In this document: piece by piece, positions 1 through 64,000 of the stretch
Layout of the letters: each line of letters begins with the position of its first letter
Numbering within the stretch: the stretch's first letter is position 1
IMG/VR virus record: IMGVR_UViG_3300024272_000072
DNA length: 64,000 bases
Direction: 5' to 3' (one strand)
Origin: an uncultured virus (IMG/VR IMGVR_UViG_3300024272_000072)
Lineage: Duplodnaviria > Heunggongvirae > Uroviricota > Caudoviricetes
Translations under genes and position numbers: made by a program
The notes under the pieces: generated by a model
Told to the model about the DNA's origin: nothing
Databases searched by the model: none
The model's input: only the letters and a program-made list of their open reading frames with translations

Positions 1-2
1 TC

Positions 3-1040
3 GACAAATTCGTTACAGAAAATGATTGTTATGTGCGTGCAATGAGTTTGTGAACATCACCAAGATGAAAGAATTATACAGCACCAGATTGAAAATTCAG
101 ACCAGATTTATTGATATTTGATGATGTGGACACGGTGCAAAGTTGCCAAAGCCGTAAAAAAATTGACAAAAACTTTGAATTCATGTTAAACGAAGTATTG
201 GGTGGAACAACGGGAGCAACACAGATAATATTTTTATGAAATACGATATATGAAGATTGAATCGTGCCAAGGTTTGAAGAACATATAAAGAACGATCCAA
301 CATGGGAAATTATAAACTTGCCAATATACGATGAACATAAAAATATTGTTTGGAATAGATTTGTGGAAACGGACGCAGAAGCGGAAAAATTAAATAAATG
401 AATCCGTGAAATTGCGAAAAAATATGTTTCATTGGAAACGGAACGCAGAAGACTTGGAAGCATAAGTTTCAATCAGAATTACTTATTAATTCCATATATG
501 AATTGACAGCATATAATAACAAGGGATATGATACAGCGGGATCATAATTGCAAGGGTTATAAATATGATTCAATTGTAATTGGTGTTGATCCAGCAGTAA
601 GTGAAAAAGAAGGAACAGATAAATTCGCAATATGTGTAACATGAAAATTACAAGACAGATATTACATATTAGAAAGTGTGGGATTAGAAGGAATGGAAAA
701 AAATATTTGAAGAGCGAGCGAAACAGTGAAAAACTTATACAATAAACGAAAAGCAAAAAGGGTGATTGTTGAAACTGTTGCATATCAGCAAGTATTAAAA
801 ACAGTATTTGCGAACATGTGAATGGCGGTGCAAGAGCAAAAAACAATAAAAGATAAAACAACAAGATTAATGGAAAAGCAAATATTATTTGAAGAATGAC
901 GTGTTTATTTCGCGCCATGAAACGACGAATTAATTGACGAATTATTAACGTTTCCAAATGCGGAACATGACGATATGGTGGATTCAATGTTATTTACAAT
1001 GCAAGAAACAAGGAACAAGTTTTTTATTGCTTCATTCTAA
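3..1040 (+). CDS. terL: Terminase large subunit, 3' part (5' truncated by window)
   Basis: With TGA=Gly one open frame: RPDLLIFDDVD Walker B, IGVDPAVS nuclease motif, FPNAEHDDMVD C-terminal motif. Confidence 0.9.
117..382 (+). repeat. 266-bp exact direct repeat, copy 1 (inside terL)
   Basis: Base-by-base identical to 33210-33475; flanks diverge at synonymous positions. Confidence 0.9.
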
Positions 1041-1048
1041 AAAACCAA

Positions 1049-1276
1049 ATGCAAAAAAATAAAGATTATAATAAACAAGAGAAACCATGGGATTCATTCC
1101 GCAGTGCGGGGTTGGAGCTATTGGGTGCGGAAAGATTGGTGTTGGAATTTTTGCACCATAACACCATGCAAGACGAACAAATACGCCCAACGACAAAAAT
1201 AACATTGTATGAATTCCGGAAATATCTTGAAGAAAAAAAAGACACATTGGACGAATACTTTGAAGACCAGCTTTAA
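1049..1276 (+). CDS. Hypothetical protein (homolog at 34145-34399)
   Basis: TTKITLYEFRKYL vs TTEITMFEFRKYI in phage B. Confidence 0.6.
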   Translation: MQKNKDYNKQEKPWDSFRSAGLELLGAERLVLEFLHHNTMQDEQIRPTTKITLYEFRKYLEEKKDTLDEYFEDQL

Positions 1277-1291
1277 AAATTAAACATATAA

Positions 1292-1477
1292 ATGGAAGAA
1301 AAAGAAATTCAAAACAAATGCCGTGCATGTTGAAAGTATATCAGAAAAGAAAATTTATGGTGTATGGAATGCAGAGAAAAGGTGGATAAAGATTTCATGA
1401 AAGAGACGGATTACGGGTTCGATTATCATTTCAGATATTACCAACAGCACAAAGAAGAATACAAAAAATGTTTTTAA
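1292..1477 (+). CDS. Small putative zinc-binding protein
   Basis: CRAC...CMEC with TGA read-through. Confidence 0.5.
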
Positions 1478-1495
1478 TTCTTAATCATATATATT

Positions 1496-1858
1496 ATGAC
1501 AGAAAAAAGAGAATTCAACGGTGAAACACAATTTACGAAATTGTGAGACAACCAATTCAAGGTTGAAAAAGACACGCATGCCGTTTCAGAAATAAATGCG
1601 TTGGATCAGTTTAAATTGCTTGCAGACGCAATGAATAAAATCAAAAGCATGATACAGCAAGCAAAAACAATGCAAGATTCAGTAAAACAACACGTTGATT
1701 GGTATAATACACGGGTTGAAATATTGAATAAAGCAAAAAAGGAGTGCGGATTCGATTATAAAGATTTGGTTGCAATTGACATGAAAGACCTTGAAAATCT
1801 TATAACATGCGATCCAACAAAATTGCCAAAAATAGACCTTGAAAAGGAAGAAAAATAA
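1496..1858 (+). CDS. Hypothetical coiled-coil protein (homolog at 34430-34780)
   Basis: Open frame; shared AKxxCG...PKID pattern with phage B. Confidence 0.6.
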
Positions 1859-1984
1859 ATTATTAATTAATTACCAATACGAGCTTGTGCCTCTTAACAA
1901 TGCAAAAAGAAAGCTCGTTTTTTTATTTGAAAAATTTCTCATATTATATATAAGAGAATCAATTTACTTATTAACACTTGCAAC

Positions 1985-2566
1985 ATGAAAAAAACAAGTT
2001 TATTATTAATTGCAATTTTCGTAATGACATTATGCGGTTGCCAAAGTGAACCAGCGCAACAATTAACAACAGAAAATGAAACATTAAAAGAAGTAACCAC
2101 GGAAAAACAAGAAGCAAAAGAACAAAAAGAAGAAATTGTTTATTTGGACGACGAAAACGCCGGATTTGTTCAAGGTGATATTGTTCGAGCACCAATGAGC
2201 GTTGAAGAAGCGGACACGTTGAAAAGTAAAAATAAACATTCGGAAGATTTGGTTGCTTGAAATTTCTCAAAATATTTAATTGTTGAAATTGCCGTTGTAA
2301 ATCAAGGAACAGAAAAAGCAATGTGGTTTTCGAGCGATGTTTCGGAAGTTATAGATTCCAAAGGAAGAAAATATAACGTATTGAGCGAAGCAACAAGCGA
2401 AATATATTTGGACGATTTAATAACATTTGTTGATTTAAAACCTTCAATTCCAGTTGTTTGAAAAGTTGTTTATGAAGTTGCCAAAGATTCCGAAGGGTTT
2501 TATTATGAAACGGAAGATAAAACATTCAAAGTTATGTTGCAAAACCGCAATGAAAATAACGAATAA
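1985..2566 (+). CDS. Lipoprotein, DUF4352-like; possible superinfection-exclusion moron
   Basis: Signal peptide with LCGC lipobox; YLIVEIAVVNQG...IDSKGRKY...LKPSIPVVGKVVYEV pattern; own terminator downstream; absent at this locus in phage B. Confidence 0.6.
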
Positions 2567-2592
2567 AATTTAATAAATTTTTGTAAATTATA

Positions 2593-2621
2593 AAAGCACC
2601 GTTTAAAAGCGGTGTTTTTTG
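2593..2621 (+). terminator. Intrinsic terminator
   Basis: GCACCGTT-loop-AGCGGTGT followed by a T run. Confidence 0.6.
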
Positions 2622-2629
2622 TTTAATTT

Positions 2630-2662
2630 CAAGCTTTGATATTTTACATTCGTGATTATAAT
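2630..2662 (+). promoter_or_regulatory. Putative late promoter (head operon), phage A
   Basis: CAAGCTTTGATATTTT-N5-CGTGATTATAAT; near-identical copy at 19034-19066. Confidence 0.55.
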
Positions 2663-2691
2663 GCATTGTGTTTAAATGGAAATAATCATGC

Positions 2692-3921
2692 ATGAAAATT
2701 TTCAACCGGAATATTTCAAGAATCAATAAAAAGAGCATTGCAAAGAATTATTGATTGGATTTGTCTTTGTTATTCAATAACGATGTTGTTTTTTCAAAAC
2801 AAACATTTTACGATCTATACGCAAAAAACGGTGATATTCGCCAAGCCGTAAAGAAAATTGCCGGAAGTGTTGCGAGAAATTGAATATATTTACAAGACAA
2901 CGACAGACAAACCGTTGACGATAATGTTTTAACGGATCAAGTTTCAGATTTATTTAAAGCTCCAACATTTGCAAAGTTCAAAATTGATTTATACAGAAAT
3001 TATTTAATTTCATGAGAATTATATATTAAACCATTGAAGAATGCTTTTGATGAAACGATCAGATTTGACGTTATAGATTCAAGAGCAGTTACAAAAATAA
3101 TTAGTAATGGTGTTATTACATGATACAGAGTGGTTGAAAAAGACGGTGTAAAAATTCAAGAATATAAAGCCGATGAAATCGCATATTTCAAATATGAAAA
3201 CGATATAAACAATTCGTTAAATGGAATGTGAATTTTAACGAGCGTATTATATGACGCGGTGTTGGATTTGGAAGCATTGAAAACGAATTACAGTTTATAC
3301 AAGAACAGTGCAAGACCAGATATGTTGTTATTGCTTGACGGAAATTTAAGCGAAGAAGAACAACAAATCGCAACGGATAAATTTAGAGCACAATTTACAT
3401 GAAGCAACAACGCACATAAAGTTATTGTTGGGGGCGGAATTCAAGATATTAAAACACTTTCATTGACCGCAAGGGACATGGAAACAATAAGCCAAAGGAA
3501 ATTAACAACGGAAAAAATAAGTGCAACGTTTGGAGTTCCAAAAGCGATGTTATGATATGTTGAAGATGTAAATTATAATAATGGACAAAACCAAAAGGAA
3601 GAGTTTTTGGAAGGAACAATAAAACCATTCGAGCAAGATTTCGACGCAATATTGAATAAATTATTGCAAATGTTCAAGCCGGATATATTCAACAAATATT
3701 GGATAAAATCAGATTCCGAACAATTAAAGGAAACGCAAGAATGGTTGAATGGACAAAGGGCGGACGTGTTGGCGTGAATAATAACAATAAACGAAGCAAG
3801 GGTTGACAGATGATTGGAAAAGGTGGAAGATGAAAACGCCGACAAATTAATTACTTCAAGAAATCAAGTATTATTGGAAGATATAGCATTGGACGCAGTT
3901 TTACCATGAGATGAAATATAA
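2692..3921 (+). CDS. Portal protein, HK97 family
   Basis: NGMGILTS, YKNSARPD, GSNNAHKVIVG, ISATFGVPKAMLG, GIITINEAR motifs. Confidence 0.9.
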
Positions 3922-3924
3922 AAA

Positions 3925-4746
3925 ATGCTTTCGCAAGATTACAGAAATTTATTACGCAAGGAATCGAAAATATACACGATTATTCAAAAATCGTTTAAGA
4001 AGCAAAGAAAGTATTTGGAAGAACACGTTCAAGACTTATACGAAAACCACATATACTTGATAGCAACAGAATATAATGTGTTACAAAATGAAAATGTGAA
4101 TTTATATCCGAAAAAAGACCGACAAAATGAAATACGGGGCGACGAACCATTAAGCGGATTTCGGAGAGCAATGGGAATAATGGATTTAATAAACGATTTG
4201 GAATTACCTTTGGAGAAAGTATTCGAGCGTGGTTATAAAACATCATACAGAAAATTTGCAAGGTTATTAAGTGAAAATGCAATCGAATATTATCCAAATT
4301 TGCCAAGTGAATATGCAAATAAATGGTGAGATTTACAGCTTTCAAATTATAAAGGAACAATAAGTTATACAACGAAATGGGACGTAATAAATATATTAAA
4401 GAATGGAATTGATAATCATGAATCATGGGGAACAATACAACGCCAAATATTCGCATTGGACGACAAATTGTTTGGGTTACCACGTGCAAGAGCAATCGCA
4501 GTAACGGAAACAGCCAAGGCGTATGAATACGGAAACAGACAACCAATTCAAGCATTGCAAGACGCATGAATTGAAATGGAAAAGAAACGGTTGACCGTAT
4601 GAGACGAGCGTGTAAGACCGGAACATATGGAATGCGAAGAAGAAGGGCGAGTTCCAATTGATTATGAATATCCAAGTGTTTGAGTTGATATGCCACCATG
4701 ATGAGTCAATTGCCGTTGCACCTTGCAATACCAAAGAAAGAGATAA
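3925..4746 (+). CDS. Head morphogenesis protein (SPP1 gp7/MuF-like)
   Basis: RARAIAVTETAKAY, KKWLTVGDERVRPEH, PPGGVNCRC (needs CGG=Trp, TGA=Gly). Confidence 0.85.
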
Positions 4747-4770
4747 ATTTTATTCATTAATATTTACCAA

Positions 4771-6024
4771 ATGAAATTTAAACTTATCAAGGACAAAGAG
4801 TTCTTTCAAATCGTATGTGATCAGAAATCAGTAAAAGAAATCACAGACGGAGAAACCAAAGCATATGAAATAGAATGATATGCTTCAACAAAAGACAAGG
4901 ATCGTATGAATGATGTTGTTGAACCAACAGCATTTGAAGAAACTTTAAAGCAATACATGACAAATCCAATTGTTTTGTTGCAACATGATATGGACAAACC
5001 AATTGGAACAGTTACGGAAGCGAGTATTGACGAAAAAGGGTTATTCATAAAAGCCAAAATAACGGAAGATACGGACGGCGTATTTTCAAAATTGAAAAAT
5101 GGTGTATTAAGAACATTTTCAATCGGTTATTCAGTAAAAGATTATGAAACAATCGAAAATGTGGATTCCGAAGGAAATTACAGTTACACAAATATTATTA
5201 AAATGCTTGAATTATTTGAAATTTCTCTTGTTTCAGTTCCAGCAAATCCATTTGCTTTGGTAAAAAGTTTTGATTCATGCTTTAAAGCGGAAGAAGAAAT
5301 CGAAACCAAAGAAGAAAACGTTGAAGAAACACCAGTTGAGAATGAAACAGAAAGTGAAACAAGCGAAGTTGAAGAAGAAAGCCAAGAGAATGTTCAAGAA
5401 GAAGAAAAAACGGAAGAAAACGAAAACGCTGAAGCCAGCGAAAAGGTGGAAGACGAAGAAAAAGAAGAAGTTGAAGAAGAAATAAAGGAAGAAAGCGAAG
5501 AAGAAACAAAGGAAATTGAAGAAAAAACGGAAGAAATCCCAAACGAAGAAGTGGAAACGCAAGAGACTTGCGAAGAAGAAGCCGAGAAAGTGGAAGATAA
5601 CGAAAAAGCAGATGAAAATTCTGAAATATCAACGGATTGCGATTGCGACAATTCTGAAAATGTTGCTGAAAATGTAACAGACGATGAAAACGTTGGTGAA
5701 ACAAACAACGAAGAAGTTGTTGAAGCGAGCAAATCAATAAATGTTGAAACGAAAGGTTTGGAAATTGCTGAATTCAAATCTTTTGTTAAATCAACCAATG
5801 ACAAATTGGCTGAAAAAGACGAGCAAATCAAGAAATTACAACAACAATTAAACGATCATCAAGAATTGATGAAAAGTGCAATTGAAGTTATGGTTCAACT
5901 TGACCACGCCGTAAAAAATACAGCAATTCAATCATGAAGTTCTTATCAAGCACCAGCAACAAAGAACACATGACCATATGGGAAAGTTGCAGATTTAATT
6001 AAAAAGGTGCAACAATCCAAATAA
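4771..6024 (+). CDS. Prohead protease (HK97 family) fused to acidic and coiled-coil scaffold-like tail
   Basis: IEGYAST-DKDR, LLQHD, FSIGY, ELFEISLVSVPANP; Glu-rich C-terminal half. Confidence 0.9.
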
Positions 6025-6053
6025 TTATTTTAAATCATTAATATTTTACAAAC

Positions 6054-7130
6054 ATGAATATTAAAGAATTAGTTTTGAAAGCAAAAGAGCTTTCATGAAT
6101 CGAAGTAAAAGAAGAAGTTGTTGAGGAAACAAAAGCCAATGAAGTTATGCATACAACAAACACAGCTTTTTGAGCAGAATTAATCCCAACAAACGTTGTT
6201 CTTGATCCAGCTTTGGATTTATTACCAAAGTATTCTTCATTATTAAACTTGTTACCATGAAATCATGGAAACAATATGCCAGTAAGTGCAAAAGTTCCAG
6301 TAATTGGAGAAGCTGATTTATTCAGTGGAAACAGCGAATGGACAACTGGTGCATATTCTGTTACACCAGCTAAAAATTGACCAGCAACTGGTGATGTAAC
6401 AATCACACAATGACAATTCATATTCGACATTGCTCTTTCTTATAGAGAAGTTGAATATTCTGTTGTTGATGTTGAAGCGATAATTAGAGATAGAATCAAC
6501 AGAGCAGCCGCAAGAACAATCGACGCAGTTATTATTAACGCCGACGATACAGCTTCTTGAAGCGGAAATGTAAACGGAACATATTCAGGAAATCCATATT
6601 TCACACAGCAAGACAACTGAATAAGAATGGTTGGAATTGCAAATACTGGAGTTTCTGTTGGAACATTTACAAGTGCTTCATTACTTGCAGTTAAAAACGT
6701 AATTGACGCATGATACCAAGCAGATTTATCAAATCTTTTGTATATTATGCCAGCTAACGTTTACAACAAGACACTTGCATTAAGCGAAGTTATCACAATG
6801 GATAAATTCTGACCAAATGCAACTGTTGTAACTGGTGTATTAGCAAAAGCATTCGGAATTGATGTTTTGGTTGCAAGAGATTGGCCAGCATTAACAAATA
6901 CAAGTGGACTTGTTGACGCAACAGCCGCTAACAACACAAAAGGATCATTCGCTTGTATTTATAAACCAGCAGTTCAATATGGATTTGGACAACCATTAAA
7001 GCTTTACTTAACTGAATGCCCAGGAAAGTGATATATAATCACAGCAACAATGGAATTCGGTTTTGCAATTGCTGACGGTGTTGCATGACTTGGAAATACT
7101 GTTGGAATCTGAATTAATATGACAGTTTAA
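6054..7130 (+). CDS. Major capsid protein (HK97 fold)
   Basis: Position after protease; GAELIP motif; 358 aa; strongly conserved with 38294-39394. Confidence 0.8.
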
Positions 7131-7157
7131 TTTGTTATTAGAGATTCAAAATAAATT

Positions 7158-7217
7158 CTTCACATCATGAAGGGGGGCGGTTGTCGGTTATAACGATGAA
7201 CCGTCTCCTATGTGGAG
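7158..7217 (+). promoter_or_regulatory. Long GC-rich hairpin after the capsid gene (attenuator or mRNA stabiliser)
   Basis: CTTCACAT..AGGGGGGCGGTT pairs with AACCGTCTCCT-ATGTGGAG; phage B has a different hairpin at 39410-39438. Confidence 0.5.
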
Positions 7218-7245
7218 AGCTTTATAACTTTATTATGCAATAATC

Positions 7246-7446
7246 ATGACAAAGAAATTAAAAAATATTTCAAAAGAAACACAGCTTGTTGACGGGGAAG
7301 AAATAAAAGCATGAGCAACTTTTGAAACAGTGCATTATGCGAGCATATTAAGAAATTATCCAAATTTATTCGAGTTGGTGGAAGAAAAGGAAGAAGTGAA
7401 GGAAGAAAAGGAAGAAAAACCAGCAAAGAAAACAACCAAAAAATAA
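7246..7446 (+). CDS. Small post-capsid protein (homolog 39467-39676)
   Basis: Open frame; QLVDGEEIKAG vs ELVDGQIVKKG. Confidence 0.55.
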
Positions 7447-7473
7447 TCAATTTACTAAATATACTGAAAAACA

Positions 7474-8091
7474 ATGTATTCAAGTTTATCACAATTTAAA
7501 GATTATATCGGAATTGCACAAAGTGATACAAGCCAAGATGAAATGTTGACTTTGTTATTAAGCAGTGCATGCGAACAAATAAACCATTTATGCGGTGTTG
7601 ATTCTTTTGATCAAGACACGTATGAAGAACAAATTGACGCAAGAAAAATTTATGTAAATTCATTTTGATATAATATTTTTGTGAAAAATAAGCCAGTTTC
7701 ATCAATTGATGAAATAGACGGCAAAACATACAGCGGAGTAAAAGGGGTTGATTATATGGTTGCAAGCCAAAGGAGAATAATTTTTAAAGAGTTCGATTCG
7801 GATTGTAAATTCGGTTTCGTAACAATTAAATATACAGCTTGATACGATAGAGCAAAACCTATTGAATGAAGCGACCAAACCGAAGATACTTTACCGGACG
7901 ATTTGAAATTAATGGAAATGATGTTGGCGAGTGGAAGATACCAGCAAAAATGAAACGAAGGAATATCAAGTTATAGGTTGGGTGACGAACAAATCGTTTT
8001 TGGTGGAAGAAATGGAGAAAGTGCGGACGATATGTTTTTTTCATTCAGAATTATGCTTGATAAATATAAAAACTTTAATTTAGCAATATAA
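7474..8091 (+). CDS. Head-tail connector/adaptor (gp6/gp15-like)
   Basis: YSSLSQFKDYIGI...D.ML.LLL, IKYTAGY, LPDDLK motifs. Confidence 0.75.
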
Positions 8092-8100
8092 AAGGTTGTA

Positions 8101-8415
8101 ATGATTTTATATAACAAAACGGCGACAAAATACGGATATACAAGGGGAAGCAACGGAATATCAACATATGGAGAAACCGGTGTTTCGTTTCCATGTAATG
8201 TGCAACCATTAACAACGCAAGAATTCATATCCGCATGATTCGACAGCTCAATGGTATATAAAGTATACAGATTATATTGCGAATATTCGGGGGTTGTTGT
8301 TGGTGATAAATTAAGCATTGATTGAACCACATATATTGTAAAATCCGTTCAAAGGTGGGACGGTTTGAAAAGGAAATTTTACAAATTAACGATTTCAGAA
8401 AGCGAATGAGCGTAA
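8101..8415 (+). CDS. Head closure protein
   Basis: Synteny; FPCNVQP, VGDKLSIDGTTYIV. Confidence 0.6.
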
Positions 8416-8756
8416 CATGGGGCGGTGATATAGAAAAATTAATGGAAGTGGACGAAAGATTAAACGCCACAATTCAGATAATTTTAACAGATGTTGCATT
8501 GGAAATTTCAAACAATGCGAAGGAAAACGCACCATATTTGACATGAGCTTTAAGAAGAAGTATTGCACCGGATTTCAATTCAATAAAAAAATGATTTTCG
8601 GTTGTATGATCACCTTTGAAATATGCAAGTGTAAGGGAATTTGTGAACTATAAAAATCCACAAACAAGATATTATTTGGAAAGGGCTTTTACGGAGCACG
8701 AATGAGAAATTACAAATATTATTTTGGAAGATTTAAACATTAATTTGAAAAAATAA
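8406..8756 (+). CDS. HK97 gp10-like tail-completion protein
   Basis: AKENAPYLTGALRRSI, VGSPLKYASVRE, YYLERA motifs. Confidence 0.7.
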
Positions 8757-9208
8757 TGACAGAAACAACCACATATTCATTTAAACAAATTGGGGATACA
8801 ATATATAATAAAATGCTTGAAATTACAACATGAGAAAATGCAAGAATTTGAGCAGTTTATAACCATGACATAAAAATTGAAAATTGAATAAGTTTTCCGG
8901 CAATTATCATTACTCCGGACAATGGAAACATAAGATATCTTGATTCTTGCAGTTACGAATCAGAAATTAATTTTACAGTAAGATTAATTGACAGAATTCA
9001 AGACAGCATTTCAACCGTGGAAGAAAACATGAGAGCGGTTGCAGATATAATGATCCAAAAATTAAAAGAAATTGAATCTATTGTGTGGAATAATGACGAT
9101 TGATACACTGTAAAATGTATGTTTACATATAACTGGTGATTTGCAGATACGCAAGAACCAATGAGAGTGTTTAATGTAAATTGTGCATTTACCAGTGTTT
9201 CAAAATAA
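8756..9208 (+). CDS. Tail terminator protein
   Basis: Synteny; FPAIIITP; homolog 41010-41453. Confidence 0.55.
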
Positions 9209-9232
9209 TTTATCTCTTTATACAATACAAAC

Positions 9233-9427
9233 ATGGCATGCAAATGATGTAAAGAAAAAAAACCGGAAATCGAACAACACGTAAGTATTGTGATTGATAA
9301 CGGTATAAGAAAATATTCATTTCCAAAGTGGGGTTTAATTGTGGAATGAAAAACAATGCTTGAAGCATTAGAGAAAGCAAGGGAAATCATGAAGAATAGG
9401 GAAAATTCTGAATGAGAAAAAGAATAA
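9233..9427 (+). CDS. Small CxxC protein (homolog 41477-41653)
   Basis: MACKGCK...YSFPKWGLIVEG. Confidence 0.5.
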
Positions 9428-9455
9428 TTATTTTAATTCATTACCAATTTAAAAA

Positions 9456-10598
9456 ATGGCATACATTGGAAGATTATCAGCAATTTGACTTGGAAAAGAA
9501 ACAACAAGGGGGACAGCAGTTCAACCAGTTGTTTGGATTCCAAAAGAAAGCGGGGTTTTAAATCCAAGCCTTGAAAGTGCAACAGACGAATCATGATATG
9601 GTGTAATTGACGGGGTTTACGATTCATTTACAACCAAAAATTCTTCAAACTTATCTTTGAGCGGTGTTGCAAGGGATAATTCACTTTGATATTTATTTCT
9701 TGGTGCTTTGTGAAAATACACAAAATTATATTGTGTAACTGGAACGCCAAGCGGTGGAACACCAGCAAGGGGTGACATACTTTCTTGAAATGGTGCAGTA
9801 TTAAAGAAAATAATTGTTATCGGAACAACAACTTATTATTTCTTTGATAAAGCAACAAGCGGAAGCGTTGGAAACGGAACATGGACAATGACAGTAACAG
9901 CCGTAAATATTAACGCACATTTCTTTGAAGTATTACAAAGCAATTCACACCCAACGTTTACACTTTACGATGATGATCCAGTTGCTTGAAGTTATGCTCC
10001 ATATTGTATGATTAATTCGTTTGAATTATCATGCGAAGTTGCGGATTATGTAAAATTCACAGCAGAGTTTATGTGAAAACAAATGCAAGCAATACAAGGA
10101 AGCGTAACGCCAGCATATGCAACAGAAAACGCATTTACAGCAAGCATGGCGGGTGTAAGGTTCGCAAGTGATGAAAGTGGTTTGAATAGTGCAAGTGAGC
10201 AATGCATGCAGAATTTCAGACTTTCAATTAATAAGAATTTAACAGATATTCAGTGTTTTGGTGACACAGATGTTGCAGATATATATAACCAACAATTCGG
10301 AATCGAAGGAGACTTTGAAGCCGTTTATGAATCAACAACATTGCGTGATTACGTGTTAAATTCACAGAAAAAAGCAATGAGATTTTATGCAGTAAATGGA
10401 AACGCAACAGCATTGGCAACATGAATTTATCCTTCAATCTATATTGATTTAATGAAGGTTGGAATGAATGAATGGAGTAAATCAGACGGAAACGATGAAA
10501 TAATCAAACAAACAATGGGATATACTGGACAATACAACAATGATGACGGTTGCTCAATCGAAATCTTGTTATTAAATAACAATTCAACTGGATATTAA
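9456..10598 (+). CDS. Major tail tube protein
   Basis: YIGRLSAIGLGKETTRGTAV N-terminus typical of tail tubes; upstream of chaperone and tape measure. Confidence 0.75.
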
Positions 10599-10605
10599 TA
10601 TATCC

Positions 10606-10684
10606 ACGTGCTTGCAGTTTTTCCTTGTTTCTCTGTAAGCACGTATTTCAAAACAAGGAATTTTAACTTATAAACAAGGAAAAC
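10606..10684 (+). promoter_or_regulatory. Hairpin/pseudoknot in the tail-chaperone leader
   Basis: 12-bp stem ACGTGCTTGCAG/CTGTAAGCACGT; loop TTTTCCTTGTTT complementary to AAACAAGGAAAA just before the ATG. Confidence 0.6.
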
Positions 10685-10975
10685 ATGAAAGTTACAATTA
10701 ATGGAAACGAAAAAGAAGTTATCGTTTCAACAACTTATACAAGAAAAATTGACCGTGGTTACAACGACATAATTCTTGAATGAGTAAAAGCGAATCCGTC
10801 GCAATTAGAAAACATGAATATTGAAATTGATGTTACAAGAGCGCAAAAAGCAAATGATTTTTTGATTACAGAAATGACAAATTTAACAGCGGAAGAATTG
10901 GAAAATATGAATATGGACGATTACAATGCAGTATTGCAAGAAGTGCTAAAAGTAAAAATACCCAGTGAAAAATAA
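10685..10975 (+). CDS. Tail assembly chaperone (G-like)
   Basis: Between tail tube and tape measure; homolog 42912-43199. Confidence 0.7.
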
Positions 10976-11216
10976 TTTAATACTGGAACAATTTTGAAAA
11001 ACTTTGAGAACATGACACGGATTAACAAAAGAACACCGCGATTATATTCTCATTAAAGAATTATATCATTGCAAGCCGTCAGATTTGGACAATGAAGACG
11101 AGCACGTATTGGATTTACACTTTGCAATGATCCAAGAAGAAAGGAAACGGGAGCATATCCAAAATAAGAGAATGGAACAAAAAACAAGGGTTGTTTCATC
11201 ACATAATAAGCAATAA
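10962..11216 (+). CDS. Chaperone extension (T-like), probably reached by +1 frameshift
   Basis: Overlapping +1 frame; QF.KTLR.G..TKEHRD..LIKELYHC conserved in phage B. Confidence 0.6.
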
Positions 11217-11218
11217 AC

Positions 11219-12973
11219 ATGGCATGAGTTGAATATGATTTGAAATTAAAAATCACGGCGGAGAACCAAGCAACCGCCGAGCTTCAAAAAATGAACTCGC
11301 AAATTACAAACATTGGTAAAGTTATTTGATGACGGGCAGTTTGAAAAACTTTATTAAAGGGTGTAAAAAATGTTGCGGACGAAGTTTTAACGTTATGATG
11401 AAATTTGGAACAAGCGGAAGTTGCTTTTACAACCATGCTTTGAAGTGGGGAAGAAGCAACCAAAATGTTAAAAGATTTAACAAATTTTGCGAAGAAAACA
11501 CCATTTGAATTAACTTGAATTAGGGATAATGCGAAACAATTATTGTGAATGTGAATTGAAGCGGAAAAAATAATTCCAACATTAAAAAGTTTGGGTGACG
11601 TTTCCGCATGATTAAGTATTGATTTAAGCCGTGTTGCTTTGAATTACGGACAAGTAAGAAGCCAAGGAAAATTGACTTGAAGGGAATTAAGGGATTTTAT
11701 GATTCAATGAGTTCCTTTATTGGACGAATTATCAAAGAACCTTGGAAAAACAACAACGGAAATTCAAGATATGATCAGTAAAGGATTAATCACATTTCCA
11801 ATGGTTGAAGAAGCTTTTAAAACCATGACAAGCGAAGGTGGAAGATTCGCAGATTTAATGGATAAACAAAGCCAAACATATCAAGGAATGGTTTCAAACT
11901 TGCATGACAGCTTTACATCAATTAAAGAATCAATTTGACGTGCAATATTACCAATTCTTGAAAGGATATTACCAATAATTGCAAATATTGTGGAAAAAAT
12001 CGCCGATTGGGTTGAAGCAAATCCAGAATTAGCGTCAACATTAACCGTTATTGTTGCGGGTGCGGTTGCGTTAGTTGGTGTTTTGTCTTGACTTGGTGCA
12101 ATTATTCCAATTGTGAGCGCTTGAATGTCAGTTTTAACTTGACCAATTGGGCTTGTTGCGGGTGCGATTGCATTATTAGCAACAGCATGGATTAATGATT
12201 GGGGTGGAATAAGGGAAACAACGGCGGAAGTTACGGAAAAAATAAGTGCGATACTTTGACCACGGTTTGAAAAGTTACATAATTGGTGGGTTGAACACGG
12301 AGAAACTGTAATGATCTATGTGGAAGAAATAATGGGTGCAATTGCAGATACAATCGGAACATGTCTTGAAATTATCGCAGTTACAATCGCCGGAACATTG
12401 GAAACAATCCAAGCATGAATTGCAATTTTCAAAGCAATATGGAATGGTGATTGGGAAGAAGTAAATAATATTGCGGTTGGTTGGGCTCAAAACATCGACG
12501 CATTATTAACCGAAGCTTTTGGTGATTTGTGGACAAACATAAAAAATGCTTTTAGAGAATGAATTGACACGGTTTTGGGTTGGGTTGAAAGTTTTGTTGG
12601 TGCTATTGAATGAGTTGTTGAAAGGATCAGAAACGCATGGAACAACGTAAAAAGTGCGGCTCAAAGCGTTGTTTCAAGTGCAAAAAGCAAATATGACAGC
12701 GCGGTTGCTTCATTTAAAAGTTGGTTTTCATGAAAAAAAGCTGGTTGATGACCAGTTGTAATGTGAAACACATATTTGGTTTGAGAAAAGTGACCGGAGC
12801 TTTTTGTTCCGAACCAAAGCGGAAAAATAATCCCAAATAATGAAATTACCAACAATAATTGAATCACAATAAATATTTCATGAGTAAGCGTAAGAAATGA
12901 CAACGATATTACAGCTCTTGCAAAAGAAATGATCAGACAAATAAAGTTGGAAAAACAATTTAATATTGCATAA
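11219..12973 (+). CDS. Tape measure protein
   Basis: FAKKTPFEL, LKSLGDVSAG, YGQVRSQGKL tape-measure domain; Trp-spaced repeats; VGEKGPELFVP. Confidence 0.9.
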
Positions 12974-13000
12974 AACATTTATTACATATAACAATTAAAA

Positions 13001-13834
13001 ATGGACAACATACTACTTAACAGCGGTTTATTATGAAATGCACCAAAGGGGAAGAAAAGCACATTTTCGGAAAGTGGTATGTTTGTTTTTAATTGATACA
13101 ATTTGCATAATTGAAAAACAAGAAGGGTGCTTGAATCAAACCACGATGACCTTTGAAATGTTGCATATGAAACATACGATTATTCAAGGGCGGATTGATG
13201 AAATGCGTTGAGTAAATATTACAGAACAAAAACAATTACAATAACCATGTGTCTGAGTGCGGACGATGAAAATGGCTTGAATGATTTAATTGACGAATTG
13301 AAGTTTCAAACAAGCAAAATGCAAGGTTATTTGGATATAATTATTAATTGACTTGTTAGAAGGTGGGAAGCAACATTGACAAGCTTGCAGTTCGGAAGAA
13401 AAGGTTATAATATTAATTTTTTGCAAAATGTGGTTTTAACTTTTGAATGTGTGAATCCGTCAGCTTTCAATTTAACAAGTATTACAAACAGATATTCGGG
13501 ATTATCCGGAAATTATGCAACAGAATTAAATTATTCTTGAAAAGTGAATTGTTACCCAACAATTTATATTGTGGTGCAAAATGAAACAAATTTGACGTGA
13601 TTTCAAATTGACATGAATGGTTATAAATTCCAAATTTCGGGGGAATATCAAGCCGGAGATTTTATAATAATTGACGGAGAAACAAAGCTTGTAAAAGTAA
13701 ATGGAACAACAACGGCGTATGCATGACCATTTCCAGTTATTGAACCATGATTAAACCACATTGAAATTAGCATAAATTCGGGAGCAATTGCGAATTACGA
13801 CATGATTTTTATTTATAAGAAATTATTCTTGTAA
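13001..13834 (+). CDS. Distal tail protein (Dit)
   Basis: After tape measure; LTFECVNP, YSGKVNCYP, FPVIEPGLNHI. Confidence 0.7.
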
Positions 13835-14838
13835 TGATCAGATACGATATAAAAGCATATACAAAAGAAGGGACATATATTACAACTATTAATCCAAATG
13901 TTGTTATGAATGACATATCTTTTTCTTCAAACGTAAACGGGGGGCTTGGACAATTGAATTTAAACCTTGCGTTGAGTTTTGGGGATACAACGTTTCATGG
14001 TGGGGAAATAATAAAAGTGATACTTTATAATGAAAGATACAAGCAAGGAAAACAGATTTATATGTGATTTGTTTCGCAGATTTCAAGGGTGTATGATACA
14101 AACAAAGGATATATAAAACTGGTTTGTTTGTGAATTGCGAGTTTATTAACAAGCGTATTATTTACATGATCATATAGTGGAACGGCGGAAATAATATTGA
14201 ATGCAATTATTGCGGAGTTCAACAGCAATTACGCTTGAAGTTTAATTTCAGTTGGTGGAATTGATGAATACGAAGAAAATATAAATGTGGAATTTAAAGA
14301 TTGAACAAGTTGCCAAAAAGCAATCGAGCAAGTAAACGAAATCGCCAATTATTACCGGTTTATAAATGCAGAGTGAAAATTTTATTTCAGAAAAAAGGGA
14401 ACACAAACCGAGCACATCATGGCGAATAAACAAGAAGTTGAAAGCATGAATTTAAATTACAGCATTGAATCAATTGTAAACAGAATATTTGTCGCAAGAA
14501 AAGACGGAACAGTAAAAATGTATGAAGATGATATTTCGCAAAGTTTGTATGGAATAAAAGAAGAATACAGCAACCAGCAAAGCATAGTGGACGCAACAAC
14601 GCAAGACGAATTTGGAAATAATTATATCGCCCAATATTCAAATCCGAAGAATGCAAGCACGGTGGTTGTAAATAGCGAATACGATATTGAAAAAATTGAA
14701 CCGTGAGACACAATAACAATTGTAAATTCAGAATATGAAATAAAGAATTTAACAATTGAAAAAATAAATTATTCTCCAAGTAAAGTTACGTTGACTTTGG
14801 AAGAAAACGAAAGTTTATGGAGTGTAATCAGTGAATAA
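13834..14838 (+). CDS. Baseplate hub/Tal-like protein
   Basis: Synteny; SQSLYGIKE, IEPGDTITI. Confidence 0.6.
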
Positions 14839-14873
14839 AAGCCAAATTATTTTACATCTTATTATATTATATC

Positions 14874-17366
14874 ATGGTATTTGTGAAATTCAGAAACACC
14901 AATAATGCAAGTTCAACACTTATTGCCGATATATCAGCAAGTGCAACAGCATTATTAATTAAAGATTGAGATCAATCTTTATTTCCAACTCATTTTCCAT
15001 TTCTTTTGACTTTGGAACATTTGGATTCGGAAGAAAATGTTATTTTAAGGGAAATCGTAAAAGTAATATGAAGTAATCAAAATTCATTTACAGTTGAAAG
15101 AAGTGCGGGGGTTTGTGTTCAAGACGATACAGCTTCAAACAGAAGCCAAGACAACACAGCACATGCATTTTATTCATGAGATAAAGTTTCACTTTATTGG
15201 ACAGCCGAACAAGTAAGGGATATTCAAGAAAGGTTGGAAACAAGCGTAAACGATCCAGCAATTGCGGACGAATACGATAATACAGCAACATATGCAGTAT
15301 GAGATATTGTAATGTATAAAGGGGACAGATATTCATGCTCAACAGCCGTTTCAACACCGGAAGAATTTGACAGCACAAAATGGACAAAAGTTGGTGTTCA
15401 ATGCAACCTTGATTACATGCAACAAGAAATTGATTATTTAATGGCTTGAAGTGGTGCAACATCAGACCACCTTGAAGACCGTGGGCTTGTTTGAACGAAT
15501 TATGATATAAACACGGATAAATTATTCAGACAATTAACGCCAACATACGAAAACGCAACAAATGCAGTAAATATTGGAGATATAAACGACGATAAAGAAA
15601 TACACATTCAAAGACAAGGAAGTGGGACACAAAGCAATAAATTAAAGTTAAAAGTTAAATTGTGATGATCACCAACAACAAGTTTAATTGTGGAAGTTAG
15701 AAAATGAATCAGCGTAATTGATAGCGACACATGAGAAAGTTATTGGTATGGTGATTCAAATAATATAATAGCAACCGCAACTTTACCATATACAGATTTT
15801 GATTCAAACCGAAAAGACGTTGAAATTACATTAAATAATTCTTTTGGTTGAACCGAAGGGGAATTATTGGATATTGTATTATATCAAACAAGCCACACAG
15901 TAAATGCAAGCAATTATTATATTATTGGAATTGATTCAACACAAAAAAGCGACGCTTTTCAATGTATAAGAGTAAACGGAACAACTTATAAAAGAACACA
16001 TTTAATGCCGTATTGTATTTCGGATTGATTCGCAAGTATAATGATGGAACGTGTAACAACAAGCGGTGCATATGCATTGCCAAGAGTTCAAGCAACACTT
16101 GGAGAAATTACAAGGGTTACAACATACGGAAGACACATTGACGGAATTTGGCTTGACCACAATTCAGAAAGCACAATTGAATATATATCGTCAAGATATT
16201 TAACAATGACAATGTATATTGACGAAAGCAAATCTGATCCAAGCCAAATGATAACATATGGGGACGACGCAACAGATATGACAGCCGGAAGTTCAGATTG
16301 GGACGATTTCTTCGGTTATAGACCTTGTTTGTTGGACGCAAGCGGAAACGTTTATAAATATTTGAATCCATTGGATTATACAAAAGATATTGATTGAAAC
16401 GATGTTTCAAATTACGTAACTGGAACAGACGGAACATATAACGTAATGGTTGAATTTCCAAGGCGTGGTTTCAAAATGAGTAAATCATGAAGTATAATTA
16501 CAGTTTCAATAACAGACAATCCAGCAGATTACGCAAATGGTTTCCATTATTACGCACATACAAGGTGACCAGTTGATTTGAGCCAAGATGATACAAGTGC
16601 AAGTGAAATCCAATATGCAAAGGATTATTTCTATTTGGGAGCATATAAATGATATGTGCAAGATTCAAAATTAAGAAGTATAAGCGGAAAAATACCAACA
16701 ACAACGATTTATATTTATGACGCAAGAACAAACGCAAGAGCCAATTGAACCGGTTACGAACAAAGCGGATTTTATCAATTGGAAATCAGAAAAGCATATT
16801 ACGCAATGAAATATAAAAACATGAATTCGCAAGCAACACTTGGACGCGGATTTGTGGATAAAACAAGCGGTTGGAGTTCTACAAGTTGCCAAACATGAGC
16901 AACAAATTCAAGGTGATTGGATTATGGTGTAACAAGCACGGGAACGGACGTTTCTGTAAATAGAGTAAAATTTGCATGAATAGAAGATCCACGGGGAAAT
17001 GTTTGGGAATGGATAGATTGAATAAATTTAAACAATTACCATGCATATGCTTCATGCGACGCAGATAACTGGGTGCATGATTCAACAGCAACTCCATATT
17101 ATGATATTTGAACATTACCAAGCACATCAGATTCTTATATTAAAACAGTGCTTTGAACAACAAAAGGTTGATTCTTACCAGCAAGCGTCGGTGGAAGCGA
17201 TTCAACTTATTATTGCGATAATTACCGAGTTAATTCCGGTGCTCGCGTCGTGCTATCCGGTGCGTCTTGGAGTGATGCGTCGAAAGCAGGGGCTTTTGTG
17301 ATGGATCTGAGTTATACTTCTTCGGATCGTTACGCTATTTTCGGGGCTCGCTTGATGTTCCTTTAA
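14874..17366 (+). CDS. Tail fibre/receptor-binding protein; DGR target (C-type-lectin/FGE-like C-terminus)
   Basis: 830-aa frame; CBM5/12-like YDNTATYAVGDIVMYKG..KW; GIEDPWGNVWEWIDG; ends GASW..AGAF...FGARLMFL containing the VR. Confidence 0.85.
17235..17356 (+). repeat. DGR variable repeat (VR), phage A
   Basis: Aligns ungapped to 17631-17752; 23 mismatches counted, all opposite TR adenines. Confidence 0.95.
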
Positions 17367-17381
17367 TAGGAACATCAAGTG
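17349..17381. promoter_or_regulatory. Hairpin/cruciform at the VR 3' end (candidate DGR target-recognition element)
   Basis: CTTGATGTTCCT-ttaat-AGGAACATCAAG perfect 12-bp stem with the stop codon in the loop. Confidence 0.6.
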
Positions 17382-17409
17382 AACGTTTTAATTCACTGGT
17401 TCAAACAAA

Positions 17410-17577
17410 ATGGAAATCAAAATAATAATAAATACGGTTGAAGAAAAAGACGAAGAATTGATACTTTGACCGGATTGAATCCGAAGGGAAAGTAAAAAGC
17501 CAAAAATTGAAATAGTTGTAAACCAAAACAAAAAAGAAGAAAATAAAATCGAAAAAATTAATATTGATGAATTATAA
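17410..17577 (+). CDS. Small 55-aa protein in the avd position of the DGR
   Basis: MEIKIIINT...; positional homolog MEIKITIET... at 51175-51324. Confidence 0.6.
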
Positions 17578-17590
17578 AAAATATATTCTT

Positions 17591-17900
17591 GGGTAACGGA
17601 GAAACCGATATAAAATGAAGCAAAAATTTCAACAGTACTCACGTCGTGAAATCCAGTGCGAATTGGAATAATACGTCGAAAGCAGGGGCTTTTGTGATGA
17701 ATCTGAATAATACTTCTTCGAATCGTAACACTAATATCGGGGCTCACTTAATTTCCAAAACCATGTCAAGCTTGTTTTATTCCAAAAGAGTAAAGCGAGC
17801 AAATTAAAACGGCTCCGTTACCTTGGCTCTTGCCAAAACATAAAAACTTTTAAAGCCGTGTTAGTAGGTAATCCGAACGCTTGGTGACATGGAACATCAA
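17591..17900 (+). ncRNA. DGR template RNA (TR 17631-17752 plus structured spacer)
   Basis: AAT/AAC-rich TR; 5' GGTAACGGAG pairs with CTCCGTTACC (17813-17822); TGGCTCTTGCCAAAACATA shared with phage B. Confidence 0.85.
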
Positions 17901-17906
17901 ATAAAA

Positions 17907-18992
17907 ATGAAAACACACTGAAACTTATTTGAAAAAATAACAGATATTGAAAATATCAAAATTGCACATTATAACGCAAGAAAAGACAAAACATTTTATG
18001 GATCAGTAAGGGAAGTTGACAATAATTTGGAGAAAGTTGCCAAAGAAATTCAAGAAATGCTTGTAAATGAAACATACGAAATAAAAGAAAGTGATTATTC
18101 AACGGAATTTATAAACGATAAATGAAAAGAAAGAAGGTTGGATAAATTACAATATAATCCACATCGTATTGTTCAACGGGACATAACGCAAGCGTTAGAG
18201 CCGATATTCATGGAAGTATTTTGTAATTTCACATGTGCAAGTTTAAAAAATCGTGGTATACATTACGCATATAAATTGATGAAAAGATACATGAAAGATA
18301 GGGATTGAACGAAATATTGCTTGAAAATAGATATTAAAAAATTCTACCCGTCAATTGATCATGATATATTGAAACAATTATTAAGAAGAAAAATAAAAGA
18401 TAAAAAAGTATTAAGGTTATTGGATAAAACAATTGAAAGTGCTCCATGATGAAAGGGTGTGCCAATTTGAAGTTATTTATCGCAATATCTCGCCAATTAT
18501 TACCTTGCATATTTCGACCACCGGTTGAAAGAGAAATTACATGTAAAATATGTTGTAAGGTATATGGATGATATTGTGATTTTTAGTAATAGCAAAGAAT
18601 GGTTGCATGAAATATTGGGGAAAATTCAAGAATATTTGCATGAAAATTTAAATTTACAAGTGAAATGAAATTATCAAATATTTCCAACGGAGAAAAGGGG
18701 CGTGGATTTTGTGGGTTATAGGTTCTTTTATGATTACACACTTTTGAGAAAAAAGACAGCAACAAGAATGAAAAGGAAATTAAAACGAATCAAGGAACAT
18801 AAAACAGACAAAAACGAATTATTAAATTATTCGGAATGGTGCAGTATTAACAGTTATGTTGGGCGAATTATTTATTGCGACCATTACAGATTGTTTGAAA
18901 AATATATTGATCCAGTAAGAAAAAGTTTGAATAGATATTATTTTTATGTGATTTGTGAACAAAAACGAGAAAAAATTGAAAAGGTATTATAA
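17907..18992 (+). CDS. DGR reverse transcriptase
   Basis: YCLKIDIKKFYPSIDH, GVPIGSYLSQYLANYYL, YVVRYMDD, GVDFVGY, SYVGW. Confidence 0.95.
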
Positions 18993-19033
18993 AAACTTGA
19001 TTAAAAAGAAATATTGCGTTGCAAAATAAAAAA

Positions 19034-19066
19034 CAAGCTTTGATATTTTGACATCGTGATTATATT
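19034..19066 (+). promoter_or_regulatory. Putative late promoter (lysis region), phage A
   Basis: Second copy of the 2630-2662 motif. Confidence 0.5.
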
Positions 19067-19115
19067 ATATTTAAAGTTTGCTACAACTTATTTTAACCTT
19101 TTATGCATAAAGCAA

Positions 19116-19397
19116 ATGAAATTAACAGCGACAACAGAAAGCACATCAATTGCGGAATTAATAAACGATGACGCAGTGCTTGAAGCAATAGAAGCAAAAA
19201 GACAAGCCAACCAGCCAATTGAAGTGGAAATTTCCGTTGGTTCGGGTGATTCAATATTTTTGGAAACAATAGACGATGAAGCTTCAACAACAGATTCAAT
19301 TGAAGTTACAAGTTCAATCAGATTTAAAACTTTTGATTTGTGACAAGTTTTCGTTATTGCTTCGGATTCAACAGAATTTTTTATTACACTTGTATAA
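19116..19397 (+). CDS. Hypothetical protein
   Basis: Open frame with TGA=Gly. Confidence 0.5.
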
Positions 19398-19405
19398 AAT
19401 AAAAC

Positions 19406-19642
19406 ATGGAAATTTGAGCAAATACAACTCTTTATATAAGTTTGTGAACGATTATCGCCGTTGCGTTTTTTCTTTGGAAATTATCCGCAAGTATTACCAA
19501 ATTTCAAAAGGAAACAGAAATGCAACTTAAACAACATGAAGAAAGGTTGGATAAATTGGACAGTTTAGATTTGGACAGCAGATTAACGGAAATACAAACA
19601 AATTTAAAGCGAATAATGAAGAAAATGGAAGAAAGGAAATAA
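19406..19642 (+). CDS. Single-TM coiled-coil protein (XhlA-like lysis accessory)
   Basis: N-terminal TM then HEERLDKLD...NLKWIM. Confidence 0.45.
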
Positions 19643-19700
19643 AACGCACGCATGGAATAAAAAACATTGCTAATTTTTATTTTGCTTCAATACTCACCTA

Positions 19701-19946
19701 ATGAAACGAATTACAAAATTATCCGTCACCAAATTAACATTTTTAATAATTGTTTTGGAATTGTGTTTTTTGGTTTCATATGCCGTTATTGTAAACGTGG
19801 AAAATGAAACATTGAAGACAATATTAAATATATTCAGTTTTGCCGTAACTTCGATGATTTCTTTTTACTTTGGACAAAAAGTTGGAGAAATGAAGGAAGT
19901 GGACAGTTTAATAAAGGAAGAAACGGAAGAAGAAAACAAGATTTAA
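19701..19946 (+). CDS. Putative holin
   Basis: Two hydrophobic helices, ISFYFG, charged tail. Confidence 0.55.
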   Translation: MKRITKLSVTKLTFLIIVLELCFLVSYAVIVNVENETLKTILNIFSFAVTSMISFYFGQKVGEMKEVDSLIKEETEEENKI

Positions 19947-20075
19947 ACTTTACATATTAACATGTAAAGCATGAAAAAGTTTTGGATCATATTAATATTA
20001 ATAATTGTTTTATGGCTTTTATTAACGTCAAAAGTGCGATAAAAACAAGGGTTTTTATCTCGCCAAAAAGAAAAT

Positions 20076-20354
20076 ATGAGCAAAAAAGAAATATTATATT
20101 CAAGACATCACCTTTTGCCAACAAGCCAGCATGGAGCGAATAACAGCACAAACGTTGAATTAATAAGGGATACTACCCACAGAGCAATACATACATTATT
20201 TGAAAACAAAATGATTGCGGAACAATTAATAAGAACGGTTGAAATAAGCGAAAAAGCATTAAGGGAAGATGTAAAAGAATGGTTGCTTGAAACATTAACA
20301 AGCAAAAACATTTATGATCCATACGAACGATACAAAGACAAAGTTATTCAGTAA
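20076..20354 (+). CDS. Small HNH-like protein (homolog 54606-54884)
   Basis: HHLLPTSQHGANNSTNVELI...HRAIH. Confidence 0.65.
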   Translation: MSKKEILYSRHHLLPTSQHGANNSTNVELIRDTTHRAIHTLFENKMIAEQLIRTVEISEKALREDVKEWLLETLTSKNIYDPYERYKDKVIQ

Positions 20355-20378
20355 AATTTACTTTCTAATTATAAAAAC

Positions 20379-21242
20379 ATGGAAGAAATTATTTATGGTT
20401 GTTTGTGAATCGGTGAAGAAAACACCGATTATTTACTTTGTGACGGCGACATTGATTCGTTGCCAAACCTTTATAAACAAAATGAAACAAGGTTTGAATA
20501 CAACCAAGCAAATCAAAGCCGGAGTAAGGTTTCATGCACAATATTCAGTGCAATGGGTATGGTTTCAGATTTAATGGATTATGAATTTTCGCTTGATGAA
20601 TTAAAAGAAGTGGACGAGCTTTCATATGAGAAATGAAGAATAAGGGGACAAGGTTGGTATGTTAAAAGTGCGGTTGATCTTGTTTGTAAATGGTGGAATG
20701 AAAAACACAGTGATTTATGAAAAATTGCATATTATAGAATAAGCAAATTTTCAGAAAGGTTGGACGAAATATTGGAAAAGTGATATACAATAAACGGTAA
20801 CTTTTGCCCAACTGGGGAATATTCCGCAGATTATAGAAAAGATGCAATATTGGATTGATACGATTTCGGAATAAATAAAAATGGACATGCAATTGATATA
20901 ATTTGGAATAATGGAAAAAGAAGTGTTAAAGATTCATACAAGGGAAGAAAAACAAGCGATTGAAAGAAAGATTGCAACAGATACGAATTAAAGCACAAAG
21001 TTTCAGAATTAACAAATTATTGAACATGGTTTTATTTGTTTACAAAGGTTGCGGAAGATAACCTTGAAAGAGTAAAGGAATTAAACGAATTCAAAACATT
21101 AATATTACAAACAATTGATAATAATAGCAAAATGCGACATTTAACGGAAGATACAACATATCAAAATAAATTACATACAATGAATGAAAGCAACCGCGCA
21201 AAACTGGAAGATATAAACGCACAACTAAAAAAGCTTTCATAA
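20379..21242 (+). CDS. Papain-like cysteine peptidase, candidate endolysin
   Basis: YNQ...SCTIFS, NGHAIDI, VKDSY catalytic-triad-like pattern; in lysis cassette; homolog 55351-56217. Confidence 0.55.
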
Positions 21243-21299
21243 AAAAATAAGATTTTGCATTTTGTAAGAAAAAAGATATATTACATTTGCAAGTGTGTA

Positions 21300-21330
21300 A
21301 GACAGAACCGCAAGTTCTGTTTTCTTTTTT
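21300..21330 (+). terminator. Intrinsic terminator
   Basis: AGACAGAAC-cgcaa-GTTCTGTTT then T run. Confidence 0.6.
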
Positions 21331-21461
21331 ATTCAAAAAATCAGTTGCACATCGTAAAATGTGCGATTTTATCTTGAAATAACTATTGACAAAAATTAAA
21401 ATATATACATTGCATAAGTAAAACGTAGAGCCAATATTATTTATTTGCTTTTATTTTTAAA

Positions 21462-22394
21462 ATGAAAAATTTAATATTCGACTTTTTACAATATGCAAAA
21501 GACATACATTATAGGACAAACGATGTTTTGAATCATTACAAATATGATTTATTAAACATGCACCAATACATATTATATAAAAAATGAGAATTCCAAATAA
21601 ACGTTGAAAATATAACAATGCAAGATTGCGTTTCATGGATTGAAACATACAAGGAAAATAGAAAAGTTTCAAGAAACACGATAGCATGAAAAGCAAATTC
21701 ATTGCGTCAATTCTTTAAATATTGTGCAACAATGGGTTATAAATTACAATTCAACGTGGAACAATTACCAATAATAAAAAAAGAAAGGAAACCATACGAT
21801 ATGATGAATAAAGACGAATACGAAATATTTTTAAAAGCACCAACGCTTTATGAAGAAATACCAATAATTGCACAAAGAAACGAATTATTAATTGAAATAC
21901 CATATAAAACATGATTACGCCGTGCGGAAATATTACGTTGTAAATTCGAGCATTTTCATTCATGAAACAGACAATTCCAAATATTGTGAAAAGGTGGATA
22001 TTATGATCGAGTGTTTTTTACTCCGGAATTATGAGAAAAGGTTTTACAATACGAAGCCAATTTAAAAGAATACACCAAAAAAAGACCGATTAAATCGGAC
22101 TTTCTTTTTGTTGGTTTGGATAATAAGAACCGATGAAGACAACTTGCACCAAAATATATAAACCTTGTATTTAACAAATATTCGGAAAAATTAATTGAAG
22201 AATGAAAATTGAAAAGAAGATTACACCCGCACATGGAACGCCACGCATTCGCCACAAATTGCGTTTATGCATGATTAAGCCAACAAGCAACAACACGTTT
22301 AATGAGACATCGTGATCCAAAAACCACAGAATGATATTACCATATGAATGATACTTGGTTGAAATCACAATTTGATATGATAACACACACATAA
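21462..22394 (+). CDS. int: Tyrosine recombinase/integrase
   Basis: TGLRRAEI, HMERHAFAT, LMRH..PKTTEGY catalytic R-H-R-H-Y. Confidence 0.9.
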
Positions 22395-22511
22395 AAATTA
22401 AAATGTAAAGCGAATCAAACATTTTAAGATTTTCGTAACACGCGAAAACCATAATTAAAAACAAGGTTTTCAATACCTTGTAATTTTCTCGTAAAAAAAG
22501 TGCCAAAAAAT

Positions 22512-22539
22512 TTGCATTTTAAAAATTTTTGTATATAAT
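22512..22539 (+). promoter_or_regulatory. Early sigma70-type promoter
   Basis: TTGCAT-16-TATAAT; same boxes and spacing at 58007-58034. Confidence 0.6.
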
Positions 22540-22544
22540 AGACA

Positions 22545-22733
22545 TTGTTAAACAAGATACACATTTGCGAAATTTCTTATTCTTGTTATTCAATAACACT
22601 TATACATTCGATATGGTGAGTGTGTGGAAACAAGCCAACAGAAATAAAGCAATGTGTATATAGCCACATTGCTTTTTCATAATTACTTATGCATAAGGTT
22701 CTACAAGTGAAAAGCAAGGCGATTGTTTAACAA
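22545..22733 (+). ncRNA. Structured early-leader RNA (putative trans-acting regulator), phage A
   Basis: Perfect 11-bp closing stem TTGTTAAACAA/TTGTTTAACAA starting at the expected TSS; inner stem 22669-22679/22708-22717. Confidence 0.55.
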
Positions 22734-22757
22734 AGGAAACAGAGCTTGCGGATCACG

Positions 22758-22820
22758 AAAGCGACCATATGAGTCAACTGGGCGACCGCAAGCGTTTCAG
22801 TTGATTCATATGGTCGCTTT
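22758..22820 (+). promoter_or_regulatory. Long hairpin in the early leader
   Basis: AAAGCGACCATATGAGTCAACTG pairs with CAGTTGATTCATATGGTCGCTTT. Confidence 0.6.
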
Positions 22821-22890
22821 AATTTGTGAAAATTCACATGTGAATCAATGCTACTACACACCATTTTATTTTCTGTATGAAACAAGGATC

Positions 22891-23622
22891 ATGGAAAAGA
22901 AAAAATTTACATTCATGGAAACGTATTTTGAGACAGTGGAAGAATTAAAAAAGCATGATCCACAACTCGCCAGCCAATTATTGGAAGCAATCATTCAATA
23001 CGGGTTATATGGAATCGAGCCGGACGATCCATTAATAAAAGCGTTGATGATTCAAATTCAATTCATGATTGACACTGGTAAAGAAATTTCTCAAAAAAAT
23101 TCCGAAAACGGAAAAAAGGGTTGAAGACCAAAAAAAAGCGAAACCCAATCGGAAACAAGCGAAACAAAAGCGAACGAAACCGAAAAAAACCCAAAAAAAG
23201 CGAACGAAAGCGAATGAAAACAAAAAGAAAAACAAAAAGAGAAAAAAGAAAAAGAAAAGATTAATACATTATCTTCTTACGAAGATAATGGTGTAAGCAC
23301 GGTTGAATATGGAAATTCAGAAATTAACGAATGTTTAGAAATTATTAAATCGTTTAACGATTGAGTAATTGACGGAACGCAAAAAGGAAACAGAATTTAT
23401 TCAAAGAATTTAATTTGAAAATTGAAAAAATACCCGAGCATTGCAAGTTGAGAATTCACACGGCAAGCAACGTTGAAAGCAATATTGGAAATAATATCGC
23501 AAAACAAATTTTACGCAAGTAAAATCACATCGCCGGAGTCAATTTACAGAAATTTATCAGTTTTATTTCAAGTATGTAAACAACAATGAATGAATCAAAC
23601 ACCAACAATTCCAGTGCTTTAA
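22891..23622 (+). CDS. Replication initiator-like protein (DUF6291-type N-terminus)
   Basis: LLEAIIQYGLYGIEP...NSENGKKGGRPKK followed by a repetitive linker. Confidence 0.65.
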
Positions 23623-23933
23623 AAGTTTATAAGCAATTGACGTATATTCAAACATTCGACGGCGAAATTTACACAACGGAAGTTACGCCGGACGCATTGG
23701 CGGAAAACATGAATAAAAACAAGTTCTTAAAACTTTGAAACGAGCTTTTAAACATTTCAAACATCAAGAGCGTGTTCACAAAACAAACGGACGAAATCGA
23801 CAATGCATTATTGCAGATTTCAGACAAAAATTTACGCGCAAGAACGCAAGCGGAAGTGGACGAACGCAGAAAAACTTGAAGCCGTTTAAACATGGAAATT
23901 TACAAAAACATTTTAGATCGTTTATCAAAGTAA
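23586..23933 (+). CDS. Hypothetical protein (homolog about 59219-59539)
   Basis: LKVYKQLTYIQTFDGEI vs IKVYKEMTYVECYDGTI. Confidence 0.55.
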
Positions 23934-24136
23934 ACATGAGCAAGGAAGAAATTGAAGCAATAGAAAGCAAGCCAGCATTCCATTTGTTTATAATGCGTGT
24001 TGGTTGCAAAAACTTTGCGGATTATATGGATTTATTCCGTGAAGATTGGGAAAAAAGACAAACAGCTTGCGAGTGGTTTATTGAAACATACCCAAACCAA
24101 GCAAAAAATTAATTTATTATTTAAACAATTATTCAA

Positions 24137-24745
24137 ATGTCAAAAAAAACAACAAACGTATATTCAAAAATTCAAGCCGTAAAATCAAAATTATTGGCGA
24201 TGAATTTAAAGAAAAGTGGAGAAAATAAATATGCATGATTCAAGTATTACGAATTGGCGGATATTCTCCCAGCAATTATTGATTTATGCACAAAGTATGG
24301 ATTATTTACACGCATTTCATTTGACAATGAGCATGCAACGTTGGAAATTTCAAACGTTGATAATTCCGAAGAATCAGTGTTTTATACATCACCAATGCGT
24401 GAGCTTGAATTAAAAGGTTGTAATAGAATTCAAGCATTGGGTGGGGTTGAAACATACCAAAGGAGATATTTATATTTAAATGCATTTGATTTGGTTGAAA
24501 ACGACACATTCGACGCCGTTTCATGAGACGAAGCAAAAGCAGAGAAAAAAGAAACAACAACAGCAACAGCCAGTATGCAACCAACAGCACGATTTAACGA
24601 CAAAGAATTGGAGCAATTAAAAGCAAATGTTGAATGGTTGCAAAGTTTCAAAACAAGCGATGAATTAATCAAATCAATTTCAACGAAATATAAGATTTCA
24701 AAGGACATGAAAATAAAAATTGCGGAAGTTCGAGCAAATGTTTAA
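24137..24745 (+). CDS. ERF-family single-strand annealing protein
   Basis: KSGENKYAGFKYYELADI, QALGGVETYQRRY. Confidence 0.8.
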
Positions 24746-24764
24746 TTCTTAACCAAAACAAGGA

Positions 24765-25220
24765 ATGAATGAAGAAATAAAAGAATTCGATGTTTGAGAA
24801 TTATTACAAATTCAAGAACAAAACGGAAAAGCCGTTGATGAATTAATTGCAAGACATGAGAAATTTAAAGCAAAGGGGTTGCAATTAACGGATCAAGATA
24901 TGTTTGACCGGATAAGGTTATGGGAAGAAATGAAAGACAAAATTACAGAATTGAAAAGCACATATTACGAAGAAAAACAAGAAATGGATAAAGACAAAGG
25001 AATTAGACTTGTTGAATTAAAAGCAATGTTGGACGAAAAAGGAAAAAAGCAATATACGGATTCAACGGCGGACGCAGTTATTCGCCAAGAATTCAGACAA
25101 AGGGAAAATGAAATTTCAATTCACAAATTACAAGCCGAGTTATTAAATAACAAAGCGGAAACGGTGCAAGAATATATAAACATCGTAAAAATACACATGA
25201 AAAAAAATTTTAGCATTTAA
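24765..25220 (+). CDS. Coiled-coil hypothetical protein (homolog about 60739-61130)
   Basis: GL.L..QDMFDW, G.RL.ELK, TD.TA conserved. Confidence 0.55.
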
Positions 25221-25459
25221 CACAAACAAAAATGATAACATACACAAAAAACAAAATTATTTCCGACAATAGCGGGAAAACAAGGAGTGTGGAAATTGAC
25301 GAAATATTATGATCTGTAAAAAGCAAAAGTTGGTTTATAGCAAGAATGAGAATCGCTTTATTGCTTTCAAAGAAATTGGAGCTTGAAGGAAAAGACGCTT
25401 TAATGGTTGCAAGTTCCATGCGTGCAGATTATGAAACTTTTTATTCTTTAATTTAACAC

Positions 25460-26224
25460 ATGACAAATCAAAACTACAAGAATTTAATTAAATATGCAAT
25501 TGCGTTTATAGTGGTAATTTTATTATGAGTATTGGTGGTTGTATACGCAAGCAACAAACAAGAGCCAATCCAAAAAATATTAAATCAGATTTCAGAAAAT
25601 GAAAACCAATTACAATTATTGGAAGAAAAACAAGCGGAGTTAAACAAAGCAAATGATGAAGCAAAAGCAAAATTATTGAATGAATATGGTTTACAATTAA
25701 CAAATTCGGAAATTCCGAATAATGAAGAATGGACACCATGACAATTAAACGAAAGCGGAGACGCACAGCAAATGCCAGTTATTGAATCAACAACGGAACA
25801 TGAAAGGTTTAAAGAATTAGCAAATGCATATGGTCTGAACCCGTCAACAATATGGGAAGTTGAAAATCATTATTGAATCAAGGAAGGTGTGATTTTATGC
25901 ATAACAGTTGCGGAAACAAGCGGTTGAAATCGTGGTTACGGTTGAAAAAACATCGGAAGTGTTGGAAGTAACGACAGATGAGACCGCCCAACATACGCAT
26001 TAATGGAAGCTTGACTTGAAGCAATTGGGAAAACATTGAACAACCAATATTTGTGAAGTAAAAAAACTCTTGGTTGTCTATCAAACGCCGGAAGTTGTAA
26101 AGAAAACAACGACAACGGTAAAAGATATGCAACAAGTGAATCAAGCCGAGAAAAAAACATGGTTGCATGTTTGAGCACAATTTATTGATCTATTAATGCC
26201 AGCGACTTTGGTATTAGAAGATAA
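25460..26224 (+). CDS. Membrane-anchored lysozyme-like (glucosaminidase-type) protein
   Basis: N-terminal TM, coiled coil, ILCITVAETSGG..KNIGSVG...YATSESSW; homolog 61353-62159. Confidence 0.55.
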
Positions 26225-26249
26225 CCTTTTATATTCTTATTTCAGAAAC

Positions 26250-26666
26250 ATGGAAACACCAAAAAATCAAGGGGGGGGGGACGAATTAAACGGATTCACA
26301 GTAAACCCAGCGTTTTTATTACAAGACATGCCAGTGGATTTCTTCGATTTTCAATTCATAATGAATGCAAATTGAACATTGAAGGAAACAAGGTTTAATG
26401 ACCAAGTTCTTGATCCAGCAATTTGAAGCAGTTTATTCATTATTAAAGAGAAATATTTCAAGAAAATTAAACAGCATAAAATGGATAAAAAGAAAATTGA
26501 AAGCCACAAAGAAGAAAAGCAAAGAATGATTGACGCATGGAAACAAAAAGAGCACAATTATCAAGGACATATAAGGTATACAGAAAAAGCATGCGGTGAA
26601 CAAAAACGTTTATTATTAGCAATTGGAATGATTGCACACAATACAAAGAAAAGCCAAGAAATTTAA
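26250..26666 (+). CDS. Hypothetical protein with a G10 tract near the start
   Basis: Open frame through GGGGGGGGGG at 26271-26280. Confidence 0.55.
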
Positions 26667-26694
26667 ACCATTTATTCTTTAACAAAAAAATAAC

Positions 26695-27246
26695 ATGTTT
26701 GAACGAATTAAAAGCTTCTTCATGAGAAGAAAAATTGACAAAGCAGTGGTTGAAAGTTTAAAGGAACAAAACCAAAGCTTGAAAAACAGAATTGATATTT
26801 TGGAAAACAACACACCAAAGAAACGTTGCCCAAAATGTAAACAATACAAGTTGTATTCAGATTTCAACAAGAACAAAACCAAAAAAGACGGTTTACAAAC
26901 AGAATGTAAAGATTGCCACAGATTAATGTTAAAAAGAAACAATCCAAACCGCTTTACACCGGACAGAAAAGAATTTTACGGGTGATATTTAATAACAAGT
27001 GAAAGATATATCAGCTATGAGATAAACAACACCGTTTACACAATAATTGATATATTCAGATTCAATTATTTATGCAACCATTATTGAAAAGATATGGTTC
27101 GGGGAAAAGTAATGCAATTGATTAAATGGTTGAATAAAAACAATATGCGACATACAGACGAAGATTATTTTTACAGATTAAGAGCATGGTTAAACAAACA
27201 ACAAATCATGGATAACGAAAAACAAGGGAAAACTTTATTTCAATAA
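26695..27246 (+). CDS. Zinc-finger hypothetical protein
   Basis: KRCPKCKQYK..FNKNKTKKDGLQTECKDC. Confidence 0.55.
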
Positions 27247-27255
27247 CACTTGCAA

Positions 27256-29960
27256 ATGAAATATATGCAATTTTACAGAGAACACCAAGACATAAACCAA
27301 GGAATTTCATATAATGCATTTGTTTCAAGGGTAAATTGTGGACGAGATCCATTTGAAGCGATTCAAACGCCAGCGAATAAATACAAAACAAAAAGAATAT
27401 ACGAACCAAAAAGAGAAATAAAACAGCCAGCAAGAACAGTAATTGACATAAAATACAGCCGAGAAGAAGCGATTGTTTTTGCCAGTGCGTATGAAGATTT
27501 GATTAAAGACTTGCAAGCCAAATATGATGAATGCGAAGAACCGCAAGAAGCAAATGAAATATTGAAAAAGAAGCGTCAAGTTGAAAAGGAATATGAAATA
27601 TTTTTAGATCATAATATTTAATAAAAAATGAAACCGGAAGACACAAAAAGGTTTTTGGAGCAAGAATTAATGCACCGCAGATTTCAAGACAATATTGGAA
27701 ACAAGGAAAAACAAATGGAACGTGAAATTATGATGTTAAAAAAAGAAAATTCAGAATTAAAAGACGAAATAAAGCAATTTTCAAACGGATTCAATATGCT
27801 TGCAAGAAAATTTAAAGATTTAAACACGGAACATGAAAAATTAAAAACGGATTATAAGCATTTATCGGAAGCGTTTATGGACGTGGTGCATGATCATAAA
27901 TAATTTAACAATTAAAAAACAAGGTAAAATGGAAAAAAATTATTCAAAAATTGCCGATGAAATATTGGAATCGATAGAGCGAAAACAGGACGAACGCAAA
28001 GAAATTGATTACGAAAAAATGTATAAAACCGGCGACCACATAATATTACAATGAAAATTCATGGGGGTCGATGTTCTTATATTGTTTTATGGTAAAATGT
28101 GACACCCGTGTGCATATTTCAGAATTCCAGACGAAAACAGCACATTGAAAAGGTTGGTATTAATGGAATGATACGACGCCGTGCCGTTTCAATGTGTGAA
28201 TTGGTGATTTACTTTTTGACAAGAAATTGGAAAAACAAACGACCAAAGGTTGAAAATGTGATTTACGCCGTGAGTTTGGCTTGGTCGGGATTATGGACAT
28301 TGTGACGACTTTGTTTCGTATTATAAGGAACAATGAATCACAGGTTTAATGGAAAATAAAAAGCGAACAACAAGCGAAATATTAAAGCAAATAATTCAAC
28401 AGATTTATATATTGGTTGATAAAGGTATTTTATAATTTTATTAAACAATATGGAATTTATGAAAAAATTTTGAATATTTTTGACCGGATTTATTATTGGT
28501 TTTTTTGTGTATTTATTCACAATCGCAAGCGAAATAACAAATTGAGCGATTGCAATTACGCATTTATGAGACACCGCACATATAATGGTTGATTGAGAAG
28601 TAAAGCAAATGTGAGTTGCGGAATTTTACAAAAATGACCATGAAGAAAAAGTTTGGTTGGTAGAATTAAAAACATGAGTTGTTGAAAATATGGTTTATGA
28701 TTATTCATGCCCAGATGTAATTTGACATTGAGAATGTTCAATTGAAATGAGTAAAGACGACCTTTTATATTTTTTAGATAAATAACCATGGCGACAAGTT
28801 ACAAAGACTTGAACATTAAAAGCAATAACTCGCAACGGAGAAAATTTGTTGATTATTATAATCAACGGCGGGAAGAAACTTTTAAAGAAAAGTGATATTT
28901 TAAATACACAATGCGTTTTGACGATGTGCATATAATATCAAAAAGAATGTGATTTATAAAACGATTATGCGACAATGAAAAAATAACACGAACGGAAGTT
29001 TGGAGTTTATGAAAAACAATGCCAACATATTGATATACAACATCACCATATACAACATGCAAAAGCATAAAATTGGAAAACACAATCATAATGATTTTGT
29101 CAATTCAAGACGATCCAATCAGTTTTATTTTATGAATTTTGGAATAATGGACAAATTAGAATTTTTATTAAATGAGTATTGTTCAGAAGAAGAAATAAAA
29201 TGGAAACGACATTTCGTGCCAAATCATTTAGAGTGGGAAGCTTGCGATAATAGCGAATGTTCAGACCTTTTAATTATATCAAAGAAATATTGATTCATAA
29301 AATGGCTTTTAGCTAACGATAAAATAGATTGGTTAAAAGCAAGGAACGCATGATACAACAAACAAAATATTTGAAGGGGTGTCGTGGAAGATAATTTAGA
29401 ACACATGATTAAATTTTTGTCTATATTAGACTATTCAATTGATTTTTTAGATTCTATTTTAAAATAATGAAAACAAAGACAGACATTTTTACAGCCGTTG
29501 AACCGACGGAACTTGAAAAAAATATCAAAGCATATGGTGTATATGCAATATAACATATATACAAAAGACAATGTAAACTTGGCGTGCATACTCGAAAAGC
29601 AAACCGTGTCAATAACTCCACATTTTAAACGGAATTGAAAAATTATCTTTAAAACAAAACCAATAAATGGTTGAAATTGAACGGATATTTTAATGCGACA
29701 AACGGACGAACCAAAGAGTTTAGAATCGGTTATTTGTGGTATGAATGAATATATAAAAGCCAACTTCAAGACGAATTTAGAATTTAATTAATGTAAAATG
29801 CAAAGATCAGAAATTATTGAAGATTACGTAAACGAAAAAATGGACAAATTGGAAGGTAACAAAAAAGAAAAATTTGAAGGTTGCCGGTGATGTTTGGAGT
29901 TCCTATTGGATATTTTAGCAATATGTGCGGTATTAAAACTTCTTTTCTTTATGTAAAAGA
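27256..29960 (+). other. Cluster of short co-oriented hypothetical ORFs (middle region)
   Basis: About 9 closely packed frames open in the recoded code; no function recognised. Confidence 0.5.
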
Positions 29961-30123
29961 AAGCCAAAAATTTTAACATGAAACAATGAATATGTTAAAA
30001 AATTTAACATGAAAAGAAAAAATAAGATTTTGAAAACAGCAAGGATTTAATTATATTCTTTGTATGCATAAGTAATTAAATTCTTGTAGAACCTTTGATT
30101 TATATTCAAAGGTGTTTTCATTT

Positions 30124-30573
30124 ATGACGAAAAAAGCCAAAAACCCAAAAATTGATAAAAAAAAATTGAATGATGAAAATGTGGAAATTGCCAAATTAAT
30201 TGCAAAGGTAAGGGATAAATATACATGCCAGCATTGTGGGAAAACAGCCAAGGAAACAGCAATACATGCAAGCCACATAATAAACGAAGCAAGAGATCAT
30301 AGACTTGCCAGCGATCCGGAAAATATAAAAGCATTATGTTATAATTGCCACATAAATTGGCGACATAAAAGCCCGATTGAAGCAAGCGAACGGTTTAATA
30401 AAAAGCGACCGTGAAGATATGATAAATTACAAGAAAAACACGTTGAATATATGGGTAAATGAAGCATTGACGTAATACGAATAATTGAAAGGAATAAATG
30501 GTTAAGGGAAATTTGCGAAGAAATGAAAATTGATATTTCAAAATTCAAGTATGGCGCAAAAATTGATTTATAA
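30124..30573 (+). CDS. NinG/Rap-like HNH endonuclease
   Basis: RDKYTCQHCG, HASHI, NIKALCYNCH. Confidence 0.7.
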
Positions 30574-30589
30574 TTAAACAAGGGAAATC

Positions 30590-31207
30590 ATGGAAATAAT
30601 AAATAAAAAAATCGATGAATTAATACCGTATGAATACAATAATAAAAAGCATGATGAAACGCAAGTAAACAGAATTGCAAATTCAATAAAGGAATTTGGA
30701 TTTACGCAACCGGTGGTAATTGATAAAAATAACGTGGTAATTATTGGACATGGAAGATTGGAAGCAAGCAAAAAATTATGATTAAAAGAAATTCCATGTG
30801 TAAAAATGGAAGATTTAACGGAAATACAAGTAAAGAAATTAAGAATATTGGATAATAAATTAAACGAATCAGAATGGGATTTGGAAAACTTGCAATATGA
30901 TTTGGCGACAATTCCGGATTTCAATATTGGGGAATTGGAAATAAATGTTGATGATCTATTCAATGATTTGTTTCCAGTTGATCCGGACGAATTGGATGAC
31001 AACTTTTCGTTGCCAAGCGGAGAAAAAGCACCATTTGGACAAATAACGTTTACGCTTGCCGACGAACAGAAAAAAGAAATCGAAGAAGCAATAAAGAAGG
31101 TAAAGGAAACAGATTTGTATAAAAGCCAAATGAATTATGGAAACGAAAACAGCAATTGAAACGCTTTATATTGTATTGTGAGCCAATGGATAGCGTTAAA
31201 TCAATAA
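30590..31207 (+). CDS. ParB/Srx-like N-terminal domain protein (DNA-modification associated)
   Basis: IDELIPYEYN..H...IANSIKEFGFTQPVVID..IIGHGRLEA. Confidence 0.8.
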
Positions 31208-31850
31208 TTGTAAAAGTGATTCCAAGTAAAATTGCAAATGAATTCGTAAAAAAGCACCATTATTCATGAAAGGTTGTGCCAAATTCACAGTTGCATTTCG
31301 GGTGCTTCTTAAATGGAATCTTGGGGGGGTTCTCTCTTATTGACCAAGCACAGATAAAAGCAAATTAATTGGGTTGGTGGAGTGAACCGAACGAAACGAA
31401 TTTATCGAATTAAACCGCATGGCTTTCAGTGATGTATTGCCAAGAAATAGTGAATCAAGGTGCATTGCAATAACAATAAGAATGATAAAAAAGCAAGCAC
31501 CGCAAATAAAACGAATAATAAGCTTTGCGGACGGTTGCCAATGTGGAGATTGAACAATATATCGTGCAAGTGGGTTTGAATTAACACAAATAAACCAAAA
31601 CAGATGATTAAGGGTTGATGAAAATGGTAAAGTTTACAGCCAAGTAACATTCTCCGCCCATAAACCAAACGAAATGGATAAATTCAGAAAAATGGAAAAA
31701 ATTGACGGCTTCATGTTGAGATATATAAAATTATTAAAACCAAACTTAAAAAGAAATTATGAAATAATCCCATATTCAGAAATAGACAATTATGGTGCGT
31801 GAATGTATAAAGGGGAAAAGGTAACAAGAAAAGAAAGACACACAAAATAA
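31186..31850 (+). pseudogene. mom: Mom-like (GNAT) adenine-modification enzyme, frameshifted at a G7 tract
   Basis: KHHYSGK..LHFGCF; after adding one G at 31323-31329: ELNRMAFSDVLPRNSESRCI..WIISFADGCQCGDGTIYRASGF; as assembled it stops at 31366-31368. Confidence 0.75.
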
Positions 31851-31865
31851 AAAAGTGTGTGTTAT

Positions 31866-31939
31866 GCGTGCGTGGTGTAATGGTTGCATGTTCACATTCC
31901 AGTGGAAGGAGAAAGTTCAAATCTTATCCGCACGCTCCA
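31866..31939 (+). tRNA. tRNA-Gly-like RNA, non-canonical
   Basis: Acceptor GCGTGCG/CGCACGC + T-CCA, D arm GTGTAATGGTTGCAT, TTCAAAT T-loop; 6-nt anticodon loop ATTCCA; bulged T stem. Confidence 0.7.
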
Positions 31940-31965
31940 TTTAATAATTTAATTCAAAAAGAAAC

Positions 31966-32187
31966 ATGGACAAACAGCAAATGGAAAAAGAAATTAAAAG
32001 GTTGAATAAATTGGTGTGCCAACAAGAAATTGAATATCACCAATTATTGAGAACCGCAAAAAGGGTTGAGAAAAATTACGAAAATTTGGAATGGATCGTA
32101 AAGGTTGCAATAAACATGGTGTATGATAAAGACGAAAACGAAGCAATCGATTTCTTAACCAAACAATTTACAAGACATAAAATTTAA
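31966..32187 (+). CDS. Hypothetical protein
   Basis: ORF track, co-oriented. Confidence 0.45.
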   Translation: MDKQQMEKEIKRLNKLVCQQEIEYHQLLRTAKRVEKNYENLEWIVKVAINMVYDKDENEAIDFLTKQFTRHKI

Positions 32188-32207
32188 TTGGTAACGCATA
32201 AATAAAA

Positions 32208-32666
32208 ATGCCAAAGCAAAAGCGAGATTGGAACAAGGTAAAATTGGAGTTTATTCAATCAGATTTCGACGAAGTGAAACAATTTATGCAAGATAAATAC
32301 AATATTTATAATTGAGAAATTGCAAAAAATACAAAGGGGCGGACAAAAGACAAAGTGGAACGGAAGAAAAAGATATTGGAAAAGGCGTTGGAGAAAAGTG
32401 CGGAAAAACAAGCGGATTCGTTGGAATTAACAATTGAATTCTTGAAGAAAGCAAAAAAGAACGCATTAATTAAAATTGCAAAACAAATAACAACAAATGA
32501 TTTAATGAGCGTAAAGGATTTGGTAAGGTGATTGTGAACAATAAAAACGGAATTGTGAGAACCAACGAAAATTACGAAAAATGAAAACATGAATAAAGAA
32601 GAAAATGTGAGTTTAACGGACGAAGAATTGGAAGCTTTAAAAATTATATTAAAGAAGAACAAATAA
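32208..32666 (+). CDS. Terminase small subunit (putative)
   Basis: Abuts terL; DWNKVKLEF..KGW helical pattern, SLTDEELE tail. Confidence 0.6.
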
Positions 32667-34139
32667 ATGGATTACAACGAAGCAATAAACATATTCAAGA
32701 AAAGCCCATTATTAAGAAAAACATATTTTTCAACCAATTTCTTTGACTTTTGTAAATTCTATTTCATGGAATATTACAACTTTGAAACGCCAAAGTGTTT
32801 GGAGAAATATTACAACGCATTGGAATCATGAAAAAATGTTTATTTCAAGTGATTCCGTTGAAGTGCAAAAACAACCATCGCTCAAATGTATGTTTCATAT
32901 TGCATTGCATATAAAACACGCCGTAATATTATGTGGTATTCACAAACAATTGATAATGCGGAAGAAAATTTAACATATATTGCCAACAGCTTTATAAATG
33001 ATACGGACGCATGAGAAAGATTTTGCAGAGATTATGGAAACTTGTATTATCCGGAAACAGTTATTAAACAATGACAAAAGAAAATAAAAAGAATTGATAA
33101 ATTCGTAACAGAAAACAATTGTTATGTAAGAGCGATGTCACTTTGAACAAGCCCACGTGGTAAGAATTACACCGCACCGGACGGAAAATTCAGACCGGAT
33201 TTATTGGTGTTTGATGATGTGGACACGGTGCAAAGTTGCCAAAGCCGTAAAAAAATTGACAAAAACTTTGAATTCATGTTAAACGAAGTATTGGGTGGAA
33301 CAACGGGAGCAACACAGATAATATTTTTATGAAATACGATATATGAAGATTGAATCGTGCCAAGGTTTGAAGAACATATAAAGAACGATCCAACATGGGA
33401 AATTATAAACTTGCCAATATACGATGAACATAAAAATATTGTTTGGAATAGATTTGTGGAAACGGACGCAGAAGCACAAAAATTGAATGAATGAATCCGT
33501 GAAGTTGCAAAAAGATATGTTTCACTTGAAACCGAACGCAAGAGACTTTGAAGCATATCATTTAATCAGAATTATTTATTAATTCCATATGCAAATTGAC
33601 AGCACATCATCACACGTGATATGATTCAATATGATGAAAATTGCAGAAACTATCAATTCGATTTCATTCAGATTTGAGTTGATCCAGCAGTGAGTGAAAA
33701 AGAGTGAAGCGATGAATATGCAATCAATATGACGTGATTCATTTGAGACAGAATCTATCACCTTGAATCAATCTGATTGAACTGAAAAGAGAAAGACATT
33801 TGAGCGTCTGCGAATGTTGTGTTTCAGAATTATGAAAGATACAAAGCGAAAAGAGTGATTGTTGAAACAGTTGCTTATCAAGCAGTGTTGAAGAATGTGT
33901 TCAAACGCTTGTGAATGGCTGTTCAAGAATACAAAACAATCAAAGACAAAACGACCAGACTTCTTGAAAAACAAGTTCTGTTCGAAGACAAGAAAGTGTA
34001 TTTCGCGCCGTGATATTGAAACGACAAATTGATTGAACAGTTGCTTTCGTTCCCGAATGGCGAACACGATGACAGAATCGACGCGATGTTGCTTGCAATG
34101 CAACAACAAAACAAGAGCTTTTTTATTTCTGCATTTTAG
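32667..34139 (+). CDS. terL: Terminase large subunit (hybrid: 5' phage A, 3' phage B)
   Basis: GFRGSAKTT Walker A, FDDVD Walker B, GVDPA, FPNGEHDD. Confidence 0.9.
33210..33475 (+). repeat. 266-bp exact direct repeat, copy 2
   Basis: Identical to 117-382. Confidence 0.9.
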
Positions 34140-34808
34140 AAAAAATGAGAAGAAAATCAGAACGATATTCACCAGTTCAAAAAGCAGAAGCTTTTGAAGT
34201 TGTTGTGTGTGAAAGACAAATCTTGATGTTTTTGAATGAAGTGAACAAAGATTGAGAACACGAGAAATTCACAACAGAAATCACGATGTTTGAATTTCGA
34301 AAATACATTCAAAAGAAAAAAGACAAACTTGATCCTAATCTGTTTGAATATTGAGAATCAAGAGCTGATGAACTTGATTCAAGAAAAAAAACAGAATAAG
34401 ATACTTTTTTATTCTTTATTGTTTATACAATGTCAGAAAGAACTTACACAAAGATTGATGAATTCACATTCAAATGTGAAGAAGACAGACATCTTGAAGA
34501 AACGATGAAAATCGATGAAAAAATGAATTATCTTGCACAGTGCTTGAATTGATTGCGTCAATGCGTTGCAAGTGCAAACGAAATGCAAGACAAATTCATC
34601 AAGATTGTTGAAACATACAATCGATATGTTGATATGCTTACAGAAGCAAAAGAACAATGTTGATACACATTCAAGTTGCCAGAAAAAATCGTTTTGCCAG
34701 ATTGTTTTGACATCATCGAAGTGAAACTTGAAAACATTCCGAAAATTGATTTCAAACTAAACGAGAACAAAGCAAGCTAAACACTTGCTTTTTTTCTTTT
34801 TATTTTGT

Positions 34809-34832
34809 GCATTCATAGTCGCTGATTATAAT
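34809..34832 (+). promoter_or_regulatory. Putative late promoter, phage B
   Basis: GCATTCAT-N6-TGATTATAAT; second copy at 52830-52853. Confidence 0.5.
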
Positions 34833-34865
34833 GCACACAATGATATTTATATCACAAAAATCTGA

Positions 34866-36107
34866 ATGTGATTCACAGAAAAAATTAAAAACATAGTCGC
34901 AAAAAGTTTGTGAATAAAGACGAAATCTTTTTGAAGCAATCTTTACAGTCTTTCTTCACTTTTGAGAAACGAATATTCAATTGACATCAATACATATTAT
35001 ATGTTGTATGAATTCAATTGAGACATTCGTCAATGTATTCAGAAAATTGCAAATGCTGTTTCAAGAAATTGAATCTATCTTGAAAACAATCAGAGACAAA
35101 TCATCGATAATAATATTCTGAATGATGAAGTGTTTGATTTGTTCAAAGCACCAACTTTCTTGAAGTGGAAAAAAGATTTATACAGAAATTATATGCTTTC
35201 TGGTGAATTATATATCAAACCAGTCGAGAATGAATCGTGAACAACAATCTGATTTGACATAATTGATTCAAGAATTGTTTCAAAGACAGTGGATCAATAT
35301 TGAGTGATTCAGAATTTCATTCTTCACAGTCAATGAAAAACAGAAATATTGACACCAGACAAACTCGCATATTTCAAACGAGAAACTTCAACAAAGAATG
35401 AAGCAGATTGAATGTGAGTGTTGAACTGATGTGTATATGATTGACTGTCAGACCTTGAAGCACAAAAGACAAATTATTCATTCTATAAAAATTCAGCGAT
35501 TCCGTCTGCATTATTATTGCTTGATGATAATCTTTCAAATGAAGAAATGCAGAACGCAAAAGACCAATTTGAAGCACAATTCAAATGAAGTGAAAATCAA
35601 CACAAAACACTTGTTGCGTGATGAGTGAAAGACATCAAAACGATTTCACTGACACCACGTGATATGGAATTTATCAGTCAGAGACATCTTACAACTGAAA
35701 AAATCTGTGCAGTGTTTGGTGTGCCAAAATGAATCTTGTGATATGTTGACAATATAAATTATTCAAACTGATGAAATCAAGAAAAAGAATTCATCGAATG
35801 AACAATCAGACCACTTGAAACTGATTTCGAACATATATTGAACAGATTGCTTGCGATGTTCAGACCAGATTTATTCAATAAGATTCGAGTCAGAGTTGAT
35901 TGAGAACAGCTTGAAGAATCGCAAGAACGAAAAGAATCTTTGAGAAAAGATGTCGCAAGTTGAATAATGACAGTCAATGAAGCAAGAATTGAAAGATGAT
36001 TCGAGAAGTTGAACGATGAGAACGCAGACAAGTTGCTTGTTTCAAGAAATCTTGTTTTGCTTGAAGATGTTGCACTTGATCCTGTTTTATATTCTGACGA
36101 GACATAA
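34866..36107 (+). CDS. Portal protein, HK97 family
   Basis: Homolog of 2692-3921. Confidence 0.9.
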
Positions 36108-36110
36108 TCA

Positions 36111-36935
36111 ATGAGCGTTTCAGCAGATTACAGAAGACTTCTGAAAAGAGAACTGAAAATCAGAACAATCATTGAAAAGTCTTTCAAGAAACAACGCGAA
36201 TTTCTTGAAGCAAACGTCAAAGAATTATATGAAAATTACAAATACAACATAGAAATCACACGAAGCAGAATGAACAATGAGATTGTGCGTATATACCCAG
36301 AGAAAAAAGACCGATATGATGTTGAAAATGATGAACCGTTGTGATGATTTCGAAAAGAAATGTGAGTTGATGATTTGCTTGAAGATATGAAGCCACAAAT
36401 AAAAAAAGCAGTTGAAAAGTGATACAAGAGAAGTTTCAGATTATTAGAGCCATTGTTGATAGAAAACTGATTCACTTATTACCCAGACGTGATTTCAAAT
36501 TATGCAAACAAACGATGAGAATTGAATCTGTCGAATTACAAATGAGCAATCAGTTTCACAACAAAGCACGATGTAATTGAAATCTTGAAAAATTGAATCG
36601 ATAGCAATCTGACAGTGTCAGAAGTTGCCGACCAGATAAACAAGCTTGATGAAAGATTATTCAGTCAAGCACGTGCGAATACAATTGCAGTGAGTGAAAT
36701 GTGAAGAGCTTACGAATATTGAAACTATATGCCAATCAGTCAATTGAATGATGTGTGAATACAAATGCAAAAAAAACGAGAAACGTGCCACGATTCAAAA
36801 GTGAGACCAGAACACGCAGAATGTGAAGCAGAATGACGAGTCAATCTTGATTATATTTACCCAAGCGTTTGAGTAGATATTGCACCGTGATGACCGAACT
36901 GTCGTTGCACAATGTTGTATCGTAGAGCACCATAG
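36111..36935 (+). CDS. Head morphogenesis (MuF-like) protein
   Basis: KKWETCHDSKVRPEH, PGGPNCRC. Confidence 0.85.
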
Positions 36936-36957
36936 ATTTATATCTTATAATAGAACA

Positions 36958-38265
36958 ATGAAAAAGTTCAAACTTGTGAAAGAAAAGTGATACTTCCAAT
37001 CACTACGAGAAACAAAATCTGTCAAAGAACTTGACGATTGAGCTGTTGAAATTTCGTGATATGCTTCAACGAAAGACAAAGACAGATGATGAGACGTTGT
37101 TGAGCCAAAAGCTTTTGCGTCTGCACTTGAAAGATATATGACAAACCCAATTGTCTTGCTTCAACACAAAACAGATAAACCAATCTGAATCGTTGAAAAA
37201 GCTGACATTGATGATAATTGATTATGGATCAAAGCAAAAATCTCACAGAATACTGATTGAGTTGTTGATTTGATAAAGAATTGAGTATTACGTGCATTCT
37301 CAATTTGATATTCAATCAAAGATTATGAGACAGATGTTCGTGAACTTGCAGATTGAACATATGATATGACAAACATCATCAAAGACCTTGAACTTTATGA
37401 AATATCAGTCGTTTCGATTCCGATGAACCCATACGCACTTTCAAAGAGTGTTCAAGATATGTTTGAAGTTGAAGAAAACGAAGAACAAGCTGATGAAGAA
37501 GTTGCTGATAATGTTGAAGAAGAAAAAGTTGAAGAAACTGAAACAGTTGAAGAAGAAAAATCTGTTGAAAATGATGAAGAAAAGTCAGTTGATGATTGAA
37601 ACGAAAGCGACCAGAATGAAGAAGAAGTTGTTGAATGAGACAATGTTCAAGAAGAAGAAAATTCTGATGAAAATGAAACAGTTGAAGAACGCCCAAACGA
37701 AGAAGTTGAAACAAAAGAGATGAACGAAGAAGAAAACGAGAATGTTGAACATTCGAACGTTGTTGATTTGTGAGCAGAAGAAAATGAAGCTGAAATGCAC
37801 GTTGAAAGTGAAAACAACGAAAACAAAACAGATTCTGATGACGAATCTGTGAATAATGAGTCAGATGAAAATTCTGAAATAAACGATGAAGAATCAGTTG
37901 AAGAAGATTCTGAAAACGCTGTTGAAACACAAGCGAACGATGAAGAAGTTGTTGAAACACACAATGACGAAGTCGTTGAAACAAAATCAATTGAGACTGA
38001 ATCAAAAAAGCAATTCGATTTTGAATCAAAAATTGCACAGCTTTCAAAATCATTTGATGAGAAACTTGCAGAAAAAGATGAAAAAATCAAATCGCTTGAA
38101 TCAAAAGTTGAGACAATGACAAAGCTTTTTGCTGAATCAGTCGAGACTATTGATAGAATGGCGACTGCTGTGAAAAACACACCAGTCAACAGTGGACTTC
38201 AATATAAAAGACCACTTAAAAAATGATGATATTATGACGTAGCGTCAATCATCAAATCTTTATAA
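36958..38265 (+). CDS. Prohead protease-scaffold
   Basis: ISGYASTKDKDR, LLQH, FSIGY, LYEISVVSIPMNP; acidic tail. Confidence 0.9.
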
Positions 38266-38293
38266 TCTATTTATTCTTTAATTTATTTCAAAA

Positions 38294-39394
38294 ATGAAAT
38301 TCAAAGACATCGTTATTGAAGCTAAAAAACAAGCTTGAATCTTCGTAAAAGAAGAAGATGAAAACATCGAAAAGCCAGAAGTTGAAGAAGAAGCAAAAGC
38401 CAATGAAGTGATGAACACTGGTGCAACAAACTTCTGAGCAGAATTGATTCCTACTGATGTAGTTGCTGACCCATTACTTGATATGTTAGGAAACTATTCA
38501 AAATTATTGCCATTATTACCAGGAGACCACGGAAACAATATGGCTGTATCTGAAAGAGTTCCTATCATCGGAGAAGCTGACTTGTTTCAATGAAATTCTG
38601 AATGGACGACTGGTGCTTGAACTCTTACACCAGGAGACCACGGACCAGACACTGACAAAGTGATGATTACACAATGACAATTCATCACAACAGTTGATAT
38701 TTCAAAAAGAGAATTGAGATATGCAACTGACAGACTTGAAGCAATCGTTCGTGAAAGAATCAACAGAGCAGCTGCAAGAACAATCGACGCAGTTATAATC
38801 AACGCCGATGACACAGCTTCTGGATCTGGAAACATAAACTGAACATATTCTTGAAGTCCATATTTCGTGCAACAAGATGACGGAATCAGAAAAGTCGGAA
38901 TTGCAAACACAGGAGTTTCAGTTTGAACAATCACAGCTTGACAATATCTTGCAGTGAAGAACGTTCTTGATACTCGTTATCAATGAGAATTAAAAGACTT
39001 ATTGTTCATCGAGCCTTCAAATGTTTACAACAAGACACTTCTTTTGTCAGAAGTTATTACAGCCGATAAATTCGGACCAAACGCAACAATTTCTGCCGGA
39101 GTTCTTGCAAAGATATTCAGCATTGACATTTTAGTTGCAAGAGACTGGCCTGCACTTACAAATACAAGTGGACTTGTTGACGCAACAGCTTGAAACAACA
39201 CAAAAGGATCATTTGCTTGTGTTTACAAACCAGCAATTCAATATTGATTCTGACAACCACTTGAAATCGAAGTTGGAAAAGTTCTTTGAAAGTGAGTGAA
39301 GATTGTTGCAACAATGGAATTCTGATTCGCAATTGCAAACGAAAAAGCTTGACTTTGAAAGACTGTTTGACTTTGAATCAACGCAACAGTTTAG
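38294..39394 (+). CDS. Major capsid protein
   Basis: Homolog of 6054-7130. Confidence 0.8.
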
Positions 39395-39697
39395 TCAATA
39401 TAATTCAATGGAAGAACGTCAAAAAACGGCGTTCTTCCGAAGAATTTATCTCATATGATATATAAAATGCCAGAAATTAAAAAAGTCCGTGCTATTCTCG
39501 AAGATGAACTTGTTGATTGACAGATAGTGAAGAAGTGAGAAGTTATTGAAACACCACTTGCAGACTATTTGTTGAACGCATACTGAAATCATCGAGAATT
39601 AGTTGAAGAAAATGATTCAAAAGAAGAATCAAAAGAAGAAAAGAAAGCTGAAAAGAAAACAGCAAAAAAGAAATAATTTATCAAGAATCAAATCACA

Positions 39698-40303
39698 ATG
39701 TATTCAACACTTGCAGAATTCAAATCATATCTATGAATAGACGTTTCAGATACAAGTCAAGACACGCTTTTGACAAGTATTTTGAAAACAGCAAATTCAA
39801 AATTGAATCATCTTTGTTGAGTTGATGATTTTGCGAAATGAACATTCAAGCAAACAATCGAATCAAGATGAATCTTTGATACTGCGAGATGACTTGAATT
39901 CTATCTGAAAAACAAGCCAGTCGCAAGTATAGACAAAATGAATTGAACAGCATACAGTTGAACAAAGTGAACTGATTATTTGATAATTTATGACAGACGT
40001 GCAATTTTCAAGAAACTGCAATTGAATGACTGGTGAATGCTTGAAATCGAATATACAGCTTGATTTGAAACAATACCAGATGATTTGAAATTGCTTGAAA
40101 TGATGATTGCGTGTGCAGAATTGCCAGACAGATTGAAAACTGAATATTCAATCTGAATTTCATCATACAAGCTTTGAGATGAACAAATCACGTTTTGAAG
40201 CAAATCGTCAAATTATTGAAAGCAATCGCTGACACCAGATGATATATGTTTCAGTTTCACAGCATTGCTTGACAAATACAAGAACTTTAATTTGCCACTA
40301 TAA
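39698..40303 (+). CDS. Head-tail connector
   Basis: Homolog of 7474-8091. Confidence 0.75.
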
Positions 40304-40311
40304 AAGAAACG

Positions 40312-40614
40312 ATGTGAATTCTTTACAACAAAAAAGCAACATTATATACATATTCAAGAAATGCGAATTGAGTTTCATCGTATTGAAACGAGTGAACATT
40401 GTTCGCTTGCAACATACAGCCATTGAATACAAAAGATTGAATTGAATGAGCTGATTTCTTGAAGATGAAAAAATTGTATTCAGACAAACAGCTGAATGTT
40501 TGAGACAAAGTTGTTTGTGATGATGTTGTGTATATTGTAGATAGAACAGAACATCGAGACTGAACAAAAAGAAAGTTCTTCAAATCATTTATAATTGAAA
40601 GCAATTGAAACTAA
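40312..40614 (+). CDS. Head closure protein
   Basis: Homolog of 8101-8415. Confidence 0.6.
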
Positions 40615-41006
40615 TGGACGTCAAACTTGAATGAGACCGAGACAAACTATTCAAACTGTGAGACAGTGTTTCGTCAGCTGTTCAGCTGATTCTGACAGAT
40701 GTGTGATTGCTGATTCAGAACAGTGCAAAACAAAACGCACCAGTTCGAAGACGTGAGCAATACCCAAACACACCGAGCAATCAGAAAAGAAGATGATGAA
40801 CATTGAGAAAGAGCATTTGAACAGATTTCGATTTCATTCAGAAATGAACAGTTATTGTTTGAAGTGATGTCAAATATGCAAGAGTTCGTGAATATGTGAA
40901 TAATCTAAACCCACACACGAAAAGATATTTGCGAAGATGATACACTGACAACAAGAACGAGATTCAAAAAATTATCAATGAAAATTTATCAAAAGAATTG
41001 AAATAG
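40614..41006 (+). CDS. gp10-like tail-completion protein
   Basis: AKQNAP...GGTLRKSI, VGSDVKYARVRE. Confidence 0.65.
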
Positions 41007-41009
41007 AAA

Positions 41010-41453
41010 ATGACAGCAACATACAGCTTCAAAGAAATTTGAGATACAATATATCAATATATGAATCAAATCAAAGATGAAGATTTGAAGCTTTGAGCTG
41101 TTTTCAATCACGACATCAAAGTCGAGAATTGAATCAGTCTGCCAGCGATAGTTATTACACCAAGCAATTGAGCAGTCAGTCTTCTTGATAGTTGTTCGTA
41201 TGAAAATCAAATCAACTATACTGTCAGACTTTTCGACAGAACGCAGAAAAACTATTCAGATATTGAAGACAATATGAGAATAGTTGCTGATATGGTGCTT
41301 CAAAAGTTGAAACAAATCTGAACAATTACTTGGAATAATAGCAACTGAAAGACTGTGAAATGCGAATTCGATTATGAGCGATGATTCACAGATACACAAG
41401 AGCCATTGCGTGTATTCGAAATCACTTGCAGATTCACATCAGTTGAAGAATAA
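41010..41453 (+). CDS. Tail terminator
   Basis: Homolog of 8756-9208. Confidence 0.55.
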
Positions 41454-41678
41454 GTTTATTTCTTAATTGCAAGAAAATGGCGAGAAAATGCAAGAAATGT
41501 CCAGAAAGAGAAGAAATCACAAATGTTGAGACAACATCTGAAAAGAAGTTCACATTCCCAACATTGTGAATCACAGTTGAAGCGAAGAATCTTGAAGAAG
41601 CATACAAGAAAGTGAAAGCTTTGACTGATTACAAAAACAAATCGATTGACTAATTTTATTCAATAATCAATTATCAAA

Positions 41679-42818
41679 ATGTCAGACGCATTTATCGGTA
41701 GAAAGTCAGCAATATGACTTTGAATAGAAACAACGAGATGAACAGCTGTTCAGCCAGTTGTATGGTTGCCAAAAACAGCGTGAGTTCTAAACCCAACAAC
41801 AGAATCAGCAACAGATGATTCTTGATATGGTGTGATTGATGAAGTATATGATTCTTTCACAACAAAGAACAAGTCTTGAATCAGTCTTGAATGAGTTGCA
41901 AAAAATGATTCTTTGTGATACTTATTCAGACTTGCTTTGTGAGATTATCAAAAATTGAAAGTTTTCAAGTGAACTGTTTCTTGATGAACACCCAAAAGAT
42001 GAGACAGTGTTTCTTGATGAGTATTGAGAAAGATTCTCAAAATCTGAAATACAATATACTATTGCTTTGATTGAAACGTTTCAGCTTGAACAATCACAAA
42101 TTGAACGTGGACTTTGTCAGCAACAGAAGAAAATTCATTCTATGTTCATTTGTTTAGTAGATTGAACAACAACACGCACCCAAGTGCAACAATATATGAT
42201 ATTGACCCAGTTGCTTCATCTTATGCACCTTTCTCAATGATAAACACATTCGAGATTTCTTGCGAAGTTGCTGACTATATGAAATATTCAGTAGAATTTC
42301 AATGAAAACAAATGCAAGCAATCGCAGAATGAAGTGAGCCAACGCCAGCATATTCAAATGAGAAACCTTTCACAGCTTCAATGTCGTGAGTGAGATTCGC
42401 AGATGATGAAGCTTCATTGAATACTGCAACAGAAATCTGTATGCAATCATTCAGAGTTTCAATCAATAAGAATCTGACTGACATTCAATGTTTCGGAAGC
42501 ACAGACGTTGACGCAATATACAATCAACAGTTCGGTGTTGAATGAGATTGTGAAGCTTTGTTCGATGATACGACATTGCGTGATTATGCTTTGAACAGTC
42601 AGAAAAAAGCTGTGAGATTCTATGCAGAAAACAGCACAGATTCAGACTTTTCAGCAATCTATGTTGATTTGTTCAAAGTTTGATTGAATGACTGGACGAA
42701 AACAGACGCAAATAATGATATAATCAAACAATCAATGTGATTCAGTTGACAATATTCAAATGAAGATTGAGCAACAATTGAAATTGTTCTCATCAACTGA
42801 AATTCTGATTGATACTAA
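41679..42818 (+). CDS. Major tail tube protein
   Basis: Homolog of 9456-10598. Confidence 0.75.
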
Positions 42819-42823
42819 TACAA

Positions 42824-42911
42824 CGGCGACTGCTGGCTTTCTTTCTCTTGTGCCGTGTAGTCGCCGAATTCAAACAAGAGATTCTTATTTATTATTTAAT
42901 CACAAGAGAAA
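42824..42911 (+). promoter_or_regulatory. Hairpin/pseudoknot in the tail-chaperone leader, phage B
   Basis: CGGCGACTGC/GTAGTCGCCG stem; loop TTTCTCTTGT complementary to ACAAGAGAAA before the ATG. Confidence 0.6.
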
Positions 42912-43199
42912 ATGAAAGTAAAAATCAATTGAGCTGATGTTGAAGTTGAATTCAAATCAGCATATACAAGATGAGTTGACAAAGAATTTCAAAAAATTCT
43001 TTTCAAAGGTGCAAAAGCGAATACAAGCACAGCTTCAACGCAATGAGTTGAGATGAATGTTGAAAATATTCAAGACGCAAATGATTATCTTGTGAAAGCA
43101 ATGACAAATCTGAATGAAGAACAGATTTCACAGCTTTCAATAAATGATTACAACAAAATTCTTGAAGAAATAGAGAAAATCAAAATACCCAGCAAATAG
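42912..43199 (+). CDS. Tail assembly chaperone
   Basis: Homolog of 10685-10975. Confidence 0.7.
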
Positions 43200-43443
43200 T
43201 GAAGAAATTATCAATCAGTTCATCAAAACATTGAGAAACTGAAAGAATATGACGAAAGAACATCGTGATTTCGTTCTGATAAAAGAATTGTATCACTGCA
43301 CACCAGATGAACTTGATGAACAAGAAGAACGAGTGTTGCAATTACATTTCAAGATGTTGCAAGAAGAAAAAAAGAATGAATATATTGAACAGAAAAGAGC
43401 AGAACAGAAATCAAAAATGAAAGCTTTATCAAATAAGAAATAA
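43189..43443 (+). CDS. Chaperone extension in the +1 frame
   Basis: Homology to 10962-11216 begins upstream of any start codon. Confidence 0.6.
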
Positions 43444-43446
43444 TCA

Positions 43447-45195
43447 ATGGCTGATTCAACACAATACAATCTTTCGTTAGTGATAAAAGCACAGAATGAA
43501 GCAACAAAAGAAATAGAGAAAATCAATTGACAAGTTTCTTCAATCTGAAAAATCGTTTGATGATTAGCAATCAGCAAAACACTTGTGAGCTGAATGAAAA
43601 CCTTTTCAGACGAAGTTTTGACATTGTGATGAAATCTTGAACAAGCCGAAATTGCTTTTTGAACAATGCTGTGAAGTTGAGAAAAAGCACAGAAAATGCT
43701 TGCAGATTTGACTGATTTTGCGAAAAAAACACCATTTGAATTGACGTGAATCAGAGAAAGTGCAAAACAAATGCTTGCGATGTGAATTGACGCTGACAAA
43801 ATGATTCCTACATTGAAATCTTTGTGAGATGTTTCAGCGTGATTGTGAGTTGATTTATCAAGACTTGCTTACAACTTTTGACAAGTGAGAAGTCAGTGAA
43901 GATTGACTTGAACAGAATTGCGTGATTTTACGAAAATGTGAGTTCCTATTCTTTCAGAACTTGCAACAATGCTGTGAACAACTGAAACAGAGATTCAGTG
44001 AATGGTGAGTGCGTGAAAAATCTGATTTGCAGAAGTTGAACAAGCTTTCATCAATATGACAAGTGAATGATGAAAATTTGAAAATCTTATGGAAAGACAA
44101 AGTTGAACATATCAATGAATGCTTTCAAATCTGAATGATAGTTTTGACCACATCAAAGAAACATTGTGAAGAACTTTCATTCCTGTGCTTGAAAGAGTAT
44201 TGAATGCAATCAACCCAATTCTTGATAAATTATCGCAACGAGTTGAAGAAAACCCAGAACTTGCAACAACGATTGCAACTGTTGTTGCTGGTGCAATTGC
44301 TTTCATTTGAGCATTGTCTTGATTGAGTGCAATTTTGCCATTGATTACAAGCTGAATCACATTGCTGACTTGACCGATTTGACTTGTTGCTGGTGCAATC
44401 ACATTGCTTGCAACTGCGTGGATTAAAGACTGGTGATGAATTCAAGAAAAAACACAAGACGCCGTTGAACGTATCGAAAGAATAATATGACCACGACTTG
44501 ATAAGTTGAAAGCGTGGCGAAAAGAACACGGTGAAACTGTGATGATATATGTTGAAGCTGTGATGTGAGCGATTGCAGATACAATCTGAACAACACTTTG
44601 ATTGATTGCGACTGGTATTTCAATGACATTTCAGACGATAGAATCAGCAATTGAACTATTCACAGCAATCTGGAATTGAGACCGAGAAAAAGTTTGAGAT
44701 ATTTGTATGAATCGAGCAATCGAAATTGACAGAATTCTGACTGAATCTTTTTGAGAAACACGAGAAAACATCAAAAAGTGAATTCAGCAATTCTATGACC
44801 GAGTTATTTCAAAATTCAACGCATTGAAAGACGCTGTGATGTCGGTTGTGAATGCTATCAAAGACGCTTGGAATTCTGCAAAAAATTTCGTTTGAGATGT
44901 TTGAAGCTGAATTTCAAATGCGGCCAGTTCTGCACGAAATTTCGTTTCTTCACCGTTCAAAGCTTGATGATGAGATGTATATTGATGACAATCATATATT
45001 GTGTGAGAAAAATGACCAGAATTATTTGTGCCAAAACAAAGCTGAACAATCACACCGACAAATCAAATCACGAACAACAATTGAATCGAAATCAACATCA
45101 ATTGAGCTATCGTGAGAAACGACAATGACATCAAAGCAATCGCTGATGAAATCATTCGTCAAGTGAAGCTTGAAAAAAACTTTTGAATTGCTTAA
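43447..45195 (+). CDS. Tape measure protein
   Basis: Homolog of 11219-12973. Confidence 0.9.
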
Positions 45196-45205
45196 TCAAT
45201 AAAAA

Positions 45206-46018
45206 ATGACAACAATCATCAATTGAAGACTACTATGACAATGAAACAACGCAATCATAATGACTTGAAATGCGACGTTTTCATTCAATTGATATAATCT
45301 GGCGAACTGAACAACAGTCAGAGTTGTGAGTTGCAATTCTGATGATTTGTGAAAAGTTGATTTCGAAACATTCAACTATGCAATGCAAGATTGATGATGA
45401 GTATTGTGAAGATATTTCAGAACACACACAATCAATATTTGATTGAGTATCACAGAAGAAACACACGAGAAACTTCTTGCACTTATGGACGAAATCAAAT
45501 ATCAGTGTTCTGCTGTTCAATGAGCATTGAGAATCAAGAGTTGAGATGTTGTGCGTGAACGAACTGCAACTTGCACATCAATCAAATTCAATCGTGCTTC
45601 ATATAATGTGAATCGATTGTGATGAGTTCAACTGACATTTCAAGCAGTCAACCCACATTCACACAGCTTGAAACCTTTGTCTTTGAATATCACAAGTCAG
45701 ACTTGATTATACAAATATTCAATCTGATATTTATGACGTGCAACAGCATATTTCACGCTGAATATGGCGATTGAAACAGCTTGAACATATTCAATCTATG
45801 TGAAAATAAACTGATTCAAGATTCAATTGCCGAGTAGAGCATATTCAGTTTGAGATATTGTGAAAATCGATTGAACAACAAAAAAAGCAACAGTGAATGA
45901 CAATGAAGTTGAATACAATTGAAGTTTCAGACCTTTGGAATATTGAGACAACCCACTTGAAATATATTATTGATGAACATATACTGCGACTTTATCTTAT
46001 TATGAAAACTATCTATAA
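45206..46018 (+). CDS. Distal tail protein
   Basis: Synteny; LTFQAVNP. Confidence 0.65.
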
Positions 46019-47022
46019 TGAAAACTTATGTTGTGAAGACTTACAATGTCGATTGAACTTACAAAGAGACAATCAACCCAAACAGCATTTTGAATGAGAT
46101 TTCTTTTTCAGCTTGACTGAATCAATGACAATGACAATTGAGCATTCAGACTGATTATAAATTCGCAGATACATCATACAAATGATGAGAATATGTGAAA
46201 GTTCGATTGTATGATGAAAAGCACGTTGACTGAAAACAGATATATTTCTGATATATTTCAAGAATAGAAAGAAAAGCAGATGAAAGCCGTGAATATACAA
46301 CATTCACGTGTCTTTGAGTTTGAAGTCTGTTGAAGTCTATCATATACACGAATTGAAGCTATTCACAGACTTGTGCAAATATGATGAAAACAATCAGAAC
46401 ATTCTTCAACACATACTATGCGAACATCATTTCAGAATGAAGCATTTCTGAAACTGTTGCAACAACACAAAACCGAACACGAAATCAGAATGATTGTTTT
46501 GAATGTTTCAATACAATCGCAGAAGCTATCTGATACAAATGGACTGTTGATTGAGAATGAAATCTTGATTTGTTTACACCAAGCACAAGAACAAAGCACA
46601 TTGTTCATCTGTGAGAAGAAGTGAATTCAATCACAGTTTCAAACAGTGTTGAAGAACTTGTGAATGAATATAGACTTGCAAGAAACTGATGAACTATTCA
46701 AACTTATACTGACGCAACTTCAATTTCAGATTTTTGAAGAAAGATGAAATATGAAAGCAATACAAGTCTGAATAGTGCAACAACACAGAATGAATATTGA
46801 AACGCATATATTCAGCAATACAAAAACCCACTTCAATCAATTCAACTCGTATTGAATAGTGAATATGCGTATGAAGACATCAAGCCGTGAGATTTGATTT
46901 CAGTATTGAATACAGATTTGACGACATTGAATGATTTGATAATCAGCAAAATTCAATACAAAACAGACCAAGCGACAATCACGATTGAACATCAAGACAC
47001 GTTGCGAAACGTTCTGAAATAA
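46018..47022 (+). CDS. Baseplate hub/Tal-like protein
   Basis: Homolog of 13834-14838. Confidence 0.6.
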
Positions 47023-47046
47023 TTTATTTCGTAATTTATCAAAACA

Positions 47047-47499
47047 ATGGCTTTTGTGAACTACAAGACAGAAAACAATGTATATTCATATCTTGCAATT
47101 GCATTGAGTTCAGACGCAACAACAATGCAAGTGAATGATTGAGATATATTCCCAGTGAATTGACCTTTCATCTGCACACTTGAACACTATGACGATAATT
47201 GAAACTGTGTGAAAAGAGAAATCATCAAATGCACAGAAAGAGATTGAAACACATTGACGATTGTGAGATGATTTGAAACTTGCGTTGCTGATGATACAGC
47301 CAACCCAAAAACATTGCAACAATCACCATTCAATTTTGTTGCGTGAGATTCTGTTTCACTTACATTGACAAGTGAACTTGTTTCTGACATTCAGAACGAA
47401 ATCACAAGACAATTAGACAATTTGAATATTGCACAATGTTGTATTGACGCAACTGAATGCAGAATATGTGATATTGAAACTTTTATCAATAATTTGTAA
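47047..47499 (+). CDS. Tail-fibre anchor domain protein
   Basis: Homologous to the N-terminal about 125 aa of 14874-17366 (TLEH, REI.K, CV.DDTA). Confidence 0.65.
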
Positions 47500-47505
47500 T
47501 AGAAA

Positions 47506-47796
47506 ATGGCGATAAATGACTGAAATTTCACAACGATTTGTCCGTTAGCATATACAGACATCGAAGTTCACTATTGCAAAGGTTGATGATTTATGACTTG
47601 CCGACAATGAGTTGATAATCTATGAAATCAGCTTCAATGATGAGAAGTGCGTTTGTTCAATGACAACCCAACAGACGTTCAAGCACCATTGATTTGATGA
47701 TATGAATTCGACCACCGAGAATTCACAGATTCAAATTGATGTCGTCAATGCGTTTCTGACAACCCTATTTCTTTACTTACTTGTAGAACTTCATAA
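47506..47796 (+). CDS. Small Cys-containing tail-region protein
   Basis: Open frame in the recoded code. Confidence 0.5.
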
Positions 47797-49475
47797 TGAC
47801 TACATATTGTTTAGACCCAAATTCGACGTGGTTTGCGGTATATACTTTGAACACGTGAACAATGCCGACAAAAAATGTTGTGAGTTCACAAATCACAGCA
47901 AATCTGAACACAACTGCAACGTCTATCACAATCACAAGTTGAGAATGAGCGTTGTTCACAGCTTGAATGATTGCAACAATCGAACAAATAAATTCTGAAT
48001 GAAAAGCAACTGCAAGAGAAGTTGTTTTGATTTCAAACGTGAATTCAAACACGCTGACAATCACAAGATGATATGAGCAATGTGTGATGAATGATACAGC
48101 AACGCCAAAAGTTCTTTGAAATACAGCACAAAGCTTCACAAGTTGAGCAAAAATTTCAGTTTATGTTTCAAAAGCTTTATTGAATTGAGTTCAAACAAGA
48201 ATCAGTCAAATCAATGCACCTTGCAATACGTGTGTATATAATGAAGCAATGGCTGTCAATGATTGTGTATTGAATAATTGCAACGACCGACGAGACAAAC
48301 TATTGAAAACAAAAGCTTGTTGTTGCTACAATGACAAGTGATTTTGAAGTTGATGTGATTGAGATTGCACAATGTCTTGAAACGTTTTTCTTTGTGCTTC
48401 AAGAGAATATGAATTCAACAATCTGACAATTCAATCGTGAGCGTTAGTCAGATTTGAATGACAATGAGTGCCTACGATTAGAGTGAAAAGATGTTTCTGT
48501 AATTTGTGAACGATAGATTTGAGATGATGAACATTCGTCTGATGTTGTTCAAAAACAGACCCATATTCAAATATGTGAGTGTGAAACAATGCTGATTCAA
48601 CAGCATACAATTCAATGTGTTTCTGATGTTGATGATCGTGAAAATGATGATGTAATTGATGAAACGCAACGACTTGATGTTGATGAAATTGATGAAACGC
48701 ACAGAACTGATGTGCAAGCGTGCCAGCAACTTGTGCCGATTGATATAATTGATGAAATTGAGCAGAATGAGAATCTTGCCCAAGAAATTGACGACAATGT
48801 TGAAGTGGTGGTTGATGATGATGATACTACACTTGAAACTGATGAAACTGATGATATTGAAGCAGTTGAAGTGCGTTAGACAATTATTCAATGGACTGAT
48901 GAAACTGATGAAACTGATGAAATGGTTGAATCTGGTGAAAATGATGAGACTGATGACCTAATGGAAGCTGATATGCTTCTTGATGTGCGTGAGATTGATG
49001 AAACTGATATATTTGATGAAACTGATGAAGTTCATCTTGATGACGTGATTGTATGTCGTATTGACACGCTTGAACTTGATGAAACTGAATCATTCAATGA
49101 TGAAAATGATGAGAAAGCAACAAAGCAATGTCAACAAGATGATGACAATGATGAAATGCAATCAACAATATGTATTGATTCAGATTGTATGCTTGCGAAG
49201 TATTCAACAATATGATTTGTTCGAAATGATGACAATGATGAGCTTGATGATGTAATTGTATGCTAAGTTCATATACAGCTTGATGATGAAATTGATGATG
49301 TTGAGCAAATTGATGAAAAGTGTTCATTTGATATTTCAGAGATATTACACAATGATGTGTTGATGTGAGCTGATGAAGTTGATGAGCTTGATGAAGTGCA
49401 AGTTGAAGTTGAAACAGCTGATGTCCGTGAGCAAATTGAAGTGATTGATGTTATATGATTTGCAAAATTATGTAA
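47796..49475 (+). CDS. Gly/Cys-rich tail fibre or adhesin with GGxGGx repeats
   Basis: 559-aa frame only if TGA=Gly; second copy of the anchor domain, then many TGA-TGA-NNN repeats. Confidence 0.75.
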
Positions 49476-49498
49476 TTTATTTCAATAAATAAGAAACA

Positions 49499-51163
49499 AT
49501 GGCGAATGCGTGATGTATAAATGCAATCTGATATGATTGATGTTATATCAGAACATTGCAGAATCTTGATAGTTCTGATATTTGAACTGGTGTTGAATAT
49601 ACAGCACCAAACCCACTATGAGACAGAAATTTCGACTATATCAAATACACAGATAAATGTTGAAATACTTGTTGCTTGACGTGAGAAAATGAAATCAACA
49701 TAATCACAACAAATTGAGTTCTGAAAGATTTGAATCTGACAAGCAATCAAGACAAAATCATAATCACACGAACTGATTTATTTTGAAGCAACCGAGCAAA
49801 AACAGTCGTGAGATATTCAACATCGTGATACCCTTCAAGCAAAACAGATTGAACGCTTGTTGTTGAAGAAACAACGAAAAATCAATATTCTTCAACTTGA
49901 TACAATCTAACTGTTTCTGATAGTTGAACATATTATTTTTCAGCGTTCGCACTTGATTCAGATTGAAATGTAATTTGAGCAGCACAAAGCAACATTGCTG
50001 TATCTTTGTCAAAAGTATTGACTTTCACATTGAATCAAACACAATCAGTACCTTGAAGTATGATTACAGCGATTTCTGATGACGCAATCAATATGACACA
50101 GCAAGAAGTGATTGATTTCATTTGAGCATACCCAGTCTTACTTGACAATTCTTGAAACGAATACAAAAAGCTAAACCCTTTGAATTTCCAACAATTTGAA
50201 GATTGAACAGACGCAAGTTCATATACAGCTTCAACATCATACGATGTGATGATAAAATTTCCAAGAAGATGATACAAAATCAGCACAACGAACAATATCA
50301 CAACATTCACATTGACTGATAAACAGAATGACCCAGAATATTGCTACGCACCATTTCAAAGACTTTCAAGCTGAACATTATGAAACAGCAATGCAGTATA
50401 TACAAATGCGTCAGCTTTCTATCTTTGAGCATATAAATGATACGCAAATTCAAATATTTTGAGAAGTCGATACAACAAAACGCCAACAGCTTCACAAACA
50501 ATTTGAACATTCTCTTGATACGCAAGAAATCATTGAAATCTGCGATGAATCACAGAATTTATGCAAGAATTCTATCTTGAATTGTGTTTTATGGCGATAT
50601 ACAAAACAACAGACGCACAAAGTTCAATTTGACAATGATATGTATGATGAAGTTCAGCACCAACATCGTGAACAATGACATACAATAAATGAATGACATA
50701 TTGAACAAGTTCAACGACACAATGTATGAAATTCTTATGAATAGAAAATCGATATTGATGAATTTGGGAGTGGGTGAACTGACGATGACAGACTTCTGCG
50801 TGAGTTCATATTTCAATACCTACAACAACGTGAGACAACAGAACTTCGACATATAGTTATACGCCTACTTGATACACAACAGTTTGAAGCATATCGCCAA
50901 CATCTTGAAGTTATATCACGAAAGTATTATGACACACGTATTGATGATTCACGCCAACAACAACTTGATGAAGTGAAACGACATACTTCACAGATTACTC
51001 TCGGCGGGCTTCGGGTTCTCGTGTGGCGGTATTCGGTGGTGCGTGGGGTGACGGTGCGAGATGTGGTGCTTTCTGTTGGTATTTGATTGGTGCTTCGTCG
51101 AATTCTTACTCTACTTTCGGTGCTCGCTTGATGTTCTTGCCGAATTGAGATTTATCTGTATAA
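49499..51163 (+). CDS. DGR target receptor-binding protein, phage B
   Basis: DVMIKFPRRGY, FYLGAYKG, GIENWYGGIWEW; C-terminal VR. Confidence 0.85.
50990..51136 (+). repeat. DGR variable repeat, phage B
   Basis: Ungapped match to 51387-51533; 31 mismatches up to 51127, all at TR adenines. Confidence 0.95.
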
Positions 51164-51174
51164 TCAAAAACAAA

Positions 51175-51324
51175 ATGGAAATCAAAATCACAATTGAAAC
51201 AATACCAAAAGAAAAAATATATGAAATGACAGAAGATTGAATGAAAGAATCTGAAAACGAAAAAGTCGAAATGACAATCAAAGAATGAGATGATTGAGAA
51301 ATCATCATCGAAAAAGATGAATAA
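51175..51324 (+). CDS. Small acidic 49-aa protein in the avd position
   Basis: Positional and N-terminal homolog of 17410-17577. Confidence 0.6.
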
Positions 51325-51330
51325 AAATAT

Positions 51331-51686
51331 GGGTATTAGATACTGATATTAGAAATTCCACGTTTGTGCCAAAATCTAAAAGTGAAAAAAATTACACTCA
51401 GCAGAATTCAAGTTCTCGTGTAGCGAAATTCAGTGGTAAATGGAATAACAGTGCGAAATGTGGTGCTTTCTATTGGAATTTGAATAATACTTCGTCGAAT
51501 TCTAACTCTAATATCGGTGCTCACTCAATGTTCAAAAAATTCTTGATATGGAATATGATGTTTCACCGACATCATATTTCGAAATTAAAGCTCATATCTG
51601 ATACCCTGGCTCTTGCCAAAACATAGAAACGTTTTATTTGGAGTCGTGCAAGTAAGAAATGAAAACTCGACCGTAAAGAACATCAA
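51331..51686 (+). ncRNA. DGR template RNA (TR 51387-51533 plus spacer), phage B
   Basis: GGGTATTAGATA pairs with TATCTGATACCC (51595-51606); hairpin 51550-51580; TGGCTCTTGCCAAAACATA. Confidence 0.85.
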
Positions 51687-51693
51687 CAAAAAA

Positions 51694-52797
51694 ATGAAAA
51701 CTTATGACAATTTATGGAATAAAATTATTGATAAAAACAACATATTGAATGCACACTACAACGCAAAAAAAGACAAATCGCATTATCAAGAAGTCAAGAT
51801 GGTCGAATCAAATCTTGACTTTTTTATAAATGAAATACACGAAATGCTGAAAAACAAAACATATATCATTGAAGACATTGACTATTCAACGTCTGTGATA
51901 AATGACAGCTGAAAAGAAAGAGAATTGCGAAAATTGAACTACTACCCACACAGAATCATACAACGAGCAATTATGCTACAATTAGAGCCAATTTTTATGG
52001 AAGTATTATGCAATCACGTGTGTGCAAGTCTGAAAAAAAGATGAATTCATCACGCATTCAAATTGACGCAAAAATACTTGCAAGATGAATGACACACAAC
52101 ATATTGTCTGAAAATCGATGTGAGAAAATTCTACCCAAGCATAGACCACGAAATATTGAAGCAATTATTGAGAAGAAAAATCAAAGACAAAGATGTGCTT
52201 GAAATTCTTGATATGATTATTGACAGCTACCCTTGAACAAAATGAGTGCCAATTTGAAGCTATCTTTCACAGTATCTTGCGAATTATTATCTTGCATATT
52301 TCGACCACCGAATGAAAGAAGAAGCGAAATGCAAATACACAGTCAGATATATGGACGACATCATCGTTCTGAATGAAAGCAAAACACGACTTCACGAAAC
52401 ATTAGACAAAATCAGAGAAGAACTTTCAGATTTGAAACTTGAAATCAAATGAAACTATCAGATTTTTCCAGTCGATAAAAGATGAATTGATTTTGTTTGA
52501 TATAGATTTTTTAGAAATTTCACATTGTTGAGAAACTGAACAAAAAAGAAAATGAAGAAAAGATTGAAAGAAATCAAAGATGAAAAAGCTGACAAACACA
52601 AGCTTTTGAATTACAATGAACGGTGCAGTATAAACAGCTACGTTTGACGAATGTTGAGTTGTAATCATTACAGATTATTTATGAAATACATTTTGCCATT
52701 GATTCCAAGTCTTGACAGATATTATTTTTTTGTTTTATCACATCGCAACGAGAAAAAATTGAAAAAATATCACGAAAAATTGATGAGTAAGATATAA
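51694..52797 (+). CDS. DGR reverse transcriptase
   Basis: YCLKIDVRKFYPSIDH, GVPIGSYLSQ, VRYMDD, GIDFVGY. Confidence 0.95.
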
Positions 52798-52883
52798 GAA
52801 AGAACTTGATAAACTTTGAAAAATTTCACGCATTCATCATCTGTGATTATAATACAATCGCATTTATATGATAAAATCAAAAA

Positions 52884-53768
52884 ATGTCAGACAAACAAGA
52901 GAAAAAAGCTGACTTGAAAAAGCCAGAAACTTCACAGAAATCGCTTGTGATAAAAATCGATTGATGATTGTGAAGAAACATCGCAATGACTTGAATCATT
53001 TCAGAAGTTGCGAAAAAAAGAAAAGTGAAAGTGATTGCTTCACGACCACTTGCTTTCTGGTGAAACCCATTCATCGAAAGTGTGCATTGATTATGAGACA
53101 GAAGACTGTTTCAAGATGTGATTCGTTGAAATGATTATGTTGAAATTGAGCCTTATACAAACCCAAAATTCTTCAATGATTGAGAAAATCGATTGAAGAT
53201 TGTATGAGAACAATTCTGATTCAACGAAATCATATACCCACAACTATTTCTTGCAGAACGAGAAAAGAAAGCGTATAGACTTGATTGAAATGCTGTGTTG
53301 TTTCAGCCTTTCGGAAGCACAATGGACTTGAACGGAAGCGACAAATCATATCGTTCAATACCAGTTGAAAAAGCACAATATATCGCTGAACAGCTGATGA
53401 AAAAATGATATACAGTCTATACTTGCGAAAGCGAAAAACAGCCAGAATTGAGATGAGTGAACACATTGAGAAAAATCACTGATTTGAGATACATCGTTTG
53501 ATTGTGTTCGAAATACAAAGTGATTTGATGTGATTCTTGTCTTCATCACGCAAGTGTTTGATTCTGAATGAAGCCGACAGTTCTTCGAGCTTGAACAGAT
53601 TCTGCAAGATTCTGATACGATGAAAAAGAAAACAATTACAGAGAATTTGAGATGAAAGCATATACGCCGATGAGATTGCCGATGAATGATTTCGATTTCG
53701 ACAATTCGAATCAATGAACAAATGATTTCACGATTGAATTCATTGACAAAGTTCTTGAAAAATTTTAG
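52884..53768 (+). CDS. Glycosyltransferase, GT9/heptosyltransferase-like
   Basis: IDGGLGRNIAMT, LFQPFGS..YRSI, VIGCDSCLHHA..KPTVLWAGT. Confidence 0.7.
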
Positions 53769-53927
53769 TTCGTAATTCATAAAAAATGCGATTGAAATTG
53801 ATTCTTATGCTTGCTTGCTGAATTCTATTCATATTCAGTATGATAAAATTCGACATTGCATTGTTCAAATTCTTGCTTGTTTTGAGCTTGCTTGCAATTA
53901 TTTTTATTTGTGTTTTTATGTAAACAA

Positions 53928-54401
53928 ATGAACGAAGCTGAATGATTCGCTATATGAATATTCTGATGACTTTCTGTCGCTGGAATACTTGAATATTTTT
54001 CAATCAGTGGCGAATGACTGCTGATTATGACAGCAATGCTTGTTCTTGATTTGATTTTCTGATTATGTTCTGCAAAAGCCAGATGAGAAACAATTCAGAG
54101 CAAAAAACTTCAAGAATGACTTATCAAAAAGATGACACGCCGATTGTTGCCGTTCATCGTTGCACTTTGATTGAAGCGAACTTGAATGCCGTGAATTGAA
54201 GCACTAATCACAGCAATCGTTTGAATGATTGTGTTTTCAGAACTTTATTCAATAATCTGACACATATATTCAATCAATTACAAAGAAGAATTGCCAGAAG
54301 TTGACGCATTCAAGATGTTGTTGAATAGTGTTGTGAAGATTCTGAAAAATCTGATAAACAAAAAGAACGATGAAATCGAGCCAAAAGATGAAGAAAAATA
54401 G
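53928..54401 (+). CDS. Holin (phage holin family 4-like)
   Basis: LVLDLIFGL..A..GETIQSKKLQEGLIKK...ELYSIIGH. Confidence 0.75.
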
Positions 54402-54605
54402 AAATACTTTACATCATAATGTAAAGAACAAATGAAGAAAACAAAAACGTATATATTGAAGCGAATCACAGCAATTGTGCTTTCTTTGATTATACGATTT
54501 TTATTTTTTTGAGAAGTATGATAGATTATATCATTTATAAGTTCACAAGTTGGTGGAATAAGAGAAAAATCAAGAGAATCATTTTAGCATATAAGAAAAG
54601 CTTGA

Positions 54606-54884
54606 ATGTGAAAACTTGAAAACAATTACAGCATTCATCACATACTGCCAAAAAGTCAGCACGGAAGTAGTGAATCAATCAATCTTGAACTGTTGAGAAA
54701 CACGACACATCGTGCAATTCATACGCTGTTTCAGAATCAGATGATTGCTGAACAACTTATCACAACAGTCTGATTGTCAGAAAAAGCATTGCGTGAAGAT
54801 GTGCGTGAACGATTGCTTGAAACACTGACATCAAGAAACATTCTTGACCCATACGAACGATATAAAAAAGACGCTATTTTATAA
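54606..54884 (+). CDS. Small HNH-like protein
   Basis: HHILPKSQHGS...HRAIH. Confidence 0.65.
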
Positions 54885-55350
54885 TCAAATATCAAACAAT
54901 GAACAATTGAATTCTTGACGCACAAGTTTCAAAGCTGATTGAAGAAAATGAAGAATTGAAAGAAAGAATCAATCAACTTGAAAAGACTGTGCAACAAAAT
55001 CAGAAAAATGATGTTCACGACATCAAAGAGATGTTGAATTCAATCAAAGAATTCAATGAAAAGCTTCTCGATTTTTCGAACACAATCAAACTGCTACAAG
55101 CACGAAAAGATTGAATCGACAAAATCATTGAGAAAATCAAGAAAATTTTACCTATTGTCTAATAGAAAATGGAAGAATACGAATACAAAGACAAAAGAAT
55201 ATGCAAATATTGATTGCAGATTGAATCTTGCAGAAAATGTCTGTTTGAAACATTGTGCAGACTTGAAGAAGACCAGCAACGCCGTGAGCCTATCGAATGA
55301 AGCTAAAAGAACGGCGTTCATATAGAAATTTTATTTTCTAATATATAGGA

Positions 55351-56217
55351 ATGAACGAAGAAGAAATGCTTTGATGTCTTTGATTGTGAGAATCTGATAC
55401 AGATTACATCTTATGCGACGGCGATATTGATATATTGCCGAAACTTTACAATCAAGATGAAATCAGATTTGAATACAATCAAGCGAATCAGCCACGAAGT
55501 CGTGTATCTTGCACGATATTTTCAGCAATGTGAATGCTTTCAGATTTGATGAATTATGAATTCAGTCTTGATGAATTGAAAGAAGTTGATGAATTATCAT
55601 ATCAGAATTGAAGAATCAGATGACAATGACGATATGTGAAATCAGCTGTTGACCTTGTTCGCAAATGGTGGAATGAAAAACACGCTGATTTGTGAACTGT
55701 TGCATATTATAGAATCAACAAATATTCTGACAAGATTGATGAGATTCTTGAAAAATGATATACAATCAATTGAAACTTCTGCCCAACATCTGAATATTGA
55801 GCAGATTATAGAAAAGACGCTGTTCTTGATTGATGTGATTTTTGAGTGAATACGAACTGACACGCAATCGATATAATCTGGAATGAATGACACAGAAGCA
55901 CGAAAGATTCATACAAATGAAGAAAGACATACGATTGAACAAAAGATTGCAACAGATATGAATTGAAGCACAAAATCGCAGAACTGACGAACTATTGACA
56001 CCGATATTATGTATTCACGAAAGTTGCAGAAGACAATCTTGAAGAAATCAAGAGATTGAATGAATTGAAATCGCTTGTTCTGATTGCTATTGAAACGAAC
56101 AGCAAAATGCGACATCTTGTGAATGATGAATGATTCAGAAACAAGCTTCATTCAATGAATGACGCAAATCGTTCAAAGCTTGAAGATATCAATATTCAGT
56201 TGAAAAGACTTTCATAA
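55351..56217 (+). CDS. Papain-like cysteine peptidase, candidate endolysin
   Basis: Close homolog of 20379-21242. Confidence 0.55.
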
Positions 56218-56244
56218 TCAATATACAAAAAGCACTTCGTATGA

Positions 56245-56277
56245 AAAAAGCACCACAACGGTGCTTTTCTTTTTTTA
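56245..56277. terminator. Bidirectional intrinsic terminator
   Basis: AAAAAAGCACC-acaac-GGTGCTTTTCTTTT between convergent genes. Confidence 0.65.
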
Positions 56278-56760
56278 TCTCAAATCTTTACAAGCCCAGA
56301 TTTCTCTTTTATATGCAGAACATCGATATATATTCACATCATTGACATAAATATAAACTCTTGCTTGGTCTGATAAATCTTCATCAGCCAATTCGTTCGA
56401 TAAATTTACAGATTGCCCCCTTGCAATAAAATCAACTGTGTCTTTGATTCATTCAATGTTTGGAGTTTCTGAATAATAAATATTCAAATCTGCTTCTTTA
56501 CATTCATCTTTACAGACTACTTTCACAAATTCAGATTGTTCAGCTGAAAATAATTCCGTGATTCTATCAATTCTTGCTTGAACAACATTTCTCATTTTTT
56601 GAGTTTTTGTTGAAACATAAGTTGAAGATGTTGAATTTGACGTTGTTGAAGTGTTTCAATCTTTCGCAAGACTGTTCAATATTCAACAAACAAAGATGAA
56701 AACAATCACTCGAAATCGCCATTTCTTATGCAATGGCTTTTTTGCCTTTTCTTCTGCCAT
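56275..56760 (-). CDS. Membrane-anchored extracytoplasmic protein (possible superinfection exclusion)
   Basis: MAEEKAKKPLHKKWWFWVIVF (CGA=Trp), TM, Ser/Thr linker; only minus-strand gene recognised. Confidence 0.7.
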
Positions 56761-56912
56761 TTTGAACGACTTATGATATAAATGAAATCAATATACAGAA
56801 TCACTTTCGAATGTCAATAGATTGACATTTGACAAAAAAAATATATAAATATACTCGTTGACATAAGCTTATGAAACACACAAATCTTTTTATATGCTTA
56901 TGTTTTTTATCA

Positions 56913-57854
56913 ATGAATGAATTTATAGAAATATTACAACAACGACGTGATTATGAAGAAAACGTCAGAAATCACAATTCATATATCAATCGCTTCTATA
57001 TTATAAGAAACTTCTGAAAATATCTTGTTTCTATCAAGCCACAATTCAAGCTTGAAGAAATCGAACTATATGAAATCATTCAATATCTTGTATATTACAG
57101 AACGCACAAAAATTGCAGATGAACAATACCGAGCAGATGTGCTGAATACAATGTGATTTGTGCAATCAGAAATTTTTTCAGATTCTGCAATATTCTTTGA
57201 ATGCGTTTGAAATTTAATCGAGAACAGATTCCGATGTTCAAACAAGAGCCAGTGAAACGTGAGCCAATGAGCGAAGAAGATTATCAACTAATGCACACAG
57301 CAATCAGATTGTTTTCAAAATCAGAAGAAATCAGATTGCGTGATGAACTGATGATTGAAATACCACGAGAAACTTGATTGAGAAAATCTGAAATTGTCAG
57401 ATGTAAGTTCAAAGATTTTCACAATGAAAACAGACAATTCAAAGTTCTTGTGAAGTGAAATAGATATGAATCAGTATTTTTTTCTGAAAAATTACAGAAA
57501 AAAGTTTTTGAATATGAAAACATATTGAATCAGAAATACAAACATCTTGATATTGAAAAGCTTTTCATTTGTTTATGACAGAAAGAAAAGTGAAAAGAAA
57601 TCAGTTCTGATTTATTATGAAGACATTTTCTCTTGATTGTGAGAAGAATGAAGAAAGAATGAATGATTCCGAAGAACAAAACGCTTTGTCTTCATCAAGA
57701 AAGACATTCATTCGCAATGCGTTGTGTTTATTCTTGATTATCACAACAAGCAACAACGAGATTGATGAGACATTCAGACCCAAAAATCACGCTTCATTAT
57801 TATCATATGAACGATTCACGATTACTGGATCAATATGATTCGATTCGTGTATAA
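56913..57854 (+). CDS. int: Tyrosine recombinase/integrase
   Basis: TGLRKSEI, HQERHSFA, LMRHSDPKITLHYY. Confidence 0.9.
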
Positions 57855-58040
57855 AATTCCAACAGCGAAAATATCATTAAAAATAAAAAAGTCAAAACTT
57901 TGTCATTTTTTTTCGTTTCAAGGCTTCATACCTGCTATTTGAAAATTCAATTAAGAATTGATTTTTTTCGATTTAATTTTTTTTATAAAAAAAAGTCGTC
58001 AAAAATTTGCATTTTTGGAAAATTTTTATATAATAGATTT

Positions 58041-58181
58041 CAGTTAAGTTTGAAAATCGAATGAAAATGTCTTTGATTGCAAAAAATTGATGACTTTTTT
58101 CAAGAGATTATTCGTATCGTCAAGGTTCTACAATTCCGAAGTAGCTTATGTCAACCGATACGACAGCAACAAACTTGACTG
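58041..58181 (+). ncRNA. Structured early-leader RNA, phage B
   Basis: Closing stem CAGTTAAGTTTG/CAAACTTGACTG just after TATAAT; inner stem TCGTATCG/CGATACGA; loop shares AAGGTTCTACAA with phage A. Confidence 0.55.
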
Positions 58182-58478
58182 TCGTTCAATATCACATCAT
58201 ATTTAATTCCGACAAACAAAGATGTTGAAATGAACGACACAACATCTTTGTTCGTCTGAATTGATTTGTGTGTAAGATTCGAACGAACAAAGGTTCGAGT
58301 CTTTTTATTTAATCACAAAATCAGATGAGAATCAGATGAGTTGTTGCAATAGTTGTGAGCATTATTGTGTGAATGTTCACGCCAGCTGGACTATATGTAT
58401 ATACGATTCCGTTTCTCATTTGATGTATGTGATGAAAAAAAGTTCGAAAATTTTATTTCAATTTTTTCTTCAAGCAAG

Positions 58479-59210
58479 ATGACGAATAAAAACTATTTCA
58501 AATGTTTTCGCTTGTTTCTTGAAACTTGAAAGAAGCTTGATGATTCGATGAAGTGAAAATATTATGAATCATTGCTTGAATATTGACTTGATTGAATCAA
58601 GCCCACTGATCCAATCATCGACGCGTTGTTGACTTCTGCGATGTATTCGATTGACAAATCAGATGAAGAACTGAAAAGAAAATCTGAATCAATGCAATGA
58701 AATCAAAACGCAGTCAAGAGCTTTGAAAAGCTATCAAAACAGAAAAAAACAGACAAAAACAAAAACAAACAGAACGAAACAGAGAAAAACATATGAAGAA
58801 AAGAAGTATATGAAGAATATGAAGATAATACAAACAATAATAAAATCATCATAAATGATGATTCAGAATCAAAAGATTCTGTTCAGTATTGAAATGAAGA
58901 AGTGAATAAATGTCTGACGAGAATCAAATCATATAATTGATGACTATTAGATTGAACAGTCAAAAACAATCGCAGATATGCAAAACTTCTGATTGATAAA
59001 CTGAACAAACTTGAATCGATTCAAGCTTGAAAATACACACGAGAAGAAACGCTTGACATCATTCTTCAAGTGATTTCGAAAAACAAATACCACGTTTCGA
59101 AAATTACATCAGCAGAATCGATTTATCGCAATCTTGCAGTTCTTATGCAGACGTGCAAGAATGACATTTGAAAAGCACAATCGAATCAAATCATTTTACC
59201 TACAATTTAA
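58479..59210 (+). CDS. Replication initiator-like protein
   Basis: LLEYGLDGIKP..DPII, GNQNA; C-terminus homologous to 22891-23622. Confidence 0.65.
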
Positions 59211-59726
59211 TCAAGAGAATGAATCAAATCAAAGTTTATAAAGAAATGACTTATGTCGAATGCTATGACTGAACGATATTTGAAACACCTGCAAAATTTG
59301 AGACAGTTGTTCAATTGCGAAAAAATGCTGACTTGTATGTTCAAATATGAGACACATCAATCGCAAAATGAAACATCAAAACAATCACGAAAAAGCAATT
59401 GTCAGATGTTGAACAAATATTGTATTCACAAGACAGATTCGTTCGCGAACAATTACAGAAAGAGATTGATGATAGAATCAAAAATTGATTTCGTGTGAAT
59501 GTTGAGATTGTACAAAATTTACTTCAAAAATATTTGTAAAAATGCCGATTGAATGAATTACCGAACGAGAAACACAGCCATTGTTCAAAATCTTTCTTCG
59601 CAGAATATGATTCAAGAACTTTGACGAATACATTGAACTGTTTTGAGACAATATCGAAAAGAGAAAAGAAACAGTTCGCCGATTTCAAAAAACATACCCA
59701 CTTTTTACCATTAAAAAACAAGAGAA

Positions 59727-60332
59727 ATGAAAAACATCTTAAAAAAACTCGCAGAAGCAAAAAAGAATATTGCTTCACAGAAAATCACAAAAGAGTGAAA
59801 GAACACTTATTCAAACTATTCATATTTCACGCCAGAACAAGTCAGTTCAATTGTTCAGAAAGCGTGTGATGAATTCAAACTGTTCACAAAATTTGACTTG
59901 ATCCGTGATGAACAGTGAATCGAATGACAGTTGACGATATACGATATTGAATCAGATGAAAATATCACGTTCATTTGAGCAACTGCAATTCCAGAAATCA
60001 AAGCAACGAACGTTGCACAACAAATCTGATGATGTATGACATACACCGAAAGATATTTGAAAATGACAGCGTTCTGAATCGCAGACAATTCACTTGATTT
60101 CGATACGACTGAAAACACAGAAAAGACAGCGAAAGCACAATCAAAAGCTGAAACTAAAAAAGAAACAAAGCGATTCAACAAAGAACAACTCGAAAACTTG
60201 AAAACAAATACTGAATACTTGAAGAAATTCGAGAAATCAGACGATTTGCTTCAAGACATTCAGAAACTTTGATATTCAGTCAGCAAAGAAATGAAGATGA
60301 AGATTGCTGATGTTCGAGCAAGTGTTGAATAG
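59727..60332 (+). CDS. ERF-family single-strand annealing protein
   Basis: KSGKNTYSNYSYFT, QQIGGCMTYTERY. Confidence 0.75.
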
Positions 60333-61352
60333 TTTTCTATTTATTCCTTAATCAAACCAACAAAATGCAACAAGAGAAAAAAAGAATCAGAAGTGTTTGA
60401 AAATATCACTTCGAAAATGTCAGAATCTGTTGTGAGACAGATGTGATATATACGAGATGTCGTATTTGTAAAGAATACAAACCAAGCAACTTGAAATATT
60501 TCAGAAAAGATTCTGATCCAAACGCACAAAGATTGATTCAACCATTATGTCTTGAATGTGCAAGACAAATGGAAAAAGCGAAAAGATATAAAAAAGTTGA
60601 AGCAGAAAAACCAATCACAAACGTTGAACAGAAAGAATTGTTTGATTGAAAAGTCTTCACGAAAAAAGAATCAGAATCAAACGAAACACTCGAATCAAAA
60701 ATCAACAAAATCTTTAATTTCTTATGACTGAAATAAAAATGAACATACAAGAAATAATCGACAAATATGAATCATTCAAAAAGAAATGATTGAAACTAAA
60801 CGAACAAGATATGTTCGACTGGCTTGAACTTCAAGATGTGATTGAAGACAAAGTGATTGAAATCAAATCAAAATATCTTGAAGACAAACTTGTATTCGAC
60901 CGTGATTATTGATTGCGTCTGATTGAGTTGAAAGACAAGAAAGACGCAGATTGAAAAAAGATTTTCACAGATACAACAGCAAAAGCATTTTGCGACAATG
61001 AGTTCTTTGAACGTGAACTTGCATTGATTACAGCAAAAGCAACGTATGAGAATCTGATGAACAAAACAAACAATGTTGTTGAATACATCAATGTGATAAA
61101 ATTATCAATGAAGAAAGACTTTACAATTTAATCAAAACAAAATGACAGAAACAAAAGACAAAATAATCAATCAATGATTATCGATTGAAAAAGACAAATT
61201 GTTCGCAATTTGCAAATGAGACCGAAAGCTTGCAAGAGTTGAAATGATGATGACGTTGAAGAACGTGTTGAAAGTTTCAATTCTCGAAGCACACGAGAAA
61301 ACAAAGCAACTGAAACCCGAACGAGAATCTTTTTATTCCTTAATCAATTAGA

Positions 61353-62159
61353 ATGAGACAAAAGATAGTTTATATATTGAGCATTTTATTCGCAATACTC
61401 GTGATTCTATGAATCGTATTGTTGAAATGAAATGTTGTTGCGAAATCAGAACCGATTCAAGAAATATTGAATCAGATACAAACAAATGAATCTGAACTGC
61501 AACAGCTTGAAATCAGACAGAATGAATTGAATCAATGAACTGCAATGTTGAAAGAAGAATTGTTCGTGAAATATTGATTGCAACTTTCAGAAAAAGAAGA
61601 AACAGAACTTTTGACTGATGAAAATTGAAATTGTATTTGATGAATCTGATGTTCAAAAGATGAACGAACACCGTGAAAATTGAATGAAAGTTGAAACGCA
61701 CAAGAAATGCCAATTGTTGAATGAAATGATTCACACGATAAATTCAAGAATCTTGCAATTGCTTATTGATTGGACGCTTCACAGATTCGAGCAGTCGAGA
61801 ATCACTATTGAATCACAGAATGAGTGATTCTGTGCATTACAGTCGCAGAAACATCTTGATGAAACAGATGAGCTTGATGAAAAAATATTTGAAGTGTATG
61901 AAGCAATGACAGATGAGAAAGACCAACTTATGCACTTATGGAATCTTGACTTGAAGATATTTGAAAAACATTGACGAACAGATATTTGTGAAAAAAACAA
62001 ACACTTTGATGTCTTTCAAATGCGTGAAGTTGTAAAGAAACAAACGACAATTGAAAAAGATATGCAACGAGTGAATCACACCGAGAAAAAAATATGACAG
62101 CGTGTCTTTCAACAATTTATTGAAGCATTGATCCAGCGACATTCAGCATAAGAAGATAA
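61353..62159 (+). CDS. Membrane-anchored lysozyme-like protein
   Basis: Homolog of 25460-26224. Confidence 0.55.
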
Positions 62160-62184
62160 AATTTATTTTCTTAATGCAAACAAA

Positions 62185-64000
62185 ATGAGAAAATCACAAA
62201 TCAAAGAATTGTATGATAAATTTCTTTGACTGAAATGTTCAATGTCAGTTTACTATCAGAGAATCAAACATTGAATTGATCCATTCACAGCAATGAAACC
62301 AGTTGAAAGAAAATATGAAGTCAGAAGCAAGAAATATTGAGCAGAGCTTGAACGATACAACAAACAACCACAACCGAAACCACCGAAGCAGAAATTCTAT
62401 TGAAGACTTCAAAAATGATATTCAAAAGAAGAAGCAATCAAGATTCAACTGAAATGTAAAGACAGAAAAAAGAGATGACAAAAAGATTTGTATGTGAAAG
62501 CATACACAGTCAAAGAAAGAAGATACAAACAAGATGACTATGAAATCAGAATCACGTATCATTCAGATGAAGCAAAAGTTTTCAAAGATGAATATGAAAG
62601 AATGATACGTGAAACTGAACAAAAACGAAATGAGACTGATGACATTATTGAAGCAAAAGAGCTGAAAAAGAAACTCGACAAACTGATTGAAGAATATGCA
62701 CTTTTTATTTCTTATAATAGCAAACAAAATGAATCATTGTAGAATTTGTTGAAAAACAATACCGAACATATTCAATTGATGACTTGCATTGCGATGTTCA
62801 GAATGTCGTGCGATTCAAGATGAAAAACTTTCAGAAATGATGTTTGAACACGACAGTCTTGAATCAGAGAATGAATATTTGAGAAGTCGTTTCTTTGATA
62901 CAGAAAGAGAATATGCTGAAAGAAATTACAAATATTCAAAACTGAAAAAAAGATATGATTTATTGCGACAAAGACATTCTGTCGTTATCAGAGAAAACGC
63001 AAGATTGACGAAAAAGAATGAAGAAATGAACAGAGTTTTTATGCAGAAATGCGAAGAAATGAGAAAAGAAATATTTGATTTGAATAAAAAAGTTGAAGAA
63101 CAATATCACACGATCCAACAATATGAGCAATGATTCGCAATTTGAAGCTATCATTGAGAAGAATAATTTTAGACCATAATCAAAAGAAATAATGAAAAAG
63201 AGAACATTCAGAAATAAATTTCAAGTATTCTCACTTGAAAGATATGATCCAAACACGTGAGACGAAGTTGTTTATGTTTCAGAAATGTTTGAAAACATTA
63301 TTGAAAAAGCAAAAAAAATTTGATATGAAAAATCAATTGATGTGTATTTATACGAACGAACGGCTGACTGAATTTGATATGTTCACGAGTGAAAAGACCT
63401 AAAGTTCAAATATTGAATATCAAAAATCAACTATACAGACAGAGAAAGAGTATGAATCAAATCAGCAATCATCGCAACTTTCTGAAAAGTAGAAGACGCA
63501 AAACTTTTTGAAGATATTTCAAAATATTGTGATATTTGTCTGCAACAAGAATAATTTTATATCAATTATTATTTATCAAATGGAAAAGAAACAAGAAAAA
63601 AGAGCTGAAAAGCCACAAATCAAAAAAATAATCACAGAATCTGAAATTTATTATTGAACAAATCGAAAAATCATAATTTCAAAAAGAATTCTTTCAAAAT
63701 CATATATTGTGAAAGTGAGACACAACACACGAAAAGAATCAACATTGATTGATAAAGATTTCAATACTTATGAAGAAGCCGAAGAATATGCAATACAATA
63801 TCTTGAAGAAACGATGAAATTTTAGTTCAAAATATTTCGAAAAATGAGACAGAAAATCAATCTTTTTGAAGATCCAGAATATAGAAGAAAAAAAAGAATC
63901 AGAACAGTATGAGATTTTGATTCTGCAAAAAGAAAAATGGTGAAATTATTTTGTCAGATTTATTTCTGAAATGAAAACTGTCGAAGTCGAATGGAATACA
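62185..64000 (+). other. Short hypothetical middle-region ORFs
   Basis: Packed frames open in the recoded code; 62185-62742 partly resembles 27256-27621. Confidence 0.45.

Follow-up and report, generated by a model that had tools for sequence, protein, structure and literature searches.

In the BPP-1 diversity-generating retroelement (DGR), cDNA synthesis is primed at Sp A56 on TR G117 (Naorem, 2017, PMC5703328; Handa, 2018, PMC6182149; 10.1101/2023.10.23.563531), and the template:primer duplex consists of TR117-129 and Sp47-56 (Handa et al. preprint, 10.1101/2023.10.23.563531). Three non-standard pairs are tolerated in this duplex, for which 3 of 7 pairs suffice (Handa et al. preprint and BPP-1 work). 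The homing of cDNA to VR while TR is spared is called incompletely understood in papers of 2025–2026, and the sole printed proposal that was found is that of Naorem et al. (2017; PMC5703328), in which pairing between the primer and IMH sets directionality in BPP-1. In the model presented there, the RNA primer is removed by RNase H and Pol I. When the published BPP-1 letters are aligned, Sp47-56 forms nine Watson–Crick pairs and one G-T pair with VR118-127, versus six Watson–Crick pairs plus one further pair, with three mismatches, for TR118-127.

Other elements of DGRs and of reverse transcriptase (RT) loci have also been described. A stem-loop or cruciform is located downstream of VR (Guo et al., 2011; PMC3240598) and was recorded in 127 of 372 DGRs by Wu et al. 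(2018; PMC5758913), whose passages on this structure make no mention of the primer or the spacer. The survey in the Handa preprint (10.1101/2023.10.23.563531) covers other RNA elements, and a literature search found no survey of primer/VR complementarity across DGRs. RT-17 (RF03020) is one of the RNA motifs RT-1 to RT-19 (Weinberg et al., 2017; PMC5737381); in the sections of that paper on these motifs, only RT-10 (BPP-1) is assigned to DGRs, and a DGR or retron role of the others is given as speculation.

Two DGR cassettes and their spacers

The window is a stretch of 64,000 nucleotides of DNA from an uncultured virus of the Caudoviricetes (IMGVR_UViG_3300024272_000072), the + strand of which is 40% A. 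It holds two cassettes, A and B (Table 1), which are identified as DGRs by adenine-only TR/VR differences (20 of 20 mismatches in A and 30 of 31 in B lie at TR adenines), by RVT_1 matches and by 30% identity to the BPP-1 reverse transcriptase bRT (RT A: over 333 aa, E = 3e-40). As read from the sequence, both have the order target gene (with VR), short gap, TR, spacer of about 155 nt, and RT. The two RTs are 63% identical to each other, and a search of viral contigs with RT B alone as query found no relatives. The target gene of A is located downstream of the tape-measure and Dit tail genes; its VR ends 5 nt upstream of the stop codon and is diversified, with four alleles sharing the TR of A. 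Among the 66 open reading frames of the window, Pfam gave no Avd family match (8 at E ≤ 0.01 and 58 at E ≤ 1e-4), a search that small or divergent accessory proteins may escape. Contigs of public runs, when compared with 17200-18100, give partial cover of 17419-17874 and 17921-18100 with no joints, and are silent on priming and expression.

Table 1. Features of cassettes A and B, in positions of the window
Feature	Position	Strand	Description
Target gene of A	14817..17366	+	849 aa under code 25 (table 25 ORF); VR at 3' end
VR of A	17239..17361	+	Repeat family D1: 118 nt, 83% identity; 17239-17356 aligns with TR
Hairpin at VR end of A	17348..17382	+	Inverted repeat I10: 15-nt arms 17348-17362 / 17368-17382, 93% complementary, 5-nt loop
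VR end of A	17352-17361	+	Last 10 nt of VR; complementary to spacer end
TR of A	17635..17756	+	3' end TTAATTTCC at 17748-17756
TR-flank arm of A, CCATGTCA	17761..17768	+	8-nt complement of 17885-17892
RT-17 RNA match (RF03020) in A	17819..17904	+	47 bits versus gathering score 40.4
Spacer-end segment of A	17885..17900	+	17885-17892 complements TR flank; 17891-17900 complements VR end exactly
DGR reverse transcriptase A	17907..18992	+	361 aa, TGA read as Gly; Pfam RVT_1 E = 9.7e-24
Target gene of B	49499..51163	+	554 aa under code 25
VR of B	50994..51138	+	Repeat family D1: 143 nt, 78% identity; 3' end 51128-51138 complements spacer end (pair I17)
TR of B	51391..51534	+	3' end TCAATGTTCA at 51525-51534
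Weak RT-17-like match in spacer of B	51602..51668	+	25.4 bits, below gathering score 40.4; E = 0.017
Spacer-end segment of B	51676..51686	+	Exact 11-nt complement of VR end (pair I17)
DGR reverse transcriptase B	51694..52797	+	367 aa, TGA read as Gly; Pfam RVT_1 E = 1.1e-23

By their Rfam matches, the spacers of A and B are of the RT-17 type, the score of B lying below the threshold. RT-17 is found above threshold in 14 of 20 related loci, with the match ending directly upstream of the RT start, and in the alignment of A the unpaired 3' tail of the Rfam model covers the spacer-end segment.

Complementarity of the spacer end to VR and TR

The letters given in the preliminary description were recovered at both loci. 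In A, GGAACATCAA (17891-17900) is the reverse complement of TTGATGTTCC (17352-17361), in B AAGAACATCAA (51676-51686) is that of TTGATGTTCTT (51128-51138), and the difference between the VRs (TTCC in A, TTCT in B) is mirrored in the spacers as GGAA and AGAA. The spacer end of A forms 10 pairs with VR versus 4 + 4 pairs with a bulge for TR, and that of B forms 11 pairs with VR versus 6 contiguous pairs for TR. The segment lies 6 nt upstream of the RT ATG in A and 7 nt upstream in B. An 8-bp stem had also been described in A; its arms, CCATGTCA (17761-17768) and TGACATGG (17885-17892), are present, but they are unpaired in the minimum-free-energy fold of 17725-17906, in which the TR 3' end pairs with 17801-17817.

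At a single locus, an A/T-rich match of 10–11 nt is not significant, because each of the two 2.5-kb regions contains further perfect inverted repeats of 10–11 nt (in A, I21 and I23; in B, I22 and I25), the shared 9-mer occurs six times in the window versus 2.6 expected (6 of 100 shuffles reach six), and the spacer–VR duplex energies (RNAduplex) are ordinary relative to shuffles, with z-scores near zero to which large loops add noise. RNAduplex thermodynamics were excluded from the support. What is significant, on sequence comparison, is that the segment recurs at this position in related loci. The survey set comprised 242 loci (240 fetched loci and the two cassettes of the window), 198 of which have an adenine-biased TR/VR pair; these reduce to 163 unique combinations and 101 clusters. 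VR, TR and RT are co-oriented in all 198. Exact spacer/VR complements of at least 6 nt, with the segment end 0–29 nt upstream of the RT start and VR columns −10 to −6 covered, number 63 in the 101 clusters versus 3.5 expected. At the same spacer position, 68 complements to TR columns −10 to −1 were observed versus 11.4 expected, so that a spacer segment complementary to the TR 3' end near the initiation site, as in BPP-1, recurs in these loci as well.

The segment is biased towards VR. At columns with A in TR, it follows VR in 188 cases and TR in 18, and the VR fraction is 0.91 versus 0.48 for shuffled spacer ends and 0.27 for the sense strand, by which a composition artefact was rejected as the source of the bias. 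At non-adenine TR differences there is a slight TR excess (45 following TR versus 29 following VR). Because related sequences are not independent, binomial p-values overstate the evidence. When exact-match registers were set for TR and VR separately, their agreement was uninformative owing to the columns common to both, and this approach was rejected. A register set by TR pairing alone was possible for 63 of the 101 representatives. Within the next eight columns past this register, the differing columns match VR in 98 cases, TR in 15 and neither in 68, with VR favoured by 52 representatives and TR by three. The first column past the TR-paired core matches VR in 45 of 57 representatives, with all four letters in use (permuted spacers: mean 22.6, 45 reached in 0/1000), and the second in 44 of 57 (permuted mean 17.9, 0/1000); at columns x4 and x5 the spacer–VR match is near chance. 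The TR letter at the first two mismatched columns is mostly A (36/57 and 35/57).

In most relatives the segment is composed as a hybrid, in which the 5' part pairs with the TR flank and the last two or three letters pair with VR and not with TR. The preliminary description had presented it as a perfect complement of VR rather than of TR; this holds for A, B and one further locus (L088), but not for most relatives. It had also named a survey of DGR cassettes for spacer–VR complementarity and covariation as a check, and both were found. Where TR is constant at AA, VR reads GT, TT (L021, L095, L107, L127) or AT (L209), and the spacer mirrors every one of these states; the pairing of the segment with the TR flank covaries as well. 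The synonymous VR change gtT in L021 is likewise mirrored in the spacer. Among 86 representatives, the final letter of the segment is A in 59, and the TR letter that follows is C or G in 66. The end of the segment is located a median of 13 nt (interquartile range 6–17) upstream of the RT start codon, and many relatives have a separate purine-rich stretch between the segment and the RT ATG.

Only 1 of 20 TR-adenine columns under the segment is variable among VR alleles, and at a synonymous site under the segment gtA in TR stands against gtG in all VR alleles; one allele (L170) carries TR-like letters there. Invariance among the VR alleles is not confined to the letters beneath the segment but reaches about 12 nt upstream of it, and since this zone exceeds the segment, the transfer boundary and the proposed priming site do not coincide.

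A primer in the BPP-1-like position was also considered. In A, AAGCGAGC (17793-17800) at mid-spacer complements the VR stretch GCTCGCTT, a match attributed to chance or local stems. The mid-spacer primer was rejected because complements there are at shuffle level among the 101 representatives (GC-rich zone, 5.24 versus 5.37 in shuffles; TR end, 5.65 versus 5.46; 6/101 outliers per test). Some relatives carry CCCGCCG at mid-spacer.

A putative primer and the rival explanations

On balance, the 10–16 nt at the 3' end of the spacer are probably the counterpart of BPP-1 Sp47-56, that is, the primer strand of the template:primer duplex, with VR pairing deciding the target. On the RNA, base pairs with the TR flank and the final TR letters would keep the segment at the TR 3' end, and the last paired nucleotide of the segment, usually A opposite a TR U, would prime cDNA synthesis with the adjoining TR letter, in most cases C or G, as the first template position. 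The last two or three primer letters (up to 10–11 in A and B) would mismatch TR, mostly at adenines, and complement VR. Because these letters are complementary to VR, the RNA–cDNA chimera would be complementary to VR across the junction, and the VR end (IMH) would be a better annealing site for it than the TR end (IMH*). All four steps are carried over by analogy from the BPP-1 work, on which priming by the segment and the choice of target by pairing with VR DNA are likewise presumed here. The suggestion in the preliminary description that the RNA primer acts as a guide is consistent with the family-wide complementarity, the VR bias at TR adenines, the covariation and the BPP-1 letters. The guide idea itself is not new, having been stated for BPP-1 by Naorem et al. 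(2017; PMC5703328), and the suggestion is further qualified by the hybrid segment and by the absence of the 8-bp stem from the predicted fold. The complementarity in A and B is real and agrees with the model published for BPP-1.

Several other explanations of the match have to be weighed. The primer letters might be copied into VR, with information flowing from spacer to VR at each homing, in which case the match would be no guide to the target. Such copying would account for the constancy of VR columns under the segment, including the synonymous gtA/gtG site, and would explain the joint change of VR and spacer to gtT and its mirror in L021 without a double mutation. It is nevertheless unlikely, as the invariant zone extends into the roughly 12 nt upstream where spacer and VR mismatch, the RNA primer is removed in the BPP-1 model, and the portions of the BPP-1 literature consulted yielded no data on transfer of spacer markers. 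It is distinctly unlikely that the match is a by-product of TR pairing, such that priming requires pairing of the segment with TR RNA only, and spacer and VR agree because the two started out identical to TR, which then drifted, mostly to A, the mismatches being tolerated. The predominance of A at the first two mismatched TR columns, the A content of the window and the non-standard pairs of the BPP-1 duplex agree with such drift, whereas VR and spacer covary at loci in which TR is constantly AA, the matches involve all four letters at counts that permuted spacers never reach, and TR-flank pairing is kept by compensatory change while mismatches next to the proposed priming end are never repaired to TR (x1, 0/57 by construction; x2, 17/57).

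The segment also lies in the RT initiation region, and pairing with the VR or TR end on a read-through transcript might hide or expose the RT start. The short distance to the RT start (6–7 nt in A and B) and the co-orientation of VR, TR and RT in every locus would suit a control of translation of this kind, which is very improbable given that the equivalent in BPP-1 lies 84 nt from the spacer end and is a proven primer there, that many relatives have their separate purine-rich stretch before the ATG, and that the preference for VR at TR-adenine columns would be left unexplained. Chance matching in A/T-rich DNA, for which the other inverted repeats of the same regions and the near-zero duplex z-scores speak, is contradicted by the excess of complements at the same place in the 101 clusters and by the permutation controls, and can practically be dismissed.

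A wider reading of the putative primer is put forward tentatively and with some doubt: the last 2–4 letters of the primer RNA may constitute a short and evolvable address pairing with VR but not with TR, in DGR clades as distant as the RT-17 type and BPP-1, with TR escaping through adenines at exactly these positions; alternatively, primer letters would be written into VR in each round. If the address exists, adenines in TR would be mismatches from which an adenine-tolerant RT can still prime, and retrohoming should be redirected when the address letters and the target end are changed jointly. That a distant DGR clade shows the same VR bias and covariation, in about 100 sequence clusters, provides comparative support for the published proposal, and the survey singles out the exact two or three primer letters that would matter for homing. 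RT-17, an orphan Rfam motif, gains a place and a likely role.

Comparison with BPP-1 and other described elements

As with the stem-loop of Guo et al. (2011; PMC3240598), an inverted repeat is located at the VR end of A. This hairpin (I10), which was absent from the preliminary description, differs in that the VR end itself serves as its 5' arm and its 3' arm duplicates the spacer segment; cassette B lacks a hairpin of this kind. RT-17 lies directly upstream of RT genes here as in Weinberg et al. (2017; PMC5737381), and beyond that description it sits between TR and RT, with its unpaired 3' tail being the segment complementary to TR and VR.

The RNA architecture differs from that of BPP-1, because the primer Sp47-56 is located in the middle of a 140-nt spacer there, whereas here the segment forms the very 3' terminus of an approximately 155-nt spacer, 0–29 nt upstream of the RT start. 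The TR–VR differences under the primer are mostly adenines here, whereas four of five are non-adenine in BPP-1. In addition, Avd was not recognised by Pfam among the open reading frames of the window, and the RTs are only 30% identical. As in BPP-1, however, the spacer segment pairs with the TR 3' end, and its mismatches to TR are matches to VR; the last pair of the duplex is A opposite U and is followed in the template by G or C, corresponding to A56 and G117 of BPP-1.

DGR cassettes of two recoded phages

TGA must be read as glycine in the window: the reverse transcriptase (RT) motif is G-V-P-I-TGA-S-Y, and RT A has TGA at position 5, a G in standard-code relatives. Among the surveyed relatives, this code is found only in loci L001-L004, the remainder using the standard code. 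With translation table 25, the window resolves into two tandem syntenic siphovirus-type temperate phage genomes, both recoded, the second beginning at about 32200. Each carries, in order, genes for terminase, portal, MuF, protease, capsid, tail tube, tape measure and Dit, followed by those for a long tail protein (the DGR target), reverse transcriptase, lysis proteins including holin, and integrase. Phage A also encodes a Mom-family protein (31266-31847, + strand; PF25680, E = 1.9e-33), adjoined by ParB-N and HNH genes. Directly 5' of the phage B DGR target is a glycine-rich 559-aa ORF with 121 TGA codons (47796-49475, + strand; table 25) that had no match in a Pfam search.

Each phage has one DGR cassette (A and B), with an identical layout of variable repeat (VR, at the 3' end of the target gene), template repeat (TR), TR-to-RT spacer and RT. 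Of the TR/VR mismatches, 20/20 in A and 30/31 in B are at TR adenines. RT A is 63% identical to RT B and 30% identical to the BPP-1 reverse transcriptase (bRT). A Pfam scan of 66 window ORFs recognised no Avd. The VR-TR gap of both cassettes contains a small ORF of 50-55 aa; that of A had no match in a Pfam search.

Features of the two DGR cassettes
Feature	A	B
VR	17239-17361	50994-51138
VR end complementary to spacer	17352-17361	51128-51138
Small ORF	17410-17577	about 51176-51324
TR	17635-17756	51391-51534
Spacer-end segment	17891-17900	51676-51686
RT	17907-18992	51694-52797

The preliminary description reported that the spacer end perfectly complements the VR end in both cassettes, and its letters and coordinates are all correct in the window sequence. 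A perfect complement of 10-11 nt in one A/T-rich locus is not significant, because further perfect inverted pairs of 10-11 nt lie near both A and B, a 9-mer common to A and B occurs 6 times against 2.6 expected (6/100 shuffles reach 6), and the duplex energies of spacer/VR-end pairing in single loci are ordinary relative to shuffles. The 8-bp stem CCATGTCA/TGACATGG, which in the preliminary description brings the segment of A next to the TR 3' end, is missing from the predicted fold of 17725-17906 (z = -4.6). There, the TR 3' end (17738-17754) is paired with 17801-17817 around a 13-bp hairpin, and this predicted pairing would compete with that between the TR end and the spacer end. In A, a local hairpin with 15-nt arms (17348-17362 / 17368-17382) takes the VR end as its 5' arm and has a 3' arm almost identical to the spacer-end segment, so the VR of A can pair with either partner; an inverted-repeat search of the region found no VR-end hairpin in B.

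Position of the spacer-end segment in RT relatives

Loci with related RTs were fetched from 80 viral, 80 metagenome and 80 genome contigs of many phyla, giving 242 loci with A and B; relatives were sought in viral contigs with RT B alone, and none was found. The RT N-terminus was obtained in 240/242 loci and an adenine-biased TR/VR pair in 198, the other 44 comprising 26 without such a pair, 16 short of upstream DNA and 2 without a located RT N-terminus. VR lies upstream of TR in 198/198 loci, and the spacer has a median length of 154 nt. The 198 loci reduce to 163 unique combinations and to 101 clusters at 80% identity.

The full spacer was compared with the final 40 nt of VR or TR for exact complements of at least 6 nt, which were binned by spacer place and repeat column, with shuffles as the control. 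Segments ending 0-29 nt before the RT start paired with VR columns -10 to -6 in 63 cases against 3.5 expected (101 clusters), and TR columns -10 to -1 in 68 against 11.4; no other spacer/repeat bin had a comparable excess. A mid-spacer complement, in the BPP-1-like place, was rejected, its counts in relatives being at shuffle level.

In the Rfam motif RT-17, the spacer-end segment falls in the unpaired 3' tail; this motif matches A at 47 bits (threshold 40.4), scores under threshold in B and matches 14/20 related loci, always ending shortly before the RT start. In the available text of Weinberg 2017 (PMC5737381), RT-10 is the sole RT motif tied to a DGR. Given its 3'-terminal place, with a median of 13 nt between segment end and RT start in relatives, the segment may also affect RT translation. 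A second segment resembling a VR-end complement adjoins the RT start, within the last 30 nt before the RT ATG, in L054, L068, L073, L077-L079, L116, L214 and L215; in L077 it has 14/17 matches to VR vs 9/17 to TR (counted by hand).

Pairing with VR or TR

For most relatives, the segment read in reverse complement is a hybrid, matching the TR flank (absent from VR) over its 3' part in repeat coordinates and carrying VR letters over its 5' part at columns where VR and TR differ. At differing columns inside the homology (163 combinations), the spacer agreed with VR in 188 cases, TR in 18 and neither in 1 where the TR letter is A (VR fraction 0.91, vs 0.48 for shuffled spacer ends), and in 29, 45 and 0 where it is not. 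A register set on TR alone (exact complement of at least 6 nt to TR columns -4 to +13), which avoids a VR-fitted register, was settable in 63/101 representatives vs about 24 for shuffles. Over the 8 columns past this register, differing columns agreed with VR 98 times, TR 15 and neither 68, with 52 representatives leaning to VR and 3 to TR. Column by column, 57 representatives had enough letters for comparison with 1000 permutations; the p-values overstate independence because the sequences are related, and roughly seven distinct sequence contexts were counted, plus within-context switches.

Agreement of spacer with VR at columns past the TR-paired core
Column	Equal to VR	Letters	Permuted mean	Reached
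1st	45/57	T 30, A 8, G 6, C 1	22.6	0/1000
2nd	44/57	G 21, T 16, A 4, C 3	17.9	0/1000
3rd	37/57		28.0	3/1000
4th	23/57		15.3	8/1000
5th	14/57		11.5	226/1000

The covariation check proposed earlier bore out the VR match: at a constant TR AA, VR has GT in most types, TT in L021, L095, L107 and L127, and AT in L209, and the spacer mirrors VR each time. In the extreme case (A, B and L088), the VR complement continues for 10-12 nt. The last letter of the segment is A in 59/86 representatives, and C or G comes next on TR in 66/86. The spacer-end complement of the VR end is a real feature and marks a conserved functional element.

Compared over the last ~25 nt of TR, related loci keep TR adenines at columns, synonymous sites included, where all VR alleles are fixed for G or T. 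TR-adenine columns variable among VR alleles number 108/151 upstream, 0 in the ~12 nt directly upstream of the segment and 1/20 under it. TR itself retains adenines at the fixed columns over those ~12 nt. One of five related VR alleles, L170 (the others being L086, L171, L182 and L184), resembles TR at the columns complementary to the spacer, which suggests occasional transfer or recombination across the segment zone. Alternatively, homing itself could produce the VR match by copying primer letters into VR, in which case the match would not be the guide.

Comparison with BPP-1 and the published model

The preliminary description proposed that the RNA primer with its cDNA, being complementary to the VR end, guides the choice of VR over TR. 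This proposal fits the published BPP-1 model of primer and VR end (IMH) and gains comparative support from the relatives surveyed here, but it is neither new nor proven. Contigs of public runs that carry cassette A DNA, with partial cover of 17419-17874 and 17921-18100, contained no joints. BPP-1 Sp47-56 (spacer numbering; TAGGTGGTCA, from the BPP-1 record) forms 6 Watson-Crick pairs, 1 G-T pair and 3 mismatches with TR118-127 (TGCCCATCAC), vs 9 Watson-Crick pairs and 1 G-T pair with VR118-127 (TGACCACCTG). The TR count is in line with the duplex in the accessible part of a cryo-EM preprint (Handa, 10.1101/2023.10.23.563531), which has seven canonical and three non-standard pairs. Priming occurs from Sp A56 on TR G117 (Handa 2018, PMC6182149). 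The VR-over-TR primer bias was already published and proposed to account for directionality, the primer then being processed by RNase H and Pol I (Naorem 2017, PMC5703328). Searches of the DGR literature found a primer-IMH statement only in that paper; figures or supplements may hold the comparison. Wu et al. 2018 (PMC5758913), within the text available, place IMH and IMH* (the TR end) in nearly all DGRs of their survey and never mention primer or spacer, and in its accessible portion the Handa preprint examines the Avd-binding stem-loop and cPRT stop across DGRs, not segment pairing with VR or TR. Papers of 2025-2026, in the passages available, still term DGR integration incompletely understood.

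The pattern among VR alleles agrees, qualitatively only, with the coconversion boundary reported for BPP-1, which lies upstream of where the cDNA starts (Naorem 2017, PMC5703328). Unlike in BPP-1, the segment of the A/B family lies at the spacer 3' end, and the variant described here is characterized by this 3'-terminal place in an RT-17 spacer, adenine-type TR differences and no recognisable Avd.

Follow-up and report, generated by a model that had tools for sequence, protein, structure and literature searches.

The question raised by this locus is how a phage that carries an integrase gene, and for which no repressor can be recognized, controls the expression of its late operon and of the integrase gene itself. 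The window, i.e. the whole analysed stretch of 64,000 nt, had been described in a first-pass annotation as encoding a structured RNA at the start of the early operon, complementary to the leader of the integrase gene and to a terminator ahead of the late genes, and a role as RNA-based life-cycle switch was proposed. In agreement with the first-pass annotation, no repressor, Cro or helix-turn-helix protein was found among 44 proteins searched with Pfam, 21 searched with PHROGs and 16 searched with NCBIfam. Most of the early ORFs (ten or more) match no family, and a regulator could be hidden among them.

Based on the Pfam annotation, the same gene order occurs three times head to tail in the window, comprising terminase, portal, MuF, protease, capsid, tail tube, tape measure, Dit, DGR target, reverse transcriptase, holin, lysin, integrase, leader and a DUF6291-like gene. 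The window thus contains three tandem related siphophages (A, B and C; Table 1), the sequences of which have diverged despite their common gene order. The assumption of one complete 33-kb unit had to be given up: this unit is one of three tandem phage genomes, and the 33.8-kb direct repeats flanking it are not unit ends, but the variable repeats, template repeats and RT-17 RNA of two diversity-generating retroelements (DGRs). The template repeat lies about 396 nt downstream of the variable repeat in both cassettes. For the RT-17 RNA an Rfam match was obtained at 17819-17904 only, and the second copy near 51597 is visible just as an 87% repeat. The junction from phage A to phage B is also present in a 37-kb viral record and in a 32-kb genome contig.

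Gene calls with translation table 11 were rejected, as the ORFs came out fragmented and short. Reading TGA as a sense codon leads to long genes, and its translation as glycine appears to fit best, because the integrase motifs read TGLR and GKGG under code 25 and because a glycine-rich ORF (47796-49475) comprises 121 TGA in 559 codons. This ORF, a late gene of the tail region, represents an extreme use of the recoded stop codon. Code-25 prophages of Gracilibacteria and Absconditabacteria have been described previously (PMC10746230), and the words repressor and lysogen are not used in the available text of that paper. Two further observations concern the surroundings of the integrase genes. Phage C carries a minus-strand ORF between lysin and integrase (56275-56835, at most 186 aa), which has no counterpart in phage B and for which Pfam and NCBIfam gave no match; a moron or a regulator would both be conceivable. 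Between lysin A and the integrase promoter (21254-21368), a promoter-like site (21254-21282), which resembles as a repeat the region upstream of the late promoter, is followed by two terminator-like hairpins (21299-21323 and 21343-21368). This arrangement could give a very short transcript or could just represent the operon ends.

Table 1. Coordinates of the phage genomes, retroelement cassettes and predicted regulatory features in the window.
Feature	Position	Strand	Description
Phage A	window start to ~21.3 kb		
Phage B	~21.4-56.3 kb		
Phage C	from ~56.4 kb		
DGR cassette 1	14817-18992		variable repeat 17239-17356 in C-terminal end of target gene; template repeat 17635-17752; reverse transcriptase
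DGR cassette 2	49499-52797		variable repeat 51015-51132 in C-terminal end of target gene; template repeat 51412-51529; reverse transcriptase
Integrase promoter and 5' leader, phage B	21374-21464	+	predicted; TTGAAA-17-TAAAAT 21374-21402; X 21411-21421; Y-like GTAGAGCC 21425-21432; ATG 21462
Early promoter P_E, phage B	22511-22539	+	predicted, 10/12 match; TTGCAT 22512-22517, 16-nt spacer, TATAAT 22534-22539
Closed 5' domain of early leader	22545-22733	+	11-bp closing stem 22545-22555 / 22723-22733
Internal terminator-like hairpin T1	22646-22680	+	upstream of X'Y'; T-run
Words X' and Y'	22680-22707	+	X' 22680-22695, Y' 22695-22707; complementary to late and integrase leaders
Long hairpin T2	22745-22825	+	23-bp arms 22758-22780 / 22798-22820; before first early gene (ATG 22891)
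Second antisense element, early operon	25454-25504	+	overlaps start codon and first codons of early gene 25460-26224
Late promoter	30030-30057	+	predicted, 10/12 match; TTGAAA, 16 nt, TATATT
Late-operon 5' leader	30063-30126	+	X 30063-30078; Y 30083-30095; hairpin 30091-30113; T-run; ATG 30124 of HNH/NinG-like gene
Integrase 5' leader, phage C	56857-56917	+	X 56857-56869, a 13-nt complement of 58143-58155; ATG 56915
Early promoter and leader RNA, phage C	58007-58309	+	Y' 58122-58133; X' 58143-58155; terminator 58275-58309

For the early leader of phage B, the TTGCAT-16-TATAAT promoter and the 11-bp closing stem of the first-pass annotation were both recovered by direct reading of the sequence. 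The promoter is conserved in phage C at 58007-58034. Since the promoter scan as a whole was no richer than shuffled sequence (40 promoters found compared to 44.5 expected), all promoters and transcript ends given here are predictions. For the 291-nt leader, a folding energy of -97.1 kcal/mol (z -8.5) was obtained, a stability reached by none of 200 shuffles. Between A and B, the consensus fold of the leader comprises 65 pairs, 6 of them with changes on both sides. This consensus fold did not predict the 11-bp closing stem, which is kept in an A-type relative via a change on both sides (read by eye). T2 showed three pairs changed on both sides between A and B. T1, which was called on the minus strand by the terminator scan and forms a stem followed by TTTTT on the plus strand, is found in the A-type with a different sequence at the same place, one pair being changed on both sides and one on one side. 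The words X' and Y' had been described as exposed by an inner stem; this holds in part, as they are only partly unpaired in the predicted fold.

A conserved leader peptide was dropped as a candidate, since nothing equivalent to the short ORF at about 22614-22664 is present in the leader of the A-type. The same applies to a minus-strand promoter before the leader copy, for which no convincing -10 and -35 elements were seen by eye and none was listed by the promoter scan at 22700-22760. As a separate observation, one related-phage contig (run X20) has a different hairpin with T-run joined directly to the conserved X'Y' block at 22680, which fits a modular terminator placed ahead of this block. 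The Rfam scan of the window at gathering threshold gave RT-17 at 17819-17904 as sole match, and permissive scans of both leaders (E up to 10) yielded generic hairpin matches far below the gathering scores and no C4, IsrK or sar. The leader RNA is accordingly not regarded as a member of the C4 family, to which it had been likened.

The two words of the early leader have their counterparts at the very start of the late operon. X' is the exact complement of 30063-30078 over 16 nt, and Y' is the exact complement of 30083-30095 over 13 nt. The hairpin at 30091-30113, with a G+C-containing stem and followed by the T-run GTTTTCATTT, is predicted to be terminator-like by the terminator scan, and it carries AAGG in the 3' arm of the predicted fold. 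Y overlaps its 5' arm, exactly as had been claimed for the complement at this position. Taken alone, the 16-mer match was reached by 8 of 500 shuffled leaders. The longest exact word is in general an insensitive statistic, as only the 16-mer of phage B stands out, the other four cases being reached by 99 to 489 of 500 shuffles. The pairing was judged by unbiased phage-wide scans, which replaced single-letter shuffles of pre-chosen targets. With an order-free two-word score, the late site was first of 13,756 windows (26 compared to 15-16 for the next independent site). Treated as a collinear duplex, leader and late site of phage B ranked second of 6,870 windows with a z of -4.0, which is not an outlier, and in the reverse scan from the late leader of B the early leader came only fourth. 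X' and Y' of phage B stand in non-collinear order relative to the words of the late leader. This same-order arrangement of the words, previously called unusual, was found for the A, B and D types, while the C-types showed the ordinary antiparallel collinear order.

Relatives were found via the gene downstream of the leader. This retrieved phage B again (the 37-kb viral record and the genome contig), C-type phages (L142, L143, L144 and L148-L150) and a D-type (L152, L153). A scan with the late-site module yielded 13 true members among 52 matches, including A-type phages with leaders; a 14-mer leader scan of viral contigs was unspecific, with none of the 80 fetched loci being a family member. 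Both partners are available for three C-type, two A/B-type and one D-type phage, the three C-type phages being relatives and not independent cases. The late site of phage C lies beyond the window and was read from a near-identical C-type contig (L150). All types share one plan, in which the integrase gene is followed by a consensus-like promoter, a leader of about 190-290 nt, hairpins and a terminator, and the early genes, and the 5' end of the leader is closed by a long-range stem in every type.

The C-type phages give the clearest picture of the contact. Their leader consensus fold comprises 64 pairs, of which 7 show changes on both sides, and it presents Y' followed by X' in a largely unpaired region. 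Since the late leader presents X followed by Y, the two are antiparallel and collinear. Their complementarity is nearly unbroken over about 50 nt, and the duplexes of the leader with the late 5'UTR amount to 39-49 pairs. When the leader core was scanned against the whole phage on both strands in 70-nt windows, the late leader was the best partner in all three C-types, with z values of -9.3 (L150), -8.5 (L142) and -6.7 (L143) compared to -3.0, -4.6 and -4.3 for the next best site. The reverse scan likewise placed the leader first in the same three phages (z -8.9, -9.2 and -8.6). A matrix of three leaders by three late sites gave -48 to -55 kcal/mol for the cognate duplexes and -30 to -43 kcal/mol for the non-cognate ones, the cognate duplex being the best in every row and column. 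The middle segment between the words does not align between the C-type phages, yet its cognate pairing is the most stable: considered alone, it gave -6.6 to -12.5 kcal/mol for cognate and -0.7 to -4.4 kcal/mol for non-cognate combinations. Column-wise intermolecular covariation among the C-types is poor, as the 31 shared pairs consist of 24 invariant pairs, one with a change on one side, one with changes on both sides and five non-pairs or gaps. The transitions, four compatible with G-U and two leading to A-C, show no clear excess and do not separate selection on RNA from a conserved DNA inverted repeat.

A different kind of comparison is offered by the D-type. In L153, the late operon (NinG by Pfam) is encoded on the opposite strand, and the site has changed its orientation along with the operon. 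The site is still antisense to the leader RNA, and hairpin, T-run and ATG are kept; compared to phage B, the late hairpin is retained with two pairs changed on both sides. Altogether, the copy in the early transcript is antisense in all four types, i.e. in five of five phages with leader and late site, including the one with the inverted operon, while the spacing of X and Y varies from 6 to 18 nt and the word order is permuted among types. Taking these comparisons together, the idea of a contact in trans between early-leader and late-leader RNA is well supported by the relatives.

Within the C-type leader a further complementarity was noted at 58215-58292 of phage C, where a hairpin has a 3' arm (58246-58255) with a second complement in the terminal terminator, spanning loop and 5' arm of the latter (58283-58292). 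This complementarity is preserved with different letters in L019/L142, and it possibly represents an antiterminator alternative.

Phages A and B carry a second antisense site, about 2.9 kb into the early operon. In phage B, 25474-25498 can form a collinear duplex with 30065-30089 (23 of 25 positions paired) and is the top partner of the late leader among 6,948 windows (z -7.4). The best collinear partner of this late leader is thus the second site and not the early leader. The homologous early site of the A-type is the top partner of the late leader of A as well (z -6.0), with 24 of 24 pairs. The X-Y spacers of A and B differ by four substitutions, and for each of them the early site carries the complementary change. 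Independently of this site, the A-type phage L155 shows a second copy of Y' at 3232-3251, which makes up the region of ribosome binding (AAGG, spacer, ATG) ahead of the first early gene. The word Y of the late and integrase leaders could therefore pair with this start site, too.

Compared to the late operon, the link to the integrase gene is less pronounced. The words described in the first-pass annotation do recur in the integrase leader of phage B, TGCATAAGTAA at 21411-21421 and GTAGAGCC at 21425-21432. Chance alone is expected to produce single exact words of 11-13 nt, and shuffled leaders give matches of 12 nt on average, so that the 11-nt integrase word alone is not unusual. Accordingly, the 11 + 8 nt of phage B are not separable from background, and the early leader is not among the top five partners of its integrase 5'UTR, making the link weak in this phage. 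Among five phages, the leader was the top partner of the integrase 5'UTR in two, clearly in L143 (z -6.4) and marginally in L142 (z -4.3), and the second-ranked partner in phages C and A. In phage C, a hairpin with T-run precedes the ATG (z -3.4), and X is its 5' arm. Overall, the hairpins of the C-type integrase leaders reach z values of -3.1 to -3.95 with X as 5' arm, and two of the three (C and L142, not L143) possess a T-run. The X' word of the early leader repeats the 3' arm of this C-type hairpin.

Considering the target leaders on their own, the predicted folds of all late leaders comprise an inner hairpin with Y as 5' arm. The 3' arm of this hairpin holds AAGG in the B, A and D types, and in the C-type the T-run simply follows. 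Most of the predicted late-leader folds also comprise an outer stem, which joins X at the 5' end with the region of the start codon. In all cases Y, or X in the C-type integrase leaders, overlaps the 5' arm of a hairpin located before the start codon.

These observations lead to the following model. A structured and terminated non-coding RNA would be produced from the consensus-like early promoter, which is located downstream of the integrase gene and ahead of the early genes. Parts of the early transcript, namely the leader in the C-type and the leader together with the second site at the start of an early gene in the A and B types, would be antisense, in trans, to the initial 30-50 nt of the late mRNA and to a weaker degree also to the integrase mRNA. 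The free late leader would hide its own expression signals, as Y would pair with the 3' arm bearing the Shine-Dalgarno (SD) sequence and X with the start-codon region. By occupying X and Y, the early RNA would prevent the hairpin and thereby allow read-through into the late operon, its translation, or both, and the outcome would be an early-to-late switch made of RNA. Since the early RNA would cover the inhibitory half and not the ribosome site, activation is predicted. The complementarity, its position and orientation, the co-evolution of the partners within each phage and the hairpins can be read directly from the genomes. From these we infer that RNAs with the given ends exist, that they pair in vivo, that pairing activates, and that the early RNA acts as regulator and the late leader as target. 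That the early RNA pairs in trans with the late leader, and perhaps with the integrase leader, and opens an inhibitory hairpin has, in our estimation, an even chance of being correct. Of the control over late genes and integrase by a trans-acting RNA, as it was originally put forward, the contact with the late leader is upheld by the relatives, the integrase part does not stand to the same degree, and the term life-cycle switch is an interpretation.

The same pairing would also be compatible with reversed roles or with a negative outcome. The late and integrase promoters could be constitutive and give rise to terminated RNAs of about 55 nt, which would repress early functions in an immunity-like manner, or RNase III could destroy both partners; both versions together are considered unlikely. 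RNase III cuts duplexes of 39-49 bp, which is the length observed for the C-types. Furthermore, the late leader has the usual shape of a trans-acting sRNA, namely a 5' single-stranded word followed by hairpin and T-run, and its best partner in A and B includes the start codon of an early gene together with the codons that immediately follow, so that a duplex there would block translation. However, the paired words of the late and integrase leaders consist of the anti-RBS and the 5' arm of the terminator and not of the RBS, so that pairing should open expression, and the partner in the C-type lies in the non-coding leader without covering an early start codon. A precedent for a terminated late-promoter RNA is known from Shiga-toxin phages, for which the available text describes a short regulatory RNA that arises by early termination at a constitutively active late promoter (PMC7547250). 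Both directions of control could also hold simultaneously.

Other explanations place the function of X and Y at the level of DNA. They could be operators of an unrecognised phage or host protein, located at the integrase and late starts and inside the early leader. This is regarded as quite improbable, even though X lies at about +1 of three predicted promoters, the usual position of an operator, and ten or more early ORFs have no family match. A joint change between phages would also be expected of the operators of one repressor. A perfect 12-bp palindrome in the B leader (22686-22697) has a counterpart at the integrase site of phage C, but these are its only occurrences: it is broken in the A-type leader and absent from the C-type late sites. 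Operators with a fixed half-site spacing are also difficult to reconcile with an X-Y spacing of 6-18 nt, a permuted order, and a C-type complementarity that continues through the 'spacer' for about 50 nt and co-evolves. The second copy in a coding region with compensatory changes, the constant antisense orientation of the early copy (all four types, 5/5 phages, inverted operon included) and the lack of an HTH protein in Pfam, PHROGs and NCBIfam point in the same direction. With a similarly low probability, the matches could be inverted repeats of DNA without function as RNA, i.e. duplicates of promoter and leader kept similar by recombination, or sites at which the early region inverts. The inverted copies lie 4.6-8.7 kb apart on either side of the early genes, a tyrosine recombinase gene adjoins the leader, and the transition test (4 compared to 2) does not favour RNA pairing. 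Nevertheless, the copies of the D-type are in direct orientation as DNA and still antisense as RNA, the words of the A, B and D types stand in permuted order, and an identical crossover core of fixed spacing is missing. The copies moreover begin exactly at the predicted 5' ends of transcripts and overlap hairpin arms, and no inversion joint between the sites was seen in the related-phage contigs of runs X17-X20, which as scattered pieces provide a weak test. Because the sites are located at predicted transcript starts, keep a constant antisense orientation, overlap hairpin arms, are free in spacing and order and co-evolve by segment, selection at the RNA level can be argued for.

Returning to the pairing of the early RNA with the late leader, a more far-reaching version would be that development is governed by RNA-RNA contacts alone. 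The early transcript and the self-terminating late and integrase leaders would then be mutually antisense, with the early RNA as an anti-terminator and translation activator in trans, replacing an activator of the Q, Ogr or sigma type, and the leader RNAs feeding back on the early genes. This would constitute a two-state switch without a protein repressor, in which the X word sets the specificity of A/B versus C. Such a scheme is put forward tentatively and is rather doubtful.

A comparison with known systems showed similarities to several of them. By its complementarity to distant sites, which goes beyond chance and is conserved in relatives, the early leader would belong to the trans-acting antisense RNAs in the general sense. 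The c4 antisense RNA of P1 and P7 (immI) carries the complementary words a'/b'. As far as the available descriptions go, it resembles the early leader in being a structured phage-encoded trans RNA which acts on other genes of the phage and possesses two separate complementary words. In contrast, c4 represses, while the opening of a hairpin is predicted here, and its target is an antirepressor instead of late-operon and integrase leaders. The CI RNA of P4 derives from a leader, is transcribed from a constitutive early promoter and acts by base pairing without a protein repressor, and a leader-derived early RNA that acts by base pairing is predicted here as well. The sites of CI lie in the same leader and cause premature termination, while those predicted here lie in other operons at the 5' arm of a terminator, and anti-termination would result. 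In line with this difference, the complements found within the present leader are hairpin arms only, and the X/Y complements are located in the integrase and late leaders. In pT181 and pIP501, an antisense RNA decides on the formation of a terminator in the nascent leader, and a comparable control over a leader terminator is predicted here. Those antisense RNAs are encoded in cis and induce the terminator; here, the RNA is encoded in trans and would prevent it.

Concerning the target, the 5'UTRs in DsrA-rpoS and RNAIII-hla sequester the RBS in a hairpin, the anti-RBS arm of which is the pairing site of the sRNA. The late leaders of B, A and D show this anatomy in the predicted folds, with an SD-hiding hairpin and the regulator on the opposite arm, as expected for a target of an anti-antisense activator. 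DsrA and RNAIII are host sRNAs with short seeds and mostly depend on Hfq, compared to duplexes of 39-49 bp, a hairpin that is also similar to an intrinsic terminator, and a phage-internal system in the present case. According to the available text, IsrK of Gifsy-1 is a prophage RNA generated by termination in a leader, which switches on a translationally inactive mRNA in trans (PMC4825925). Its origin by leader termination and its activation in trans correspond to what is predicted here. As described there, the target of IsrK is a read-through isoform of its own transcript and the effect is indirect via an antiterminator protein, unlike the separate late and integrase transcripts of the present phages. 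Lambda OOP, P22 sar, lambda aQ and StxS are presented in the available texts as RNAs that shape lysis-lysogeny or derive from terminated phage transcripts (PMC12197685, PMC7547250). OOP, sar and aQ are cis-antisense repressors there and StxS acts on host targets, which differs from a pairing between early and late leader. Altogether, the system would work most like the anti-antisense activators and IsrK of Gifsy-1, and by the tests made it would be a member of none of these groups.

Known phages activate their late genes by proteins, i.e. by antiterminators, activators or sigma factors. Unlocking of the late operon by an early RNA, through pairing with the leader of this operon, would, if true, be a different solution from these protein activators. 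To our knowledge, anti-termination in trans at an intrinsic terminator by an sRNA is hardly documented. The literature searched, including the available text of a 2025 review on phage sRNAs (PMC12197685), contains neither an early-leader RNA that pairs with the leader of a late operon nor anti-termination in trans by an sRNA. Since the 5' leaders are short, the idea is directly testable by reporters in ordinary laboratory bacteria despite the recoded TGA. If confirmed, it would be the first regulatory circuit proposed for phages of Gracilibacteria/Absconditabacteria-type hosts.

Follow-up and report, generated by a model that had tools for sequence, protein, structure and literature searches.

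Phage Mu's enzyme Mom moves glycine from Gly-tRNA(Gly) onto the N6 of adenine, a use of tRNA-borne glycine on DNA that was established only in 2026 (Silva et al., Nat Commun 2026, PMC13219725). According to the text of this paper, Mom requires Gly-tRNA(Gly) with a terminal riboadenosine and refuses Gly-tRNA(Ala), all three host tRNA(Gly) isoacceptors serve the enzyme, and R111 and S124 are indispensable residues. The earlier note on the present DNA had named Gly-tRNA as the donor for Mom, a point to be verified, and this paper bears it out. Mu has no tRNA-like element of its own and draws on the three host isoacceptors. A tRNA-Gly-like 'pseudo-tRNA' in a mom homolog was described in the ssrA islands of Dehalococcoides (McMurdie et al., BMC Genomics 2011, PMC3146451). 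There, a ParBc-domain gene is followed by mom, and a conserved tRNA-Gly-like fold of about 76 bp lies on the mom strand within the first 150 bp of mom. The article is older than the discovery of the Gly-tRNA donor, covers one bacterial genus and one fosmid, and gives the fold no function in its text. We found no open-access paper that joins a mom-associated tRNA-like RNA to the use of Gly-tRNA by Mom. The main text and two text supplements of PMC13219725 do not mention a mom-linked tRNA, and the link is likewise missing from its 2023 preprint and from the text of PMC7824862.

The non-proteogenic tRNA(Gly) species of staphylococci are charged, poorly seen by EF-Tu and the ribosome, and used by a non-ribosomal transferase (Rietmeyer et al., NAR 2020, PMC7826273). 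As described in that paper, the poorly EF-Tu-binding species of S. aureus feed FmhB while EF-Tu sequesters the proteogenic ones, and the tRNA(Gly) species that feed FmhB, FemA and FemB are preferred by the transferases through features of the D and T arms. They are chromosomal, belong to a lineage confined to staphylococci, have regular helices and serve cell-wall synthesis. The RNA studied here, in contrast, is carried by a phage. Its T stem is bulged, its anticodon loop is degenerate, and it lies beside the gene of a DNA-modifying GNAT enzyme. On the published description, we treat it as a putative functional analogue of the staphylococcal species and not as a member of their lineage. In plant RNA viruses, tRNA-like structures at the 3' end are virus-encoded mimics that host synthetases can charge and that do not decode; they serve replication and translation. 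The present element differs from these in belonging to a DNA phage and in being tied to one enzyme gene, not to the 3' end of an RNA genome.

The window, i.e. the whole stretch of 64,000 nucleotides of phage DNA that was analysed, has the following features in and around the locus:

30112..30573, plus strand: HNH endonuclease gene, upstream of parB (Pfam PF01844, E 5.8e-6)
30590..31207, plus strand: ParB_N-like gene, read with TGA=Gly (Pfam PF02195, E 5.5e-8; PHROG 620, E 4.6e-43)
31186..31329, plus strand: N-terminal piece of mom, starting with the ATG at 31186 and running through the poly-G tract
31323..31329, plus strand: poly-G tract (G7) in mom, a frame break at which one more G restores the frame
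31330..31850, plus strand: C-terminal piece of mom, in the -1 frame relative to the N-terminal piece, with the stop codon TAA at 31848-31850
31866..31939, plus strand: tRNA-Gly-like RNA of 74 nt, after a 15-nt gap behind the mom stop codon
32667..34139, plus strand: terminase large subunit gene (PHROG 38, E 3.5e-60; Pfam Terminase_6C)

The order that an earlier note on this DNA had read from the letters, a ParB-like gene, a Mom-family gene and a tRNA-shaped RNA 15 nt past its stop, is present in the sequence. The 3' end of the ParB_N-like gene overlaps the start of mom by 22 nt. At 57 of 80 related loci a ParB-like gene was found directly 5' of mom on the same strand, and ParB and Mom thus form a recurrent unit, as had been supposed. 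The RNA of the window lies behind mom, whereas that of Dehalococcoides is found in its first part. The whole module is located just 5' of the packaging genes.

When the two mom pieces were compared with the Mom profile PF25680, for which the curated cut-off is 27.1 bits, the N-terminal piece matched the profile positions 2-43 with 36.6 bits and the C-terminal piece the positions 31-200 with 116.3 bits. The assignment to Mom, originally made from the sequence alone, therefore holds in an HMM search for both pieces. A match to PHROG 1384, annotated 'Mom-like', was obtained with an E value of 2.8e-33, and the C-terminal piece shares 34% identity with Mu Mom; its match to the structure PDB 8bv8 has an E value of 2.8e-20. 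The counterparts of Mu R111 and S124 are kept in the intact relative L002 as R78 (in ELNR) and S91 (in NSES), and both motifs also occur in the C-terminal piece of the window. The locus thus shares with Mu the family PF25680, whose co-substrate in the Mu system is described as a tRNA(Gly) that is charged with glycine and has its CCA end intact (PMC13219725).

No single intact frame of mom is present in the window, where the G7 run at 31323-31329 splits Mom over two frames. The length of this tract varies among the relatives: the window and L001 have G7, L002 and L003 have G8, and L007 has G9, as does a contig of goat-gut DNA at the same tract. With G8, the N- and C-terminal pieces are contiguous and give an intact Mom of 221 aa. 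The distant homologs L005, L006, L046 and L051 have G8 or G9 at the same codons. As to the 'repaired' protein of the earlier note, the copy of the window is itself out of frame at a poly-G run of variable length. An action of the tRNA-like RNA as a -1 frameshift suppressor at G_GGG_GGG, by doublet decoding with its 6-nt loop, was considered and dropped because among near-identical relatives the tract is G7, G8 (intact) or G9 and thus merely varies in length. The 6-nt loop AUUCCA was also found in loci without a poly-G tract. The variable tract suggests that an anti-restriction modification of a phage is switched stochastically; in the phage of the window it would switch mom, and the G7 copy would be in the OFF frame.

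The RNA behind mom has the arms of a tRNA. The acceptor stem (31866-31872 with 31929-31935) consists of 7 bp, GCGUGCG/CGCACGC, with G1-C72, C2-G71 and G3-C70, followed by U73 at 31936 and an encoded CCA at 31937-31939. The D arm extends from 31875 to 31889, and its loop contains a GG. Next, the anticodon stem UUCAC/GUGGA (31891-31895 with 31902-31906) closes the 6-nt loop AUUCCA at 31896-31901. In the T stem GAAAG/CUU-A-UC (31911-31915 with 31923-31928) an A bulges out at 31926, and the T loop is UUCAAAU at 31916-31922. The determinants that are listed in print for bacterial GlyRS, namely G1-C72, C2-G71, U73, C35 and C36 (PMC10464925), are complete in this RNA. What the earlier note had pointed out, the glycine identity elements with the encoded CCA and the TCC in the loop, and also the short anticodon loop and the bulged T stem, can all be read in the sequence.

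By its own shape alone, the RNA is a borderline case. ARAGORN reported 0 tRNA genes in the window, the Rfam tRNA model RF00005 scored 31866-31939 with 23.5 bits, under its gathering score of 29, and the free fold of the 74-nt RNA is not a cloverleaf (z -1.44). Two features of a canonical tRNA-Gly are missing, since the anticodon loop has 6 nt instead of 7 with U33 and the T stem is not a regular stem of 5 bp. A different picture was obtained with the family covariance model R2, which was built from 45 sequences with the lineage of the window excluded. It scored the RNA with 59.8 bits (E 4e-13), and its next-best match in the 64 kb, on both strands with the filters off, reached 10.1 bits. The RNA is thus missed at the threshold of the general tRNA model and detected by the leave-out family model. 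Identical copies of the RNA are found 3' of mom in L001, L002, L003 and L007. We conclude that the RNA of the window belongs to a mom-linked tRNA-Gly-like family, the 'pseudo-tRNA' of McMurdie et al. (2011).

The members of this family are best conserved at the acceptor end. In 46 distinct sequences, G1-C72 and C2-G71 are present in 46/46, U73 in 42/46 and the encoded CCA in 38/46. The A bulge on the 3' side of the T stem is likewise found in 46/46, in a stem that is commonly GGCGG/CCG-A-CC, compared with GAAAG/CUU-A-UC in the window. The anticodon loop contains CC in 49/50 and 77/78, and the canonical loop U33-UCC-purine37 occurs in only 9/50 and 13/78; the loop is variable in length and at position 34, U33 is frequently missing, and its ends can pair. 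U55 is often missing from the T loop, and many members have no D arm, which the copy of the window does have. The position 4:69 is mostly U4:A69 (30/46). G3-U70, the alanine identity pair, was found in 6/46, and for these six members an alanine identity is possible.

These features bear on whether the element is an ordinary phage tRNA-Gly(UCC) for GGA and GGG codons that adjoins mom by chance, which we regard as very unlikely. In the window copy the cloverleaf is complete, the T loop is canonical, the D loop has its GG and the anticodon loop contains UCC, and ARAGORN labels 8 relatives of the L017 group as tRNA-Gly(tcc). However, the loop has only 6 nt in the window and varies in length and at position 34 in the family, and the bulge of the T stem is invariant. 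The true tRNAs in the same loci are not scored by the family model, with a tRNA-Leu at 20.3 bits as the sole match, and the linkage to mom described below is far too regular for chance.

Base pairing in the family was analysed with the same 46 sequences. When the cells of the alignment were scored, 98.9% were paired, compared with 37-43% when the partner strand was slid, and compensatory changes were found at 10 of 12 pairs. For the acceptor stem, where covariation had been set beforehand as a test of the idea, compensatory changes occurred at 5 of 7 pairs and 99.4% of the cells were paired. In the model-fitted alignments, covariation extends to all four helices. The pairs G-U and U-G outnumber A-C and C-A by 40:6, 49:8 and 15:2. 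The substitutions indicate that the element acts as an RNA and not as a peptide or a DNA site. A role as a conserved C-terminal Mom peptide was rejected, as three different frames of mom run through the element and in other loci none does; a DNA-level site (pac/cos or att) is disfavoured by the asymmetry of G-U over A-C.

It is hardly credible that the element is a relic, whether a host tRNA gene copied as an attP-type site or a functionless pseudogene in decay. The Dehalococcoides version was annotated as a 'pseudo-tRNA' by pipelines, as the article text states (PMC3146451), and L151, which lacks mom, keeps a weak element (39.3 bits) between parB and terL. Against this, compensatory changes are found in every helix, and certain positions do not vary between phyla. 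In addition, the element of the window adjoins packaging genes and not an integrase, and the whole tRNA is there, not just a 3' half.

The linkage to mom was then followed in both directions. With the model R1, the RNA element was present at 66 of 80 viral Mom loci and absent from 14. Conversely, when 80 viral loci were chosen by the RNA motif alone, 75 had a Mom-HMM match on the same strand, with Mom just upstream in 60 and just downstream in 15. The enrichment beside Mom homologs, also set beforehand as a test, is thus seen from either side. In bacterial genomes, Mom was found within 1 kb of 16 of 23 model-confirmed elements and of 0 of the 57 other motif matches (55 without a model match, 2 weak). 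At the other 7 of the 23 elements no Mom was detectable within 1 kb. A Pfam search of the ORFs beside the Mom-less elements gave no Mom and only three other matches, which were a GNAT acetyltransferase at L095, a glycosyltransferase at L111 and an ABC substrate-binding protein at L222. Among 15 phage Mom loci, cultured or annotated, 13 had no element match within 1.2 kb; Psychrobacter phage vB_PmaS_Y8A carries the element and Melnitz has only a weak match of 30.8 bits. The earlier note had connected the RNA to the reading of TGA as glycine. This code was confirmed for the phage of the window, but the connection is not needed because most members of the RNA family occur in standard-code, often GC-rich phages and bacteria. 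Matches to the element also fall in Dehalococcoidales and Dehalococcoidia genomes.

The position of the element relative to mom raises the question of whether it acts in cis. In the 65 loci with the element after mom, mom stops before it in 20, the window included, stops within its 5' part in 5, and reads through it in 40 (28, 9 and 3 loci for the three different frames). In the 15 loci with the element before mom, it lies within the mom reading frame, in the first codons, in 14, which is the arrangement of Dehalococcoides. A tRNA mimic in the mom transcript might be bound by Mom for self-repression, or cleaved by RNase P/Z to limit or separate the mom mRNA; either route would control the dosage of a dangerous enzyme and would not need aminoacylation. 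We consider such a cis-acting role unlikely, although the frequent placement inside the mom ORF (40/65 and 14/15) and on the mom strand speaks for it. It also agrees with the scan of the window, where no terminator and no promoter signal above chance was found between mom and the RNA; promoter-like sites around the module numbered 15 against 12.2 expected, and the scan is by itself uninformative. Mu, which has no element, has its own translational regulator Com by annotation. That tRNA-like operators mediate the autoregulation of synthetases is a known principle. On the other hand, the element lies after the stop codon in the 20 loci mentioned, and a cleavage signal needs neither a full GlyRS identity set, the distal C35 and C36 included, nor an encoded CCA. 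Moreover, the element and the enzyme gene are on opposite strands at L026, L095 and L267, the only such cases among the loci seen, and tandem pairs occur in the Psychrobacter phage Y8A, which also has ParB and Mom, and at L113. These opposite-strand copies and tandem pairs argue for a trans-acting product.

The RNA is linked to mom across many phyla and, from its conserved positions, looks chargeable but non-decoding. On balance, we lean towards the view that it is a phage-encoded glycyl carrier for Mom, chargeable yet unfit for translation. The RNA would be co-transcribed with mom and excised by host tRNA-processing enzymes. Judging from the conservation, host GlyRS would then charge it via G1-C72, C2-G71, U73, C35, C36 and the CCA end, and the degenerate anticodon loop and the invariant bulged T stem would bar it from translation. 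The binding of EF-Tu is reported to be governed by three base pairs of the T stem (PMC3239215). Finally, the glycine would be passed to Mom, which glycylates the adenine N6 in phage DNA; this Mom chemistry is in print for phage Mu, and the handover from the RNA, like the steps before it, is an inference.

Several observations run counter to the carrier. A private RNA is not obligatory, as Mu without the element uses host tRNA(Gly). If the element were excised where it lies inside the mom ORF, the mRNA would be severed, and a cis role accounts for this placement equally well or better. In addition, 7 of the 23 genome elements are Mom-less, and with G7 the mom of the window is out of frame. For GlyRS of L. 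plantarum, the published text reports that a D-armless tRNA(Gly) is charged very poorly and that purine4:pyrimidine69 is preferred (PMC10464925). The charging of some family members, which are D-armless or have U4:A69, may therefore be poor.

The conserved acceptor end could also reflect a decoy or shield against a host anti-phage factor that attacks the acceptor ends of tRNA(Gly), or an inhibitor that holds Mom back until late infection. The toxSAS effector FaRel2 is described as picking tRNA(Gly) through the acceptor stem (PMC11559606). We find this quite improbable, as the tight linkage is to mom and not to phages generally, nothing ties the hosts of these phages to such defences, and a decoy would have no obvious need for an invariant bulged T stem.

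If the element is indeed a glycyl carrier, it would be the first case of a virus encoding an aminoacyl carrier that is devoted to the modification of DNA, and it would account for a 'pseudo-tRNA' that has been unexplained since 2011. The enzyme and its private carrier would form a compact two-part system for tRNA-dependent DNA chemistry, and the features that Mom recognises on its co-substrate would probably be the acceptor and the T arm with the bulged A. A wider reading, which we hold tentatively and rather doubt, is that a big subfamily of Mom enzymes, in phages and islands, stays apart from the Gly-tRNA pool of host translation and uses its own genome-encoded, translation-incompetent RNA as the obligate glycyl donor via the bulged A, with poly-G as an ON/OFF switch in the phage of the window. 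DNA hypermodification would then be out of reach of EF-Tu and of tRNA-directed host attacks. With the RNA inside the mom ORF, each transcript would give either the enzyme or the carrier, and in the code-25 phage G8 would be ON and G7 and G9 would be OFF. The carrier idea is directly testable because the cultured phage vB_PmaS_Y8A has ParB, Mom and two tandem copies of the element.

In a search of sequencing runs, the stretch was matched in metagenomes of ruminant gut and feces, and two RNA libraries also matched. The contigs from the RNA libraries do not extend over the tRNA-like RNA and are uninformative on ends and levels, with a carry-in of DNA being possible; X19 covers 30986-31287 and 31452-31650, and X20 covers 32006-32194.

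The region around the element is phage DNA with a G+C content of 32%, and long open reading frames appear in it only when TGA is taken as a sense codon. The following features were found there:

30112-30573, + strand: HNH endonuclease gene
30590-31207, + strand: ParB_N-like gene, directly ahead of mom
31186-31850, + strand: Mom gene (Pfam PF25680), split over two frames
31323-31329, + strand: poly-G tract G7, site of the mom frame switch
31866-31939, + strand: tRNA-shaped element, 3' of mom
between the element and the terminase gene, + strand: two small ORFs
32667-34139, + strand: terminase large subunit gene, then the portal gene

The element of 74 nt was inspected by eye and with the Rfam tRNA alignment and was seen as a cloverleaf with these parts:

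Acceptor stem: GCGUGCG/CGCACGC, then U73 and an encoded CCA
D arm: GG within the loop
Anticodon arm: stem UUCAC/GUGGA with a 6-nt loop, AUUCCA
T arm: stem GAAAG/CUU-A-UC with a bulged A; loop UUCAAAU

The earlier note had described a tRNA-Gly-like RNA 3' of a Mom gene that lies behind a ParB-like gene, and the gene order, the glycine elements, the 6-nt loop and the bulged T stem were all present. ARAGORN reported no tRNA at the element, the Rfam tRNA model RF00005 scored 23.5 bits, below its gathering score of 29, and the unconstrained fold gave no cloverleaf (z -1.44). Judged alone, the element would be a borderline curiosity. With R2, a covariance model of 45 family sequences without the window's lineage, it scored 59.8 bits (E 4e-13), and the runner-up in the window reached 10.1 bits. 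The sole Rfam match at threshold within the window was an RT-17 RNA (RF03020) at 17819-17904 on the + strand, with 47 bits against a gathering score of 40.4.

Viral contigs were searched with the C piece of the window's split Mom. Of the 117 stretches matched, 88 carry a gene for a relative; the best 80 of these 88 (38-97% identity) were used. Four near-identical relatives had the same 74 nt without a difference. When ARAGORN was run on 60 of the 80 loci, a tRNA-Gly(tcc) was reported 18 nt 3' of mom at 8 loci with a Mom of only about 52% identity, and by eye most Mom loci had the same element with the 3' end ...ACGCUCCA. The family model R1, made from 46 distinct sequences, detected the element in 66 of the best 80 of 88 viral Mom loci; outliers in position were L053, 750 nt downstream, and L026, on the opposite strand. 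R1 found no element in phage Mu and gave no score to the bona fide tRNAs of the Mom loci except for a single tRNA-Leu (20.3 bits).

For the reverse test, viral contigs were searched with a motif that carries no information on mom, GGCGG-N7-CCGACC-N5-GCUCCA. It had at least 120 matches, and 80 loci among the matches listed were examined. All 80 contained a full-length element, and 75 had a same-strand Mom-HMM match, which lay immediately upstream of the element in 60 and immediately downstream in 15. The enrichment beside Mom homologs expected from the earlier note was thus found in both directions. Where Mom lay downstream, its reading frame ran open through the element in 14 of 15 loci, an arrangement as printed for Dehalococcoides. 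Among the five Mom-less loci, L088 and L145 were nearly without upstream DNA and L111 had no Mom-HMM match. In L095, the neighbour on the strand opposite the element matched a general GNAT acetyltransferase family, not Mom. The viral contig L151 had a ParB-like gene, a weak element (39.3 bits, last base at 1029 in the oriented locus) and TerL, with mom absent; this element may be a relic after mom loss.

The same motif was applied to bacterial genome contigs, where 80 loci were examined among the matches listed. With R2, 23 scored at least 39 bits, 2 were weak and 55 gave no score. A Mom match within 1 kb was present for 16 of these 23 elements versus 0 of the 57 others. The bacterial carriers include Micavibrio, Pseudolabrys, Anaerococcus, Clostridium and Faecalibacterium, and further Dehalococcoidia, Acidimicrobiales, Planctomycetota and Verrucomicrobiota.

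Conservation was then analysed at the RNA level. A MAFFT alignment of the 46 distinct sequences had 98.9% paired cells in the acceptor and T stems, and 37-43% when the partner was slid by 1-3 columns. Compensatory changes occurred in 10 of the 12 acceptor and T-stem pairs, with only G1-C72 and C2-G71 never varying. The acceptor stem is among the covarying stems, as the idea of the earlier note required. Model-fitted alignments, which are biased towards the structure, showed covariation in all four helices and 97% paired cells versus 33-45% when slid. G-U plus U-G outnumbered A-C plus C-A by 40:6, 49:8 and 15:2, indicating that the RNA folds from the same strand as mom. In 65 loci, mom stopped before the element (20), within its first bases (5) or read through it (40); against the T arm, the read-through loci fell into three frames (28, 9 and 3). 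A conserved peptide as the source of the conservation was ruled out, since mom crosses the element in three frames or stops earlier. We conclude that the element family is constrained as RNA.

The positions kept in the 46 distinct sequences were counted as follows:

G1-C72: 46/46
C2-G71: 46/46
Pair 3:70: G-C 38, G-U 6, C-G 2
Discriminator: U 42, A 4
Encoded CCA: 38/46
Bulged A in the T stem: 46/46

For the anticodon loop, two sets of 50 and 78 distinct rows were used. CC was retained in 49/50 and 77/78 rows, and the canonical U33-UCC-purine37 loop in only 9/50 and 13/78. The loop varied from 6 to 8 nt, position 34 was U, A or C, and its first and last bases were often complementary. The T loop was frequently without U55 (UGCAACU, GGCAGCG), and many members were without a D arm. 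The bacterial GlyRS determinants printed in PMC10464925 are G1-C72, C2-G71, U73, C35 and C36. The retained positions are these determinants, and those lost are the ones that decoding and the canonical elbow require. The bulged A presumably is situated among the T-stem pairs touched by EF-Tu. Binding of EF-Tu is governed by three T-stem pairs, as stated in PMC3239215.

The work on Gly-tRNA as the Mom donor to which the earlier note pointed exists: according to Silva et al. (2026, PMC13219725), Mu Mom attaches glycine to N6 of adenine in dsDNA, with Gly-tRNA(Gly) as the donor. All three E. coli tRNA(Gly) isoacceptors were usable, the terminal riboadenosine was essential, Gly-tRNA(Ala) was not used, and the authors suspect that Mom recognises the acceptor end (PMC13219725). 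The most likely mechanism, whose biochemical steps we infer throughout, is a module of the enzyme and a private glycyl carrier: the element would share a transcript with mom, be cut out of it and be charged with glycine by the host GlyRS; EF-Tu and the ribosome would pass it over, and Mom would draw on it. The staphylococcal non-proteogenic tRNA(Gly) described in PMC7826273, which supplies FmhB whereas the proteogenic species are sequestered by EF-Tu, resembles what is proposed for the element in being a glycine carrier outside translation.

The carrier reading is weakened because Mu needs no such RNA and because 14 of the best 80 of 88 viral Mom loci were without the element. Also counting against it, 13 of 15 Mom loci examined from cultured or annotated phages had no element match within 1.2 kb, and 7 of the 23 R2-scoring bacterial elements had no Mom within 1 kb among the matches listed. 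It is further weakened by GlyRS preferences that differ from the family: L. plantarum GlyRS is very poor at charging a tRNA(Gly) that has no D arm, and it prefers purine4:pyrimidine69, whereas the family pair is mostly U4:A69. A cis-regulatory mimic would suit the overlap of the element with the mom ORF in most loci, but copies in tandem and on the opposite strand speak for a product that acts in trans rather than for a role in cis alone. The ParB-Mom-tRNA module with a phage-own glycyl carrier that the earlier note had proposed was partly supported: the module and the RNA family held up and are specifically linked, and a private glycyl carrier for Mom is the most likely, still putative, function. 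The rationale from TGA=Gly was unnecessary, although this code itself was borne out. In mom of the intact relative L002, six of the seven in-frame TGA codons sit in columns where glycine holds the majority, with 47 to 63 glycines among 64 homolog rows. The remaining codon is in a variable column, and no TGA codon is aligned with Trp. One GGA codon of the window is TGA in L002. These columns indicate that TGA is read as glycine in the window's phage.

Opposite-strand elements beside a Mom or GNAT gene were seen in L026, L095 and L267. Tandem copies occur in the cultured Psychrobacter phage vB_PmaS_Y8A (OQ059336), where ParB and Mom are followed by two D-armless elements at 2009-2076 and 2081-2149, both unannotated in the record; this phage is a ready experimental system. 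In the T4-like Methylophilales phage Melnitz, a distant Mom-like gene is preceded, at a distance of about 930 nt, by a 30.8-bit family-model match (bases 2-75 of locus L335); this may be either an ordinary phage tRNA or a family relative that has diverged. In the viral loci L017-L021, L024, L029, L034 and L068, an inverted repeat, ACACGGCA ... UGCCGUGU, flanks the element around 3590-3690 (own coordinates in L019 and L021). It could close a stem around the element and may be a processing stem.

McMurdie et al. (2011, PMC3146451) printed a 76-bp tRNA-Gly-like 'pseudo-tRNA' from ssrA islands of Dehalococcoides and from one fosmid, placed within the first 150 bp of a mom homolog, behind a ParBc gene; they assigned it no function. 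It lies inside the mom start, whereas the window's element follows the mom stop codon. A mom-linked tRNA is unmentioned in the main text, the two text supplements and the 2023 preprint of Silva et al. (2026), and in the open-access literature we found no paper that functionally links a mom-associated tRNA-like RNA to Mom. New from the window are a family member beyond the mom stop codon, a carrier phage from ruminant guts whose host reads TGA as glycine, and a probable poly-G switch within the enzyme gene.

Read in frame with its ATG at 31186, the window's mom matched PF25680 profile positions 2-43 (36.6 bits), and in the -1 frame positions 31-200 (116.3 bits); the residues aligned with the essential R111 and S124 of Mu are retained. 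Close relatives, 98-100% identical to the window over 1.8 kb, were compared at the tract. The window and L001 have G7, L002 and L003 have G8 and an intact mom of 221 aa, and L007 has G9; G7 and G9 are out of frame. G9 was also found in a goat-gut DNA contig. In distant homologs (58-69% identical), a G8 or G9 run occurs at the same ..VLGGV.. codons, in frame in L005, L046 and L051 and out of frame in L006, and other Mom homologs encode this site without a G run. The tract looks like a conserved contingency (phase-variation) tract that turns mom ON and OFF, with assembly noise as a possible alternative. A second run, G10 at 26271-26280, covers codons 8-10 of an ORF starting at the ATG at 26250. 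These two are the only G/C runs of at least 7 in the 64 kb of 32% G+C DNA, and the ORF at 26250 may be another switchable gene.

Follow-up and report, generated by a model that had tools for sequence, protein, structure and literature searches.

In the DsrA-rpoS type of regulation a leader hairpin inhibits the start that follows it until a small RNA binds the 5' arm of that hairpin, and in phage lambda the sib element is a cis-acting 3' RNase III site on the read-through int message, located beyond attP from int such that integration uncouples sib from int. We know of no work on the choice between lysogeny and lytic growth in phages of the TGA-recoded candidate phyla (Absconditabacteria/Gracilibacteria), hosts that are uncultured, and the integrase neighbourhood in the genomes considered here is without an evident repressor gene.

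P4 CI (seqA/seqB/seqC) and P1/P7 c4 are, like the RNA described here, structured operon-leader RNAs in which a guide is directed against two target sites, and in both systems, as here, related phages vary in guide and targets in concert. P4 CI promotes termination; according to the same source Gifsy-1 IsrK, a leader isoform that ends at a terminator, targets a phage message in trans (PMC4825925). A connection between regulation and integration is described for the mycobacteriophages BPs, Brujita and Charlie, in which attP is situated in the gene of the repressor protein, which loses a degradation tag on integration, so that integration itself sets the switch and viral and prophage genomes yield different products (PMC3694055), and for Tn916, which has an end-proximal terminator and a canT leader RNA that is needed after excision, when the promoter acts across the joined ends (PMC11658703).

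The locus that we describe is related to each of these only in part. Whereas the targets of CI and c4 flank the RNA on its own transcript, here (taking transcript boundaries as predicted) they lie 1.2 kb upstream and 7-9 kb downstream, and attP interrupts the RNA gene, unlike in CI or c4. The geometry here predicts relief of a terminator-like hairpin, where CI promotes termination (PMC4825925). As in BPs, Brujita and Charlie, attP lies inside a regulatory gene beside int and the viral and prophage products would differ (PMC3694055), but it is in a non-coding leader and not in repressor coding sequence, and we identified no repressor or cro gene at this locus. Tn916 is likewise an integrating element with terminator-insulated genes at one end; its canT RNA is cis-acting and processive (PMC11658703), whereas the conserved feature here is sequence-specific antisense complementarity with leaders far away. 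Neither by sequence nor in Rfam was canT found to be related to our leader RNA. The predicted action of the guide resembles the anti-antisense activation of DsrA and IsrK, although these belong to a different family, and they differ from the present case, which has two phage targets, extensive lineage-specific co-variation and the link to attP. As with lambda sib, an RNA element lies across attP from int and integration uncouples the two, but the element here has its own promoter and complements the 5' leader.

The leader RNA downstream of integrase B

The window (the whole 64,000-nucleotide stretch of DNA analysed) contains a tyrosine integrase gene of a phage that we refer to as phage B, related phages being designated A and C; integrases B and A are 39% identical. 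Downstream of integrase B a sigma-70-like promoter and a terminator delimit a putative leader RNA of about 270 nt (Table 1), its existence, start site and end being predicted from sequence. The promoter is kept in phage A (22510-22540) and in relatives.

Table 1. Features of the phage B locus and their counterparts in phage A.
Feature	Position	Strand	Remarks
Tyrosine integrase B, 313 aa, code 25, 10 TGA codons	56913-57854	+	PF00589, E = 1.6e-16
TATA-rich -10-like box, presumed int promoter	56842-56855	+	Read from sequence
Target X' GTTGACATAAGCT, start of int leader	56857-56869	+	Exact complement of guide block X
Int-leader hairpin, GACATAAGC 56860-68 / GCTTATGTT 56896-904, then U-run	56860-56909	+	Ends 4 nt before int ATG
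ACACACAAATC, hairpin-loop segment of int leader	56876-56886	+	11-nt match to GATTTGTGTGT 58263-58273
Early promoter TTTGCA-17-TATAAT	58006-58034	+	10/12 consensus matches in promoter scan
Structured leader RNA/sRNA (putative), ~270 nt	58041-58310	+	Order: P1, att hairpin, P2 guide hairpin, T1, T2
P1 closing stem	CAGTTAAGTTTG 58041-58052 / CAAACTTGACTG 58170-58181	+	12 pairs, one G.U
attP core region, inverted repeat forming att hairpin	58062-58104		Crossover within ~58079-58089 (GCAAAAAATTG)
P2 guide hairpin	58112-58163	+	8-bp stem, 36-nt loop showing Y and X
P2 inner stem	TCGTATCG 58112-58119 / CGATACGA 58156-58163	+	8 perfect pairs
Guide block Y AAGGTTCTACAA	58122-58133	+	Identical to phage A 22695-22706
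Guide block X AGCTTATGTCAAC	58143-58155	+	Exact reverse complement of 56857-56869
Alternative hairpin ACGACAG/CTGTCGT	58160-58185	+	Overlaps 3' arms of P2 and P1; candidate, read from sequence
T1 long hairpin, without U-run	58194-58273	+	24 consensus pairs, 10 changed on both sides
T2 intrinsic terminator	58274-58310	+	11-bp stem then TTTTTATTT; terminator scan; 5/11 pairs changed on both sides
First early gene, 54-aa hydrophobic protein	58325-58489	+	ORF; similar peptide in L040
Phage A int-leader targets TGCATAAGTAA and GTAGAGCC	21411-21432	+	GTAGAGCC pairs with one G.U
Phage A guide blocks X AATTACTTATGCAT and Y AAGGTTCTACAAG	22681-22707	+	Loop of hairpin 22671-22715
Phage A HNH-leader targets ATGCATAAGTAATT, CTTGTAGAACCTT	30064-30112	+	Overlap hairpin CCTTTGA/TCAAAGG before ATG 30124

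The leader, folded as a 272-nt RNA, has a minimum free energy (MFE) of -80 kcal/mol (z = -5.6). A consensus fold of nine variants comprises five helices and 64 pairs with 93.7% of cells paired, compared to 33-47% in a control in which the partners were slid, and in 23 pairs both partners have changed, where shuffles give 10 on average (0/500 shuffles as high). The single G.U pair of P1 in phage B is A-U in the related locus L020, and the P1 counterparts read GTTAAAC/GTTTAAC in phage A and GTCAAAC/GTTTGAC in phage C. The P2 stem co-varies similarly, from CGTATCG/CGATACG in B to ATGTATC/GATACAT in L040 and CTGTAT/ATACAG in L041. The MFE fold of T1 pairs 58194-58227 with 58240-58273, the base of the helix taking in the segment matched by the int-leader loop, and the candidate alternative hairpin has a counterpart, ACGACG/CGTCGT, in L020. 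A preliminary description of this DNA had proposed that phage B keeps the leader architecture of phage A with a different sequence, the closing and inner stems enclosing one block identical in the two. Both stems and the identity of block Y are confirmed, and the architecture of promoter, closing stem, two-motif hairpin and terminator recurs, with compensatory changes, in A, B and many relatives. At up to one mismatch AAGGTTCTACAA has four copies in the window, a number that none of 100 shuffles reaches.

Because the many G.U pairs in P1, P2, T1 and T2 are valid only on a + strand transcript, we assign the RNA to the + strand. A - strand transcript of the guide region was considered and rejected, as the promoter scan flags none there and the G.U pairs favour the + strand. 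A leader peptide ORF at 58064-58147 (27 codons in code 25) was also rejected as it is not conserved as a protein: it is open in L017, has an earlier stop in L020 and is without a counterpart in A or C.

An Rfam cmscan of 56600-58500 with E up to 10 gives 28 weak hits, none of them C4, IsrK or CI-type; the Rfam model of the C4/IsrK clan does not match the leader RNA, and at gathering thresholds RT-17 alone is found in the whole window. The leader RNA does have the C4-type arrangement of a guide in the P2 loop (X and Y) that is complementary to the int and distal leaders. The first early gene, whose product is without a match in a Pfam search, is followed by a DUF6291-like gene (DUF6291 is weak in B and above cutoff in A).

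Complementarity to the integrase leader

Block X of the guide exactly complements 13 nt at the beginning of the int leader, and this target also pairs in cis with GCTTATGTT (56896-56904) just before the int ATG, both as originally described. The cis hairpin is conserved and stable (MFE -13.7 kcal/mol, z = -4.1; 0/200 shuffles equally stable), and in L017-L020 its arms are kept while the loop is variable. Pairing of the guide with this leader is nearly neutral compared to the leader's own hairpin, with a cofold gain of -1.1 kcal/mol. Near the presumed int promoter box there are TTGACA hexamers at 56822-27 and 56829-34; the box itself is missed by the consensus scan since its spacer or sixth base falls outside the scan rules. 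In the int leaders of relatives a -10-like box is situated 5-9 nt ahead of the target motif.

Cognate guides and int leaders are complementary over 9-19 nt in each of the 17 lineages, the match lying between -51 and -61 relative to the ATG, whereas cross-class pairs average 6.9 nt, which is the background level. Before counting we dropped L025, which is the A region of the window itself, L030, with an integrase identity of 22%, and five metagenome copies of viral contigs already in the set (L031, L036, L048, L054 and L071), and also G001:C76 (L016), because it is ~99% identical to phage A and non-independent. The lineages form two specificity classes at the int leader, and changes in guide and leader go together: in L062 the guide GGTTCA is matched by the leader TGAACC, as against GGTTCTAC with GTAGAACC in other lineages, and the block X variant of L042, GCTTATGTCAAA, co-varies with its leader, TTTGACATAAGC. 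That guide and target change together was proposed from the comparison of A and B, and the two classes, with 17/17 lineages cognate, bear this out, as does lineage-specific co-variation at the distal leader described below. Pairing at the int leader does not discriminate among phages of one class; specificity there is class-wide and not phage-specific as proposed at the outset, and at the distal leader co-variation is lineage-specific.

Inside the window the statistics are modest, and the support for pairing comes from the relatives. When the 152 nt upstream of int are compared with the 469 nt downstream, complementarity extends over at most 13 nt; matches of at least 13 nt occur in 16 of 1000 dinucleotide shuffles, so that the 13-mer is unusual though not overwhelmingly so, and matches of at least 11 nt in 127, so that a lone 11-mer is commonplace. 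Two matches of at least 11 nt are seen in 2/300 shuffles, and the exact guide and target cores have no further copies in the window. A second link of 11 nt had been proposed between 56876-56886 and 58263-58273. The match is present; however, it is not conserved, and 11-mers are common by chance. L018 and L019 have the same RNA as phage B, yet their int-leader loops read AAAAACAATTGC and AACACGCGATTT. A chance origin of the matches in AT-rich intergenic DNA stands only for this 11-nt match. For the main pairings it is already refuted, notwithstanding the shuffle counts given above, as the complementarity is conserved and co-varies over 17 lineages and the scores of four of the five distal matches considered next are reached by none of 200 shuffled guides; taken over all the matches, we regard chance as a barely credible explanation.

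The distal leader of the HNH/NinG gene

The distal leader of the window's phage B is situated past position 64000 and is judged entirely from relatives. RNAduplex proved too permissive on long AT-rich inputs and we therefore used local alignment scores with shuffled-guide nulls. In an unbiased whole-locus search of the class-B loci that reach far enough, the best antisense match lies 7-9 kb downstream in 5/5. Four lineages have scores of 57, 56, 51 and 34, all above the highest null values of 30-32, whereas the fifth locus, L040, scores 27, which is matched by 25/200 shuffled guides and is not significant. L033, with 10 kb of sequence downstream of int, has no distal target. A cross-lineage matrix of guides against distal leaders is diagonal-dominant.

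The complementary tract is about 40 nt (43 nt in L019, at 19937-19979), colinear and antisense, and it tolerates 1-2 nt indels and G.U-type mismatches; among transition mismatches in guide/target pairing G.U outnumbers A.C by 25 to 11, these counts not being independent. Compensatory changes include CGTATC[G/T]TCAA vs TTGA[C/A]GATACG and, in a middle segment, TTCGGAA vs ACAAA, and block Y complements GTAGA(A/G)C in the distal leaders. L019 serves as the best proxy for phage B, with an identical RNA region, but the two are only 91% identical over 56758-62976 and diverge after ~63000. The strings predicted earlier to occur upstream of the ninG-like gene of B are absent from L019 in their exact forms and present in degenerate forms; its distal leader contains TTGACATAAG and TTGTAGAGCG within the 43-nt antisense tract.

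The guide covers the 5' arm of a distal-leader hairpin that is followed by a U-run just before the ATG, an attenuator-like geometry in which the arm complementary to the regulator belongs to a hairpin directly upstream of the gene. A conserved 3' arm, TATTTATCT..CGCT, a U-run and an ATG lie 3' of every distal target, and the leader is retained whether the following gene is HNH or NinG. Cofolding of guide and distal leader gains -28 to -33 kcal/mol with loss of the leader hairpin. The stability of this hairpin alone varies, from z = -3.7 in L017 to z = -0.8 in L019, and in L019 the scan flagged no sigma-70-type promoter upstream.

It is conceivable that the leader is mainly a cis-acting processive antiterminator or insulator like Tn916 canT or HK022 put, with T1 and T2 insulating a promoterless prophage end, the complete RNA permitting polymerase read-through, and the late-leader complementarity acting on one long transcript and not in trans. 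Every gene from the leader to the HNH gene is on the + strand, a terminator separates the leader from the early genes, P1 can form only once both att arms are joined, and Tn916 provides a precedent, with its end-proximal terminator and a cis-acting RNA needed after excision (PMC11658703). We nevertheless consider this explanation distinctly improbable, because each distal target is immediately preceded by a terminator and a -10-like box, which suggests a separate transcript, because the int leader is upstream of the guide and unreachable in cis from the early promoter, and because known antiterminator RNA families in Rfam give no match.

Phage A also has both sets of targets (Table 1), the gene at 30124 being an HNH endonuclease (PF01844), and its target hairpins have z-scores of -2.4 (HNH leader) and -0.9 (int leader). 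In class A/C block Y also complements the int leaders, and the guide blocks occur in permuted order with respect to their targets so that a simple continuous duplex is impossible there. The permuted order would be easier to explain if the blocks were independent DNA sites for a phage protein (integrase arm-type or operator) at the int promoter, attP and the late promoter, co-varying since one protein reads them all; the blocks do adjoin promoters and attP, X holds a shared half-site, CATAAG, and forms palindromes in A and B. Such a role as DNA sites is in our view very unlikely. The distal tract, with its length of ~40 nt, its colinearity and its tolerance of indels and G.U-type mismatches, does not fit it, and the G.U pairs of P1, P2, T1 and T2 can be understood only at the level of RNA. 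In the target hairpins the partner arms are conserved, with compensatory changes such as CCTTTGA/TCAAAGG (A) vs CCTATGA/TCATAGG (L046), and in type C the complementary reading is perfect (13/13) while the direct reading is degraded.

The attachment site inside the leader

The phage attachment site lies inside the leader RNA, a result that goes beyond the preliminary description. The att hairpin corresponds to consensus helix 2 (58062-58102), with the crossover in its loop, and both partners have changed in 4 of its 12 pairs. At the attR junctions of L032 and L034, which are at one tRNA-Arg/PRTase locus, phage sequence ends after the equivalent of 58084, and at a third junction, L074, in a different flank, it ends after the equivalent of 58089. 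The flank is host DNA, with a tRNA-Arg and a PRTase-domain ORF (PF00156), and an empty attB in genome G227 has the core and this tRNA-Arg/PRTase flank in common with attR. When attP (window and L017), attR (L032 and L034) and attB (G227) are aligned the core is shared. Contigs from three runs bridge the intact leader with no break at the crossover.

Searches for attL, of four kinds, recovered no such junction. A protein search of viral contigs with the early gene gives seven loci, none with a host-to-guide junction; an exact guide-core scan returns four contigs, all already known; the L074 genome, G003, has no match; and among 301 genomes of the L074 class there are two marginal hits (E ~1e-3).

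With attP inside the leader, integration would part the promoter from the guide, and this bears on whether the same RNA and pairings could act with the opposite sign, as an immunity-type antisense repressor like P4 CI or P1/P7 c4. Pairing at the 5' ends of int and the late operon would then trigger cleavage, termination or a translation block, and the classes would be heteroimmunity groups. Guides displayed in a loop that co-vary with their targets among related phages are a hallmark of CI (PMC4825925) and c4 (PMC12197685), no divergent repressor gene is seen beside int, where the neighbouring genes are on the + strand, and a duplex of ~43 bp would probably suit RNase III. We judge repression of this kind unlikely, though it is the strongest of the alternatives, as the guide covers the 5' arm of an inhibitory-looking hairpin with a U-run, the removal of which should activate the gene, and as a single lysogen would be left without a promoter-driven guide, the opposite of what an immunity factor needs. 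Predicted attenuator relief fits the geometry at least as well as immunity.

Proposed circuit

The reading that we favour, and think somewhat more probable than all others together, is that the leader RNA is an antisense guide, split by attP, that relieves the leader hairpins of int and of the HNH/NinG gene; from the arrangement of the sequences we infer that the RNA is transcribed, that it pairs in vivo, which sign its effect has and how the switch works. In this model a + strand RNA of ~270 nt would start at the strong early promoter and end at the intrinsic terminator, with the 36-nt P2 loop as the guide. In the B-type, the loop and 5' stem arm would pair, colinearly and in antisense, with the ~43 nt that open the leader of the following transcription unit, whose first gene would be the HNH or NinG gene 7-9 kb downstream, and block X (13 nt) would in addition pair in antisense with the beginning of the int leader. 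Since at both targets the guide would occupy the 5' arm of a hairpin which, with its U-run, abuts the start codon, guide binding should free the gene, by blocking either an attenuator or a hairpin that masks the start site, and turn it on. As attP lies between the guide and the promoter with its 5' closing arm, the complete RNA would be made from its own promoter only in a circular (infecting or excised) genome, and a single lysogen would hold the guide, its terminators and the early genes without a promoter. The observation on which the preliminary description was based is confirmed, and its interpretation, phage-specific regulation or immunity, is partly supported.

A broader proposal, which we put forward more tentatively and rate as possible rather than probable, is that this constitutes a lysogeny switch that works without a repressor by sensing the physical form in which the genome exists, in which an RNA made only from the circle unlocks the leaders of int and of the late (HNH/NinG-terminase) operon and in which the guide/target classes are compatibility groups of co-resident Absconditabacteria phages. 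If this is true, integration would shut off int, the guide and both the early and the late genes at once.

The locus offers a concrete and testable circuit, with a new structured RNA family, two targets and an attachment site placed so that integration would rewire it. It would bring the RNA-based control of phages known from P4 CI and P1 c4 into another group of hosts and give it a different logic, that of predicted attenuator relief, and would tie control by RNA to the idea of an integration-dependent switch. The natural guide/target variants are ready-made compensatory mutants for reporter assays.

As a separate observation, the window holds the intact form of attP and the leader inside a tandem of three related units. 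Tandem integration at one att site was considered as the source of the three units and rejected, as both junctions are cognate and not chimeric and the att regions of A/C and B differ.

A predicted, conserved leader RNA downstream of the integrase gene

Modules A and B of the window are syntenic, with a lysin-like gene, a tyrosine integrase gene, a conserved promoter, a structured non-coding region and early genes, all genes lying on the + strand; the two integrases are 39% identical (table). In B, a sigma-70-type promoter (10/12 consensus matches) and an intrinsic terminator (T2) with its U-run bracket about 270 nt, and the leader fold reaches -80 kcal/mol (z = -5.6). The stems and matches listed in a preliminary description of this DNA are all present at the positions given there.

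Integrase-based searches gave 14 viral, 43 metagenomic and 6 genome loci, from which seven rows were excluded (the window's own copy, one 22% match and five duplicate records), so that 56 loci and two window junctions make up the 58 counted. GTTCTAC lies no more than 800 nt downstream of int in 38/58; among the other 20, seven have less than 350 nt downstream, locus L041 has GGTTCTGC as a variant, and prophage ends account for several.

RNAalifold, applied to nine distinct class-B variants (the window and loci L039, L017, L033, L020, L042, L080, L040 and L041), returns five helices: the closing stem P1, an att-region hairpin, the guide hairpin P2, the long hairpin T1, and T2. On this consensus 93.7% of cells pair, as against 33–47% when partners are slid by 1–3 columns. 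Both sides have changed in 23/64 pairs (shuffle mean 10), and the co-variation score is 0.323 versus 0.190 in shuffles, neither value being matched in 500 shuffles. The helices contain numerous G.U pairs, compatible only with a + strand transcript. We consider conserved + strand structure in the leader to be established by this comparison. An Rfam search of the leader region gave no family match.

The leader also has an alternative hairpin (window ACGACAG/CTGTCGT, L020 ACGACG/CGTCGT) that shares sequence with the 3' arms of both P2 and P1 and contains the P1 3' arm in its loop. This suggests a pseudoknot, or a switch dependent on the presence of the 5' arm.

Coordinates of features in the window and in related loci
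Feature	Locus	Coordinates	Strand	Remark
Integrase A	window	21462–22394	+	PF00589 match
Integrase B	window	56913–57854	+	PF00589 match
int-leader target, B	window	56857–56869		
Leader promoter	window	58006–58034		
P1	window	58041–58052/58170–58181		
P2	window	58112–58163		36-nt loop
Guide block Y	window	58122–58133		
Guide block X	window	58143–58155		
Terminator T2	window	58274–58303		
Alternative hairpin	window	58160–58185		
First gene behind distal leader, NinG vs HNH	L017	9700–10158		
	L042	9856–10281		
	L040	18358–18780		
	window	30124–30573		phage A
CACAC...GTGTG hairpin	window	22597–22628		phage A 5' leader
	L022	1820–1860		type C
	L060	11040–11085		
Palindrome region	L070	10930–11180		
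161-aa gene	window	56275–56760	-	
Promoter of 161-aa gene	window	56817–56790	-	
54-aa gene	window	58325–58489		
	L040	about 11333–11500		
RT-17 RNA	window	17819–17904		RF03020, 47 bits
367-aa ORF	window	17889–18992		
YMDD ORF	window	51694–52797		

The integrase leader as a possible target

The longest complementary match linking the two intergenic regions of B is 13 nt. In 1000 dinucleotide shuffles this length was reached 16 times, which is unusual, but 11 nt was reached 127 times; two matches of at least 11 nt occurred in 2/300 shuffles. Complementarity within the window alone is suggestive, not conclusive.

We compared guide hairpins with the last 80 nt upstream of the int start codon in 17 distinct lineages, taking the longest exact complementarity. 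Cognate pairs span 9–19 nt and always fall between -51 and -61 relative to this codon, just 3' of a TATA-rich box. In class B the leader reads (G)TTGACATAAGC(T) and the guide AGCTTATGTCAAC; in class A/C they read TGCATAAGTAA and TTACTTATGCA. Mean complementarity is 11.7 and 12.0 nt within classes, as against 6.9 and 6.8 nt across them. The earlier claim that guide and target change together is thus upheld by two classes, and also by small compensations within them, such as TTTGACATAAGC against GCTTATGTCAAA in L042, and guide GGTTCA with leader TGAACC in L062 where others have GGTTCTAC and GTAGAACC. A second proposed match, of 11 nt (56876–56886 with 58263–58273), fared otherwise: it lies in the variable int-leader loop, is absent from loci L018 and L019 despite identical RNA, and is here treated as chance, so that the preliminary interpretation was right in its main claim but wrong in this one.

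In the int leader, the target makes up the 5' arm of a hairpin; the 3' arm, GCTTATGTT, continues into a U-run positioned four bases upstream of the ATG. The hairpin has z = -4.1 in B, and among relatives its arms are conserved and its loop is variable. The 13-nt pairing is about neutral when set against this hairpin (gain -1.1 kcal/mol) and would need co-transcriptional action; on balance we lean slightly towards functional pairing here.

The distal leader as a probable target

In L019, whose RNA region is identical to B's (91% identity over window 56758–62976, divergence after about 63000), an HNH gene lies 9 kb downstream of int, and its leader TTGACATAAGATATTCGGAAATTGTAGAGCGTTGACGATACG is antisense, almost without a break, to the B guide loop together with the 5' stem arm. 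Two downstream elements had been predicted; L019 contains both, though their sequences deviate from those predicted. In a whole-locus search for the best antisense match to each class-B locus's own guide, the top match lies 7–9 kb downstream in 5/5 loci extending far enough (L019, L017, L042, L041 and L040); L020 and L080 were too short to include, and L033 has no distal target in the 10 kb of downstream sequence searched. Scores of 57, 56, 51 and 34 compare with null maxima of 30–32 (200 dinucleotide-shuffled guides, 0/200 each), while the L040 score of 27 is not significant (25/200).

The cross-lineage guide-by-target matrix is diagonal-dominant, with co-changing positions (CGTATCGTCAA vs TTGACGATACG in B, CGTATCTTCAA vs TTGAAGATACG in L017, the middle segment likewise). 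Transition mismatches are wobble-compatible G.U in 25 cases versus A.C in 11, counts that are not independent, and cofolding of guide and distal leader gains -28 to -33 kcal/mol with loss of the leader hairpin. We consider RNA pairing of the guide with the distal leader likely.

Each distal tract has a terminator and -10-like box upstream, and a conserved 3' arm (TATTTATCT..CGCT), U-run and ATG downstream. Some lineages have NinG (PF05766) as the gene behind it and others HNH (PF01844), which points to the leader as the conserved unit; we take the alternation to mean that non-orthologous genes have replaced one another while the regulatory position stayed fixed. The gene in A previously called ninG-like is an HNH endonuclease (PF01844). 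In class A/C both blocks are found in the int and HNH leaders, in an order permuted relative to the guide, and the hairpin of the HNH leader shows compensatory change between A and locus L046. Across lineages, the comparisons demonstrate antisense sequence that is displayed in a loop, complements two leaders and co-varies with them, each target being the 5' arm of a hairpin whose U-run abuts a start codon.

Class A/C relatives L022 (2128–2139), L027 (6219), L044, L049 and L062 carry a second, same-sense AAGGTTCTACAA copy directly preceding the start codon of the first early gene; the motif could also serve in ribosome binding, or be a competitor for the same complement.

The attachment site lies within the leader

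Loci L032 and L034 (integrases 89–91% identical to B) share promoter and leader with B up to ...TTGATTGCAAAA (window 58084), past which they enter unrelated DNA with tRNA-Arg(CCG) and a phosphoribosyltransferase-domain gene. Locus L074, on an Absconditabacteria MAG, departs five bases later, into a different flank. The tRNA-Arg/PRTase locus of L032 and L034 also occurs in genome G227 (82% identity over 553 nt), there lacking a neighbouring integrase, and the junction in G227 shares with the phage leader the core AAAATGTC...TGCAAAAAAT.GA..ACTTTTTT.AA. These junctions and this core place attP at about 58062–58104, with crossover in the att-hairpin loop. The comparison establishes that attP is inside the leader, very probably with the promoter and P1 5' arm on one side of it and the guide on the other. 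Contigs of three runs bridge the intact leader; no attL junction was found in the viral contigs and related genomes searched. Class-B lineages with TTATTTCATAAAAT at this place presumably use other sites. Five class A/C relatives likewise lose homology inside the leader.

In phage A the CACAC...GTGTG hairpin has the opposite orientation to that in type C and in the L060 group. L060-group homology stops just past the hairpin, which may therefore mark the att core of class A/C. Locus L070 has many TATGCAATTGCAT-like palindromes 3' of a distant integrase relative (33% identity); this is a regulatory or att region of another kind.

A model for the leader RNA

We propose that the RNA would be made from the early promoter, ending at T2, and that its guide would pair with nascent int and late-operon leaders, blocking the inhibitory hairpin and turning these genes on; integration would part the promoter from the guide and early genes. 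We moderately favour this reading as a whole, and give activation as the sign of the effect even chances. The rivals are a repressive immunity RNA, a cis-acting antiterminator or insulator, DNA sites for a protein, and chance. P4 CI RNA and P1/P7 c4 are closest in kind (PMC4825925, PMC12197685), with integration-dependent immunity (PMC3694055) and the Tn916 terminator with canT (PMC11658703) also close. The leader RNA falls outside the C4/CI Rfam family, and attP is not in a repressor, unlike in integration-dependent immunity. Full-text searches on trans-acting phage RNAs and promoter disconnection, and a listing of papers on Absconditabacteria prophages, gave no description of this leader RNA. 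We regard it as a new RNA family and a new form of antisense phage control. The link of an antisense leader RNA to attP was unexpected.

Genome setting

The window has 29–36% G+C, and its table 11 ORFs are very short, long frames appearing only with TGA as sense. The frame at 47796–49475 (559 codons, 121 of them TGA) would be very glycine-rich if TGA encodes glycine, which pointed to code 25 over code 4; as a close integrase relative is also found on a Candidatus Absconditabacteria MAG, proteins were read with code 25.

Three related, distinct phage-like units of ~32–35 kb stand head-to-tail: C-type (ending at 21242), A and B. Each int-leader junction is native and cognate. The C-then-A order recurs in one independent 64-kb IMG/VR contig (both L028 and L023); genome G002 is also concerned. 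Tandem integration into a single att site fails to account for the series: its att regions are different from one another and its junctions non-chimeric.

Near int B just one gene lies on the opposite strand, encoding 161 aa with a hydrophobic N-terminal segment and no Pfam match; its promoter (11/12 consensus) diverges from that of int, phage A has no counterpart, and it may be a moron or exclusion gene. The first gene past the leader terminator encodes a conserved 54-aa hydrophobic protein and overlaps the start of a DUF6291-like gene. An RT-17 RNA overlaps the start of a 367-aa ORF, and another ORF has, by eye, a YMDD-type reverse-transcriptase motif; the two may represent diversity-generating retroelements, each phage unit having one.
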